IMG/VR virus record: IMGVR_UViG_3300047469_000197 | Coordinates: 1-64,000 of that record | Length of the DNA: 64,000 bases | Reading direction: 5' to 3' (one strand) | Source: a virus | Position numbers and translations under genes: made by a program | Shown: positions 1 through 64,000 of the stretch, in pieces | Layout: each line of letters opens with the position of its first letter | How positions within the stretch are numbered: position 1 is the stretch's first letter | The notes under the pieces: generated by a model | The model's input: the letters and a program-made list of their open reading frames with translations, nothing else | What the model was told of the DNA's origin: nothing | Databases searched by the model: none

Positions 1-10031: not shown

Positions 10032-10526
10032 TTACTCGATGAAGTTGTACACGATACGCAGGCTAGGGCGCACAAGTGCGGTAACGTCTTCGGTTGAGAG
10101 GTCCGTACCATCGACATAGATTTTGCAGTCGTAAAGGGTAACGGATAACGCATCCGGAGAGATTCCGCCCAGGGATTCAGGTGCTGCCTCAACGGTCACA
10201 TCGAAATATGACTTGTTGTTTACTGCATCACGAATGAACGACAGCATGTCGCCCTTGATGGTTTCCACACACTGGCATGGCATTTCGCCACTGTTGCGGA
10301 TCGGGCCGTGCTGGCTGTATTTCATGCCGTTAGGGCCGTAATCCTCCACATCCTCACGGGTGCGCTCAGGAAACTGCGCAGTACGGATGAGCGCAGACAG
10401 GCTTTCATAGCCCACAATGGAAAGTTTGAACTCCGAGCCGTTAAGCTTTTCACCCATTGATTTGTTCGCGGTGTACTGCGTTTTCAGGTATGCAGCGTTG
10501 CCTACCGCGTTACTATGTCCAGACAT
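10032..10526 (-). CDS. bplB: Tail tube/baseplate protein BplB
   Basis: TREDVEDYGPNG.K..QHGPIRNSGE and RPSLRIVYN motifs. Confidence 0.9.
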   Translation of the reverse strand: MSGHSNAVGNAAYLKTQYTANKSMGEKLNGSEFKLSIVGYESLSALIRTAQFPERTREDVEDYGPNGMKYSQHGPIRNSGEMPCQCVETIKGDMLSFIRDAVNNKSYFDVTVEAAPESLGGISPDALSVTLYDCKIYVDGTDLSTEDVTALVRPSLRIVYNFIE

Positions 10527-10539
10527 AGGATTCCCCTAA

Positions 10540-11118
10540 TCAGATAAATAGCCCGGTAATCTCCGAACGGTTTTGAACCGCCATGCCGGAGAGTTGCAGG
10601 GTAACTGTGTTACTGGCGAAATAGCCGTCACTGGTGCGGAGTACGTCAAGGCTGTACGACACGTCCTGAATAACCACGTCAGCCAGCAGGAAGCGGCGCC
10701 CGATGTTCACTGTGCAAACGTAGGGGCGGCGTCCGCCTGGTTCTGTGTCTTTCAGTTCGGGCGACACCATGGCGCACAAAGCACTGATAGCACCGTCTAC
10801 TTCAGTTTTGGCGTCATAAATGGCGATTAAGTCCAGCGGTAAGCTGATTGAGGGCGGTTGCGATCCCTGCCACACCATCAGTGAGTTCCACCGGGTCACG
10901 GACGTGGCAGCAGAAGCCGACTGCGCAATGTTGGCAAGAGATTCAACACCGGCAATGGAACCCGCATTATCACCCTCGAAAGGGCTCGTCCACATCGATG
11001 CAATCTGAAGGCTGGCACCCGGTGCGATATAGCCCACAACGGTGTAGTCCTCAGACGTGATGTAGGCCTTCAGATAAGGACTGACGCCATCAGGACTGAC
11101 TGCCCCAAAATATTCCAT
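10540..11118 (-). CDS. pmgG: Morphogenetic protein PmgG
   Basis: DGVSP.LK, RWNSLMVW and NIGRR motifs. Confidence 0.85.
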   Translation of the reverse strand: MEYFGAVSPDGVSPYLKAYITSEDYTVVGYIAPGASLQIASMWTSPFEGDNAGSIAGVESLANIAQSASAATSVTRWNSLMVWQGSQPPSISLPLDLIAIYDAKTEVDGAISALCAMVSPELKDTEPGGRRPYVCTVNIGRRFLLADVVIQDVSYSLDVLRTSDGYFASNTVTLQLSGMAVQNRSEITGLFI

Positions 11119-11164
11119 TTAGTCACCTTAAACAGCCACCAGCCGGAGCCGGTGGCTGGTCCCA

Positions 11165-11893
11165 TTACTTGCCCAGGCGCTTGGCGCGGATTTTCATGGA
11201 TTTACCGCGATGCAGCTTCGCCTGTGCCGTGTGTGACTTGCGCTGTGCCAGCTTCAGAGCCATGCGCTGTGCTGCTGTACGGCGGCGCTTTTTGAACGGC
11301 TTGCGGATAGACATCCACTTACCGCCACGCACGACTTTCACCAGCGCTTCGGTCATGGCGTCATCACCGGACAGGGCGAAGGCTGATACCAGAGAGGCGC
11401 GGTCGTCGGCGTCAATCTGTTTCAGCGCAGCCGCCAGCTCATTGGACGCATCATCATCCTCGTCATCGAACATGACGGACACGGTGTCTTCATCAGCGCC
11501 TGCAGCGACCATGAAGTTAGCCATGTTGCTCAACACGTCGTAGTACGCATCCAGCTCAGCCTCGGTAGGCTCATCGACATCATCATCAATGCCTGCCAGC
11601 GACTGGGCGAACCCGTCCAGTGCGTCGTAGCTGGTATCGTCACTGTCGGCCCAGTCAAGCACAGCCTGAGCTGCGTCAGACAGGCCGTCGCTCTTCACGC
11701 TGGCTGCAACGGCTTCAAGGATCATCTGATGAGCCTGTTCAAGAGACAGCTCCTGTTTAGGCTTCTTAACCTGTAACTCTGGCTCAGCTGATGCTTTCGC
11801 ACTTTCCAGCATTGCCGCATCTGGCTTAGCACCCATGCCGTATGCTGCGAGAGCATCGATATTCAGCGCGCCTGCCTGGAAAAACTTACTCAT
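11165..11893 (-). CDS. 21: gp21 homolog (acidic core, very basic C-terminus)
   Basis: EQAHQMILEA, LSDAA.AV..WADS.D and K/R-rich tail as in P1 gp21. Confidence 0.85.
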   Translation of the reverse strand: MSKFFQAGALNIDALAAYGMGAKPDAAMLESAKASAEPELQVKKPKQELSLEQAHQMILEAVAASVKSDGLSDAAQAVLDWADSDDTSYDALDGFAQSLAGIDDDVDEPTEAELDAYYDVLSNMANFMVAAGADEDTVSVMFDDEDDDASNELAAALKQIDADDRASLVSAFALSGDDAMTEALVKVVRGGKWMSIRKPFKKRRRTAAQRMALKLAQRKSHTAQAKLHRGKSMKIRAKRLGK

Positions 11894-11903
11894 GGTCTAC
11901 CCC

Positions 11904-13502
11904 TTACTTAATGACTGACGGAACACCCAGCAGGCGACGAGCCGAGCCGGTCGGGCACGCTGCCCATTCAACTTTCCAGTAATCGATCTCCACCTGAGTG
12001 ACTTTCAGCTGGTAAGCAGCTGTGCCGTCAGAATCGACTTCACGTGGCGTAACCAGCGCGCCGGACGCAACGAAGCGATCCAGAACCTTAGTCATTTCAC
12101 GGGTAAGTGATTTTTCGGTGATGTTGTCCGGCTGATGCTTGAGGGTCCGGCCCAGCTGGAAGAAGTAACGGCTGATGGTGTTGAACAGAGACGCCACGTG
12201 CTGGAAGCGCAGATAGTTCTCAGCGCTGTAGGTGGTCAGTGCGTCATCGATAATCATCTTACCGGTGGTGCTTACTGCCACTTTGTTCACGCGCGCGGTG
12301 TACATCGCGTCATAATCCGGCGTGCCGGAACCATCAATAGGCTTGATGTTGGCGCGATTGATCAGGCCGCGATCTTCACCTGCCGGGGAGTAGTGCCAGC
12401 CGCCGACGTCAGTGTTTTTCGCAATGCCTTTCGCTTTCGCGGCGTAAGCCGTACCGGACAGGCCCACAGCCACGCGACCAGTGGTCCACTTGTCTTTGTG
12501 GGTGAATGGGAAGTGATACAGACACACAGAGGTGTAATCAGTGCTCACAAGCCCGGAGTCAGTGGCGCCGGTCAGCGCTTCGGCGTAGGTCAGCGTTGGC
12601 TTAAGGTCAAAGAAGCCATCAATACGACGATCGGAACAGATATCAGCAAGCAGCGTCATTGACGCCGAGCTGTAACAGCCCAGACCGAGAACGGCGGTGT
12701 AGTTCACGTTGGCGTTAGACAGCGCGGTGATAGCCTTGCTGTACTGCGCATCAGTGATATTGCTCTGGTCGCCGTTGGTGCCGCCCACGAAACTTAGCGC
12801 GCTGGTAGCTTCGAACGTCAAAGCACTGGCGGCAGTTGCATCACAGACCGCAGCCAGATAGCCGGAGCGTGATTCAAGCGCGGTTTCGATGTAGTTGGCG
12901 CGCCCCATTGCGTCGACACCTTCAGTGTCGAGAGAAATGGAGATGGTTTCCAGCGTGCTGGTGGTGCCCAGGCTATCTGTCTGGGTCAGCTTCAGGTTGA
13001 AGCGGCCAGTTGCAGACGCATCAGCCGCGAAGGTGATTGCGCGCTTGGTAGACGGATCACCGTCATTCACGTATACCGCCAGGAACTGGCCTTCAGTCAG
13101 TTCAACACCGGCACCATACGTCAATGCAGTGGTGGAGTGGGAGATGGTGATTTTTCCGGCTGAATCCTTCTCGTAGGAGAAGATGATCACCGGGTATTTC
13201 GCATCATCCGCTACCACGCGAACAACGTAACCGTTGGTCTGCTGCACGGCCTCGTAAACGTGACGAATGGACTCAAACTGTGAACCTACGGACGGATGGA
13301 TAGCATCCCCCAGCACATCCAGATAGTTTGCTTTAGAGATTGGCAGCGCCGTAAACGGCTTGCCACGGGCAAAAGTGCCCACACCAGCCCAGATCGACTG
13401 CGCAAGGTTATCACCGGTGGAAAGCGTGCTATCGGCGTTGATAGCCGATACCGCCACCGCTGAAACGTTGGTCAGCGAAAAGGGAATACTGTATTGAGAC
13501 AT
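11904..13502 (-). CDS. 22: Tail sheath protein gp22
   Basis: About 530 aa starting MSQYSI with a GAGGA RBS; contractile sheath position next to the capsid gene. Confidence 0.9.
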   Translation of the reverse strand: MSQYSIPFSLTNVSAVAVSAINADSTLSTGDNLAQSIWAGVGTFARGKPFTALPISKANYLDVLGDAIHPSVGSQFESIRHVYEAVQQTNGYVVRVVADDAKYPVIIFSYEKDSAGKITISHSTTALTYGAGVELTEGQFLAVYVNDGDPSTKRAITFAADASATGRFNLKLTQTDSLGTTSTLETISISLDTEGVDAMGRANYIETALESRSGYLAAVCDATAASALTFEATSALSFVGGTNGDQSNITDAQYSKAITALSNANVNYTAVLGLGCYSSASMTLLADICSDRRIDGFFDLKPTLTYAEALTGATDSGLVSTDYTSVCLYHFPFTHKDKWTTGRVAVGLSGTAYAAKAKGIAKNTDVGGWHYSPAGEDRGLINRANIKPIDGSGTPDYDAMYTARVNKVAVSTTGKMIIDDALTTYSAENYLRFQHVASLFNTISRYFFQLGRTLKHQPDNITEKSLTREMTKVLDRFVASGALVTPREVDSDGTAAYQLKVTQVEIDYWKVEWAACPTGSARRLLGVPSVIK

Positions 13503-13564
13503 CAGTATGTTCCTCAATGAAGCGCCCCGGAGGGCGCTTAGTTACCGGTTAAAGACAGGGGGGG

Positions 13565-15274
13565 TTACGAAGTTGAACCGCTCTCGATCACCAGACCGGT
13601 GCGGAAGTTAATGCCGCCAGCTTTCAGATTGGTGAGGGTCAACAGCGTGAAGTAGTCGCGGCCATTACGTGGGTGGATGCGGTTGATTGCAGATCCCCAC
13701 AGAGTGGTGCGGTTAGTCAGTGCCGGAGTGGTTGGGTGAACGAACGGAACAGCCGGTACAGCATCACCGGTGATGAAGCCCGCTTTGCCCGGATTTTCGT
13801 CGCGGGTGTAGCAGAGCACGTCATAGGTGTTGAAGGTCACGCCTTTAGCGGTGAAGCCGTTACACACGCCAGTTGGCACTTCAAATACCTTGATGCCGTT
13901 GAAGAGGGTGCCCACAAAGTGCACGTATGCCACCTGCGCGTAGTTCTCAGCAGGGGTAAACATGTTGGTCGGCAGCGTCTTGAAGAACAGGGCAGCGTCG
14001 GAGCCGGCGAACATACCGCTTGAGCCGTTGCTCTGGGTGGTTTCGGCGATATCACGGAACACCTGTTGAATCTTCGACTTGAAGATCAGGCTCCAGATAT
14101 CCCAGTTCGTATCCTGCGGAATGGCTACATCGAAAGAGTCAGTTTTCACGCAACGGCGGATCATGATGCGCAGGCGCAGCATGTCTTGTTCGTGAGACAG
14201 GTAGTCTTTCAGCGTGCGGTACTGCAGCGAGTTGAGATCGATACCGAATTCACGCTGCGCATCGTATGCAGCCTGCACGCTATGCTCTGCTGCCAAGGCA
14301 TACTGTGAAGGGTACACAGTCCAGCGCTTCATCTCTTGGTTGATGGTAGGGATCAGGTTTGGTGCTGCTTCGATGTTGATCTCTACTTCAGCCTCAAGCG
14401 CTTCACCAGACGCAGGCGCAACGCCGAAGGTCATGGTGATCTGGCCTTTGGTGTAATCCACAGACGCGGTCAGTGAAACAGTCTCACCGGATGCGTTGGT
14501 GTAGGAGTGCAGCAGGGTGCCTTCGCCGTTATCTTCCGGGGTCATTTCGGTGCCAACGTACAGCACGGTGCGACCTTTACGGATCGGCACATCTACGCCT
14601 TCGAAGTCGGACATTTTGAAGGTGAAAATCTTGGTAACGCCATCGCCTTTCGCCTTCAGCACGTAGTTACGGCGCATTTGCGAGTACTGGCCTACAGACT
14701 GCATATCCAGCTTGTCACCTGCCGCGTAGTCACCGAAGGTGGTGCCTGCAACGTTGATGATTTCGTAGATTTTGGAATGGTCACGCGGTACCGGGATGAA
14801 GGTACATGCATCACCAGTCTGTGCGCCCAGGGCAACAGGCAGGATCATTGCGAGGAAGATAGACTGACGCATGATGCCGTCCTGACCAGACATCACTTCG
14901 CCGTTAACGCTTTCCAGCATGCTGGCGGTGGTCGTCTTCTGGCCGGAGCTTTTTGCGGACTCTACCATCAGGCAGTTTTCCAGCGTCTGGTGAGCCATCG
15001 CCAGGACTTCCGGGCGTGGTGCTTTTTTGTGGGTGTTTGCGTAGTCAGCGATTGCTGCACCCCATGCAGAGACGATCTGGCCGACAGCGTCAGCGTTCAC
15101 GTTCTCAAACAGTGGGTCTTTCATCGCAGCTTCAAGCATTGCTTCACGGCGAAGCGCTGGATTATGGATGTAACCCTTTTCGTTAAACTGCGCGTCATTA
15201 CAGATACGCGTGATGCTTTGAGAACGCTGCGAGATCTCTTTAACCCGCTGCGTGTATTCCTTGGTATCGCTCAT
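13565..15274 (-). CDS. 23: Major capsid protein gp23
   Basis: 569 aa; FLAMILPVALGA.TGDACTFIPV and AGFITGDAVPA.PF.HPT motifs. Confidence 0.9.
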   Translation of the reverse strand: MSDTKEYTQRVKEISQRSQSITRICNDAQFNEKGYIHNPALRREAMLEAAMKDPLFENVNADAVGQIVSAWGAAIADYANTHKKAPRPEVLAMAHQTLENCLMVESAKSSGQKTTTASMLESVNGEVMSGQDGIMRQSIFLAMILPVALGAQTGDACTFIPVPRDHSKIYEIINVAGTTFGDYAAGDKLDMQSVGQYSQMRRNYVLKAKGDGVTKIFTFKMSDFEGVDVPIRKGRTVLYVGTEMTPEDNGEGTLLHSYTNASGETVSLTASVDYTKGQITMTFGVAPASGEALEAEVEINIEAAPNLIPTINQEMKRWTVYPSQYALAAEHSVQAAYDAQREFGIDLNSLQYRTLKDYLSHEQDMLRLRIMIRRCVKTDSFDVAIPQDTNWDIWSLIFKSKIQQVFRDIAETTQSNGSSGMFAGSDAALFFKTLPTNMFTPAENYAQVAYVHFVGTLFNGIKVFEVPTGVCNGFTAKGVTFNTYDVLCYTRDENPGKAGFITGDAVPAVPFVHPTTPALTNRTTLWGSAINRIHPRNGRDYFTLLTLTNLKAGGINFRTGLVIESGSTS

Positions 15275-15310
15275 AGAAAAAAAGCCTCTTAGGTTTGCTA
15301 ATCGGCTCTG

Positions 15311-15329
15311 ATTCTAAGGAAAGTTACAT
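15311..15329 (-). promoter_or_regulatory. Putative late promoter for gene 23
   Basis: Minus strand ATGTAACTTT-N3-TAGAAT. Confidence 0.6.
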
Positions 15330-15344
15330 CTGGTGAAGGTTGAT

Positions 15345-15357
15345 AATTTAGTATCTT
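15345..15357. promoter_or_regulatory. C1 operator-like motif
   Basis: AATTTAGTATCTT, one copy of the recurring motif. Confidence 0.5.
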
Positions 15358-15367
15358 TGTTAAAAAG

Positions 15368-15392
15368 AAAAAGGCGCTCAAAGAGCGCCTTT
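15368..15392 (-). terminator. Terminator after the spanin genes
   Basis: AAAGGCGCTC-aaa-GAGCGCCTTT hairpin with a U tract. Confidence 0.75.
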
Positions 15393-15455
15393 AGGGTGAA
15401 CGTTACTTTAATAAAATCTTTATGCTTGTGAACTCAAGCTGGTCGGATAATACGA

Positions 15456-15824
15456 TTATTTAGTATCTTTTGCCAGGTTTTTTGAGGCGGCACCCAGTGT
15501 TGCGCCGTTGATGTTGTTCACGCTCATGTTATGGTCATTCACGGTCGCCAGTAACACCCGCGTGCGCTCCACATAATCCGGATAGTCCGCATACCGCTTT
15601 ACGTCGAAATCCGGCATTCTGCACATCCATGCGCTCACCTGTGCGGGCGCCGCCGTCACTTTAACCTGAATATCCGGCGTTGAATTTGCTGATGGCTTGC
15701 TGCTGCACGCTGATAACACCGTCAGGCACAGCATGAGCGGCGCAAGCGTCATCAGCTTGGAGCTTAGCCAGCTTAGCGCGCGCTGCCTCACTGTCGGTCT
15801 GGTATTGCCGTGCTTTGTCTTCAT
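15456..15824 (-). CDS. mlp: Outer-membrane lipoprotein spanin (o-spanin)
   Basis: Hydrophobic signal and lipobox LSA-C; overlaps the 3' end of the i-spanin gene; alternative start at 15752. Confidence 0.75.
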   Translation of the reverse strand: MKTKHGNTRPTVRQRALSWLSSKLMTLAPLMLCLTVLSACSSKPSANSTPDIQVKVTAAPAQVSAWMCRMPDFDVKRYADYPDYVERTRVLLATVNDHNMSVNNINGATLGAASKNLAKDTK

Positions 15825-16125
15825 TAGCTTTGTTCTCCTGGTTTAACTTCTCAGTGCGATGCGCGTATTCATCGCGCTCTGTTTCAGCGACGGCCTTATC
15901 GGTCTTTAGCTGCGTCTTCTCCTGCTCAAGGGTGGCTTTGTTAGCTGCGAGAGTGTTTATCTGCTGCGCTTGAGTGATATTGGTCGTGCGCAGGCCTTCT
16001 ATCCACTGCCAGCCCAGAAACAGCGCCAGTGCCAATGCGGCCACCAGCACCATCTCCACTTTCGTGCGTACAGATAACCCCGTGACTTTCGATACAGCGC
16101 CGGTGAGGGTGCCAAGCAGACTCAT
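15661..16125 (-). CDS. ppfA: Inner-membrane spanin (i-spanin)
   Basis: One N-terminal TM segment, coiled coil, and C-terminal DDACA..VPD motif typical of Rz-like proteins. Confidence 0.75.
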   Translation of the reverse strand: MSLLGTLTGAVSKVTGLSVRTKVEMVLVAALALALFLGWQWIEGLRTTNITQAQQINTLAANKATLEQEKTQLKTDKAVAETERDEYAHRTEKLNQENKANEDKARQYQTDSEAARAKLAKLQADDACAAHAVPDGVISVQQQAISKFNAGYSG

Positions 16126-16859
16126 GATGATCCCTTTTCGAGGATGGCCAGAACGGTTGCCGGGGTGATGGCGCTTACAGCAGAACCTACCGCTGTGCTG
16201 CTGATTGATGAGTTAATCAGGGCGACAGAAATAGCCTTGTTGAAAGCGTCCTCCGCTTCGGTAGCGCTGGCCTGCGCTGCCGTCCGGCGTGACTCCAGTG
16301 TGTTTATGGCGCTGGTTACGGTCGCCGTCATGGCATCGGCGGCGGTAACTGCCGTTTGCAGCGCGGTGATCTGCTCGTCCGTAAGTGCGATTGCACCGCT
16401 TAAAGAGGTGTTGATAGAAGCCATGGCCGCGACGATCGCGCTGGTTGAAAACGCCTGAAGTGCAGAAACCAGAGCGGCTGGTTCGGTGGCGTCACCAATG
16501 GCTGCGGAGATAACCAGCTCGCTGGCCACAAGGTTGTTTGCGCGGCAGTAGATATCCCAGCCGTTCGTCAGTTGGATAAGCACGGACGGATCCGCGTACT
16601 CGGTGATCATGGCCGCATAGGTGTTTGCATCTTCCGCGGCGTTCGCCAGGTCATCGCTGCAGCTGGCGATCTGGCTTGTGTAGCCGGTCACGGTGGCCGG
16701 GTAAACGACGGTCGAAAGCACAGTGCCGGTGAGCGTATCGCTCAGGCTTGCGGCGAGCGTGGCGGCTTCGTTGGCGCTGGTGGCACTGGCGGGTGTTGTC
16801 AGCCCACCAGCTGCAGCGAGCGCTTTATAGGCATTGAGTTGATAGGTGCTGGAAAGCAT
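16122..16859 (-). CDS. upfB: UpfB structural protein
   Basis: YQL.AYK.LAAAGG and GWD.YCRAN motifs of P1 UpfB. Confidence 0.85.
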   Translation of the reverse strand: MLSSTYQLNAYKALAAAGGLTTPASATSANEAATLAASLSDTLTGTVLSTVVYPATVTGYTSQIASCSDDLANAAEDANTYAAMITEYADPSVLIQLTNGWDIYCRANNLVASELVISAAIGDATEPAALVSALQAFSTSAIVAAMASINTSLSGAIALTDEQITALQTAVTAADAMTATVTSAINTLESRRTAAQASATEAEDAFNKAISVALINSSISSTAVGSAVSAITPATVLAILEKGSS

Positions 16860-16861
16860 TG

Positions 16862-17146
16862 TTAACCCACATCAAAAGAGGCATCACCGCTTGTTACGGT
16901 TGAGCCACAGGAAACAGGATCGCCCTCGCAAACAACCGCTTTGCCGCCGATGGTGAACCAGGGGCGGGTAGAAACGGCGTTGCCGGGGTGCGTTGATTTG
17001 CCATCTGTGTGCGCCGGATAAGCGTTGCCTTCCACCAGCGCACCAATGCCGTTAATCGTGAAGAAATCCACGCATTCGGCTGGTGGGCGCGAGGAAAAGC
17101 CGCCGTGCCCGGAACACACAGAGTTTTTCGTGCCTATGCCGGACAT
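16862..17146 (-). CDS. upfC: PAAR-type spike tip protein UpfC
   Basis: CSGHGGF..RP, a conserved His and GDPVSCGS, typical of phage PAAR proteins. Confidence 0.85.
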   Translation of the reverse strand: MSGIGTKNSVCSGHGGFSSRPPAECVDFFTINGIGALVEGNAYPAHTDGKSTHPGNAVSTRPWFTIGGKAVVCEGDPVSCGSTVTSGDASFDVG

Positions 17147-17967
17147 TTGCTCGGTTCCCAGCTGATTGGCATCTGGAAAATCTGTTGGTACGCCTCCGGG
17201 TAATCGCGATATTGGGCGCGCTTCATATTCACGAAGGCAGGGATAACGAGTGGTGACTGGTCGATCCGCGCACGCACGGTGGCGAACTCCGGATCGTGCT
17301 CAAACTGTTGCAGGGCGGTGTTGGTATCGCGACCGATGATAATCAGCTGTTGATGAGGCTGGATGGCTGATTGCAGCAGCAGTAAGAATTCAGGAGTGTA
17401 CTGATGGGCGTTGTCGACAATGATTGTGTGTTCATTGCAGATAATGTCCTGGATATGGTGCACGGGCAGATCGGAGAACGATGCCCAGTGAATACCCCAA
17501 TCGGTGTCTTCGTTTGCCCAGAAACCTGTTTCGGTATGGATACTGAAGAGGCTCCAAGCATCAATCATCAGCCATGAGTTGCTTTTTAACATACTCCGGC
17601 ACTGGCCGAGGGTGTTCCGCTGGGGAGAAATGATAAGCGCACGGTGGTTACGGCGGGCGACGGTACGGTGCAGAGCAAATATCGCCGCTGCGGTGCTTGC
17701 GCCGGTGCCTGGAGCATTCAGGATTAGCACGCGCGGGTTAGTCGCTGCAGCATTGAGCATATGCGCCTGAATTTTGCTGATCGCGAGCCCGCTGCACTTT
17801 CTGGCGAACTCAACTGGCGACTGAATCTCATCACGGAATTTGCTGAGCATCATCTCGCCCAGGTGGCGGGCGCGGTTTATACCAATGTCATCAGGGCTGT
17901 CGGGTGTGGCGCCGGGTAGCAGATTATGGTGAACACTTTCGTAGCATTCTTGCATAGGGGAATCCAT
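17134..17967 (-). CDS. Degenerate terminase large-subunit ATPase-domain paralog A
   Basis: Aligns by eye to the PacB N-terminal domain: Walker A GTGAS (K lost), Walker B IIVDNA (E to N), QSPLV..FV; no nuclease domain. Confidence 0.65.
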   Translation of the reverse strand: MDSPMQECYESVHHNLLPGATPDSPDDIGINRARHLGEMMLSKFRDEIQSPVEFARKCSGLAISKIQAHMLNAAATNPRVLILNAPGTGASTAAAIFALHRTVARRNHRALIISPQRNTLGQCRSMLKSNSWLMIDAWSLFSIHTETGFWANEDTDWGIHWASFSDLPVHHIQDIICNEHTIIVDNAHQYTPEFLLLLQSAIQPHQQLIIIGRDTNTALQQFEHDPEFATVRARIDQSPLVIPAFVNMKRAQYRDYPEAYQQIFQMPISWEPSKCPA

Positions 17968-18088
17968 AAATGGGGGCAGGCGTCCATTTTATGGAAAGTT
18001 GCATCTCCACCCGTTAAAAACAGCTGGCATAATGCAGATGCTAGGTGATACTTTGGACTATAGTTACATGTATTAGTTGAGGCCGTTA

Positions 18089-18442
18089 ATGGTTGACCAT
18101 TTAAGTGATCTTCAGAACATGGCACATGAAGTGCGTAAAGTAGGCGGGGTCAGTTCTGACTCGGCAAGATACATAGATTCACGCGTGCAAATGCGTGAGT
18201 TTCGTTCCCGATTAGGCGCTATAGAGAGCATGCCCGGACAGAAGATTAAAGAGCTTCGCGAGCGCCACCAGCTCACTCAGGCCATGCTGGCAGAGTTCAT
18301 GAACCTTTCGACCGTTACGATATCAAAATGGGAGAGAGACGAAAAGAATCCCAATGGCACTGCGTTGATGGTGCTGAATGCGTTAAACGAAAAAGGCATG
18401 CAGGTATTCTCATGGCGAAACAAAAGGGGGAGTGATGTCTAA
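18089..18442 (+). CDS. XRE/HigA-like HTH protein (orphan antitoxin-like)
   Basis: IKELRERHQLTQAMLAEFMNLSTVTISKWERDEKNPNG; GAGG RBS before ATG at 18089. Confidence 0.8.
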   Translation: MVDHLSDLQNMAHEVRKVGGVSSDSARYIDSRVQMREFRSRLGAIESMPGQKIKELRERHQLTQAMLAEFMNLSTVTISKWERDEKNPNGTALMVLNALNEKGMQVFSWRNKRGSDV

Positions 18443-18794
18443 CAAAAATGATCATGTCGAAACGATTCACATGAACACAATATTAGCCAAAGCAGCTCTT
18501 CGCGTTGCTGCCAAAAAGTTAGTTACGGGAACCACGCCCAATAAGGGTGCCGAAGCAGTTAGGCCCGCTGGGGTCACATCTGGCGCTGGTAAAATTATCA
18601 CCTCAGATGCCCCGCTAATTGACAATTCATACCTTGCATCTCAATTAGATGGAGCCGAACCCAAGGAAAAGTCGCGCGATAATGCGTTACTGCGCCTGGC
18701 AATACGGGCGGTGGAACGCGCGAAAAAGCGTGCTAAAACTGAGGCGGACGTAGCTACTTTGTTCAAAAATGCATATATGAAATCCAAAGAGTAA
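18435..18794 (+). CDS. Hypothetical protein
   Basis: Coupled to the HTH gene, GGGGGAG RBS, 119 aa, basic. Confidence 0.6.
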   Translation: MSNKNDHVETIHMNTILAKAALRVAAKKLVTGTTPNKGAEAVRPAGVTSGAGKIITSDAPLIDNSYLASQLDGAEPKEKSRDNALLRLAIRAVERAKKRAKTEADVATLFKNAYMKSKE

Positions 18795-18819
18795 CTAATT
18801 TCAGGGATGGGAGTTTCAC

Positions 18820-19434
18820 TTGGCTACATCTGATAAGTATGTGTTTACCGCTCTTGTAAACGATAAAAATCAGCCTCTGGAATTAATGGCATATGCTATT
18901 TACAAGGCCGATAAGAATGAGATTGCTGAAAGTTTAAAAGCTGCGCAAAAGACTCAGCCACAGATTGAGGCTGAAATTAAGGCGTTTCATGATTTAGTGC
19001 TTAATAGCACCAGCCTTTTGCAGAATTACCACGTGAGAGCGCGTGCACTCGGTCAGAACCTGATTGATGAGCTGAAAGCTGGGGTTGCATCAGACGCGCG
19101 TCAGGATTTCATTGACCGCATGGAGCAGTTGGTTAAGACGGAAAAAAGCTGGTTTCATTACGTTGGCGGATTCGTCATGGATGCCATCAAAGGGGTGCTA
19201 TCAACACTCTTCGTAATTGTGCTGTTTGGTGGGGTCTATTCTTTAACCCTCTCAAAAGACGACAGAGCGGCGTTATACAAAGCCACGGGTCAGTCATTAG
19301 TCGACGCTGCGACGGGTGAGCTGCCCGTTGTTGATAACTTCCGGAACGAAATGGCCAAGAAGAAAAAAGAGCAGCAGGAGAAATCTGACAGTCAACAACA
19401 TGATCAGCCTCCGGTCGCGCGGCCACAGAATTAA
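18820..19434 (+). CDS. Hypothetical single-TM membrane protein
   Basis: TTG start with GGAG RBS; LMAYAIYK motif; TM segment at about aa 125-145; followed by a terminator. Confidence 0.7.
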   Translation: MATSDKYVFTALVNDKNQPLELMAYAIYKADKNEIAESLKAAQKTQPQIEAEIKAFHDLVLNSTSLLQNYHVRARALGQNLIDELKAGVASDARQDFIDRMEQLVKTEKSWFHYVGGFVMDAIKGVLSTLFVIVLFGGVYSLTLSKDDRAALYKATGQSLVDAATGELPVVDNFRNEMAKKKKEQQEKSDSQQHDQPPVARPQN

Positions 19435-19437
19435 AAA

Positions 19438-19462
19438 CAGCCCCAGAATTGGGGCTTTTTTT
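19438..19462. terminator. Bidirectional terminator
   Basis: AGCCCC-agaatt-GGGGCT flanked by A and T tracts, between convergent genes. Confidence 0.8.
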
Positions 19463-20255
19463 ATACCTGCGGGAACTCAGCCAGTACCATTGACCGGAAA
19501 TGATCTGAATCCTCGCCCACTTGCTGGCGAAGCCGCTCAACGCTTCCCATGGAATATCCCTCCATATCCTGCGCAGCCAGCTTTATCCCTGAAAATTGCT
19601 CATCGTCAAATAGCGCCTTAAACGCACCCTGAGCGCTTAGCGGTACTCCGGCGATGATAGATGGCTGATGAGGCCAGATCTTCGCACTGAGGGATTCCAG
19701 CAGTTCATTTGAGCATTGATGCGCGTTATCCACGTAAACGAATGACAGTGCGTTAGTAACCTTCTGGATTTTGACGTCAGTCAGAGTGTCTGGGTGCACC
19801 CATTCGAGCCGGCGATCCGGTGACGCCTTCACCCACACAGCGAACGCATCAAATTGCAGCTGCGCGCTGAGTAGCGGCCATTTGGCTATGAGGCGATGCA
19901 GCAGCTCACGCGTCATGAGGTGGACCGCAGGATCGGGTGAAAAGATATAAGCGCATCCGGTGCGGATAAACAGAAATCGCCAGACGGCATAGGCCGCACC
20001 CAGCATGTACGGGCGGCATTGTTCCGCGTGTGCCAGTGCGATGCGGCTCGGTCCATGGGTGTACGACTCCATCTGCTCTAACACGGGCATGAAAGCCGGA
20101 TCGAGCTTGAGATCCAGATGGTTCGCGCATGCTTCCTTAAATCCCACGCCATAGAGCTGGCTGGGTTCAGTGGGTGCGGTGTCCAGGTCGAAGTGCTCAA
20201 GGACTTTGGCATGTGCACTTTTCACGCCGGGTTTGAACATAGAAATCTTTTTCAT
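19461..20255 (-). CDS. Degenerate terminase large-subunit ATPase-domain paralog B
   Basis: VYVDNAHQ (Walker B remnant) and terminal GEDSDHFRSMVLAEFP matching Pac[17 protein letters not shown]; Walker A lost. Confidence 0.6.
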   Translation of the reverse strand: MKKISMFKPGVKSAHAKVLEHFDLDTAPTEPSQLYGVGFKEACANHLDLKLDPAFMPVLEQMESYTHGPSRIALAHAEQCRPYMLGAAYAVWRFLFIRTGCAYIFSPDPAVHLMTRELLHRLIAKWPLLSAQLQFDAFAVWVKASPDRRLEWVHPDTLTDVKIQKVTNALSFVYVDNAHQCSNELLESLSAKIWPHQPSIIAGVPLSAQGAFKALFDDEQFSGIKLAAQDMEGYSMGSVERLRQQVGEDSDHFRSMVLAEFPQV

Positions 20256-20268
20256 CGTGCCTCAGTAC

Positions 20269-20286
20269 GGCCACCAGCTGGTGGCC
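20269..20286. repeat. Perfect palindrome GGCCACCAGCTGGTGGCC (two opposed Chi sites)
   Basis: Identical copy at 62596-62613, 14-bp core at 59397-59410, partial copy near 34369-34380; all intergenic. Confidence 0.85.
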
Positions 20287-20294
20287 GGTGGTCG

Positions 20295-23200
20295 TCAGAG
20301 AATGGCAATAATGTCGTCTACATCGCCGCGCGTACTGGCATCGCAGCTGATAGCGCGCCTGGCAGTGAACGTCTGCACCTTAAAGCCATGCTTACGGTAA
20401 AGCTCCTTGATGTTTGGTGCGCCACTGTTGGTGATAACGATACGGGCACCACGTCCATGCGCAGCGATACACGCCTCCACCAGAGCAACCTGATGTTCGA
20501 AGTCAAACGCACCTTTGGTGTACGCCGTGAATCCGTTTTCTCCTGGCATCGGCTCATAAGGCGGATCGCAAAACACCACATCACCCGCACCGGCGCGCGC
20601 GATAGTTTCCTCAAATGAACCACAGATGAACTCTCGGTGCTGCTTGCTTGCGGCAAAATGCGCGAGTTCCTGCTCAGGAAAATACGGTTTCGGCTTAACT
20701 TTTTTACACCAGCCGACGTTGAATATCCCTTTCTTGTTGTAGCGACACAGGCCGTTGAAGCAGGTCCGCAGCATCGCCAGGAACAGCGCCGCATGGCGTG
20801 CAGCGGGTGCCTCACGCTCGTTAAACTTATCACGGATGTTTTCATATGCGCTGTTACTGGTGCAGCGCTCCACCAGCTCACGTGCTGCCATGATTACTTT
20901 GTCTGGCCTTTCTTCCAGCTGGCGATAGAGGTTAATCAGATCAGGATTGACGTCAGCCAGAAGGTTATTTTTAAAGCCCATATTCATGAACACGGAACCT
21001 GCGCCCACGAACGGCTCTATAAGGCGATCCCCTTTCGGCATGACTGCGGCGATAACATCCAGATATTTGTACTTACCGCCTGCCCATTTCAGAAAGGGAC
21101 GCTGCCTGCCACCCGTGGCAGCGACGATCGCTGATGCGATTTCTGCTTTCGGCACATCAACCGGGTAGGCAACGCATGGCGCAGAGTCACCTGTTCCCGT
21201 TTCGCCAGCCTCAGCAGTGAGCGTATGACACACATCACCCATATCACCGCGACCGTTACGCGCCACGCGCGTCTGAAACCCGTATGCTTCAGTGGGTGGA
21301 GAATCCGCGTTTTCGGTTTGGGTTTGAGGTAATGCATCCGGGCAAACCTCCGGCTTGGCCACATCTGCTGCTGCAGTGACTGCCCGCCCGATACGCGCGC
21401 CGATCCACTGCATCACCGGCACCGCCATTGAATTACCAATCGCCTTGTAGCGAGGGCCATCAGCCGCCAGGCGGTCAGCCTCATCTTCCGGCATATCAGG
21501 ATGCATTTTACGAAGGTACGCCAGTTCGTCTGCCTTCAGGGTGTTGCGCTTCTTTTCGGGTATCAATGTCCAGCCATCAGGGAAGCCCTGCAAGCGCTCG
21601 CACTCTTTAGGTGTCAGTCGGCGCACATCGAAGCTGGTGAGAACAGTAGGGCATCCCTGACCGGGCTTGCCCCCGCCAGTGGAAAGCGCGCCGGAAATCT
21701 GCCCATCGCCGTTTTCTAATCGCACTTCGCCGCGACTGTTTTCTGCAAAAGCCACGTGAGCCACTGCATGGCCATGTGCGGATTGCAGGGTGAAGCCCGG
21801 ATCACCTTCATTCCCAATCCCGATACCTTCGCGGCTGGAATTGCTGGTGGTAGGTCCGCGCAGCGCCATCAGGGTGCTGATTGGATAGCACTCCAGCGCC
21901 ACCCCCTGAGTGGCGGCTGTATCGATGGTGTAGCTGGTCCCTTCGTCGTTCCAGCCCTTTCCGTTTTGCGCTTTATCGCGGGAGCTTACATCCTGCAAGG
22001 CATAAACAATCGCATTCTCCTGGCCTTGGTTGCGGCCAATGGTGTGCGCATTCTCTACCAGCACATCGGGATCTTGCGTGCCGTGAATAGCCACAACAGG
22101 TGTTCCGCGCCCGGTACCATCTTCCGAGGCATCATGCCCTTCAGCAGTCAGGGTGTGGCTCACTTCGCCCGTAGCGCTCTGCACAGCAAACGTCTCGACG
22201 TCGAAATCATTACGCTGGCCTTTAGCCGTCAGGCATGCCGCGATTTCGATAGAGCCGGAGCAGTTGCCGCCGCCAAACGCGGCCACCAGCCCGCTGCCGC
22301 GTTGGGCAAAGACTTCCTGATTGCTCGCACCGATCCCGCCCGTGTTGTGAGACTGGTTCAGCGTAGGGTGTGGGTTAAGTTCGGAGTCCCAGTGGCTACC
22401 ATTTCGAGTGCCCTCTGTAGCAGCTGCGGCAACTTGCGCCCCCGGTTTTCTGCTCGGCGGAGAATCCCGGCGCACGCCGTCGAACTCAAAAAGTATTTCT
22501 GCGGGATCAATTTCGTTTCGAGCACTTGCGACAACGAACACACGACTGCGGCGTTGGGCCACGCCGAGGTATTGGGCATCAAGGATTCGCCAGGCCACTC
22601 GGCGCTGTCGTCCATAAACACAACCCGACTTTGGCCATTTAACGACGTGTGCATTGGCGTCTTTGTTCCAGCGCCAGAACTTGCTGCTTTTGGTTTGTTC
22701 AGGTCGCTCACCAGGTGTGAACGGCTCGCTTTCTCCAGCCAGTCCGGCAAGGAGGTATCCAAAGGCGTTGTCTTTGGTGCTGAGACTTCCTGGGACGTTT
22801 TCCCAGACGTGGATTGCTGGATCTTTGCCTTCTTCGGCACGTTTTTCGTCGATTGCATTTGCGATATCTACATAGGAGAGGGTGAGCTGGCCGCGTGGGT
22901 CTTTAAGGCTTTGCCCTAAGCCTGCGATAGAAAACGCCTGGCACGGTGTGCCGCCTACCAATACATCTGGCGCCGGAGTGATGCCAGTACGCACGGCGGC
23001 TGCAATTTTTGTCATGTCGCCCAGGTTAGGCACCTGCGGAAAATGATGATCGAGTACAGCTGCAGGAAACTTTTCGATCTCCGCAAACCATGCCGGCGTC
23101 CATCCCAGTGGGTGCCACGCAACGCTTGCCGCTTCGATGCCGCTGCATACCGATCCATAGGTCATTGCGCCAAATGTCTTGGCTAATGTCGCCTCCATAG

Positions 23201-23384
23201 ATTCGCGTACCCATTCAACCGGATCCACATCAGATTCAACTGTGATAGTGGCGGTGCCCGATAGGTTAAGCGGGGGCAGTTCTGGCTCGCCGCTGGAATC
23301 GACCTCCGGCGCATTGCTTCTGCCGAAATGGACGGCCTTACCATCAAGTGTGAGGCAAATTAATTCGCCTTTTAGCTTTAGCAT
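20295..23384 (-). CDS. dmt: Bifunctional Dcm-like (C5) plus Dam DNA methyltransferase Dmt
   Basis: C5 motifs SVCSGI, GGTPCQ, WENV, AQRRSR, RRLTPKECERLQGFP, KAIGNS; Dam motifs KWAGGK, EPFVGAG, DPPY. Confidence 0.92.
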   Translation of the reverse strand: MLKLKGELICLTLDGKAVHFGRSNAPEVDSSGEPELPPLNLSGTATITVESDVDPVEWVRESMEATLAKTFGAMTYGSVCSGIEAASVAWHPLGWTPAWFAEIEKFPAAVLDHHFPQVPNLGDMTKIAAAVRTGITPAPDVLVGGTPCQAFSIAGLGQSLKDPRGQLTLSYVDIANAIDEKRAEEGKDPAIHVWENVPGSLSTKDNAFGYLLAGLAGESEPFTPGERPEQTKSSKFWRWNKDANAHVVKWPKSGCVYGRQRRVAWRILDAQYLGVAQRRSRVFVVASARNEIDPAEILFEFDGVRRDSPPSRKPGAQVAAAATEGTRNGSHWDSELNPHPTLNQSHNTGGIGASNQEVFAQRGSGLVAAFGGGNCSGSIEIAACLTAKGQRNDFDVETFAVQSATGEVSHTLTAEGHDASEDGTGRGTPVVAIHGTQDPDVLVENAHTIGRNQGQENAIVYALQDVSSRDKAQNGKGWNDEGTSYTIDTAATQGVALECYPISTLMALRGPTTSNSSREGIGIGNEGDPGFTLQSAHGHAVAHVAFAENSRGEVRLENGDGQISGALSTGGGKPGQGCPTVLTSFDVRRLTPKECERLQGFPDGWTLIPEKKRNTLKADELAYLRKMHPDMPEDEADRLAADGPRYKAIGNSMAVPVMQWIGARIGRAVTAAADVAKPEVCPDALPQTQTENADSPPTEAYGFQTRVARNGRGDMGDVCHTLTAEAGETGTGDSAPCVAYPVDVPKAEIASAIVAATGGRQRPFLKWAGGKYKYLDVIAAVMPKGDRLIEPFVGAGSVFMNMGFKNNLLADVNPDLINLYRQLEERPDKVIMAARELVERCTSNSAYENIRDKFNEREAPAARHAALFLAMLRTCFNGLCRYNKKGIFNVGWCKKVKPKPYFPEQELAHFAASKQHREFICGSFEETIARAGAGDVVFCDPPYEPMPGENGFTAYTKGAFDFEHQVALVEACIAAHGRGARIVITNSGAPNIKELYRKHGFKVQTFTARRAISCDASTRGDVDDIIAIL
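22358..22858 (-). CDS. Nested out-of-frame ORF resembling a C5-MTase beta polypeptide
   Basis: SLSQVLE..IPQKYFLS..AC.GILRRA..RG motif in a different frame inside dmt. Confidence 0.55.
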   Translation of the reverse strand: MQSTKNVPKKAKIQQSTSGKTSQEVSAPKTTPLDTSLPDWLEKASRSHLVSDLNKPKAASSGAGTKTPMHTSLNGQSRVVFMDDSAEWPGESLMPNTSAWPNAAVVCSLSQVLETKLIPQKYFLSSTACAGILRRAENRGRKLPQLLQRALEMVATGTPNLTHTLR

Positions 23385-23662
23385 CAGACGCTATCTCCAT
23401 ATAAATATTGCTTCTGATAGCCACGTAATATCCGGCAGGCTTCGATTTCGTCAGCGGTCAGGGGAGTGCGTCGAAAGGCATGTTCATCCTCGATGCGTTG
23501 CAGAAGGCAGTGAATGTAATGCCTGGTCGCAGCATCTCTTTGCATGCCGGAAACTTCCTTAGCGAGCACCAGAAAATCAAGCGTCTCTGCCTTGTTTGTA
23601 GGCGCAGCATTGAACCAGGTAGGCATTTCTTTAGAGTTAGTCATGATTACGGCTTTAGACAT
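23384..23662 (-). CDS. Hypothetical protein
   Basis: Stop/start overlap with dmt; RBS present. Confidence 0.6.
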   Translation of the reverse strand: MSKAVIMTNSKEMPTWFNAAPTNKAETLDFLVLAKEVSGMQRDAATRHYIHCLLQRIEDEHAFRRTPLTADEIEACRILRGYQKQYLYGDSV

Positions 23663-23671
23663 ACCCGTTCC

Positions 23672-24586
23672 TTAGCGCTTGGCTTCGCCGCCAAGTGCTG
23701 CTGTCAGGTTATCTACCAGCGCCACCAGCTCAGCTCCCATTAGGAGAATGTCTGCGCTGGCCCGCAGTGCCACATCTTCGCGGTCAATGTCGTCGTTCTG
23801 ATCGCGAAGGGAGTCGCTAAACTTAATCCCGGAGATGAAACCGCCATCATCAATCACAAATTGGACACGCTCCTGCCAGTCCAGTGCCAGCTTGGTCACT
23901 AGCTTGCCAGCGTCCAGATGCGCGCCGATTTCGTCGCTCTGTAGATCCTGTTTATTGCAGGTGATAATGCCACCAGCCTCAAGAAGGGCTTTGAGCTGTG
24001 CACGCTCCCCCATGGTGAAGCCTGCGGGGATCTCGCCTTCTTTAAGCCATGCGGTAAGCGTCAGCTCAATCGGGGTTTCCATGGTGAGGGGGATAACCGG
24101 AAGGGATCCAAGCGATTTACGGATGAGCGCCAGCGCGTTCTCTGACTGCTTTGCCGAGGCGTTAATGAAGATGCGACGACCGTCCAGATCGAACAGGACA
24201 GCCGTGGTGCCATACCGTGAGAATGCGCGAGGGAGTAAGGTATGCAGCACCTCATCTTTGAGCGAATCCTTTTCGGTCTTCTTGAGCTTGCGGCCCTGTG
24301 CAGCCTCCATTTTCTTGATTTTCGCATTGAGCGCTTCCGTGCGGACGTCAGTCGGCAGAAGTTTCGTTTCATGCTTAATCAGCGCCATCATGAAACCGCC
24401 TTCACTGTGTACAAGGGGGCCGTCATTGTCGCGGGTAATGGGGCTGATGAAGCCGCTGCGGGCGATATCCTGCGAGCCACAAGGTGTAAACCGGAAGGCT
24501 TCGCACTGCTTAAGCACGTCCTCTACATTGAGGGGGATATCGCGGTTAAGGCGGTAGGCAGATAACGAACGGAATTGAGAGAACAT
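23672..24586 (-). CDS. hrdC: Recombination-associated RdgC homolog
   Basis: FTPCGSQD..RSGF, LKDEVLHTLLPRAFS and GKLVTKLALDWQER motifs. Confidence 0.95.
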   Translation of the reverse strand: MFSQFRSLSAYRLNRDIPLNVEDVLKQCEAFRFTPCGSQDIARSGFISPITRDNDGPLVHSEGGFMMALIKHETKLLPTDVRTEALNAKIKKMEAAQGRKLKKTEKDSLKDEVLHTLLPRAFSRYGTTAVLFDLDGRRIFINASAKQSENALALIRKSLGSLPVIPLTMETPIELTLTAWLKEGEIPAGFTMGERAQLKALLEAGGIITCNKQDLQSDEIGAHLDAGKLVTKLALDWQERVQFVIDDGGFISGIKFSDSLRDQNDDIDREDVALRASADILLMGAELVALVDNLTAALGGEAKR

Positions 24587-24849
24587 CAGCAGCTTTCCCC
24601 TTCGATAGTGATGCAGAACTCGAAGATGCCGCTTTCTTCTAGGAACTTGGTCGGATTGTTCATATCAGACCAGTAACGTGGCTGGCCCGCGAACGAGCCA
24701 AGGATAAAGTCGGTGCCGTTGGCATCGGTGGCCACCAGCGAGATGAGCTTGCCGTTTTTGAACAGGGTGTAACGCGCGAAACTGTCTTTACGCATTTCCT
24801 TGATAAATGCGGTGCGATTCAAGGGAATGCATTTTTCTTGGTTTTTCAT
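24586..24849 (-). CDS. Hypothetical protein
   Basis: Coupled to hrdC; first gene after an operator-bearing promoter. Confidence 0.65.
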   Translation of the reverse strand: MKNQEKCIPLNRTAFIKEMRKDSFARYTLFKNGKLISLVATDANGTDFILGSFAGQPRYWSDMNNPTKFLEESGIFEFCITIEGESC

Positions 24850-24873
24850 GAGTGAATCTCTGGCTAATGTTGT

Positions 24874-24892
24874 GACATAGTATACTAAATTA
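24874..24892. promoter_or_regulatory. C1 operator-like motif overlapping a -10 box (TATACT)
   Basis: Reverse complement AATTTAGTATACTATGTC upstream of the hrdC-dmt operon. Confidence 0.55.
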
Positions 24893-24931
24893 ATTATTAG
24901 CCAGACAGTTTGAAGCGTTACCCCTGTTTTT

Positions 24932-25573
24932 TTATCCTTTTTGCGCTGTAATTGCCTGCGCAGTAAGGCTCAGCGTACCGCCAGCCTTGAGCGACATATC
25001 TCCCGCAGCCTCAACGGCCATGTTGCCAGCCGTTTTTACCGTCGCATCTCCTTCGGAATAAACAAAGAGCGTCAGCTGCGAATTTAGGTAGAGCTGCCCG
25101 CCGTCATTCATTCCCAAAGTGGTGCCACTGCTTTTGTGCGTTACTGACCAGCTGCCGGAGGCGTTGCGGATCTCCAGCAAGCCATTGCGATCATAAACAA
25201 AGTCCTTTGACGCTGTGACAGTCCCGGCAGTAGGCGCACCATCGATAGATTTCTGCGTATAGGCCGAGCCCTGTCCGGATACTTCAGCGGGAAGGTTAGG
25301 CACGCCGCCAGGTGAGTCAGACGCACCGCCCACAATGCGAGGGCGCGTGCTGTCGCCGTTGTAAGGGAAATCGATCCAGACGTAGTCACCGGCCAACAGT
25401 GGCCTGTAAGTGCCATCCTCTCCGAGAACACGCTCAGCCCAGGGCAAATTTGCATCAGCGATACTGTCCCAGATGCCCACAATGCGCACAGTCGCCCGAA
25501 GCATGCCCTTCGGATCGTCAACATCGACAACTTTTGCACGCTGCGGCCCGTTAATAGCTTCGTTAACTTCCAT
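24932..25573 (-). CDS. 5: Baseplate spike protein gp5 (gpV-like)
   Basis: VVDVDDPKG..R..VRI, LPWA and F..GD..RP OB-fold motifs; C-terminal beta-helix repeats. Confidence 0.85.
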   Translation of the reverse strand: MEVNEAINGPQRAKVVDVDDPKGMLRATVRIVGIWDSIADANLPWAERVLGEDGTYRPLLAGDYVWIDFPYNGDSTRPRIVGGASDSPGGVPNLPAEVSGQGSAYTQKSIDGAPTAGTVTASKDFVYDRNGLLEIRNASGSWSVTHKSSGTTLGMNDGGQLYLNSQLTLFVYSEGDATVKTAGNMAVEAAGDMSLKAGGTLSLTAQAITAQKG

Positions 25574-26579
25574 CGTAAACCTCAGCCAGAATTACCCGGC
25601 AGTTGTAGTTGTAGCGATCCTCAACATGGATCACCCGGTCAATAATCATCTTGGTTGGCACCGACTCATCCAGCCCGCTGGTGGTGTTGTACGTGTGCAC
25701 CAGCACCTTAACCACCAGCCCAGGCGTCAATGCGCTGTTGCCATCAACCTCCATGTCAAACCGTGGGAGCAGGCACATTGTCAGATTGTTGAGCGCCGTC
25801 TGATCGTCAACGCTCACCATCTTCACCGGCCAGGTATCTTTACCCGCCGTAAGCATGCCGTTGGTCGCACTGTAGGCCATGTATTTGTACTGCCTGTGCA
25901 ACAGGTAGCTATCCTGGTCGTTCAGCTTGGCAAAACGGTTAATGCGGTAGGTCGCCTTTGGATTATTTGCCTCATAGGTGATATCCGCTGCTTTATTGCT
26001 GAGAGCGGCCATCCCTTTGATGTAAATCGTTCCGCGCGCGGCCCAGCACAACGCCCCGGCCTCCTGCGCCATGCGCGACAACACGGCGGAAGGCTTCTGG
26101 CCCATATTCAGGTGATATGTGCCCAGCTTCTTAAAGCTGTCAGAACTGACCGTTAACGAACTGGCCAGCGCGGCGAGCACCACAGAAGGCTGTTTCTTCA
26201 CAAAGAATTGTGGAGCCACCGCCCGCGCCTTGAGGGTTTTCACCTTCTTGCTGAACGCGATAATGCGCACCATATCGCCCTGATCCGGGGCTTTCAGCAC
26301 CTCAAAGGTATCCGTCCAGGATTTATTACCGATGCCCTGCGGGTTGCCCATAGAGCAAGTCAGGATCGTGCCCTGTGTGATGCCCAGGGTATCCGTTAAA
26401 TACCCGGTGCCGTCCCGCACCTCTAACTCCAGCTGAGGGCCGCTGAGGTCTGAGAATTCGATATAGATTGCGCGTGAAATCATCGACCGGGGGATTTCCT
26501 GATCGCCTGCTTTAACGGATTGTAAAAAGAGCTGATTACGCTTCTTGTCGCTACTGGTGCTGCTGGTGGTGGTTGCCAT
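25563..26579 (-). CDS. 6: Baseplate hub protein gp6
   Basis: 338 aa; synteny 5-6-24-7-25-26; GN..LTPG motif. Confidence 0.75.
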   Translation of the reverse strand: MATTTSSTSSDKKRNQLFLQSVKAGDQEIPRSMISRAIYIEFSDLSGPQLELEVRDGTGYLTDTLGITQGTILTCSMGNPQGIGNKSWTDTFEVLKAPDQGDMVRIIAFSKKVKTLKARAVAPQFFVKKQPSVVLAALASSLTVSSDSFKKLGTYHLNMGQKPSAVLSRMAQEAGALCWAARGTIYIKGMAALSNKAADITYEANNPKATYRINRFAKLNDQDSYLLHRQYKYMAYSATNGMLTAGKDTWPVKMVSVDDQTALNNLTMCLLPRFDMEVDGNSALTPGLVVKVLVHTYNTTSGLDESVPTKMIIDRVIHVEDRYNYNCRVILAEVYDGS

Positions 26580-27418
26580 CAGACCACCTCTCCATAAGGG
26601 TTAGGGAACGTTGGAGGCAGGATGACTGGCGCGGCAGTGGTGTAAGCCACGCCGTTATTGAACACTTCAAAGGAGGTTTTCTGCGGCGTACCCAGCCACG
26701 CGGTATAGAGCGGCGCAACGATAGTGATCGGGATGGCTGCAGCATAAACACGATCGTTATTCAGCTGCCCGGACAGGTCTTCGATTATCAGGGCTTTTGG
26801 GTCGCGGAAGCTGCACTCCAGGGCGATGGGAGAGCCAGCCAGCTGAGACGATGCGGTGAAACGCGTAGAGCCGTAAGCCACATACTGATAGATCCAGCTG
26901 GCATAGATGGCCGTCAGTGCGCTGAGCGTTTCTTTCTCGTTGGCGAGCACCATTAGCGTGTAAGTAATTTCCACCGGCATAACGGAGAGCAGCGCAATCG
27001 AATTACCGTGTTTGTCCGGTAGCGCACCCGCATTGTATTCAGCAGACATGATGGTCATGTCGTGCGGCTGGAAGCCCGGAGAACGGCCCAGATTTAGCAC
27101 GGGGAGGGCTTCCGGGTTGACGTCACTGAATGACGTGCTTTCATCATCCCGGCGCCCACCCTTAGCACTGCGCATAGCACGCAGGAAGGTTTCAATGTCG
27201 TTGAAAGCCCCGATCTTCAGTTTGTCGCGGGCGCTACGCTTCAGGAACTGTGCCAGAGGCTTCGCGCTCTGGCGTTGGTCGCTCACCTGCACGCCATCGA
27301 GCACGGCCAAAATGGCATTCGACAGCGCTGCGTCCACATCGCTGGTGGATGACATTTCGCGCATGCCGTTAGGCGCAAACATTTCACGCACAAAGCGCAT
27401 CATCAGGTTCTTACTCAT
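26579..27418 (-). CDS. 24: Tail completion/terminator protein gp24
   Basis: FLKR..RD, LPVLNL.RSP.F and EKE.L motifs; start re-called to 27418. Confidence 0.8.
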   Translation of the reverse strand: MSKNLMMRFVREMFAPNGMREMSSTSDVDAALSNAILAVLDGVQVSDQRQSAKPLAQFLKRSARDKLKIGAFNDIETFLRAMRSAKGGRRDDESTSFSDVNPEALPVLNLGRSPGFQPHDMTIMSAEYNAGALPDKHGNSIALLSVMPVEITYTLMVLANEKETLSALTAIYASWIYQYVAYGSTRFTASSQLAGSPIALECSFRDPKALIIEDLSGQLNNDRVYAAAIPITIVAPLYTAWLGTPQKTSFEVFNNGVAYTTAAPVILPPTFPNPYGEVV

Positions 27419-28178
27419 CAAGCATTCCCTCATAGCTGCGGCTCGGCACGCAGTAATAAAGCGTACCCACAGCGGCGGTGCCGTAGTTAAATTTGCGGTG
27501 CACATACCACCAGCGGCGGATGTGTTCGCCGTTAGCCAGCGCCTCATTCCATTCCAGAATTGTGCCGATGGTGATGTCATGCGCTGCGATACGCAGAATC
27601 AACGCGTCATCCTGCACGCCGGTGTTCTCGTCGGTGTCATTCATGGCGTAAAACTCGGCCATCTGATCCGGACAATCCACTATGGCCACCAGCTCAGGAT
27701 CTGCGTAATGGAGCGTTTCCTGGTTAGGGTCAATTTTCTGGGCGCTGGTGGCTTCATATCCGTCATCACCAATGACCACATCGGTCGTGCTCATTGCCCG
27801 GAACATCAACGCATCGAACGCGTCAGGGCTCAGCTGTATGGATTTGATCCAGTCAGCCCGCAGCTGGTCATTGAGGATGGAATGACTATCAAAGCGGGTG
27901 CGGAGCGTGGGCGTGGCGGGGCGGTTAGCGATGGCGTCCGGCACAGGGCTATTGTCATCAGTAACGTCCGCGCTTTCATCGCTATCGGCTGCAGCGTCAT
28001 CGGTGCTTTCCTCATGGGTTACGGTGTCGGCTTCGCCGCTGGTGGAATCAGACTCCAGCTCGGTGGCGTCTGCGGTGGGCGTTGGTAATTCGCTTGCTGG
28101 TGCGCTGCTGCCAGTAGCCACAGGAGTAGCCACAGGAGCGGTAGGCGCAGGATCGATAAGGTCATCAAAATGTCCCAT
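27411..28178 (-). CDS. 7: gp7 tail/neck stability protein
   Basis: Acidic disordered N-terminus, RRWWYVH..F.YGTA.VG motif; synteny. Confidence 0.75.
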   Translation of the reverse strand: MGHFDDLIDPAPTAPVATPVATGSSAPASELPTPTADATELESDSTSGEADTVTHEESTDDAAADSDESADVTDDNSPVPDAIANRPATPTLRTRFDSHSILNDQLRADWIKSIQLSPDAFDALMFRAMSTTDVVIGDDGYEATSAQKIDPNQETLHYADPELVAIVDCPDQMAEFYAMNDTDENTGVQDDALILRIAAHDITIGTILEWNEALANGEHIRRWWYVHRKFNYGTAAVGTLYYCVPSRSYEGMLDE

Positions 28179-29401
28179 TAGTTATTCTTCCCCATTTGAG
28201 ATTTAAGCCACTTGGTAAATGCTTCGTCCGCCTGTTTATCGGTCATGCCGGTGAGCTTCATGGCGTCTTTAAATCCCTCCTTCTTGAGTGCGAGCTGGTC
28301 GGCCAGCATCTGGCGTGCTGCATCGCGCTCAAGCCGCAGCTGGTTGGCTTCCTCACGGGCAAGCTTCAGCTCAACGGCCTTTTTCTTTGTGGCGTTACGC
28401 GCGCGATTAGCCTGCTTACGCAGTGCTTCTATCTTCTCTTTCTCATCCTTCTGTTTTTTTGCCATCGCCCGCTGTGAGTCCTGGTAGCGCTGGAACTCGG
28501 CGGCGACTTTAGCCTGATTGGTGTTGGTTGAGCGGTTCCGGGAAAGCGCCTTTTGTTCCTGAGCGGAGAATGTCTTGGTGGTACGGGTTTTGTCGTCACC
28601 GAACTGGACGGACTCGGCGGCTTTCTTAAGGTGAATGCCAAGCTGGCGCTGCCACGTGGATGACTGGAAACGCGTCATCGTGTGGATCACGTGTTTGCAC
28701 GCCATACCTTCTAAATTCGGGTTTTCGATCTTCGGAAACGCGTATTCGGCTGGTGGCTTCAGCGCATAGTTGCCAGCGGTGGCCATGTAGCGGTATCGAT
28801 ACTGATGGTCTTCACATGAGCAATCAAAAGAGCACCGACCGGCGGCCAGCTTTTTAGCGATCGTCGCCAGGCTGCTCTTCTCATCGCCCACGCTTTCCAC
28901 ATACCGATCCCACTCTTCAAAGCGCACGCGCACCAGGTGATGATTCTTGTGTGACGCCTCAGATGCGCGGACCTGAATATCGGCCACGTTATGGCGCACG
29001 CGGATGAACATAGCCGAACTGATGCCGGAGCCATCGCCCACGTTGTTGTTTGCGCGTCTGATTCGGGTCTTGGTTGACTGAGCCACCAGCTGGGAATAAG
29101 TGATCCCCGCAATATCGCTGTTCGTGTTCCCCCGGTGCGCCTTACGGGTTTCCACGAAGCGCTTCATATCTTCCGGAGTGAAGTATGTGCCGCCTTTCTT
29201 CTTGCCCAGTTCGTCCACCAGCGTATCGAGGTCTTTATTGCGCATCAGCGCCGGGGTTAACGTCCGGCGCCCGTTGGCGCGGCTCCTGCGCTGACTGCTG
29301 CGGATCTTGGCAAACACCTTAAGAAAATCGGTGGCGTTGAGGCCGTCTGTTTTAAAGCGGCCGTCGTGCTTACGCTCTAATTCAGGCTGCGTTGGCATCA
29401 A
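28178..29401 (-). CDS. 25: gp25 (SWIM-type zinc finger protein)
   Basis: FDCSC..HQYRYRY...CKH; 407 aa; synteny. Confidence 0.8.
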   Translation of the reverse strand: MMPTQPELERKHDGRFKTDGLNATDFLKVFAKIRSSQRRSRANGRRTLTPALMRNKDLDTLVDELGKKKGGTYFTPEDMKRFVETRKAHRGNTNSDIAGITYSQLVAQSTKTRIRRANNNVGDGSGISSAMFIRVRHNVADIQVRASEASHKNHHLVRVRFEEWDRYVESVGDEKSSLATIAKKLAAGRCSFDCSCEDHQYRYRYMATAGNYALKPPAEYAFPKIENPNLEGMACKHVIHTMTRFQSSTWQRQLGIHLKKAAESVQFGDDKTRTTKTFSAQEQKALSRNRSTNTNQAKVAAEFQRYQDSQRAMAKKQKDEKEKIEALRKQANRARNATKKKAVELKLAREEANQLRLERDAARQMLADQLALKKEGFKDAMKLTGMTDKQADEAFTKWLKSQMGKNN

Positions 29402-30752
29402 TTGCTCCTATGTGCTCCAGCGCCCACAGGATGCGCTTAACAGCGATCTGCACAAATCCGGCGTCCTGCTCGATACCCACAAAACCGAAGCCCTCCAGAA
29501 TTGCGCCTTTCCCGGTTGAGCCACTACCCATAAACGGATCGAGCACCACACCGCCCGGAGGTGTTACCAGGCGGCACAGGTAGCGCATCAGCTCTGTTGG
29601 CTTAACAGTCGGGTGAAAGTTGCCTTTCTGGTCATCGCCGCCGTTCTCGTACTGGCGCAGCGTGCCGCCGTGTGAAAACTGCGGGCCAGGGGCGTCTAAC
29701 CCTTCGTGGCGGTCTTTGGCGCTGGCTTTAGCACAATAGAAAAAGCGGGCCGTACTGCCGCTGTCGGTGTATTCGGTACTCTGATGGTTATCGTTGCCCC
29801 AGCTGGTCCCGTCTACAGTAGCGGCTTTGCTGGTGGCGCTACGCTTGCCCGTCTGGCTGGATTGCGGGAACAGGCCGACAACTGAATCACTGCCATCATG
29901 AATGAGGTTGGCAGGCCAGCGACCGGGAGGATTGTAGTTTTCCCGTTCAGATTGCCCCATGGGATTCAGTACGGCGTTACCTCTGGCACCATTGCCGTGG
30001 TTCGCGTGCTGGTTCTTGGCTTTTGACTCCTGTTCGTCCGCGCCACCAGCAAACGGCACTTGGCAGGCGTCAATATTGAGCGCGCCGGTCCCATGGGTCA
30101 GAACATTGGCTGTCGCTGAACCTTTAAACGGTTTGCGTGCCATGGTGATGGGTTCATGCGCAGGCTTCAGCGCCGTTCCCCAGCCATCCCATTGCTTGGC
30201 TGCATCTGTAGCGGGTGTGGTTATGTCCCATTCCCGCGCCCATTCATTGCCACCATGAGCAGCTCCAGCAGACTCTTCGACCTTCGATTTATCTTTAAGG
30301 GTAGGGTGCTCACGCTTCCCGACGACTTCCCGCTGTGCGCCCGCCATCTTGTCGATCTGCTTGCTGATGTTCATGTTCTTGGGGAATCCCGAACCGTAAA
30401 CCCACGCAATCGAATCACGGATTTCGAAGCCAGCCAGGCGAATGGCCAGCGTGCCCAGATCCTGTGTACGCGAGCCAAAGAATGCCAGCAGGTGCCCACC
30501 CGGTTTGAGCACGCGCAGGCACTCACGCCAGACAGATGGTCCTGGTACAAAGCTGTCCCATGATTTCCCCATGAAACCGCCGCCTTTGTGCTGGTAGTCG
30601 TCACCGGCGAGCCAGCGCGTAAGCACTTCGGCCATATCAGGTTCTTTGCTCAGGCCATACGGCGGATCGGTCACGATGCTGTCGATAGAGTCGGACGGGA
30701 TAGTCTTGAGTATGTCGAGGCAATCCCCATTGAAGAGATCAATACGGCGCAT
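29382..30752 (-). CDS. Orphan beta-class N6A/N4C DNA methyltransferase
   Basis: VTDPPY, HPTVKP and LDPFMGSGSTG motifs; GAGG RBS before ATG at 30752. Confidence 0.92.
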   Translation of the reverse strand: MRRIDLFNGDCLDILKTIPSDSIDSIVTDPPYGLSKEPDMAEVLTRWLAGDDYQHKGGGFMGKSWDSFVPGPSVWRECLRVLKPGGHLLAFFGSRTQDLGTLAIRLAGFEIRDSIAWVYGSGFPKNMNISKQIDKMAGAQREVVGKREHPTLKDKSKVEESAGAAHGGNEWAREWDITTPATDAAKQWDGWGTALKPAHEPITMARKPFKGSATANVLTHGTGALNIDACQVPFAGGADEQESKAKNQHANHGNGARGNAVLNPMGQSERENYNPPGRWPANLIHDGSDSVVGLFPQSSQTGKRSATSKAATVDGTSWGNDNHQSTEYTDSGSTARFFYCAKASAKDRHEGLDAPGPQFSHGGTLRQYENGGDDQKGNFHPTVKPTELMRYLCRLVTPPGGVVLDPFMGSGSTGKGAILEGFGFVGIEQDAGFVQIAVKRILWALEHIGAIDANAA

Positions 30753-30759
30753 AGTTTCC

Positions 30760-31116
30760 TCAGCTGTCTGCATATAAGGTGCCGTCTAATTCCGGGGTAT
30801 CGCCGGAAAAGGCGTTAATCTGTTCGCGGATCCACGCGAGCGTCGGCACCGTCAGTTCAGTGCCTTCTGTCATGGCTTCGCTTTCATCTTCCAGGCCGCA
30901 TACCAAGGTGATCACCCAACGCAGTTCACCTGTACCCCATATGCGATAAGCAATCAGGTCCGGGCGGTAAATCTCATCGCTCAGGATGTCGTAGGTGAGA
31001 AGGTCGGAGTCATAGCTCTGTGCCTTGGTCATCACAGCCCTGCGCATATAGGCGCGGATCACCGGCTCTTCTATGTTGCGATCGTCGAGACGGCTGATTT
31101 CATAGCTGGTGCTCAC
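30760..31116 (-). CDS. 26: Baseplate protein gp26 (LysM-like)
   Basis: YRPDLIAYRIWG..ELRWVI motif. Confidence 0.85.
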   Translation of the reverse strand: MSTSYEISRLDDRNIEEPVIRAYMRRAVMTKAQSYDSDLLTYDILSDEIYRPDLIAYRIWGTGELRWVITLVCGLEDESEAMTEGTELTVPTLAWIREQINAFSGDTPELDGTLYADS

Positions 31117-31757
31117 AGGTAGTTACCTTTGCCAGTCAGGGCGCTGCGGGGGCCATTCAGCCAGGAATCAAATTCGGTGTGTTTAACGATCGCTTTGAGG
31201 GGGTCAGTCGGGTTCGCCGGCTTGCGCATGCTATCCGCGCCAAACATCGCCTTGATGTAGTTCAGGCTGGTGACATTATTGAAGCTGGTGGCATAGCTGC
31301 ACAGTATGCCGAGCACGTGCTCACTCTTGAGCTGCGACCAGTCTATGCGGTAGGAGGTTTCACCGCGGGCGTTGCGTTCCATGTCCAGAATGGTTTCTGG
31401 CATGCTGTAGCGGCCTGCGGCGTTGCGTGGGAAGGTGATTGCCTTCTGGCGGTCCAGCTCACGGAAGACGTCCAGCGCTTCCACCAGTATCGGCTTGCCG
31501 CTTGGCCCGGTGTCACCCATGCGCACCCGGTGGCCTGCACGGGAGGTAATGAAATCGCTGGTTTCGTCCACCAGCACCTCGAAATCCTTGGATTCAAGTT
31601 CGCGGATGCGGGGGATCAGCATTTCTTCCAGCGCCACGCGTGCGGTTGGTAGCTGCTCGCCTTCGGCAATGAACAGCTCGCCATCTTTCCACGCTGCAGT
31701 AGCCAGCATCGGCCTGTCAGTGGTCAGGCATATGGCGCATATCTTTTTGTTGATCAT
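31113..31757 (-). CDS. mat: Maturation control protein Mat
   Basis: KKIC, ELDRQKAI..PR and terminal LTGKGNYL; follows ref as in P1. Confidence 0.7.
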   Translation of the reverse strand: MINKKICAICLTTDRPMLATAAWKDGELFIAEGEQLPTARVALEEMLIPRIRELESKDFEVLVDETSDFITSRAGHRVRMGDTGPSGKPILVEALDVFRELDRQKAITFPRNAAGRYSMPETILDMERNARGETSYRIDWSQLKSEHVLGILCSYATSFNNVTSLNYIKAMFGADSMRKPANPTDPLKAIVKHTEFDSWLNGPRSALTGKGNYL

Positions 31758-31805
31758 GGGGCGGGTTCCCGGTTATGCCTGCCAGAGATGGGCGGCGTTC
31801 GGGTT

Positions 31806-31834
31806 ATTATAAATTTAGTATCTTCTGTCAGCAA
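31806..31834 (-). promoter_or_regulatory. Sigma70 promoter with a C1-like operator in its spacer
   Basis: TTGCTG-N17-TATAAT on the minus strand; AAATTTAGTATCTT at 31811-31824. Confidence 0.7.
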
Positions 31835-32155
31835 ACTTAGCAAGAAGGATAACCGCCTGTTATGGCGGTTGAGGGACTGGCACACAAAGATAAAAGAAGG
31901 CCGCGGGACGTTAACGGCCTTGGATGCAGGCAGTTGCATGTACTGGCGTCAGAATAAATTAGATGGATTATGGCTTGCAATACATAGTGTTCGGAGTAGG
32001 AAAAGAAAAAGGCCGGTATAAACCAGCCTTTAGAGTTTGCCCTGATAGAATCCGGCAAGATAAGCTTCCAAAAAATTGTGACTGATACGTCTAAGCGGGA
32101 TAATCATAAACACCGATCGCGTCAGAATCAAGAATTAGTATCTTATGTAAATGAG

Positions 32156-32180
32156 AAGGGCCGCATAAGCGGCCCTTTTT
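32156..32180. terminator. Terminator hairpin
   Basis: AAGGGCCGC-ataa-GCGGCCCTTTTT. Confidence 0.7.
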
Positions 32181-32335
32181 GAAACTAGTCATAATGGAAA
32201 AGCTAATCGCCTTGCGGTGATGCAGATAATTTACGCTGCATGTTTTTTGGTTTCAACCTTTGGCGCTCGGTAGAACCAAAAAGACTGGCGGCGGCGGTTA
32301 GTGGGTTTCACTTTCCTCATAAAATAAACTCCCGA

Positions 32336-32977
32336 TTAGTTCTGTATGTCGTATTCGATCCCGGCACGCGTGTAGCTTTCGCGCAGCAGTTCGTACTCAG
32401 TGCCGTTCGCTGCCTCAAACTCTGCCCGCCCGCCGACCGTTCCGCAGGCATGCACCGGCACCAGCCATGAGTATTCTGCTCGCCACTCATCAGGAGCAGC
32501 ATGCTGGTGGTGCCACTTACACAGCGGGAGCACTAACTTATGCGCGTCCGGCTTCGTGCGGCCATCGATGTGATGCAGGCTGATCTCCACTGTTTCCTTG
32601 CCATTCTTCAGGCACGCAATGCAGGGTAGTTTGCCCAGCGCATCCATTACCCGGCGCTCGGCTGCGGTTGGCGTTCTGCCTTTACTCCCACGCGAGCGGA
32701 TCGGGGTGGATCTGGCCTTAACGGCAGGCGGTGCTGCTGCCTTCTCTTCCTGCTTCTTGCGCGCCTTCTCGGCCTGTTCTGCGCGGTATTCTGGCGAGCT
32801 CACGCGGGCGTGGCGCTTTTTGGCCGACTCAACGGCCTTCTGGAAAACCTGCGCACGGTGTTCGGGATCGGCCCACTTCTCACGTTGTTTCTGCTGCTGC
32901 TTAAGCGCAGATCGCTTGGCGGATTCGCGTTGCTTAGTGCGCTGTTTATCAAGCTGCTCTGCTGAGAGTTGTTTCAT
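32336..32977 (-). CDS. ref: Recombination enhancement nuclease Ref (RecA-dependent HNH)
   Basis: Basic N-terminus, KGRTPTAAE, CIAC, SLHHIDGR and LPLCKWHH; start re-called to 32977. Confidence 0.93.
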   Translation of the reverse strand: MKQLSAEQLDKQRTKQRESAKRSALKQQQKQREKWADPEHRAQVFQKAVESAKKRHARVSSPEYRAEQAEKARKKQEEKAAAPPAVKARSTPIRSRGSKGRTPTAAERRVMDALGKLPCIACLKNGKETVEISLHHIDGRTKPDAHKLVLPLCKWHHQHAAPDEWRAEYSWLVPVHACGTVGGRAEFEAANGTEYELLRESYTRAGIEYDIQN

Positions 32978-33005
32978 GGTTTGGCGACCTTTAGAGCGGG
33001 TTGAA

Positions 33006-33320
33006 TTAAGCGACAGAAGGCTGAGGCTCATTTAAATTATCGGGCCGCATCCACTCCCAGCGTCGCAGCATGGCGCTGGTGTCATGAATTGGCGCACCAG
33101 TCATGGCGAGGCGAGCACGGTGCACGTCACGCTCATAGCGCAGACGGGCGGCAAGAGCGACATACCCACCAGCTGGCAGGCCGTGCGATACCAGGCTTTC
33201 CAGAGGGTCATAAACCTTGGGGCTATCGATCATGCTCATCAGAATGGCTTTATCTATGGCTAACGACAGACTGGTTTTATGGGCGAAGCCGCGTTTAAGC
33301 GGGCGCTTTTGTTCGGTCAT
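33006..33320 (-). CDS. Hypothetical protein
   Basis: Part of a chain of coupled minus-strand ORFs. Confidence 0.55.
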   Translation of the reverse strand: MTEQKRPLKRGFAHKTSLSLAIDKAILMSMIDSPKVYDPLESLVSHGLPAGGYVALAARLRYERDVHRARLAMTGAPIHDTSAMLRRWEWMRPDNLNEPQPSVA

Positions 33321-33556
33321 GGTTTCGGTCCTTGGTATTGTTCATAAACGCCATAACGCGCCAGCTCTTTTCTCAGCTGGGAGTCGCGCACGGCTACAAT
33401 CACGCGATCACGCGTATGGATAAACTCGCCTGGCAGGTCAGGCACCTGATGCAGGGAACGGAAACGCCGCCATGCAGGCACTGAATTAAAAATTGCCAGC
33501 CGCAGCGGGTTAGGGATGAACTCAACACGGCCAGATGGGCCGATAACATCACTCAT
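33317..33556 (-). CDS. Hypothetical protein
   Basis: ATGA overlaps with neighbouring genes. Confidence 0.55.
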   Translation of the reverse strand: MSDVIGPSGRVEFIPNPLRLAIFNSVPAWRRFRSLHQVPDLPGEFIHTRDRVIVAVRDSQLRKELARYGVYEQYQGPKP

Positions 33557-33945
33557 GGTGTTCCTTGGTCGAAAGAAAAGGGCACTTGGCCACCGCCGCT
33601 TACTATGTTCATGCGGTGGCCGAATTTGCTGGTGGCGCGGATATGATGGGCAGCGCGAATAATGCGGGCCTGTTCGGGCGCCTCAATGATGTAGCTCACA
33701 AACCGGGCAGGCTTGCCATCCGCCACACACATCGGACAATGGTCGACAGTGTCAATCCAGCCATTACCGTGGATTGAGCCCTGTTGCGCCACGCAGGATT
33801 TACACAGCGGCGCATCGCAGGTGTAGGGCTTGTTGATGTCAATACAACGACGATCGCCGTCCATCACCAGCCCCCAGCCCAGATAGCCGTCACACAGCAA
33901 ATCCGCAGCGCCACCACAGAACAGACATAACTCACGCTTTGGCAT
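33553..33945 (-). CDS. Cys-rich putative zinc-binding protein
   Basis: CLFC, LLCD, TCDAPLC..C and HCPMC. Confidence 0.65.
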   Translation of the reverse strand: MPKRELCLFCGGAADLLCDGYLGWGLVMDGDRRCIDINKPYTCDAPLCKSCVAQQGSIHGNGWIDTVDHCPMCVADGKPARFVSYIIEAPEQARIIRAAHHIRATSKFGHRMNIVSGGGQVPFSFDQGTP

Positions 33946-34352
33946 CAGGCGGCCTGCTGGCTTGCCTGGCGCAGCAGCTGAGTAACGCGAAGATTGATCC
34001 CATTAAACCGGCGACACTCTTCCATGCGGGTGTTACCGCGGCGTTCTTCCGGGCTGGTAAGCATGACAAAGCAGGATCGCTCTTCACGTACACGCTTAGC
34101 CCTCTCTGCTTTAGGAGGCATCTCGCTAGGCTTCGGCCAGTCGCGGAAGTACAGGCGGCGAAAGCCCTGCAACACGATAACCAGATCGCCTGCCGCTTCC
34201 ATTTCACGTACCAACAACCGGGCAACGGATACACCTTTGCCGATCGCAGTACAGATGTCCTGGATAACCAGATAGCCTTTGCGATCCATGGCGGCGCTCA
34301 CCAGTTGAGTGCGCTCTGTGTACAGTTGCTTAGTAGGATTTGTGGAACTCAT
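33945..34352 (-). CDS. Putative winged-helix DNA-binding protein
   Basis: wHTH-like pattern GYLVIQDIC.AIG...SVARLLVREME..G. Confidence 0.55.
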   Translation of the reverse strand: MSSTNPTKQLYTERTQLVSAAMDRKGYLVIQDICTAIGKGVSVARLLVREMEAAGDLVIVLQGFRRLYFRDWPKPSEMPPKAERAKRVREERSCFVMLTSPEERRGNTRMEECRRFNGINLRVTQLLRQASQQAA

Positions 34353-34380
34353 TTTGTCTCTCCGGGTGCCAGCTGGTGGC

Positions 34381-34557
34381 TTATCGATTTCTACGGGTGC
34401 GGCGCTTAGGTCGGCGAAACAGACCTCTCAGTCCACCAGCGATGGCGTCCAGTGCGGCGCGAAGCATTAATAGGGCAAAGGCGACCTTCAGGACGCCAAT
34501 AAACAACATTGCGGCCCAGCTCAGCAGCTGGTCAGGGGCGTTAGCGAGATCGCCCAT
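34381..34557 (-). CDS. Small membrane protein (58 aa; not in the ORF track)
   Basis: MGDLANAPDQLLSWAAMLFIGVLKVAFALLMLRAAL...RRTRRNR; fills an operon gap. Confidence 0.55.
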   Translation of the reverse strand: MGDLANAPDQLLSWAAMLFIGVLKVAFALLMLRAALDAIAGGLRGLFRRPKRRTRRNR

Positions 34558-34678
34558 TGCGCCACTTACTGAACCAGTGCGTCAGGTGCTCCAGACCAAT
34601 CAGGAAAGCACCCCAGATGAGGCACATCAGCAGGATGAAGCCGCACACCTTGGCGACTGCCAGAAATTTGATAATCAT
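34541..34678 (-). CDS. Small membrane protein (45 aa; not in the ORF track)
   Basis: MIIKFLAVAKVCGFILLMCLIWGAFLIGLEHL...; start overlaps the upstream stop. Confidence 0.55.
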   Translation of the reverse strand: MIIKFLAVAKVCGFILLMCLIWGAFLIGLEHLTHWFSKWRNGRSR

Positions 34679-35178
34679 TAACGGTTGCTCTTAAGACGCC
34701 AGCACAAGCCCGCGCCGGTTTCACGGCTAACCAGCGCAAACTCTTCGGCCAGCTGGTAGCTGATGGATTCGACCAGGCTGTCGCTTTTGGGCATCAACCT
34801 GGGGGAGTGGGCTTCAGGCATGCCACAATGCGTCATGATTTCGCGTGTACGCTCCCATACGGGGCGCATGATGTTTTCGGGTAGCCAGTACCAGAACGTT
34901 CGGCCAGGCTCTGCACGGGAATGGATCTCATCGCTGCGGAGGTGCTGCATATCCACCAGCGCACGTAACCTGGTCAGGCTTTGTGATTCACCTAATCCAC
35001 ACTGGAGGTGTTTACGGTTAGCGGCCAGCTGGCGGATCGCGCGTGGGAAATGGTCCTCACTGGCCATGCTCACGCGTTCGCCGACATAGCGCTGGATGGC
35101 ACGATAGGGAAGGTACTTAATGGTCTGGCAGAAGATGGCGTGCATCAGCGCGTCGTCAGTCACTTTCATCATAACCAC
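34678..35178 (-). CDS. Hypothetical protein
   Basis: 166 aa, in the coupled operon. Confidence 0.6.
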   Translation of the reverse strand: MVMMKVTDDALMHAIFCQTIKYLPYRAIQRYVGERVSMASEDHFPRAIRQLAANRKHLQCGLGESQSLTRLRALVDMQHLRSDEIHSRAEPGRTFWYWLPENIMRPVWERTREIMTHCGMPEAHSPRLMPKSDSLVESISYQLAEEFALVSRETGAGLCWRLKSNR

Positions 35179-35282
35179 GCAGCGCCTCTGCCGCTTTTTA
35201 TGGCGTCAACGAGGAACAGGCCCAGCCAGATACAAAAGCTGGACTCCGCCGCGATGAGGATAACAAGAAGAATGCGTGACAT
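35169..35282 (-). CDS. Small membrane peptide (37 aa)
   Basis: MSRILLVILIAAESSFCIWLGLFLVDAIKSGRGAAWL; first ORF after the operator at 35315. Confidence 0.45.
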   Translation of the reverse strand: MSRILLVILIAAESSFCIWLGLFLVDAIKSGRGAAWL

Positions 35283-35520
35283 AGGCTGATCTCGATAAAC
35301 TACAACTAAAATCCAGTTTAGTATTGTATGTCATAAGAAACCAGCCTATTTTTGCCATTGTGTTAGGGTTTTTCCGCAGGACGATGAAGCAAAGAGGGTG
35401 CGGGGGCATGCCGGGCCACCCCTTTAAGCACCTGCCGATAAGTACCTTTTGTTGATCGTTTATAAATAGTGATTTAACATTTCACTGCTTTTTACGGATT
35501 TGATTGATTGGTTTGAAGCA

Positions 35521-35976
35521 CTACAGCCCCTTGCGGGCTGTTTTTATTTTTGTCCAGACCACATTTCCGGGTTGATACGGCATGTTGCGGTGCACCTTAC
35601 GCATTACCTGGTCTGATTCGCACGGCCCCATATCCTTAAGAAACACATCAAAGTCAGCCCACTGCGGACACACTGCGCCCTCAATATTTTTGTAATAACC
35701 CATGAGCTGCGACCATTTACGGAATTCCAGCGAGTTATTCTTAATCGAATGTGTCTGACGTCTTGAACACGACATACAGCGTAAAACAAACCCACTACGT
35801 AACTGCATGCCCGAAACAGGGTACTCGCGATTGCACTCACAACGTACCTGCCAGTAAGGGCGGTGATCATATTTGAGCCGCACCATATGCAACACTGTGA
35901 GACTGCCGAACACCTTCCCGGTGAGATCTATGATATTTCTCAATCCTGCCTCCAGATTTCGCCCGTATCTACACAC
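35521..35976 (-). CDS. HNH endonuclease-like protein, probably degenerate
   Basis: DLTGKVFGSLTV, W..RCEC, VC..W..F..FL.DMG and Y.PGN..W. Confidence 0.65.
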   Translation of the reverse strand: MCRYGRNLEAGLRNIIDLTGKVFGSLTVLHMVRLKYDHRPYWQVRCECNREYPVSGMQLRSGFVLRCMSCSRRQTHSIKNNSLEFRKWSQLMGYYKNIEGAVCPQWADFDVFLKDMGPCESDQVMRKVHRNMPYQPGNVVWTKIKTARKGL

Positions 35977-36392
35977 GGGAAACCGTGGCAGCGGCGCTGA
36001 AATTCTTCTTTGTATTGAATCGCGGTCGGCTTTTGCTGTTCGTGCCAGTGCTGGTGGCCAGCAACAAACGCGACAGGCATTGAGCTGTAAGAACTGTAAT
36101 CGGTGCCTTCGCCACGTGAAGCGGCACGCGCGCCATCAAACCAGCCGGCGAGGAAATCGGCTCGATCCACCAGCTCAACGGTGAAATCATCTTCATCTCC
36201 ATGAAGGCGGACGATACCCGTGCGGGATAACTGCTCCAGCACAGCCTGATTGCCGGTGATGTCTGCGCCGGAGTAATGGCCAGCATTGTCCACGTAGGAA
36301 AAGTGGGTGTAGGGGGTCGCCTCATCCGTGCCGATCGCTCTCGCTGCAGCGGTGAAAAAGGTCATCTGTTTACGTGAAACTCTCATGGGCAT
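35940..36392 (-). CDS. Hypothetical protein
   Basis: Coupled minus-strand ORF. Confidence 0.6.
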   Translation of the reverse strand: MPMRVSRKQMTFFTAAARAIGTDEATPYTHFSYVDNAGHYSGADITGNQAVLEQLSRTGIVRLHGDEDDFTVELVDRADFLAGWFDGARAASRGEGTDYSSYSSMPVAFVAGHQHWHEQQKPTAIQYKEEFQRRCHGFPCVDTGEIWRQD

Positions 36393-36622
36393 TTGGTCAT
36401 GTTGGCAAGATTTGAACGCTGAAGCAGGTGCTCGTTGAGTAAAGCGACAAGCTTACGTGCCTGTGCATCGTCCACCAGTAAGCGCGTTCCGTAAGATTCA
36501 ATAATCAGGTGGCCAAGAGACTGATCATCCATATCGATGGATAGGCATAGCTTATTATTTGAAGGCGGCACGCGGTGGATAGTGTCATCGTGGGAGGTGA
36601 AAATAGTCATTGGTTTACTCAA
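36383..36622 (-). CDS. Hypothetical protein
   Basis: Coupled minus-strand ORF. Confidence 0.5.
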   Translation of the reverse strand: MSKPMTIFTSHDDTIHRVPPSNNKLCLSIDMDDQSLGHLIIESYGTRLLVDDAQARKLVALLNEHLLQRSNLANMTKCP

Positions 36623-36657
36623 ATGAAATGACCGGCGCGCAGCCGGTCGGTAAGGGA

Positions 36658-37032
36658 TCAGGCAAGCTTGGCTTTGATTCCAGTGAAATCCAGCAGGGTC
36701 ACGGTAAATTCTGCCGCCCTGTCTGCCGCCTCGCGGGTCCAGAAATCGCCCCTCGTTAACAACAGCCGGGAACCGATGTGTTCACGTAGCTGGCGCTGCG
36801 CGCGCGCCTCGTTAACCTCATCAAACCAATCCTGTAGCGGAGAGCGCCGGAGACACTTAGTCACCTGACACTGTATTAAGCAGGCCAGCCACGAAAGCAT
36901 GACAAACCAGATCGTACCGCCCCAGCCAGGCTGAGTGTTGCAGATGCAAGCCACGATATAGATGGCGAAATACGTTTTCCCGAAGCCGTTACGGCCAGCT
37001 ACCTGCCAAAATTTAGAGACTGAAGTCTTCAT
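36658..37032 (-). CDS. Hypothetical membrane protein
   Basis: Two hydrophobic segments; start re-called to MKTSVSK. Confidence 0.55.
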   Translation of the reverse strand: MKTSVSKFWQVAGRNGFGKTYFAIYIVACICNTQPGWGGTIWFVMLSWLACLIQCQVTKCLRRSPLQDWFDEVNEARAQRQLREHIGSRLLLTRGDFWTREAADRAAEFTVTLLDFTGIKAKLA

Positions 37033-37045
37033 ATCGATCCTGTTT

Positions 37046-37393
37046 TTATCTGGGCTTACGCCCTCTATTGGCTGCTGCGTCCAGCTGGTGGATGCGCGTT
37101 GCGGCCTGCTGGGCTGAGGCGCTGAACACACGGTTAAACGCCTCAATTACATGCCCGTCAGATGCCATCATCTCGGCATAAATCTCACGGGCAATGTTCA
37201 GGTCGATAGCCTCGACATATGCCTTAGCAGCGTCCAGGCTATCCATTGGGCGATCAATTTGTATGTAATGCAGTGGTGAGCCTTGGCTGTAGATAAGCCC
37301 GCAAGCAACAACGGGCTGATTACCCCGCAAGCCTGCCTGTGCGTTCAGCTTGCAATCATCAAGTTGGATAATCATTCCGGTTCCTTTTCCCAT
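37046..37393 (-). CDS. Hypothetical protein
   Basis: Follows the operator motif at 37419. Confidence 0.6.
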   Translation of the reverse strand: MGKGTGMIIQLDDCKLNAQAGLRGNQPVVACGLIYSQGSPLHYIQIDRPMDSLDAAKAYVEAIDLNIAREIYAEMMASDGHVIEAFNRVFSASAQQAATRIHQLDAAANRGRKPR

Positions 37394-37431
37394 ACATTTA
37401 CATAATCAAATAAGCACCATTTTAGTATCTT

Positions 37432-37758
37432 TTACAGAAAAACTTTATGTGCTGGTGGGCGGTTTTTCTCATCATCAGCAAGTATGGCCATTGCCTTGAT
37501 AATACCTGTATCAGTCAGCTGGTAAGAGGGTGCTTTACTCCCCGTCCGGCTGACAGCTACGTGTTCAACCAGATAGCCACGGGCCACCAGGCGATTGAGT
37601 GAAGCGCGAAAATTACCATTACTTGGAACTGGTTTGTAGTTTTCGTGGATGTTCGTTTTCAGCGCGGCCACGGTTACGCGCTCTGGCGGATCCGCTCGAT
37701 AGCGCTTTCCCATGTATCTGAGTGACATTTTCTGCAATCTGGACAACGGCATTAGCAA
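37432..37758 (-). CDS. Winged-helix protein downstream of cre
   Basis: NFRASLNRLVARGYL...YQLTDTG; AGGAG RBS. Confidence 0.65.
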   Translation of the reverse strand: MLMPLSRLQKMSLRYMGKRYRADPPERVTVAALKTNIHENYKPVPSNGNFRASLNRLVARGYLVEHVAVSRTGSKAPSYQLTDTGIIKAMAILADDEKNRPPAHKVFL

Positions 37759-37797
37759 TGCTCCTTTTGATTTGGCGACCTTTCATTAAGACTGATC

Positions 37798-38829
37798 CTA
37801 CTTGCTGCGCTTCACCTCCTTGACCACGTCGAGCATGACCGACTTTTCGGCCTCGATATGGCGGATATAGCTCAGCACCTGTTCGGGCCGTTTCCACGTA
37901 CCCTCATGCATGATCTGCGCGAGAGTTTTCCCACGCATAGCCATGTCCTGAGCAGCGCCCACGCGCGGGCTGTGTCCCGTCCACGTCCGATAGTGCGGCC
38001 CGGTGGCTGGTGGTTTACCCAGCGCGTTCCAGGCGCGCCCGAAGATCTTGATAACATTTACACGCGTCATCGGCTTGTCGCCCGCATGCGCGTTGTTGTA
38101 GCGATCTACCTTACAGAAAATGTACTCTTCCGGTTTGTCACGAAGCCCAGCCAGCGACAGCCAGTCGAGAACCCAGGCGGCCACTTCCGGCGACAGCGCC
38201 TTTGCAATGCTGTTGGCTTCGTCAATGGTCTTGGTAAACCCGACATCAAAAACAATCGTACCGTTTGGGCGAAACCGCAGATCACCGACCTTCAGGCGCG
38301 CCACGTTGGAGATACGCAGTAGCGAACTGTAAGCCACGCCAATGAAGGCTAAATCGCGACGATCGGCAAGGCGCTCACTGGCTTCCCATAGGGCGGAAAT
38401 GCGAAACAGATCCTCAACATGCAGCGGCTCAGCCTGCGAAACTTCTTCGCCGGCACGGGTGGCGCGCTTGCGAATGGCCTTCATGCCCAACGATACATTC
38501 ATGTCGTCAGACGGGCGCGGCAGGCCTGCATGTTTGTGGAGCTTGTTAATCATGGCCATGTGCTGGTTAACGGTGCTGACTTTGCGCCCATGGTCATTTT
38601 TGAGGTGTAACAGATACTCCCGGACGTCTGCCGGAGAGGCGGGAAGCCACGTTTTTCCACGTTCAGTGCACCAGCGCGCCCATACGCGGACAACCGACAA
38701 CATCTGAGTCATGGTGTTATCTGAATAGGCGTCCTGGTTCTCAAACAGGATGCGCAGATTTTGCGCTACCCGTTCATCTAAATTGTCGGGCAGCGCCATA
38801 ACGCCAGTGCCGGTGTCGTTCTCGGACAT
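37798..38829 (-). CDS. cre: Cre-type tyrosine recombinase
   Basis: 343 aa; catalytic R (LLRIS), K (TKT), HxxR (GHSPRVGAAQDM), W and Y (SYIR). Confidence 0.95.
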   Translation of the reverse strand: MSENDTGTGVMALPDNLDERVAQNLRILFENQDAYSDNTMTQMLSVVRVWARWCTERGKTWLPASPADVREYLLHLKNDHGRKVSTVNQHMAMINKLHKHAGLPRPSDDMNVSLGMKAIRKRATRAGEEVSQAEPLHVEDLFRISALWEASERLADRRDLAFIGVAYSSLLRISNVARLKVGDLRFRPNGTIVFDVGFTKTIDEANSIAKALSPEVAAWVLDWLSLAGLRDKPEEYIFCKVDRYNNAHAGDKPMTRVNVIKIFGRAWNALGKPPATGPHYRTWTGHSPRVGAAQDMAMRGKTLAQIMHEGTWKRPEQVLSYIRHIEAEKSVMLDVVKEVKRSK

Positions 38830-38831
38830 AC

Positions 38832-39044
38832 TCAGCTCTCCTTGTCGCTGGAATGATCGGTAATCTCTTGACCGTTTGCATCCACCAGCGAACGCCAGGG
38901 CTTCATGAGTACGCCATCAATAACCACGCATCCTTTAGCCTTGTATCGTGACAACAGCTGCGGCGTCATACTATTGGCCTGAGCCATTCGTGTTAGATTG
39001 CCACCAAAATACTGCGCTGCGATCTCGTCAATTGTCTTTGCCAT
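38832..39044 (-). CDS. Cro-like HTH protein at the cra position
   Basis: FGGNLTRMAQANSMTPQLLSRY; directly upstream of cre. Confidence 0.65.
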   Translation of the reverse strand: MAKTIDEIAAQYFGGNLTRMAQANSMTPQLLSRYKAKGCVVIDGVLMKPWRSLVDANGQEITDHSSDKES

Positions 39045-39065
39045 CCGGGCTATCCTCTTTATCCA

Positions 39066-39089
39066 AAACAGATAATGTTTTATCTGTTT
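39066..39089. promoter_or_regulatory. Inverted repeat, putative operator of the cra-cre promoter
   Basis: AAACAGATAA-TGTT-TTATCTGTTT. Confidence 0.55.
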
Positions 39090-39255
39090 CAGATAATATT
39101 AGAATTCCCATCGGTTTGTCACGGTAATTTTTTTGCACTATGGCATGCCGGAGCCATCACTAATCGGCGCAATAGATGGCATCTTGTTAAGTTTATCTTA
39201 ACAAAAGAAATGTAGTGCCGTGGTAAACATGCGTCAACTTTTAAAGGCGCATAAC

Positions 39256-39513
39256 ATGGTTCCCAAACGGCTAAAAGCAGCACGGATCGCAGCAGGATTA
39301 ACACAGGAAAAGCTTGGGGTAATGGCGGGGATTGAAGAAGCCTCAGCACGTGCTCGCATGTCATATTATGAATCCGGCACCTACCACCCCAATTTTGACA
39401 CCGCCTGTCGGATTGCGGCGATCCTCGATGTACCCGAATGTTACCTTTACGCGGTCGATGACGATTTCGCGGCCTTTATCCTCACATCCTACCACCAGCA
39501 AAAACACAGCTAA
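39256..39513 (+). CDS. XRE-family transcriptional regulator
   Basis: RLKAARIAAGLTQEKLGVMAGIEE...RMSYYESG..HP. Confidence 0.85.
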   Translation: MVPKRLKAARIAAGLTQEKLGVMAGIEEASARARMSYYESGTYHPNFDTACRIAAILDVPECYLYAVDDDFAAFILTSYHQQKHS

Positions 39514-39924
39514 GCCAGATTTGGCGGGGCTTAATCGCCAGTTCAGCAGAAAATGAGACGTTGCTACGTGAATTCTTTTTTGGCGCGTGGGTATCAGGTC
39601 GCCAGATTTTGCGTAGCGTTACCAGGTTATTAACATGACTGGTGGCCAAGCAAGACATTTCTGATTTACTGCAGCGGCCAAATGCATATGTGAAGCGCGC
39701 CGGGGTTAGCAATTATTTTCGGCGTAACAAATCCACATCCCACCGGCAGAATACATACACAGGCAATAGTGTTGCATAGCTAACGCGGCCAAAAATACTT
39801 AGTGGTCGAATCGTTTCAAAAACCTTACACATAGACCGAAAAGCCGTCGGCAGGTGCACGGCGCACTGGTTAGACCAATCAACATGAGAAAACTTCATTT
39901 TTTGAGTGGTATCAGCCTCCTAAG

Positions 39925-39958
39925 CCAAGATTACATATTGGATGTTATGTAATCTTGG
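39925..39958. other. lox-type recombination site
   Basis: CCAAGATTACATA-TTGGATGT-TATGTAATCTTGG: perfect 13-bp arms and an asymmetric 8-bp spacer, between cre and c1. Confidence 0.88.
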
Positions 39959-40183
39959 TTGCCGATCGTCGCATGGTAACGGTTTCATTTGGTGATTATT
40001 AGTTTCATCCCCCTTACGCTTCCCTTACCCGATTACAGGACAATTTTTACCCAACGCATAACTATTTCATTTAAACCGGACCTAATGTCCGGTAGTGCCG
40101 TGGTTAATCACTATTTGAAATGATATATAAGGCCATTCCGAAAAAGTGTTAAAAGTAACAATATAATTTGACGAGCTGACAAG

Positions 40184-40387
40184 ATGACGATCACGGCAAC
40201 ACTCCCCGTAATAGAAGATGTAAATTGCGCCATAACCAAACTTCACATTGATGTGTGCCGACCTGGTGCCGTCTCCATTCTTGTAAAACACTTCTCCATC
40301 GTGTGCGGGACTGTACGCATGTCCAGTGAAAACCGTCGTGCCTTTAGAAATGCGCTGAGAAAAGTCTGTAATAGTGCAATAAACTAA
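40184..40387 (+). CDS. coi: C1 inactivator Coi homolog
   Basis: 67 aa immediately upstream of c1; P.I.DV....L.(I/V)D...A...H(F/Y)S pattern as in P1 Coi. Confidence 0.6.
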   Translation: MTITATLPVIEDVNCAITKLHIDVCRPGAVSILVKHFSIVCGTVRMSSENRRAFRNALRKVCNSAIN

Positions 40388-40498
40388 TAAAAAATTGTCA
40401 GCTACTGTCCTTTTGGTCGATTTAACCCTGGAAATATACTAATTTACTCCTTAGTTTAAGGCGTGCACGTTGCGCGCCTTGCTTGGAGAGTAATCAGT

Positions 40499-41365
40499 AT
40501 GCATGACATCAGAAAGGCTGAGATCTTGTATCAGGAATTCATTGAATTCCGGGACGCGTTTCTTACTAAAGCCCTATTAGAATCCGCAGCACACAGCACA
40601 AACATGCACGGGCAGAAATTCCGCCCCGTGGTTCAGGTTCCTGAGCGTAAGGCAAATTACTGGCGCGAGCAGATCGCCAAGTGGAATGAGTACGCCGAAC
40701 AGCTACGCCAGTATCCTGAGCTAGGCATTGAGAAATCCCTTTATGAGCCAGCCCCGAAGTACATCGAGGGAGCTAACCGCGTTCGTGTAAACGTTGTCCC
40801 GGCCATCACTTCGAAGAAGATTAGCCGTGAGGACGTTATCGATAAGATCAAGTCCACGATCGAGCAGTTCAAGGGCACAGAAGATACTAAACAATTCATT
40901 CAGAGCCTTGAAACCCAGCTGGAATTACTCAGCAGCCTTCCGCCGAAAACAGCGCTGCGCTTGCGCCGTGGCGGGTATGAGGATTTGATCTGCACCTACA
41001 ACACAACGGTTGAAAAGAAACTCATGGAACGCGTCACCGCGAACGGCGTTTTCTTTGATGATCGCGTGCTGCGTTATGGCCTGAAGCTCGGCGAAAAGAG
41101 CGCGAACGGTCGCACCTCTATCTATGACAACGTGCAGCCTCTGCCTATCACCGTCTATAAAGATTCCAAAATCTACCTGATTTCGGATATCGAACGCGCT
41201 ACCGCTGAAGTCCGTAACCCGGAAGTGGCCAAGGCCCGCACCCGTGAGTCATGGAACCGCGCCAACAGCAAACGCCGCGCCGGTACGGAGAAGAAAGCCG
41301 CTGCCGTCAAAGGTGCTGGCAATGCCGCCGGTGAAGTGAATCCAGCTGGTGGAGACACAGAATAA
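40499..41365 (+). CDS. c1: Primary repressor C1
   Basis: E.LYQEF..FRD.FL.KA, RPVV, L.QYP.L.I.K and KIY...DIE; GGAG RBS. Confidence 0.9.
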   Translation: MHDIRKAEILYQEFIEFRDAFLTKALLESAAHSTNMHGQKFRPVVQVPERKANYWREQIAKWNEYAEQLRQYPELGIEKSLYEPAPKYIEGANRVRVNVVPAITSKKISREDVIDKIKSTIEQFKGTEDTKQFIQSLETQLELLSSLPPKTALRLRRGGYEDLICTYNTTVEKKLMERVTANGVFFDDRVLRYGLKLGEKSANGRTSIYDNVQPLPITVYKDSKIYLISDIERATAEVRNPEVAKARTRESWNRANSKRRAGTEKKAAAVKGAGNAAGEVNPAGGDTE

Positions 41366-41389
41366 CCCTCCACCAGCCCGGAGGGTTTG

Positions 41390-42889
41390 TTAGTCCTTGA
41401 GCCAGTCCAGCGCCTCATTACGGCGGCTCTCATCGGCCCTGCTGATCACCTCGTTCGCCGGGATGTAATCTGCCAGTTGAGTAAAGCAGAAGGTATCCCA
41501 GTGATCGGGCGATTTCAGGTTAAGCTTCGCCCTCATCTGCTCTTTAGGCATGCACACCCATTGGCCTGCCTCATTGAGAAATACCGGGATTTTGCTCGCC
41601 TGGTCAGTGGTTTTCCCGCCCTTATCAAATTTCATACGGCCCTGTCGCACGGCGTTGGCCGCATAGACGTTTGCATATGCACGCTGGTTGATGAACCGCT
41701 TACGCAGCTCTTTGTTGTGAAGCGGGAAGCCCCATCGGATGCGCTGCGCAATCACGCCGTGCTTCTCTTCCAGTACGTCCGCCGTTGTGGCACCCACGCC
41801 ATCTCCATCGATAACAATCGTGATGTTCGGGTACACCTCCGGATCACATTCGCTGTAGATGTAGTCCGCGAAACGTGACGGGGTCACGGTGGATTCCATT
41901 TCCAGCACCTTAAATGGCACCACGCGCCGGTGTTTTCCGTAGCCACTGATGCGGAATATTGAGAGTACCGACTTATCGCGACCGTTACCCACGTCGCAGC
42001 ACGCCACCCAGCCCCAGCCCTTAGCCAGGTATACATTACGCCGCATTGCGCGATCGCAGTCGTCACGGCCCAGCAGGAAGCCGGATATGGAGGATGGGAA
42101 CTCACCGCGCACCTTGATGAGGTATTCCGGATTCTCCCGCCCGCCGTAGTCCACCAGCTTTTCCCGGATGAACTGCAGCGTAACCAGTGGCGACTCTTCG
42201 CTGTTGAGGCGGATCGCCCTATAGATGCCGTTCGGGTTCTCCGGAGTGACAGCCAGGCGGTGATGTGAGTCATAAAACTCCCCGCTGGTCCGCGTGGGCT
42301 GCGAGATGAGCAACAGGCGGTTATCTTCCTGCGTCAATGCGCCCTTGATGAAGCCAAACGCCTTATCTGATACGCCGGATGCCTCATCGATAATGTAAAG
42401 CAGGTGTTCGGCGTGTTCGCCGGCTAGCGCTTCTTCGTTACCCAAGCGGAAGCCTTTGGGCACCACTTCCCATGCACCCTTAGACTCGGTGGCGAAAAAC
42501 ATCATGTCCGTGAGCGTGAAGTACTGATTCAGCCACGGGAAGCGCTTAAGGCAGACTTTCCAGTTTTCACGGAGGTACTTGAATATCCCCGTCTTAACCT
42601 GCTGCAGCTTGTTCGCCACGATAATGACGCGGGCGCCGGGGAAGAACAGCATGTAGCAGAGAATCATGATTGAGGTCATATCTGACTTTCCGGTACCGTG
42701 TCCGGAGGCGACCGTGGTCTTACTGCCTCCTTCCTGTACGGCCTCAATAATCATTTCCTGCTGCCATGTCGGGATCTTGCCAAACATCACTTCTGCGGCG
42801 CTGATCCAGTCGTATCGGTACAACAGAACCAGCTCCTGCCAGCGCGGGTCATCTAATACCGAGCGCTTAGCCTTATTGCTGGTGGCCAT
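41390..42889 (-). CDS. pacB: Terminase large subunit PacB
   Basis: Walker A SGHGTGKS, Walker B IIDEA, nuclease DVGNG and SPD.WD. Confidence 0.95.
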
Positions 42890-44102
42890 CGTCTACATCT
42901 CCATACAGATGGTTGTTAATCTCTTCGTCCGGCTCTTCACCATCAGCAAAGTCCGGCATCAGGTTCAGGTCATTCAGTGAGCCGTCAGCGGACACGTCAC
43001 CCGCCCCCATGTCGTCCACAATCACGTTGACGGCTTCCCGCTTCTCGGCCAGCGTGATTTCTAACTCGGCCATACGTGTGGCGCGCTGCTCACGTGCGCG
43101 GCGATCCAGCTCTGCCAGGTCAACAGGCTGTGAGTTAATGTCTTCTCCTGCCCCTTCTTTCATCTCTGCGCGGGCCAACTCCAGCAGCAGAGAAGGAACT
43201 TTGAAGCCGTTCGCCTCGATGTAGATGGCTGTTTCCATGGCGGTCCACTTCTCTGCCTTGCGGCGTGCGTAAGCCTCCATCACACGCTCTGGCTCTGAGA
43301 GTTTGCGCAGGTGGAGCTGCTGTTCGCGTTGGTCTTTGGAATAGCTCTGGCGGAGTCCGGCCATGGTGCGGGCGGTATCGTTGATGCTGGCTGCGGCTGC
43401 AGCGAGAACGGAAACGGCTTTGTTGATGGTGGGCGGCTCATCCTCGCCGGGTACGTGTTCTTCCAGGTGGGCGAGCATTTCAGTAACCGCGCGCTCAAGG
43501 GCAAACTGATTAACGAGGGCGCTGCGTATCATTCTCGCCTCAATGTCATCGACACCGGCGCGGCTCATCAGCGCCTCGGCTTCCGCGAGATCGTTGTCGT
43601 CCGGGACGAGGGCACCAACCAACACCTGGCCGCCAGCTTTACTCTGATCACCGGCGCGCCCCGACTTGGTCTTTTTGCCGACAACATCCATCAATTGTCC
43701 CGTGAGCACACTCGCGGGCGTTTCAGCACCGGGGGCCGTGTCGCGTGCCTTGGCGGCGCGCACCTGCTCACTTAACGCATTGATTTTACTGGCGGTGGTT
43801 TCCCGCTCGCCCACTGAGGTTTGATCACGCTTGTGATCAGTTTTGCTTTTGCGATCAATTGATCGCGGAGGTGTTTTTGATCGCGAAACTGATCGCGGGG
43901 CTGTTTTGGAGGCAGATTTAGCTCCCACCTGACTGGTTCCCACGCCCAGGTTACGGCGGGCTGTGCCGTGATTTAAATCATATAAATCAGCATATTCCTT
44001 TATCGTAACGTCCTGCTTCTGCCTCATCTGGGCTAGGCGTTCTCTGTGTTCATTCCAGTCCGTTTTCACTTCGCGATCACCGTCTATTACTACGTTGATC
44101 AC
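42873..44102 (-). CDS. pacA: Terminase small subunit PacA
   Basis: N-terminal HTH ([18 protein letters not shown]), A.YIEA.G.KVP; overlaps pacB. Confidence 0.88.
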
Positions 44103-44160
44103 CGATTCTATTGATCGTTACATCTGCCGTGATCAAGGTTTTCTCGCACCCGGTGATCAC
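43820..44160. other. pac site (clustered TGATC(A/G) repeats)
   Basis: Two GATC clusters, at about 43822-43885 and 44074-44159, at the pacA 5' end, like the Dam-dependent P1 pac site. Confidence 0.8.
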
Positions 44161-44287
44161 GTTCTCGCCATTTGTCGGACGAATTACCGTTATTTTGTTG
44201 CAATTTACCCGACATTTCGTAAGATGAACCCGCAACAATCAATCAATCACTTATGTAATTCGCTTAAAAGTTAGGGAAAATTTAGAT

Positions 44288-45394
44288 ATGACTAAAAGTG
44301 CACAAACCCCTGTTTTCGTTGCTGTCGATGGTGGCTCAGGCAATATCGCAGTGCGTTACACCGACGATCAGGGCAATGACGTCTTCAAAATTTCACCGTC
44401 ACTCATTCGCCGTGGCCTGCTTCAGCAGGGTACGCAAGAATCTACTTCGACGTGGTTGACCGCCGATGGTGCGCTGTTCTCGGTTGTTGACGATGGCACC
44501 AGCATGGAGCTGGAGAACACCTGTGACACCATTTACCAGCTGTCTGCGCAAAACCGCGTCCTGGTGCTGGATGCACTGGTTAAAGCGGGCCTGAGCGGTC
44601 GTGACGTGGTTATCGCCGATACGCTGCCTGCCGATCAGTTCTATGGCGACAACGGCATTAACTACGCCCGCATTGAGGAAAAGAAAAAGAACCTCATGCA
44701 GCCGATCACCAGCTACACCGGTGCCATTAAGCCGCCGCGCGTTATCCACTCGGTGATCATGCCGGAAGCCGTTACCGCTTACGTCAGCGCCAGCGTCAGC
44801 CCGGACGGCACGCTCAACCCTGCGTTCGAAGGCGTGACGCGCTGCATCATTGTTGACCTTGGCCGCTTCACCTGCGATATCGCCGTGGTAAACAGCTCGC
44901 TTGACGTCCTGAACCGCATCACCACCGAGCACGGTATTCACGTGATGGTTCAGCGCCTCTATCACCTCATCCAGCTGCATGAGAAGGAGCTGGGCCTGAG
45001 TGAGTCCAAAGAGCTTAATATGGCGTCTATGGATGGCTTCATTGAGCGCGGCTACATTGGTTCACAGGCAAAAGCCCGCGAAGCACACCGTAAAGATATC
45101 CGCCCTCTGATTTTGCAGGCGGCGCAAGAGCTGGCTGAACAGATTAAGAGTGACATCCGCGCGGTGACGCACGGTTTCGCTGATGATATCGATATGCTGC
45201 TGTTTGTTGGCGGCGGGGCTAACTGGCTGGGCGGTGCGCTCGAGTTCGTTGGCGATCTGAGCAGTGACTGGCACGACTACACCCATATTCCGGCTCACCC
45301 GGAGCGGGCTGTCGTTGATGGTGCATTCCTCATGCTGGAGCAGCGTAAGGCGCACATCATGGCCGAGCTCACGAAGCCCGTAACGGAGGCGTGA
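44288..45394 (+). CDS. parM: Actin-like partition ATPase ParM/StbA
   Basis: VAVDGGSG, MPEA, IVDLGRFT.D and FVGGGA actin-fold motifs. Confidence 0.9.
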   Translation: MTKSAQTPVFVAVDGGSGNIAVRYTDDQGNDVFKISPSLIRRGLLQQGTQESTSTWLTADGALFSVVDDGTSMELENTCDTIYQLSAQNRVLVLDALVKAGLSGRDVVIADTLPADQFYGDNGINYARIEEKKKNLMQPITSYTGAIKPPRVIHSVIMPEAVTAYVSASVSPDGTLNPAFEGVTRCIIVDLGRFTCDIAVVNSSLDVLNRITTEHGIHVMVQRLYHLIQLHEKELGLSESKELNMASMDGFIERGYIGSQAKAREAHRKDIRPLILQAAQELAEQIKSDIRAVTHGFADDIDMLLFVGGGANWLGGALEFVGDLSSDWHDYTHIPAHPERAVVDGAFLMLEQRKAHIMAELTKPVTEA

Positions 45395-45395
45395 T

Positions 45396-45884
45396 ATGGC
45401 AGAGAATGACGCCCGCAAACGTGATGCTTTAACGTTTTCTATCACCGCCCAGGTGCGAAAATCAGCGGCTTCATGCCGTTTTGTAGATGAATTTCGTGCA
45501 TCGGGAGAACACGCCGAAAAGCGTGCCAAAGTGATTGCGGCGCTGCGTTCTGGTCAGATGCTTGAAGAGGCTGGCTTAGAGCCAGTCCTCGCATTCCTGG
45601 ACACGGAAGGGTTTGAAAACCTGAATGTGAGAGAGCGTCAGCTGCTTGTGCTGGCGCGATTGCAGGATTTTATGGGGGTTAATCCCCATACTGCACCCGT
45701 TGCCGTCCCGGTGGAGGTTGTCGCACAACCACCATCAGCCCAGGAACAGCAGGCAGAAGAGCCAGAAACTCAGCAGCAGGCCACATCCGAAAAACCGGAT
45801 GAAAAGCCACCAGCTGAACCACCAGTTGCAGATAAGAAGCCCAATCCGATGCTTGCTAATTTCGCCAGCAAGCTATCTGGCTAA
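45396..45884 (+). CDS. Putative ParR/StbB-like adaptor
   Basis: Coupled to parM; N-terminal strand-helix-helix, disordered linker, short C-terminal amphipathic helix. Confidence 0.6.
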   Translation: MAENDARKRDALTFSITAQVRKSAASCRFVDEFRASGEHAEKRAKVIAALRSGQMLEEAGLEPVLAFLDTEGFENLNVRERQLLVLARLQDFMGVNPHTAPVAVPVEVVAQPPSAQEQQAEEPETQQQATSEKPDEKPPAEPPVADKKPNPMLANFASKLSG

Positions 45885-46262
45885 TCGTGATCGTCCCATC
45901 AGTGAAAGGGCAAGGCGTAATATTTCGCTCTCTGCCCTTTCCTTCTCATCATCGCTCATCAGCATTACCGTCCGCCGCCTTGGGTCGATCCGTTCCGGAT
46001 TGCGACAGCGCTTAAAAAAGGCATCATCCAGGTGCTTGAGGTGGAAGGTTCGCGGCCTGACAGTATCATCAACAATACAGTCCGAATTATGCGATTTCGC
46101 GATAGACAGCATACGTAAGTACACTTCGCTAACCGACGAACGGTATTGTGGATAACGCTTTTTCAACCCTTCTGTAACCTCTCTGGCGCTGGCTGGTCTG
46201 CCATGCTCAATGAGGTACTGCGAAATCTCCCACGATGTAAATCTCTTGTGCTCGGCTGCCAA
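45873..46262 (-). CDS. lpa: Late promoter activator Lpa
   Basis: TS.EI..Y.I, SA.E, VYLR...IA.S, DD..RPR.F and DEKER. Confidence 0.85.
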   Translation of the reverse strand: MAAEHKRFTSWEISQYLIEHGRPASAREVTEGLKKRYPQYRSSVSEVYLRMLSIAKSHNSDCIVDDTVRPRTFHLKHLDDAFFKRCRNPERIDPRRRTVMLMSDDEKERAESEILRLALSLMGRSRLAR

Positions 46263-46481
46263 AGGCTACCCCGTCATAAGATTTCAGTTCGTGTGGGTTT
46301 AGCGGCTACCTAAGAATAAGGCGCGGTTAAGCGCCTTAAGGGACAAAATGGTAGTTATACGCTCAGATAATGCTAAAGCTGCTTTGCATGCACTCACGAT
46401 TAAACAGCAAGGAGGATAAGCGCATGGAAAACAGCCTCAACGTGAACGCGGCCAGGCTCGCGCTCGGAAGGGATTCTATAA

Positions 46482-46498
46482 CATAAGATACTAAATTT
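46482..46498. promoter_or_regulatory. C1 operator-like motif in the lpa promoter
   Basis: CATAAGATACTAAATTT, next to TAGAAT on the minus strand. Confidence 0.65.
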
Positions 46499-46524
46499 AC
46501 AAACTCTCGACGCCAGCGTGATTG

Positions 46525-47019
46525 TTATTTGACTACGCGCATGAGAGAAACAAACGTTCGGCTGTCATTTGACTCTTCCACCAGCTCGGCCCAGTCATCA
46601 GGTGGGTTGCCATCTTCCAGCATTCCCTTAAAGACGCGGTAAGCATCAGATTTAGAGCCATAGGTGCGTAATGTGGTTTCGTCATTCATCCAGGCCAGAA
46701 TAATTATCTTGCTCTGTGTGTCGTATCTGAAGAAGAGGCGATAACGTCCAGCTGCAAACTTTGCCCTGCGCCAGCCCCGATATCCTTCACCCAGCGTGTT
46801 CCCCTGACGGTATTCATTCCCGGATGGGTTAACGGTGATCCCCTCATTAATGACTTTCTTCACAACATCCAAAAGCTTGGTGCAACGCTTGCCCTGGAAA
46901 GTGTCCGGGTTTTTCTCTCGCTCTTTCTCGACCTGCTCAGTCAAGTTGGTAATCTGCTCTTGAAAGCACGGGTGGAGTAATACGGTCCACCCGTTTATTT
47001 TTTCTGACTCTGGGGTCAT
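46525..47019 (-). CDS. yhaV: Type II toxin YhaV (RelE-family RNase)
   Basis: INGW....HPCF, YRQGNTLG..Y..W.RAKF..GRYRLFFRY and TLRTYGSK.DAY.VF. Confidence 0.93.
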   Translation of the reverse strand: MTPESEKINGWTVLLHPCFQEQITNLTEQVEKEREKNPDTFQGKRCTKLLDVVKKVINEGITVNPSGNEYRQGNTLGEGYRGWRRAKFAAGRYRLFFRYDTQSKIIILAWMNDETTLRTYGSKSDAYRVFKGMLEDGNPPDDWAELVEESNDSRTFVSLMRVVK

Positions 47020-47387
47020 TAGTCGTCGTCCGTTAGTTCCGCGTCTATATCGGTGTCCATGCCAGCAGTCAGCTCGTTAATACGCGCAAACAATGATGCA
47101 TCAAGCGGCTTCAGATTTTGAGGGTTGGCCTCCATATCCTTATCCAGAAAACTCAGGAAGCTTTGGATCACCGGATCCAGGTGCTCTTCTTCTTCCTGCT
47201 GACGTGAAAGCATCACTTGGCCACCAGCCAAAAGTGAATACTCGAGATATTCACCCGGCATGAGGTGGAGCGCATCCCTGACTGCGGGCGGTATGGTTGT
47301 TTGACTGCGCTCTGTGAGGCGGGATTGCACTCTCAGCGCTACATCAGATTTTAAAATGTTCATAATTTGCTTTTTCCTCACAATCAA
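47019..47387 (-). CDS. prlF: Antitoxin PrlF (SohA), AbrB-type
   Basis: S.LT.R.QTTIP..VR.AL and DPVI..FL.FL..D. Confidence 0.92.
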   Translation of the reverse strand: MIVRKKQIMNILKSDVALRVQSRLTERSQTTIPPAVRDALHLMPGEYLEYSLLAGGQVMLSRQQEEEEHLDPVIQSFLSFLDKDMEANPQNLKPLDASLFARINELTAGMDTDIDAELTDDD

Positions 47388-47400
47388 CGCCTCAATAATA

Positions 47401-47431
47401 ATGCACCTGCATTACGAATGCAATTGCATTC
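47401..47431. promoter_or_regulatory. Tandem palindromes, putative PrlF-YhaV operator
   Basis: AATGCACCTGCATT-acg-AATGCAATTGCATT upstream of prlF. Confidence 0.6.
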
Positions 47432-47469
47432 ACTGGGGTTAGTTGCGTATTTACCCGGCTTAATTGATA

Positions 47470-47485
47470 CTGTATGAATATACAG
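47470..47485 (+). promoter_or_regulatory. LexA (SOS) box
   Basis: CTGTATGAATATACAG upstream of humD. Confidence 0.9.
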
Positions 47486-47504
47486 CTATTCCGGAGTGAG
47501 TATC

Positions 47505-47891
47505 ATGGGCTTTCCTTCCCCGGCGACCGACTACGTCGAACAACGGATCACTATCGACTCTCATGTTCATCTCAATCAGAACACCACTTACATCATGCTG
47601 TGCGGCGGGCATTACCCTGAAGTGGGTATTCTCAAAGGCTCAATGATGGCCGTTGATCGCTCAAGAACACCAGGGCATGGCCATATCGTGGTAGCGACGG
47701 TCGGAGGTGAGTTTGTAATGCGCAGGCTGTTAACCCGGCCATGTATGGCGCTGCAGGAGCTCGGAGGCGTGCAGACGATCCACAACATCAAAGAACCGGC
47801 TGATTTTATGGCTGATGATTCGCCCGTTTGGGGCGTGGTGGCTTACGTAGTGACGGATACAGCGGGGTTGGGGTTCAGGGGGGTTGATTGA
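47505..47891 (+). CDS. humD: UmuD'-like protein HumD
   Basis: Starts MGFPSPATDYVE; S24 fold without the catalytic Ser/Lys; SOS box upstream. Confidence 0.85.
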   Translation: MGFPSPATDYVEQRITIDSHVHLNQNTTYIMLCGGHYPEVGILKGSMMAVDRSRTPGHGHIVVATVGGEFVMRRLLTRPCMALQELGGVQTIHNIKEPADFMADDSPVWGVVAYVVTDTAGLGFRGVD

Positions 47892-47934
47892 CGATCCCCT
47901 CTCTGTTGAGGGAATCATACTTTAGGCGGTAATT

Positions 47935-48609
47935 TTAAGCGTTTGATTGAATGCCTGCCGCTCCTGCAACTTGCTTAATGACCACCAGCGCCTGTAAATA
48001 CTTTCTGCCCCAGATGAAAAAGTCATCTAATGGCACCAGGGAGAACAGATCGTATTCTTTATGCGGCCAGCAGCGTTCCAGTAGCCTTACATCGGCCAGT
48101 GATGGCGCGCAATCCAGCACTTCCTGGCAAGCTGCCTTGATTGGCTCAAGCTCTTGACGGACTTCTGGCGGTGCATCCTGGAGATCCTTCTCCCAACAGT
48201 GAATCTGCATATGGATAGCCCCCTGAAAGCTTTCCCAGTCCCATTCGTAACACTCATCAACATCCGCGTTGTTAGAGTGCCTTGCCATTTGGAATGACCA
48301 GTAAAGCGGATCGCACCCTATCGTCTCCACCAGGTTTATGACGTCAGGCTTTGGCGAGGTGAATGTGTGGGCGATCCTCCTGTTGCCGTCGACAACAGTT
48401 AGGGTATGGGGGGATATCGTCACCGTGGCAAATTCCACATCGGCCAGTACGTCTATTAGCGCAAACTCCTTCATGCTTGGGTAGTTGTGCGCCTGTTTAA
48501 CTATGAAGCGCGGTGCCGACAGCTCCGCCTCTAACTCTCTTAATGTCTCTTTGAGCTTACATTCTCGGTGCGTGCCTATCACAACTGGTTCCTCGTGCTG
48601 GTGTGTCAT
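47935..48609 (-). CDS. Hypothetical protein
   Basis: 224 aa ORF. Confidence 0.6.
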   Translation of the reverse strand: MTHQHEEPVVIGTHRECKLKETLRELEAELSAPRFIVKQAHNYPSMKEFALIDVLADVEFATVTISPHTLTVVDGNRRIAHTFTSPKPDVINLVETIGCDPLYWSFQMARHSNNADVDECYEWDWESFQGAIHMQIHCWEKDLQDAPPEVRQELEPIKAACQEVLDCAPSLADVRLLERCWPHKEYDLFSLVPLDDFFIWGRKYLQALVVIKQVAGAAGIQSNA

Positions 48610-48846
48610 TTCACATTATCACCATCCCGGATAAATAAAAGAGAGAATTCTGTAAATATCTAATTTAATCAATCTCTTGTAAAGCTGACTTAACACAGCT
48701 TGCTCAGCTGGCTTAACAAACCATCACTATTGGAAAGTCGACTATCCACAGAGCAGTAAAACTATTTGTGTGGGCCTCGATTTATTAACATTGCTGAAGC
48801 TTTTGTTATAATCAGTCCCGAACATTAATCAACTTGGATGATTACT

Positions 48847-49329
48847 ATGGCTTTGACTTGTAATTTCGCCCTTAACGGCATGCCTATGTCTCTTCTCACC
48901 TGTTACGGGATCGGCACGTTCCCGGCATTCTCTGGTCAGAAGCAGGGGCGTAACAATGCCAGCCTCACTACAGTGAAAAATATTGGCCCTATCCCCCAAG
49001 GGCGCTACTACATCGTTGGGCGGGAGTCTGGCGGGCGACTCGGTGATTTGCGGGAAAGCATATTGAAATATGGTTACGGTACTGACCGCCGAGAATGGTT
49101 TGCGCTTTACAGGTCTGACGGCAAAATTGATGACTGGACGTTTATAGAGGGAGTTAAACGCGGTAATTTCCGTCTCCACCCGATCGGGCCAATGGGATTA
49201 AGTGAAGGGTGTATAACCCTGAACCACATAACGGATTTTGAACATCTCCGCCGACAGCTTCTTAGAACAAGTATGATCAATGTGCCCGGCTCTCAGATGA
49301 AAGCCTACGGCACAATACAGGTGGATTAA
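48847..49329 (+). CDS. DUF2778/Tlde1-family L,D-transpeptidase-like protein
   Basis: AFSG, GPIP.G.YYI and FRLHP......SEGCIT. Confidence 0.85.
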   Translation: MALTCNFALNGMPMSLLTCYGIGTFPAFSGQKQGRNNASLTTVKNIGPIPQGRYYIVGRESGGRLGDLRESILKYGYGTDRREWFALYRSDGKIDDWTFIEGVKRGNFRLHPIGPMGLSEGCITLNHITDFEHLRRQLLRTSMINVPGSQMKAYGTIQVD

Positions 49330-49568
49330 TGATGAAAAAATGGAGTTTACGCGTACTGGCTTTCATTGCTCTGCTGATAGTAATGAATTTTGCGGTTGCC
49401 TGGGTCGTTCGCCTTACCGCACCAAATTTTACCGATACACTTGCTGGCTGGTTTAACAGCTCTGGTGTGGAGGACACGGCAGACCTGTTAATCGACTTCA
49501 CGTTTCTAAGCGCGTTACTGCTGACAGTTATAATTATGGGCTTGCTCAGGTTGCGCCGGAGCCGTTGA
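49329..49568 (+). CDS. Small two-TM protein (possible immunity partner)
   Basis: Coupled to the DUF2778 gene; two hydrophobic helices. Confidence 0.65.
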   Translation: MMKKWSLRVLAFIALLIVMNFAVAWVVRLTAPNFTDTLAGWFNSSGVEDTADLLIDFTFLSALLLTVIIMGLLRLRRSR

Positions 49569-49680
49569 ACCTCTCCGGACTACCATTCAGGGAGGCCCAT
49601 AGGATCAAATACGACAGGTAGCGGGTCGCCGGCCAAACGCCGGTGCTCTACGAGAGACTCCCGACGCACCGGCACCGCAG

Positions 49681-49851
49681 TTATCCACGAACCAGAATCC
49701 TCCATGCGATGAGCTGCGCGCCCACGGCCAGCACCAGTAACAGCACAATGCGGCGCTTGCGCTTCTTCCAGCCTTCAAACCGCCATTCAGCCAGCGCCCA
49801 GCTCACCAGCGCAGCTACTGCCACCAGCAGCCACACAACCACCTGTTTCAT
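49681..49851 (-). CDS. Small two-TM protein (56 aa; not in the ORF track)
   Basis: MKQVVVWLLVAVAALVSWALAEW...RIVLLLVLAVGAQLIAWRILVRG; ATGA overlap. Confidence 0.6.
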   Translation of the reverse strand: MKQVVVWLLVAVAALVSWALAEWRFEGWKKRKRRIVLLLVLAVGAQLIAWRILVRG

Positions 49852-50114
49852 GCGCGTTGCTCCCTCATCACGTACACGGGCAGCTCCAGGCTGGCAGCGC
49901 GATCATGAAACAGGGCCACTGTGCGTGTCGCTGTGCCACCAGCACCGACCACCTGAACATTCCCGACCGGATGGCCGTAAACGTCAACTACGCGCGCTAT
50001 AAGCGCCTCAGCGGCGGCGTAAACGTAGGGGTTTAAATCAGTGCTGCCGTCCGGCTGAGGTTTCTCTGCAAATCCGTTGGCCAGAAACAGCGCTTTTATG
50101 TCCTGCCTGTTCAA
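49848..50114 (-). CDS. Hypothetical phage protein
   Basis: FLANGF..K.QPDG..DLNPYVY.AA.AL, a motif I recall from phage early genes. Confidence 0.65.
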   Translation of the reverse strand: MNRQDIKALFLANGFAEKPQPDGSTDLNPYVYAAAEALIARVVDVYGHPVGNVQVVGAGGTATRTVALFHDRAASLELPVYVMREQRA

Positions 50115-50117
50115 TCT

Positions 50118-50504
50118 TTACTCCTGAAATCCGCGATCGTCGTCATAGCCCACGATTCCGCCATGTGATGCCACCAGCTGCTCTATGAAGGCACGTTCAA
50201 TGTTTCCCAGAACGTTATCTTCCCCCATCCGCGCATTCAGTAGTGGGTCATCGTGGCTTGGGAAGCCAATCTCAAAAGCTGTGTAACCGGAAACGTCAGC
50301 AAGGCTCTCATTTGGCTGGCAGCTAAACATTGCGCTGGCCTGAACGCTCAGGGAGAAGCCATCCGCACATTGTATGCGGCGGTTGAAATAGGATGCCGTG
50401 CCGAAAATCTCCATGAGATGGCTGTTGCTCTTAATGATTTCAGCTTCTTCAGCACACTGGATGCGGCCACCGTTCAACCAGTCGTTTAGCGTCTTTGACA
50501 TCAT
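50118..50504 (-). CDS. Hypothetical phage protein
   Basis: CADGFSLSVQAS...EIGFPS...HGGI. Confidence 0.7.
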   Translation of the reverse strand: MMSKTLNDWLNGGRIQCAEEAEIIKSNSHLMEIFGTASYFNRRIQCADGFSLSVQASAMFSCQPNESLADVSGYTAFEIGFPSHDDPLLNARMGEDNVLGNIERAFIEQLVASHGGIVGYDDDRGFQE

Positions 50505-50776
50505 TCACCTCTCTGTTCGGCATACACTACGCGAGTAGGCACACCATCTTTCGTGTACCGCTCGTAACCTTCATCGTTAATGGTGCGCCAGCTGTCGCAG
50601 TCGGCGTTATCCAGCACCTGATAGATCGGGTTAGCGAAATCGATATTCACCGGCAGCATTGAGATCTGGCTCTCTGTCCAAGTGCCTTGTTCGATCATGC
50701 AGTCACAGCGGCTTTCATGTTCGTCTAAGCGCTCACATCCGCACCCATCGCAGGTAAAAAGCGTTCTTATCTGCAT
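50501..50776 (-). CDS. Hypothetical protein
   Basis: Coupled ORF with CxxC motifs. Confidence 0.55.
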   Translation of the reverse strand: MQIRTLFTCDGCGCERLDEHESRCDCMIEQGTWTESQISMLPVNIDFANPIYQVLDNADCDSWRTINDEGYERYTKDGVPTRVVYAEQRGE

Positions 50777-50991
50777 CAGATATCCTCATTTCGGCATGAA
50801 TCTGCCGGATTACCGCATACTGCATCTAAATGCTTCTGGATCCACTCGGACAGCTTCAAGCCCTCTTTCTGGGCTTCCGACACATAGCGGTTTTTACGAT
50901 CGGGGGTGACGCGCATCTGTATCTGAGCTGTCGCCTGAACATCTCCTTTGAGGGAGTTTAATGCGCGGGGATCGCGTTGTTTGTCACCCAT
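50776..50991 (-). CDS. Ribbon-helix-helix DNA-binding protein
   Basis: AQIQMRVTPDRKNRYV..AQKEGLKLSEWI. Confidence 0.7.
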   Translation of the reverse strand: MGDKQRDPRALNSLKGDVQATAQIQMRVTPDRKNRYVSEAQKEGLKLSEWIQKHLDAVCGNPADSCRNEDI

Positions 50992-50993
50992 AG

Positions 50994-51917
50994 TTACCCT
51001 TGTTGGTTTGCAGCCTCAGTAGACGGCAGTGTGTGGTAGACGTTATTGAAAATGTCAGAGCTAAAGCCCAAGGCGCAATCCATTTCCTCAATGGCTTCCA
51101 GCGCGTTCATTGGCGTGCCGTCATCCTGTAAAATTGAGAAATCATAAGGCAGCACAAAGGAGCCTGCGGTGATGTAGACGATCGCTGGCAAGTCTAATGA
51201 TTCCGCCTTGCTACCCGTCTCCATGCGCCATTCAAAGGCTATCTGATACTCGCCTTCCGTATCGGTAACTGAAGCTGTGCCATACACATCAGCGCCCTCG
51301 CGCTTAGTTACCGCGATATTCTGGACGTCCCACCATTCCAGTTCAAACATATTGCTCAGCGTCATTCTGTGAGCTGGCGAGGTGCCGGGACGCCAGCCAG
51401 TCTCCAGAATGTGATTGAACAGGTTCAGGTAAGGCTCGTTGACATCTTCAAAGGAGCATTCAGTACCAATGTAGCCCGCACAGTGGTGGTTTTTGAGCCA
51501 TACCAGGGTCGCAAGGTCGCTGCACTGCACATTAACCGTTGCAAGATTGGACTGAATGTCTGCGTAAGCCTCAGCGTCAACAAAGCCGGGTTTCTTACTC
51601 TGCTCGATCAAACCAGTCAGGGTGTAAGCCATGTGCTGGATTGCGGCGGTAGGCGTCATGGACTCGGCTTCCTTTAAGGGGGCTTTGTATGCCGCTACGG
51701 CTTGTGCTAACCAGCCTTCAAAGCGAGCACATATTGAGTTGTTGGGTTCGCGCGACGCGGCTTGATAGAGAGGCTCAACCTGAAAGCGGCCTTCTGCATC
51801 TTCCCAAAGCAGGTGGGCTTTATTGCCTGCATAACCACATTCGACGGTCGGGGTGAAGCCCTTCGCCAGCAGATCGTTAACGAGGGTGAAGAACGCAGCT
51901 TTTAACATCGGTTTCAT
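50994..51917 (-). CDS. Hypothetical protein
   Basis: Long ORF; AAGGA RBS before ATG at 51917. Confidence 0.65.
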   Translation of the reverse strand: MKPMLKAAFFTLVNDLLAKGFTPTVECGYAGNKAHLLWEDAEGRFQVEPLYQAASREPNNSICARFEGWLAQAVAAYKAPLKEAESMTPTAAIQHMAYTLTGLIEQSKKPGFVDAEAYADIQSNLATVNVQCSDLATLVWLKNHHCAGYIGTECSFEDVNEPYLNLFNHILETGWRPGTSPAHRMTLSNMFELEWWDVQNIAVTKREGADVYGTASVTDTEGEYQIAFEWRMETGSKAESLDLPAIVYITAGSFVLPYDFSILQDDGTPMNALEAIEEMDCALGFSSDIFNNVYHTLPSTEAANQQG

Positions 51918-51989
51918 TGGGTATTCCTTAGTGCCTGGAGCCGCCAGGGCGGTGGCGCTCGTTAGCGCCATGGGATGAATGTAATGGGC

Positions 51990-52334
51990 TCAGACTTGCT
52001 TGTCAATACAAACAACATAGTCAGCCGGCATAGTGATTTTGCTGACTGGCTTTGGGAGTAAAACTTCCACCTTCGAAAAATTGACCTCAGTCTTCTTTTC
52101 GGTTGCTTCCAGGCAGACCAGGAACGTGCCTATCTGCAAGTCCTTACGCCATACGCTGTAGCGATGCCCTAACCCTTCCGGTTGAACCGTTACAGTCACC
52201 TGCTCACGGTGCAGCTGCTCAGGGAACTTCCAGCACCCAAAGTGCCCCATGATTACCAGCTGAAGGCGCTCATCAACCAGCTGCGAAACCTTCGCAATGA
52301 CCAGGCGCGCATAATCCCGCAATAAGTCAGTCAT
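51990..52334 (-). CDS. Hypothetical protein
   Basis: Coupled ORF. Confidence 0.55.
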   Translation of the reverse strand: MTDLLRDYARLVIAKVSQLVDERLQLVIMGHFGCWKFPEQLHREQVTVTVQPEGLGHRYSVWRKDLQIGTFLVCLEATEKKTEVNFSKVEVLLPKPVSKITMPADYVVCIDKQV

Positions 52335-52536
52335 GCCATTCGCTCAGCTCTTCTAACACTGCCTCATACGCTTCGTGATGATCCTCAAAGGGTGGCTCGC
52401 CCATATACGCCATGCTGTCTACCGTCACTTTCGCGTTGCTGCGGCAAAAATCACGGTGTTGTTTACGACTCATGGGCCAATCGCTGGTGGCTTTGCGCCA
52501 GGCGTGATTAGCCAGCTGCAATTGTGTTTTAGGCAT
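52327..52536 (-). CDS. Hypothetical protein
   Basis: Start re-called to MPKTQLQ (GAGG RBS). Confidence 0.55.
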   Translation of the reverse strand: MPKTQLQLANHAWRKATSDWPMSRKQHRDFCRSNAKVTVDSMAYMGEPPFEDHHEAYEAVLEELSEWHD

Positions 52537-52774
52537 TGTTTGGCCTCTGCTGAATGTTCGCCCTGAAAAGCCCGCTAATGTGATCAACCAGCTGCATGCC
52601 ATTAAGCCCCATCAGTCTGAGCGCCACACGGTCACGGCGATATGCGCACACTTTAGGGCGATTATCATTGCGCTCACGTCCGCGCAGTGATGAGGATGAG
52701 TTATACCGTAACAGAAGCGCATTGCTTTGCTTAAGGTCAGCGGCCACCAGCTGCTGTAGGGTACTACTCGGCAT
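52529..52774 (-). CDS. Hypothetical protein
   Basis: Start re-called to MPSSTL (GGAGG RBS). Confidence 0.5.
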   Translation of the reverse strand: MPSSTLQQLVAADLKQSNALLLRYNSSSSLRGRERNDNRPKVCAYRRDRVALRLMGLNGMQLVDHISGLFRANIQQRPNNA

Positions 52775-53486
52775 TCGCCACCTCCTGTGCCAGTCCGTCA
52801 ATGAACTCAATTACATGGCTTGCAAGGCTGTTGCAGCCGTCTGCATTCAGGCGGTCACTGACTTCTCGCCAGCGGTCATAAGCTTCGTTGCGTTGCGGGT
52901 CTTCTATGTACTTCACGATGTTATCTAACGCATTCTTGCTGCCCTGATGGCACTCACGCGCTTCCAGTACTGCAATGCGCGCCTGTGCTTCTTTGTATGC
53001 TTCCACCAACGCCGGTGGTGATGTGGGAATGCCCTTCAGCTTGTCCACGATGCAGTAAGCGATCTGCTCGCGTAGCTGGTGGGTATGGCCGTAAGTTTTA
53101 GCGATATCACGCAACTGGTTAACGGTTTCGCGGATTTCATGATCAGTAATCGGCTGAATATGGCTCTTGGCCACCAGCTCTGTGATGGCTGATTCCAGAC
53201 GTTTCCCCAATGGCGTCTTGGTACAATGCTCAGCCCATTCGTTACTGTCGAGAAGGCCAAGTACTGCCTGAACGTCATCAGCCAGTGGCCGGGTAACATA
53301 ATCCATCAACGGATTTGTGGCGTCATGAATATGCATTGCGGCGCCACGGCGCTGAAGGCGGTGCAATACGGTGTAAAGCGCGAATGCTTCCGTGCGTTCG
53401 CGCCCGACTTCCAATGAGCAGGCGACCTTGTGAGCATCGCTTGCCAGATGATCAAGACGGTCGTAAATGTCTTGTGACGTCATCAT
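52764..53486 (-). CDS. Mosaic early protein (Ead/Ea22-like modules)
   Basis: HEIRE.VN.LRDIA..Y..T.QLRE.IA module plus a coiled coil. Confidence 0.55.
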   Translation of the reverse strand: MMTSQDIYDRLDHLASDAHKVACSLEVGRERTEAFALYTVLHRLQRRGAAMHIHDATNPLMDYVTRPLADDVQAVLGLLDSNEWAEHCTKTPLGKRLESAITELVAKSHIQPITDHEIRETVNQLRDIAKTYGHTHQLREQIAYCIVDKLKGIPTSPPALVEAYKEAQARIAVLEARECHQGSKNALDNIVKYIEDPQRNEAYDRWREVSDRLNADGCNSLASHVIEFIDGLAQEVANAE

Positions 53487-53671
53487 TCACCCACCCACGT
53501 TTCAGGCCAGCCAGAAACAACACCGGCGCACGTCGGCACGGACTCTTTGGGGTTGCGCTGTTGGTGAGCATCACGCGCCATGTCTTCCGCCTGGCGCCGG
53601 TCATTGGCCTTAACACGGCAATGCCTGAAGCCGCTATCAGCTACTAAAATCACTGTGAATTGCCTGGCCAT
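53483..53671 (-). CDS. Hypothetical protein
   Basis: Coupled ORF. Confidence 0.5.
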   Translation of the reverse strand: MARQFTVILVADSGFRHCRVKANDRRQAEDMARDAHQQRNPKESVPTCAGVVSGWPETWVGE

Positions 53672-53974
53672 CTACTTTTCTTCTCCGTGCGCATTAATTC
53701 CATGGTTTGCGAGGAAGCCCACCAGCAGCTCTTTTGCTTCGTCGCTGCAGTGCGACATTGCGTCCGCCCACGTTGGCCAGCGCTGATGATCCGCAAAGAA
53801 TGAATACTGATAGTGAAGCGAATCCCGGTTATGCGGCATACCTTCCTCATGCTTACAGGCGCATTGCGGACAGGTTCCCGAAGGCGCGGGAACGATCGCT
53901 AACTGGCTATCCTTGTGAGACACCTGTCGGGTTTGGGTGTCGTACATCGATACGTTAATCGGAATGGTTTTCAT
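53672..53974 (-). CDS. Putative zinc-binding phage protein
   Basis: CPQCA..H....PHN..SL.YQY.F...RWPTW.DAM.HC. Confidence 0.65.
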   Translation of the reverse strand: MKTIPINVSMYDTQTRQVSHKDSQLAIVPAPSGTCPQCACKHEEGMPHNRDSLHYQYSFFADHQRWPTWADAMSHCSDEAKELLVGFLANHGINAHGEEK

Positions 53975-53976
53975 GC

Positions 53977-54246
53977 TTATCCCGCCGTGCTGTGAACTGC
54001 ATTGGGGAAATCCAGCGTTTCGCCGCCGAAGTCCGCCTTGAGACGACTCACGGCGCTACACCACTCGCCGCCGTTCTTACTCTGATCGTCGTCTATCTCG
54101 TCTTCACGGGTCGCATCATGCAGGCAGAGCTGCGAGTCGCCGATGGTATAAAAGCCGATGCGCGTTGAAGGGCAGCTGTTAAGCATGTCCTGTAGCTCGT
54201 TAAGCCAGGCGCGTTCTGCTTTCGTAAGGGGTTTAGTTTTTGCCAT
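53977..54246 (-). CDS. Hypothetical phage protein
   Basis: LTK.E..WL..LQ..L..CPS.RIGFYTIGD...VHSTAG. Confidence 0.65.
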   Translation of the reverse strand: MAKTKPLTKAERAWLNELQDMLNSCPSTRIGFYTIGDSQLCLHDATREDEIDDDQSKNGGEWCSAVSRLKADFGGETLDFPNAVHSTAG

Positions 54247-54719
54247 TACTCGCCGTCCTTCTTGAATGTGAACCAGTGTGTTAAACCGCGTTTGCCACTG
54301 TTGTGGCCAAACAGGGGCTTTTGGGTGGTCAGCGCTAAAATTTCCTGCACCGGGATGTGCGTTTCATTCCATTTGAAGATGAGAACGCCGTGAGGCTTCA
54401 GCACCCTGAATGCCTCAGCAAACCCGGCGCGCAGGTCTTCGCGCCAGGTGCCTTTGTTGAGCGCCCCGTACTTCAAACGCTGCCAGCCTTTTTCACCGGC
54501 GCGCGTGAGGTGCGGCGGATCGAATGCCACCACGTAAAAAGATTCATCCGCAAACGGCAGTTCGCGAAAGTCGGCAATGGTGTCCGGGGAGATAACCAGC
54601 TCCCGATCGGGCAGCTGGTGGGTTTCCGCCCGAATATCGGAGAAAAGTACACGCGGATCCGCTTTGTTGAACCACATCATGCGTGGACCACAGCACATGT
54701 CTAAAACGTCCTTCTCCAT
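54246..54719 (-). CDS. Short class I SAM-dependent (putative DNA) methyltransferase
   Basis: VLDMCCG.RMMWF, FDPPH and RVLKP.G.LIFKWNE. Confidence 0.85.
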   Translation of the reverse strand: MEKDVLDMCCGPRMMWFNKADPRVLFSDIRAETHQLPDRELVISPDTIADFRELPFADESFYVVAFDPPHLTRAGEKGWQRLKYGALNKGTWREDLRAGFAEAFRVLKPHGVLIFKWNETHIPVQEILALTTQKPLFGHNSGKRGLTHWFTFKKDGE

Positions 54720-55354
54720 CAGCGCGCGCCCTCGCAGAAATAATCGTTACAGCCGGTGAAATTGTAGGGATCGAACTGCCAGCTGATTTTTCCGCATTCC
54801 GGGCAGTTAAAGCGGACCTTGCCGCTGCTGGGCTTACGGCGTCGAATCCGCCTGATATGATCGGGAACGCGCAAACCCACTGCCTGAACCATGCGGCGAG
54901 CATTGAAGAGCGGGAGTGGGAATGTGCGCCGCTTAACTTTGTCAGCCACATGGAAAGGCAACCACACCAGCCCGTCCTGATCGCCTGGCTCCGGGTAGAT
55001 GGTTGCTTTGGTGAAATCGGTTGTGGGCATGCCGCCATTACGCAGCCAGTAAAGGTCGTTGCCGTCCCAGCGTTGCTTTTGAAATGCGACGTACTGGATG
55101 CACCCCTGCTCAATGGTGGTCTTGTACGGCACGTGCTGGTGATCGACGTGGATCACGGCCAGCGCATCCACACTGGTAGCGCAGACGGGCTGGTCTATCT
55201 CGCGGCCATGGTTCCAGGCGCGCTGCGCCTCTTCGAGCGTATAAGAGTGCGCCTTATCAATATTGGTGTTGTAGCCCTGACCGTTATGGCAGTGAAATGC
55301 GGCATTACTGCCCACGCTGTCGCGGGTGCAGATGAGGTAAAAGCGGTCTTTCAT
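54719..55354 (-). CDS. Hypothetical phage protein with C-terminal CxxC
   Basis: Start re-called to MKDRFYL (ATGA overlap). Confidence 0.65.
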   Translation of the reverse strand: MKDRFYLICTRDSVGSNAAFHCHNGQGYNTNIDKAHSYTLEEAQRAWNHGREIDQPVCATSVDALAVIHVDHQHVPYKTTIEQGCIQYVAFQKQRWDGNDLYWLRNGGMPTTDFTKATIYPEPGDQDGLVWLPFHVADKVKRRTFPLPLFNARRMVQAVGLRVPDHIRRIRRRKPSSGKVRFNCPECGKISWQFDPYNFTGCNDYFCEGAR

Positions 55355-56046
55355 GCCACCAGCTCCCGCATGTTGATTGACTTGGTCACGGCAGCAACGG
55401 CCATTTTTTTCAGATCGTATTTTCTGATACCCCATTGGATGGCGTAGCACAGCCACAGGAAGCTCGGACGCAGGCGGCGGGCGCTCACGTCATACCATTC
55501 GTCACCGAAAATTTCGTAGCAGCCCTCCATGTCACGCACCATGGCCATTGCTTCATGCTCATCGTAAGAGATATTCAGAATCTGATTTATTTCGTAGGTG
55601 TATTGCTCCACCAGCTGAGCGCTTTCACTGCTGGCATCCGCCAGCTCTTCAGGATCGAACTCCTGACTTGCTTTCCAGCCGTCAAAGGCTGTGTTGACGT
55701 TATTTTCAAACCCTTCAGCATCCCATTCAAAGCAGTTAGCCCTGGCGGTGCCGCTCAGGCCTTCCGATTTCCCAGACCAATAGTCCGGATTGGTTGATAG
55801 ATCGGCCTCCGGGTGGTCGGTGCGGAAGAAGTCGAACATGTCATCCAGGCGGCGGAATGTCATTGTGCCGGCATCACCATAAACAGTGAGGTGCCCCGGC
55901 CACGTGACCAGGCCAAAGAGATAAATGCTGCTCCCCGGACGACAAAGGACAATGTGGCGATGTACGCCGTCATCCTGGATGATCTGGAGCTGGTGGCGAT
56001 CGGTGTCGGTCAGGAACGCTTTGAGAACATCAACTTTTAGGCTCAT
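55351..56046 (-). CDS. Hypothetical phage protein
   Basis: DDGVHRH, VTWPG.L...GD.G and DMF.FFR. Confidence 0.7.
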   Translation of the reverse strand: MSLKVDVLKAFLTDTDRHQLQIIQDDGVHRHIVLCRPGSSIYLFGLVTWPGHLTVYGDAGTMTFRRLDDMFDFFRTDHPEADLSTNPDYWSGKSEGLSGTARANCFEWDAEGFENNVNTAFDGWKASQEFDPEELADASSESAQLVEQYTYEINQILNISYDEHEAMAMVRDMEGCYEIFGDEWYDVSARRLRPSFLWLCYAIQWGIRKYDLKKMAVAAVTKSINMRELVA

Positions 56047-56258
56047 CAGATATACCCCTCGCTGATCAGCTCAGTGAGAGTTACACCAAGGGCAGCGGCG
56101 TACTTTTCGCAAGTTGTGATTGTTGGCTGTCCACGGCTAATCGTGTCCGACACTGTACGCGCCGTTACTCCCAGCATGGAGGCCATCTCGGTTTGCTTCA
56201 TTTTCTGGCGGCGCATCAGCTTACGGACGGCCAGGTTGAAAGAAAAATTACTTTTCAT
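56046..56258 (-). CDS. XRE-family HTH protein
   Basis: MKQTEMASMLGVT..TVS. Confidence 0.8.
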   Translation of the reverse strand: MKSNFSFNLAVRKLMRRQKMKQTEMASMLGVTARTVSDTISRGQPTITTCEKYAAALGVTLTELISEGYI

Positions 56259-56527
56259 TTAGACTCCGCCGCGCCAATCAGGCCGCGCATCTGGCTTTGG
56301 AACTGGTGAATGCCCGCGTTGCGGCCACTCTCGAAGGCGTGCTTGGTTGCGCTGCCAATAACAGCCACCAGCTGAGGGATAAGTGCGTCAGGGGTGCCAG
56401 CAGGCAAGGTGCAGCTTAAATCCCCCTGGTCATCATAGATTTCAAATGAGCCGTCTTTCCGGCCAACTGCTGTGTGTGACTGCCCCACCGCAAATGTGCA
56501 GGTGTAGGATTTATTTTTATCTGTCAT
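56255..56527 (-). CDS. Hypothetical protein
   Basis: Coupled ORF. Confidence 0.55.
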   Translation of the reverse strand: MTDKNKSYTCTFAVGQSHTAVGRKDGSFEIYDDQGDLSCTLPAGTPDALIPQLVAVIGSATKHAFESGRNAGIHQFQSQMRGLIGAAESK

Positions 56528-56613
56528 AGGTTGGCGACCTTTTTACTGATTGTGGAGCGCGCCGAACGGGGTCAGCGCGTAGTGTGGAAAGATTTCCTGT
56601 GTACAGCCGTTAC

Positions 56614-56988
56614 TCACCATTCTTCGCCCATGGCTTCTGGCGGCGAGGTATCAATCAGAGCTATCGCATCATCGTAATCTGACGCCTTAATCTGGCCGCT
56701 ACTCATCGAAAGGCGCATGAACACATTCGACTGACCGTTTGCTAACAGGTATGCCGTAGCGCCTGCGCAGTGGGCCTCCTTACCGGATGGGTGGTAATGG
56801 TCGCCGCATTCTGAGTTTTCGCCGCCCGTGGCGTAGGTGGTTTTATGGCACGGGAAAGAAGCAAAACTGTTACCCAGTAGCTCCGCCTTGATGCCGTCCA
56901 GCCTTCCCGGATTGAGTTCTATGCCGCCTTCGCTCAGGAACGGGCAATTTGCACAGGGCTTTTTGAGCGCAAAATATCGATCACTCAT
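56614..56988 (-). CDS. Cys/His-rich putative metal-binding protein
   Basis: PC.NCPF, F.CHKT and HCAGA. Confidence 0.7.
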   Translation of the reverse strand: MSDRYFALKKPCANCPFLSEGGIELNPGRLDGIKAELLGNSFASFPCHKTTYATGGENSECGDHYHPSGKEAHCAGATAYLLANGQSNVFMRLSMSSGQIKASDYDDAIALIDTSPPEAMGEEW

Positions 56989-57197
56989 GTGCGCTTGAAC
57001 TCAAATACTTTGTCTACATCGAATGCCCGCATGATTTCATCGTCGAAGCCATAACGGCCCATGACTTCAGCTGCGGCGCGTTCCATCTCGGCGCAAAAAG
57101 CCTGATAACCGCCTTCCTTCATTTTGTTTGTCCACCAGTCGAGGGCATTACTCGCTGTCGGCGTGAACTTGGCGGTCAGGTGCTGTTTCTGGCTCAT
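56985..57197 (-). CDS. Hypothetical protein
   Basis: Start re-called to MSQKQH. Confidence 0.55.
   Translation of the reverse strand: MSQKQHLTAKFTPTASNALDWWTNKMKEGGYQAFCAEMERAAAEVMGRYGFDDEIMRAFDVDKVFEFKRT

Positions 57198-64000: not shown

Follow-up and report, generated by a model that had tools for sequence, protein, structure and literature searches.

A conserved pair of predicted catalytically inactive terminase ATPase-domain paralogs in P1-like phage-plasmids of Enterobacterales

The stretch of viral DNA analysed here (the window; 64,000 nt, positions 1–64,000 of IMG/VR record IMGVR_UViG_3300047469_000197) carries two open reading frames on its minus strand, ORF A (17134–17967) and ORF B (19461–20255). 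A encodes 277 aa from its first ATG, or 273 aa in the database gene call, which starts at 17955, and B encodes 264 aa. The end of A overlaps the start of upfC (a PAAR protein gene; 16862–17146, minus strand) by 13 nt (17134–17146), as the sequence-only reading had proposed when it described the two genes as coupled. Downstream of upfC, on the same strand, lie an upfB-like gene, spanin-like genes and the capsid gene. Approximately 20 nt upstream of A we found a late-promoter-like motif of the P1 type, GATGCAACTTTCCATAAAAT (17986–18005, minus strand), which is kept at this place in a related Pantoea plasmid and in the relative G706. Motifs of this class also lie in front of the capsid gene (15311–15330) and pacA (44105–44124), giving three exact matches in 64 kb where 0.02 would be expected, and a homolog of Lpa is encoded at 45891–46250. 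The functional large terminase (TerL) that served as our reference for comparison is PacB (41390–42889, minus strand), with the motifs GHGTGKS, IIDEAS, ISQPT and RGEFP; its partner subunit PacA (phrog_1711; 42873–44102, minus strand) has GATC-rich sequence as well as the late-promoter motif in front of its gene.

B is the last gene of an operon that begins with hrdC (RdgC), a 92-aa ORF and dmt, which encodes a combined Dcm and Dam methyltransferase of 1029 aa (20295–24586, minus strand). An 18-bp perfect palindrome, GGCCACCAGCTGGTGGCC (20269–20286), follows the stop codon of dmt and precedes the Shine-Dalgarno sequence and start codon of B; it would form an RNA hairpin without a U-tract and is identical at the dmt–B junction of the Pantoea plasmid. 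On the other side of B, a bidirectional terminator-like hairpin (19439–19456; a similar one lies 3' of B in Pantoea) separates its stop from that of an opposite-strand cassette (18077–19434, plus strand), which fills the space between B and A with genes for an HTH_3 regulator, a 120-aa protein and a 204-aa phrog_25194 protein and has a lower GC content (45–50%). The 204-aa and HTH genes likewise lie between B and A in G706, and Pantoea has a weakly conserved version of the 204-aa gene; the five-gene block formed by B, the cassette and A shows synteny between the window and G706, and in part also with Pantoea. A sigma-70 promoter scan of positions 16800–20500 found none, and a scan with the P1 C1-operator consensus returned no credible site.

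To place the two proteins, we ran a joint A+B profile (hmmsearch) against 1.84e9 proteins. Of 132 matches at E ≤ 1e-3, ~120 were PacB-type TerLs, with E-values from 6.7e-12 to 1e-3. From rank 13 onwards the matches were mostly proteins of 440–510 aa, some shorter, covered over approximately residues 20–270, and the region matched in a TerL was always its N-terminal ATPase domain. All ten TerL matches that we checked combine phrog_5902 with phrog_2. The former is the family of the PacB N-terminal domain, and both A and B show weak collinear matches to it, while their ESM Atlas neighbours fall into Terminase_6N clusters (score 0.97). A and B also match each other (BLASTP E 9e-10; family profiles compared with hhalign, 97.3%, E 2.5e-11) and are paralogs by sequence comparison. 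Direct comparison with PacB of the same phage was marginal for A (E 0.015), and BLASTP gave no match for B; the strong evidence for homology therefore comes from the profile matches to other TerLs, the phrog_5902 matches and the fold matches described below. In Pfam, A had only sub-threshold matches to DEAD, AAA_19 and PhoH and B had no real match, PDB sequence profiles gave no significant match for either, and tblastn against a phage collection gave no match for A and a best E of 0.06 for B (Clostridium phage TerLs). With the PADLOC-DB defence models, A had only sub-threshold matches to the P-loop of Cas3 helicases (E ~0.01) and B had none. The resemblance to TerLs is far beyond chance.

The predicted structures agree with this assignment. 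The high-confidence models of A and B show an ASCE/RecA-like ATPase domain including the lid subdomain, cover the whole TerL ATPase domain and end where the crystallised TerL ATPase domain ends. In Foldseek searches of the PDB and BFVD, the best matches were nearly all TerLs, the outcome anticipated from sequence; as the input alignments of both models include TerLs, the fold match depends in part on the sequence match. Net charge and isoelectric point of the two proteins are unremarkable.

Motifs were compared in an alignment of 66 A-type, B-type and TerL proteins, in which the features that had first drawn attention to the pair (GTGAS in A, no P-loop in B, VDNA in both, and the alignments at the domain end and at QSPLV) proved to be real. 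Walker A, SGxGxGK[TS] in TerLs, reads APGTGAST in A, whereas B has no P-loop at all; the lysine is gone in all six A-type proteins, whose variants include GTGAS, GAGGT, GCGIQ and ETGAT. Walker B, hhhhDEASG in TerLs, reads IIVDNAHQ in A and VYVDNAHQ in B. Its aspartate is retained. At the glutamate position the A family has N, C or D and the B family N, K, A, Q, S or G, with E found only in the homolog P0007. The basic-TA/PExxQGxH stretch of TerLs is missing in both families, as is the coupling motif GNPT (IGRDT in A, AGVPxS in B). A basic column that aligns with the arginine-finger-like residue of TerLs is not conserved in A and B, and the alignment is uncertain at that place. The C-terminal RNase H-like nuclease domain is absent from both proteins (264–277 aa): where TerLs continue after the domain-boundary motif YGxDSDxYRVRVLGEFP, B reads VGEDSDHFRSMVLAEFPQV and stops two residues past LAEFP.

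Outside the active site, TerL motifs are kept. A, B and TerLs have in common the N-terminal PxxF helix, the hhhhD strand, DSPxV (ESPLV in PacB aligns with QSPLV in A) and GxDSDxYRxxVLxEFP; A carries the N-terminal helix motif as SPVEFA, and B carries the lid/linker motif as GEDSDxFRSxVLAEFP. Both proteins also have conserved N-terminal extensions of low model confidence that TerLs lack (MFKPGxKS in B, LLPGA...NRxRHxG in A). A and B are homologous to the PacB-type TerLs (phrog_5902 plus phrog_2, with a weak Pfam Terminase_6N match), with which they share the ATPase-domain fold with its lid and the non-catalytic motifs; they differ in the absent nuclease domain, the lost catalytic motifs, the added N-terminal extension and a faster evolution. 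We consider it almost certain that both are catalytically dead homologs of the TerL ATPase domain.

In a phylogenetic tree, A and B group together on one side of a branch with an SH-aLRT support of 96, which agrees with the single duplication suggested earlier, and PacB of the same phage nests elsewhere, apart from this clade. The A and B trees are congruent, with Chimaeribacter basal, followed by Pantoea and then the window. The sequence-only reading had taken the two genes for copies of this phage's PacB. Its family assignment to the TerL/PacB ATPase domain stands, but we rejected recent copying of the phage's own PacB, given its position in the tree and profile scores of only 1.5–4.7 bits for it compared with 40–60 bits for other TerLs; the long branch of PacB may be a partial cause of this low affinity. 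No single rival phage stands out as the one whose TerL the pair might mimic, because the closest TerLs are generic 'terminase B' proteins found in many hosts. The pair is old and has been inherited vertically; its members are standalone pseudoenzymes built on the TerL ATPase domain. They go back to a PacB-family TerL that shed its nuclease domain and its ATPase chemistry, after which the gene was duplicated.

Three complete elements of 95–102 kb carry the pair intact and in synteny: that of the window, a plasmid of Pantoea sp. and a contig that matches Nissabacter sp. In Chimaeribacter, whose assembly is fragmented, the two genes lie on different short contigs. The pair is absent from P1, as had been supposed. 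Among ~800 genomes sampled from the order and the family, 2 carried it, and the Pantoea plasmid was the only match in the plasmid collection searched. A B-family search of viral and genome contigs for related loci gave no match, and a search with the capsid protein recovered only Chimaeribacter and a Pantoea provirus copy. One small clade of P1-like phage-plasmids from Enterobacterales has preserved both copies intact. Between the window and Pantoea, amino-acid identity is 43% for A and 44% for B, compared with 86% for PacB, 81% for the capsid protein and 64% for PacA (27% to P1); between the window and G706, it is 30% for A, 33% for B and 78% for the capsid protein. The divergence of A and B is 4–5 times as fast as that of PacB or the capsid protein. 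Estimates of dN are 0.57 for A, 0.53 for B, 0.10 for PacB and 0.14 for the capsid protein; dS is saturated (at least 1.3), so only the dN ranking is usable, and dN/dS on the relatives is below 1 as far as this saturation allows. The frames, judged intact in the window from the outset, are also stop-free in Pantoea, Chimaeribacter and G706, and all 15 near-full-length homologs that we aligned have intact frames of 236–289 aa at identities down to 30%. One database relative, P0013, appears frameshifted, and some fragments appear garbled.

With all catalytic motifs lost but the complete fold retained, A and B probably act through binding and not catalysis. We favour the general idea that they are terminase mimics that compete for a binding partner, with a probability of roughly 60%. 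Both are accessory, evolve much faster than PacB and resemble the PacB of their own phage no more than they resemble other TerLs. The partner is therefore likely a fast-evolving factor that normally engages a TerL ATPase domain, for instance a host protein that senses or inhibits terminase, or part of the packaging machinery of a competing phage or satellite; the conserved PacB motor of the same phage is a less likely one. From its place in the hrdC–dmt operon B would be made early, and A would be made late from its Lpa-type promoter, alongside PacA and PacB; together the two could span the whole lytic cycle. That the partner belongs specifically to such a conflict is a tentative proposal, to which we give rather less than an even chance. 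Still more speculative, and in our view improbable, are the narrower versions in which A and B act as a TerL-shaped anti-defence protein that soaks up or blunts host sensors of the TerL ATPase core, enter and stall the packaging complexes of rival phages or satellites while sparing their own divergent PacB, or are obligate dead subunits of a hetero-oligomeric packaging motor. Counting against the conflict reading, A is the first gene of an operon with structural and lysis genes, under the promoter type of pacA, an arrangement that fits a role in the phage's own morphogenesis equally well, and relaxed constraint could also explain the fast evolution.

Few phage proteins are as conserved as the large terminase, and bacterial immunity based on pattern recognition (Avs1–3, Upx) has it as a main target. 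Avs2 and Avs3 are reported to recognise active-site residues of TerL together with bound ATP (PMC13601566); A and B do not have the ATP-bound active site that these sensors read, which makes a classical Avs2/3 decoy less likely, and these best-known terminase sensors are unlikely targets. Upx recognises the TerL ATPase core independently of catalysis, so that some form of interaction between A or B and a sensor is possible. The nearest known case is vs.8 of T4, a standalone TerL-ATPase-like protein with intact Walker motifs (Evans et al. 2026, PMC13601566). Like A and B, it is a phage-encoded, ATPase-domain-only TerL relative beside the real terminase; unlike vs.8, A and B come from the PacB and not the gp17 family, are catalytically dead and form a pair. 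Ksap2 (Bas60_220), an activator of KpAvs2 (Bechon et al. 2024, PMC11564622), is likewise a small, taxon-restricted phage accessory protein that structurally resembles the TerL ATPase domain. Our literature search for dead or paralogous terminases found no paper, and a conserved pair of catalytically dead, nuclease-less terminase copies is not described in the literature searched. If they are mimics, this small and well-defined family would show how a phage exploits or protects the terminase fold and would offer a simple reagent for probing binders of the TerL ATPase domain.

Alternatively, A and/or B could regulate the packaging of their own phage or assist its assembly by binding PacA, pac DNA, PacB or the portal, which we regard as possible but doubtful; no pseudoenzyme partner of a terminase would have been known before them if they regulate packaging. 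They might tune the timing or frequency of pac cutting, or serve as non-hydrolysing subunits beside PacB, by analogy with the clamp-loader subunits delta and delta-prime. These are dead paralogs of an active P-loop ATPase that keep the fold, have lost ATP chemistry and act through protein contacts. Membership of A and B in a PacB ring is, in contrast, unsupported, and P1-type motors work without them. The late-promoter motif that A has in common with pacA and the capsid gene speaks for a packaging role, as does the position of B at the end of the operon that encodes Dmt: pac cleavage in P1 depends on Dam methylation, and the pacA leader is GATC-rich here. The complete domain architecture, with SPVEFA in A and GEDSDxFRSxVLAEFP in B, could preserve partner surfaces, and PacA itself evolves fairly fast. 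However, P1 and most P1-like elements package without A and B, PacB is far better conserved than either, neither shows specific similarity to it, and the operon that holds B is an early one in P1.

A RecA-like scaffold neofunctionalised outside packaging, with partners such as the HTH/membrane-protein cassette, RdgC/Dmt or the PAAR tail-tip module, seems unlikely: the synteny of the B–cassette–A block, the translational coupling of A to upfC and the conserved N-terminal extensions absent from TerLs would fit it, yet no particular alternative partner has positive support, the cassette differs in GC content and lies on the opposite strand, and the TerL-specific motifs kept outside the active site suggest contacts of the TerL type. 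Functionless, decaying remnants of a second terminase gene are disfavoured and very improbable, for despite the loss of every catalytic motif, the high amino-acid divergence, the apparent frameshift in P0013 and some garbled-looking fragments, the frames are intact in 15 of 15 aligned homologs, the folds are predicted with high confidence, dN lies well under the saturated dS, the A and B phylogenies are congruent, and promoter, Shine-Dalgarno sequence and terminator are all conserved.

ORF A (17134-17967, minus strand, 277 aa) and ORF B (19461-20255, minus strand, 264 aa) are present as the sequence-only reading described them and are related to each other (BLASTP E 9e-10, 26% identity across 159 residues; hhalign of the two family alignments, probability 97.3%, E 2.5e-11). 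That reading had also aligned both with the N-terminal ATPase domain of the phage's own large terminase (TerL), PacB (41390-42889, minus strand); the link to TerLs holds at profile level, whereas pairwise similarity to PacB is marginal and collinear for A (E 0.015, 22% across 219 residues) and absent for B. Both ORFs weakly match, at collinear positions, the 'unknown' family phrog_5902, which equates to the PacB N-terminal region because PacB matches it at 3e-126. A profile built jointly from 11 A and B sequences and run against 1.84 billion representatives retrieved, beyond the family's own members, about 120 proteins (E 6.7e-12 to 1e-3), mostly of 440-510 aa and matched in their N-terminal region (about residues 20-270). 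All 10 of the 10 checked are large terminases, matching phrog_5902 and phrog_2 and, weakly, Terminase_6N/6C.

AlphaFold2 models built from 66-row alignments reached a pLDDT of 90.9 and a pTM of 0.88 for A, and 90.0 and 0.86 for B. With Foldseek, terminase ATPase domains came first in the PDB for both, led by Sf6 gp2, T4 gp17, P74-26, HK97, D6E and the Avs3-bound PhiV-1 terminase; the top 16 (A) and top 21 (B) matches were all terminases, ranking above NAT10 and helicases, and BFVD and the ESM Atlas agreed, but because the folding alignments contain TerLs, the structural matches do not count as evidence independent of the profile search. The B model spans residues 3-255 of P74-26, the whole crystallised ATPase domain. 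The reported degeneration of the Walker motifs extends across both families. In place of the TerL Walker A motif SGxGxGK[TS], the A family carries APGTGAST, CPGAGGTQ, SPGCGIQE or APETGATT, never with the lysine, and the B family lacks a P-loop; Walker B (hhhhDEASG in TerLs) reads hhhhD[N/C/D]AHQ in A and hhVD[N/K/E/A/Q/S/G]A[H/Q/E] in B, where the database member P0007 is the only one with the glutamate. Both families have lost the basic residue and PExxQGxH stretch preceding Walker B in TerLs, and the coupling motif IGNPT is replaced by IGRDT in A and AGVP[L/M]S in B. Non-catalytic TerL signatures are kept: the N-terminal SPVEFA helix motif and QSPLV in A, and in B GEDSDxFRSxVLAEFP, the ATPase-nuclease boundary, two residues past which the protein stops. 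Family-specific, conserved, low-confidence N-terminal extensions (MFKPGxKS in B; LLPGA...NRxRHxG in A) look like partner-binding peptides.

The record that contains the window is 95,130 bp long, carries inverted terminal repeats and is rated 100% complete; among the deposited phages searched, none is a near relative at the DNA level. The window is P1-like in gene content and order, with amino-acid identities to P1 of 59% for capsid gp23, 61% for PacB, 27% for PacA, 38% for Lpa (45891-46250), 58% for upfC and 42% for upfB, and it also encodes RdgC/hrdC and the Dcm+Dam protein Dmt. On the minus strand, hrdC is followed by a 92-aa ORF, dmt and B; three plus-strand ORFs then separate B from A, after which come upfC (PAAR), an upfB-like gene, two spanin-like ORFs and the capsid gene. 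In P1, by contrast, upfC directly adjoins the divergent dmt promoter, and no counterpart of A or B was found there, in agreement with the sequence-only reading. The plus-strand cassette (18077-19434, with a counterpart at about 8729-9808 of L020) encodes three proteins, one of the HTH_3 type, an unknown one of 120 aa and a 204-aa member of phrog_25194, at a GC content of 45-50%, against 55%. Since the 204-aa and HTH genes likewise lie between B and A in the relative element G706, and the Pantoea plasmid has a weakly conserved version of the 204-aa gene, the five-gene block is old.

This is a very small family: across 5.8 billion clusters, word-indexed searching returned 4 A-type and 7 B-type clusters, to which an exhaustive profile search of 1.84 billion representatives added a few further members. 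Among ~800 genomes sampled from the order and family, 2 carried A and B. Members with a named source are those of Pantoea sp. CCBC3-3-1 (96-kb plasmid), Nissabacter sp. SGAir0207 (101.9-kb contig), Enterobacter hormaechei and E. soli (90-95-kb contigs) and Chimaeribacter californicus (A and B on separate short contigs). Three complete elements (the window, the Pantoea plasmid and G706) share the order hrdC, dmt, B, opposite-strand genes, A, upfC, upfB, spanins, capsid, and in all three the frames are intact, with zero internal stops.

In an ATPase-domain tree (6 A rows, 9 B rows, plus TerLs), A and B are each monophyletic (SH-aLRT 99) and lie jointly on one side of a branch with support 96, with congruent internal branching orders, as expected from the single duplication proposed earlier. 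PacB nests elsewhere among the TerLs on a long branch, and its local HMM scores are 1.5-4.7 bits (P1 PacB, 3-10) against 40-60 bits for other TerLs. A and B as recent copies of the resident pacB are therefore unsupported, within the limits set by PacB's own divergence and long-branch effects; on this point of descent the earlier interpretation is corrected, while its structural and evolutionary part is upheld. Given the tree and HMM scores, the simplest history would be one truncation and inactivation, then one duplication, before the clade diversified.

Identity between the window and Pantoea ranges from 86% for PacB through 81% for the capsid (78% against G706), 78% for upfC (78%), 64% for PacA, 61% for hrdC (57%) and 53% for dmt (63-69% in two segments) to 44% for B (33%) and 43% for A (30%). 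Correspondingly, dN is 0.57 for A, 0.53 for B, 0.31 for hrdC, 0.14 for the capsid and 0.10 for PacB. The dN/dS comparison gives omega <1 without a numeric value, because dS has reached saturation (1.3 or more). One database relative, P0013 (Logan assembly, B-type), and some fragments look frameshifted, which suggests that some elements can lose the gene; P0013, with 95 unrelated N-terminal residues, a Walker B strand deletion and a garbled C-terminus, reflects either decay of the gene or faulty assembly.

In P1, late promoters (LP23, LPpac) consist of a -22 box and a -10 element. A late-promoter-type motif, GATGTAAC..TC..TAGAAT, precedes the window's capsid and pacA genes and recurs, as GATGCAACTTTCCATAAAAT, some 20 nt ahead of A. 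The window version, GATG[T/C]AAC..TC..TA.AAT, occurs at 15311-15330 (capsid), 17986-18005 (A) and 44105-44124 (pacA), possibly also at 1512-1531; its degenerate form has 3 exact matches in 64 kb against 0.02 expected, the motif being partly defined from these sites. It could serve to map the whole late regulon. Its retention upstream of A in Pantoea and G706, where the proteins share only 30-43% identity, together with the Lpa homolog, indicates that A is very probably a late gene heading an A-upfC-upfB operon. B is probably early, by analogy with the C1-controlled hrdC-dmt operon of P1; it carries a GAGG Shine-Dalgarno sequence of its own, and a bidirectional terminator lies downstream of it. 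In the 39-nt gap between dmt and B lies a perfect palindrome of 18 bp, GGCCACCAGCTGGTGGCC, and the Pantoea plasmid has the identical sequence at its own dmt-B junction (L001 5294-5311). Three copies lie in the window (20269-20286, 62596-62613 and 59395-59412), where 0.03 would be expected; two are exact, one carries 3 mismatches, and each sits just past a gene end. As RNA the palindrome folds into a hairpin (-23 kcal/mol) that lacks a U-tract, and it could act as an attenuator or stabiliser within the operon or be bound by a protein.

Because the fold is fully kept and the active site thoroughly erased, we infer that A and B would act through binding rather than catalysis. They may be conflict-type terminase mimics: they are accessory, evolve very fast beside a highly conserved PacB to which they bear no special likeness, and adjoin a low-GC accessory cassette. 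Alternatively, they may function in the packaging of their own phage, as suggested by the promoter type common to A and pacA, by the retained TerL-specific non-catalytic motifs and by the position of B after Dmt, given that Dam methylation licenses pac cutting in P1. For mimicry, the literature narrows the decoy idea put forward earlier. Avs3 and Avs2 recognise TerL active-site residues and bound ATP, whereas Upx binds the unfolded ATPase core whatever its catalysis, the ATPase domain alone being enough (PMC13601566). Standalone terminase-like accessory proteins are known as immune triggers, since T4 vs.8, which is TerL-ATPase-like, activates EcAvs2 (PMC13601566) and Ksap2, with weak TerL-ATPase resemblance, activates KpAvs2 (PMC11564622). 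The Walker motifs of vs.8 are intact, unlike those of A and B, and the literature searched holds no description of a dead, paired, conserved form. The pair offers a clean, conserved and directly testable case of standalone terminase-ATPase-like phage proteins.

Dmt (20295-23384, minus strand) has 1029 aa here against 754 aa in P1; its Dcm-like and Dam domains can be aligned with P1 and relatives, and its middle (roughly residues 335-760), without a match in G706, varies between elements. The pacA leader (44105-44290, minus strand) contains several TGATCA or GATC elements beside the late promoter, resembling the methylation-controlled pac site of P1. The C1 homolog (40463-41365, plus strand) shares just 29% identity with P1 C1. 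P1-type C1 operators were sought in the window and none was found; the AT-rich TGGCTAATAATTAATTT, a related sequence, occurs once, at 24887-24903, upstream of a uhr-like gene.

Follow-up and report, generated by a model that had tools for sequence, protein, structure and literature searches.

A perfect 13-8-13 repeat as the probable target of a divergent, asparagine-bearing Cre-type recombinase in a P1-like phage genome

Organization of the locus

The window, a 64,000-nucleotide stretch of a 95,130-bp virus record, contains the gene of a Cre-type tyrosine recombinase, a 34-bp inverted repeat upstream of it and a group of terminase and immunity genes, in the order pacA, pacB, c1, the coi position, the repeat, the cra position and cre (Table 1). 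The annotated order in P7 is pacA, pacB, c1, coi, imcAB, lox, cra and cre; that in D6 is pacB, c1, rox and dre. The C1 homologue matches the NCBIfam model NF041318 (phage_rep_C1) at 4e-32, below the equivalog cut-off of that model. The 67-aa ORF at the coi position aligns by tblastx with two related loci (55% over 72 aa with L001, on a Pantoea plasmid, and 33% over 61 aa with L002). Neither this ORF nor the 70-aa ORF matched any family, and the latter gave no alignment to the Cra proteins of P1 and P7. The stop codon of the 70-aa ORF lies 2 nt before the ATG of cre; the two genes are therefore probably co-transcribed and translationally coupled. The helix-turn-helix (HTH) regulator is divergent from both.

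Table 1 Features of the locus in window coordinates
Feature	Position	Strand	Evidence
PacA-type terminase subunit	42873..44102	-	phrog_1711 (terminase), 6e-51; order as in P7 and D6
PacB-type large terminase	41390..42889	-	phrog_5902, 3e-126; phrog_2 (terminase large subunit), 1e-36
P1-type C1 repressor homologue	40463..41365	+	28% identity to P7 C1, E 2e-34; D6 C1, 4e-16
67-aa ORF at the P1 coi position, just upstream of c1 and on the same strand	40184..40387	+	conserved in relatives
Predicted lox-type recombination site	39925..39958	.	perfect unique repeat; sites in relatives; family weight matrix
Left arm of predicted site	39925..39937		part of lox-type site
Spacer of predicted site	39938..39945		part of lox-type site
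Right arm of predicted site	39946..39958		part of lox-type site
XRE-family helix-turn-helix regulator	39220..39513	+	HTH_3, 8.4e-09; PHROG repressor families; conserved in L001
17-4-17 palindrome	39059..39096	.	repeat finder; preceded by a -10-like element and followed by the 70-aa ORF's ribosome-binding site
70-aa ORF at the P1 cra position	38832..39044	-	tblastx conservation with Pantoea plasmid locus L001
Cre-type tyrosine recombinase, 343 aa	37798..38829	-	phmmer, BLASTP, residue map, structure model

Two further observations concern the DNA shared with the Pantoea plasmid. The arrangement of HTH regulator, 70-aa ORF and cre (window 38832-39513) recurs in NZ_CP034366.1 (L001 3259-5002). 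Upstream of the coi-position ORF and c1, a 26-bp element at 40119-40144 is 96% identical to the plasmid, the DNA around it being only about 67-77% identical; it may serve the immunity region as operator or promoter.

The record is a complete P1-like phage genome. The Pfam models for RepA (PF10134) and ParB_N (PF02195) found no match in the whole 95,130-bp record, and its replicon and partition system thus differ from what these models detect. A plasmid lifestyle is consequently suggested by analogy: the related Pantoea sp. and Citrobacter freundii records are circular plasmids of 96-99 kb that carry terminase genes. At the ends of the record is a perfect 127-bp inverted terminal repeat (window 1-127, record 95004-95130), and a gene for a Cin-like serine invertase is located at record 94506-94904, about 230 bp from the right end. 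The terminal repeats are probably not genome ends but the inverted repeats flanking an invertible tail-fibre segment, where the assembly broke.

The Cre-type recombinase

The 343-aa protein is a true Cre homologue. It matches Pfam Phage_integrase and a SAM-like N-terminal domain, and phmmer aligns almost the whole of it with PDB chains of Cre and Tre (E 7e-75 to 6e-71), residues 12-336 being covered in the match to Cre chains at E 7e-73. BLASTP against P1 Cre (record X03453) gave 38% identity over 330 aa (E 7e-82), or 38.5% over 95% of the length; in tblastn it shares 43% identity with phage D6 Dre and 38-39% with the Cre proteins of P1, P7 and their kin. Cre chains are the best structural matches of an AlphaFold model of the recombinase (mean pLDDT 78.5), at TM scores of 0.70-0.79, with XerA, the Tn1549 integrase and an integron integrase far behind. 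The homology is full length, comprising the N-terminal domain, the catalytic domain and the fold. R172, K200, H286, R289, W312 and Y321 align with Cre R173, K201, H289, R292, W315 and Y324, and these six catalytic residues are invariant in an alignment of 18 sequences. No other gene in the genome encodes a tyrosine recombinase (PF00589).

An earlier note, made from the DNA letters, had described this reading frame as a recombinase gene diverging from Cre that keeps R-K-HxxR-W-Y and has RISN in place of the usual RxxE. All of this is borne out: the frame lies on the minus strand, its product is 38.5% identical to P1 Cre, the six residues align with those of P1 Cre, and N175 falls at the position of Cre E176.

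The protein departs from Cre at DNA-contact positions, examples being K43T, K86S, R259N, E262K and E266R, and from its Pantoea relative in the stretch aligned to Cre 257-263 and at several other DNA-contact positions; residues 257-263 of Cre belong to helix J. The nearest proteins are one that is 94% identical (ENA) and the Enterobacter proteins WP_331407896.1 (Enterobacter soli) and HHA1396890.1, both 73% identical, followed by others at 61-64%. The recombinase itself was found only in JGI/IMG and Logan, the nearest NCBI protein being 73% identical. Scans of metagenomes and species genomes with the recombinase returned relatives of at most 59% identity and no close relative. A megablast search with the 2.8-kb region found no match in phages and otherwise hit only two Citrobacter plasmids, over 155 bp of cre.

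An asparagine in place of the conserved glutamate

A feature of the recombinase is the residue three positions after Arg I, where Cre has Glu176 in the motif RIAE and the window protein has N175 in RISN rather than Glu or Asp. Glu or Asp occupies this position in more than 95% of tyrosine recombinases, and in Cre the role of Glu176 is structural, in that it positions Arg173 and the loop bearing Lys201 (Gibb 2010, PMC2943603). When all 19 substitutions of Cre Glu176 were assayed, Asn and Thr were the strongest, with high activity in vitro, and Gln was inactive; the Flp mutant D194N is deficient in cleavage (PMC2943603).

The window protein shares Asn at the Glu/Asp-I position with its relatives of 94% and 73% identity, all of full length. 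In the 18-sequence alignment there is also a second Asn clade of full-length proteins, whose source names are Yersinia ruckeri, Plesiomonas and Xenorhabdus, and the clades between the two Asn groups, as well as Cre and Dre, carry Glu. Since the tree sets the two groups apart, the change from Glu to Asn happened at least twice. This natural double replacement matches the mutagenesis, in which E176N is among the best-tolerated changes of Cre. Because E176N is active in Cre and Asn recurs in two natural clades, the motif RISN, although uncommon, does not mark the enzyme as inactive; the residue is a structural one and not indispensable.

The 34-bp repeat upstream of cre

The repeat consists of two 13-nt arms that are 100% complementary and stand 8 nt apart. 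Direct reading and a repeat finder gave the same arms, which upholds the perfect 13-8-13 site of the earlier note. The 8-bp spacer is asymmetric and reads ACATCCAA in the sense of cre; being non-palindromic, it makes the site directional. No other perfect 13-8-13 repeat turned up when the entire record was scanned, and a pattern search permitting up to three mismatches showed this one to be single-copy in the genome. Simulated genomes (100 first-order Markov simulations) yielded 0 perfect 13-8-13 repeats and 0.05 with at most one mismatch. The repeat lies in non-coding DNA; a single ORF (39713-39898) touches this area, and relatives do not conserve it. It is located 1,096 bp upstream of the start of cre, with two genes between. 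The locus thus has the make-up of a lox-type site, with two 13-bp arms, an 8-bp asymmetric spacer and a recombinase gene nearby, in one copy per unit genome and between the c1 immunity region and cre. The same note had placed the repeat at the loxP position, which is true by gene order and not by distance, the site standing 1,096 bp from cre here and 420-422 bp from it in P1 and P7.

Sites in relatives and assignment of the cognate target

We scanned the loci of Cre homologues from plasmids, IMG/VR and species genomes for similar repeats. The scan correctly recovered the annotated loxP of P1 and P7 and rox of D6, and a 13-8-13 repeat with at most two asymmetries was present upstream of the recombinase gene in 26 of the loci examined, those of P1/P7 and D6 among them. 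The distance from site to gene is 117-290 bp in most relatives (270 bp in the Citrobacter relatives that are 53% identical) and 1,923 bp in Pantoea. Another group of Citrobacter-type relatives, 41% identical (L008-L013, L138, L144 and L160), had no 13-8-13 repeat with up to two mismatches within the 1.5-3.5 kb covered on each side; their target may be built differently or be more distant from the gene.

The closest relative with DNA for comparison, 62% identical in its recombinase, is on plasmid unnamed3 of Pantoea sp. CCBC3-3-1 (NZ_CP034366.1, L001). Its site is in register with that of the window in a weak DNA alignment, with the same genes on both sides. The spacers are identical at 8 of 8 positions, and the arms differ at positions 6, 7, 8 and 10, each changed in both arms, so that the palindrome is kept. 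This pattern of change, read from the two sequences, is that of a palindrome apparently bound by protein.

The window arm also agrees with the family at all strongly conserved positions (A3, A4, T7, A9, A11, T12 and A13; counts from 54 arms, positions 12-13 having been part of the selection filter), and its spacer starts with A, as family sites do. Its minority states within the family are C at arm position 10 and A at spacer position 8. A weight matrix was built from 20 distinct sites, chosen by position only, whose recombinases share under 50% identity with that of the window, and was run over the whole genome in 13-8-13 geometry with no requirement for a palindrome. Position 39925 ranked first of about 95,000 (score 16.5, z 5.1). 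The runner-up, which is non-palindromic, scored 14.4, and the matrix alone is thus not strongly discriminating. Protein and arm distances are correlated across the family (Mantel rho 0.29, a value reached by 49 of 3,000 permutations), a modest effect among sequences that are related to one another. Taken together, the shared gene order, the co-varying arms and the family core positions indicate that the repeat is very probably the cognate lox-type target of this recombinase in a probable P1-like phage-plasmid.

A second palindrome and the control of cre

Located nearer to cre, 232 bp upstream, the 17-4-17 palindrome also fits a 13-8-13 register if two mismatches are allowed. By hand count its arms match 0 of the 7 conserved family positions, and the weight matrix gives it a score of -5.7 (rank 182). 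A promoter-like -35/-10 site on the minus strand (39122-39093) directly precedes it. We regard this palindrome as a candidate operator for the divergent HTH regulator and not as a lox site; read in this way, it would make cre part of a repressor-controlled two-gene operon. Together, the divergent regulator, the 70-aa ORF probably coupled to cre and the palindrome over the promoter point to a small repressor/operator switch for cre. As a recombinase target, the 17-4-17 palindrome was rejected on its family core positions, its promoter context and the lack of such a repeat in Pantoea. A reading of the 34-bp repeat as a terminator or RNA element was likewise rejected, there being no T tail, no Rfam family and no terminator called.

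Alternative explanations

On one alternative view, the recombinase acts on the palindrome nearer to cre, and the 34-bp repeat is either a hairpin or terminator in RNA or an operator bound by C1, Coi or the HTH regulator. The distance of this palindrome from cre is the one typical of relatives, a search limited to 1 kb would pick it, and the 34-bp repeat, as RNA, folds into a stable hairpin. However, the hairpin is not followed by a run of T and belongs to no called terminator or Rfam family, the nearer palindrome fails on the family positions and in the matrix scan, and its place between a -10-like element and a ribosome-binding site is that of an operator. In addition, the Pantoea relative has no 13-8-13 repeat at the equivalent of 39059-39096 and has one at the place homologous to 39925. 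We therefore consider an exchange of roles between the two palindromes very unlikely. Less probable still is that the chief role of the enzyme is integration of the phage at a chromosomal site similar to the repeat. The enzyme is the sole tyrosine recombinase of the genome, and the Pfam models of RepA and ParB_N found nothing, as such a role would allow; yet the two closest relatives compared, from Pantoea sp. and Citrobacter freundii, are the circular 96-99 kb plasmids with terminase genes described above, the site has no match in 5,426 complete E. coli genomes, and a perfect simple palindrome with a Cre-type protein that has no arm-binding domain fits resolution and cyclisation.

Other doubts bear on activity and novelty. 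The module could be decayed or weak, either because losing the Glu/Asp-I residue, or other changes, impaired the recombinase, or because a host factor is needed. The rarity of tyrosine recombinases without Glu or Asp at this position and the cleavage defect of Flp D194N point that way, as does the outcome of Jelicic 2023 (PMC10250229), where roughly 500 pairs were predicted and only 8 of 17 predicted pairs worked. Against this stand the high in vitro activity of Cre E176N, the retention of Asn in the full-length 94% and 73% relatives and in a second full-length clade, the invariance of the other catalytic residues across the alignment, and the perfection of the palindrome, which decay would erode; decay is thus improbable in our view. 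There is a similarly small chance that the pair is real but its specificity, or a near-identical protein, is already among YR1-YR12/lox1-12 or the roughly 500 pairs of Jelicic 2023, which would touch novelty only and is compatible with the cognate assignment. In that paper, lox11 is given as having four mismatches from the rox half-site and seven from lox4, figures that fit the window arm (four from right rox and seven from loxP), and the site of the 53% Citrobacter relatives, 270 bp upstream, is within reach of its pipeline. However, that study mined NCBI nucleotide records, looking up to 1 kb from the gene in each direction. Among NCBI proteins, the closest to the window recombinase has 73% identity, and the sites of the window (1,096 bp) and of Pantoea (1,923 bp) lie beyond that range. 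Active sites are given there as having G/T-A-T/G-A next to the spacer, whereas the window site has C-A-T-A. The 34-mer had no full-length match among plasmids, phages, E. coli genomes and IMG/VR, and its arm was not found in the papers searched.

Proposed mechanism and implications

Binding, the positions of cleavage, activity, biological role and the co-expression of cre with the 70-aa ORF are what we infer for the system, and on this basis we propose the following scheme. By homology with Cre/loxP, one recombinase monomer would bind each 13-bp arm, and two sites would synapse as a tetramer. Y321 would cut within the 8-bp spacer, strand exchange would proceed through a Holliday junction, and the asymmetric spacer would give the site its direction. 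The reaction could serve to circularise terminally redundant phage DNA after injection and to resolve plasmid-prophage dimers before partition, and the divergent HTH regulator would control cre and the 70-aa ORF together. A more far-reaching possibility, which we put forward tentatively, is that the Asn-bearing recombinase is fully active on a target that no characterised recombinase uses, and that the placement of cre in a divergent repressor/operator module makes cyclisation and dimer resolution switched rather than constitutive.

To our knowledge, only about fifteen orthogonal Cre-type pairs have been characterised, and such pairs are wanted for multi-step genome engineering. The present pair is a clean candidate tool, with a perfect site, an intact enzyme and 4-8 arm mismatches from the published sites compared. 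If active and orthogonal, it would be usable at once as an orthogonal tool and would bear out, in nature, the Cre E176N result. The locus also bears on how such pairs are mined: the probable true site lies just outside the 1-kb range searched in Jelicic 2023, and a decoy palindrome, probably an operator, inside it. Mistakes of this sort may account for some of the predicted pairs, roughly 50%, that failed in that study. Both lessons, on search range and on Asn, are small, and neither changes the understanding of the family.

Comparison with known systems

The arms were compared with published sites, as the earlier note had proposed. Against database records, loxP differs at 7 of 13 positions per arm and 3 of 8 in the spacer, in agreement with the claim of that note that the arms are unlike those of loxP, and rox differs at five positions in the left arm, four in the right and 5 of 8 in the spacer. 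Hand counts from printed sequences gave, per 13-nt arm, 5 mismatches for pox, 7 for nox, 8 for vox, 7 for VloxP and 8 for SloxM1. The window arm is therefore unlike all seven sites (4-8 of 13 positions), and it is absent from the five candidate systems in the Karimova 2016 supplement. Searches of 72,556 plasmids, 50,697 phage records and 5,426 complete E. coli genomes gave no full-length match to the 34-mer, and in IMG/VR the arm pattern was found nowhere but in the window's own record. A 14-base pattern of the spacer and inner arm bases gave more than 118 unrelated matches in IMG/VR and no full site. A literature search returned neither the arm sequence nor papers on lox-type sites of P1-like phage-plasmids.

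The system resembles Cre/loxP of P1 and P7 in the length of the protein (343 aa), its fold and six catalytic residues, the 13-8-13 geometry, the ATA beside the spacer and the gene order pacA-pacB-c1-coi-lox-cra-cre. It differs in the distance of the site from cre (1,096 bp instead of 420 bp), in Asn for Glu176, in many DNA-contact residues, and in having an HTH gene and an unrelated 70-aa ORF in place of cra. By target, the nearest characterised relatives are Dre/rox of D6, with 4-5 arm mismatches, and Panto/pox, with 5. Like the window site, rox lies between c1 and the recombinase gene, and Dre is 43% identical to the window protein; the window arm differs from both rox arms at positions 2, 5, 6 and 10 and from the left one also at position 1, and Dre has Glu where the window protein has Asn. 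Jelicic 2023 (PMC10250229) reports that Dre tolerates up to four half-site mismatches from rox, so that cross-reaction of Dre on the window site is possible.

In the Pantoea plasmid unnamed3, as in the window, an HTH gene and a small ORF separate the site from cre, and the spacer is identical; the differences are four arm positions, one asymmetry of the arms, Glu instead of Asn, and a site 1,923 bp upstream. YR1-YR12/lox1-12 of Jelicic 2023 are similar in being Cre-type recombinases mined together with nearby 13-8-13 palindromes. On the sequence comparisons made here, in which lox1-12 are represented by their description in Jelicic 2023, the pair is probably an active and undescribed member of the Cre/lox family. 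It is an uncharacterised member of a well-known kind, that of Cre/lox, rather than a new kind of system.
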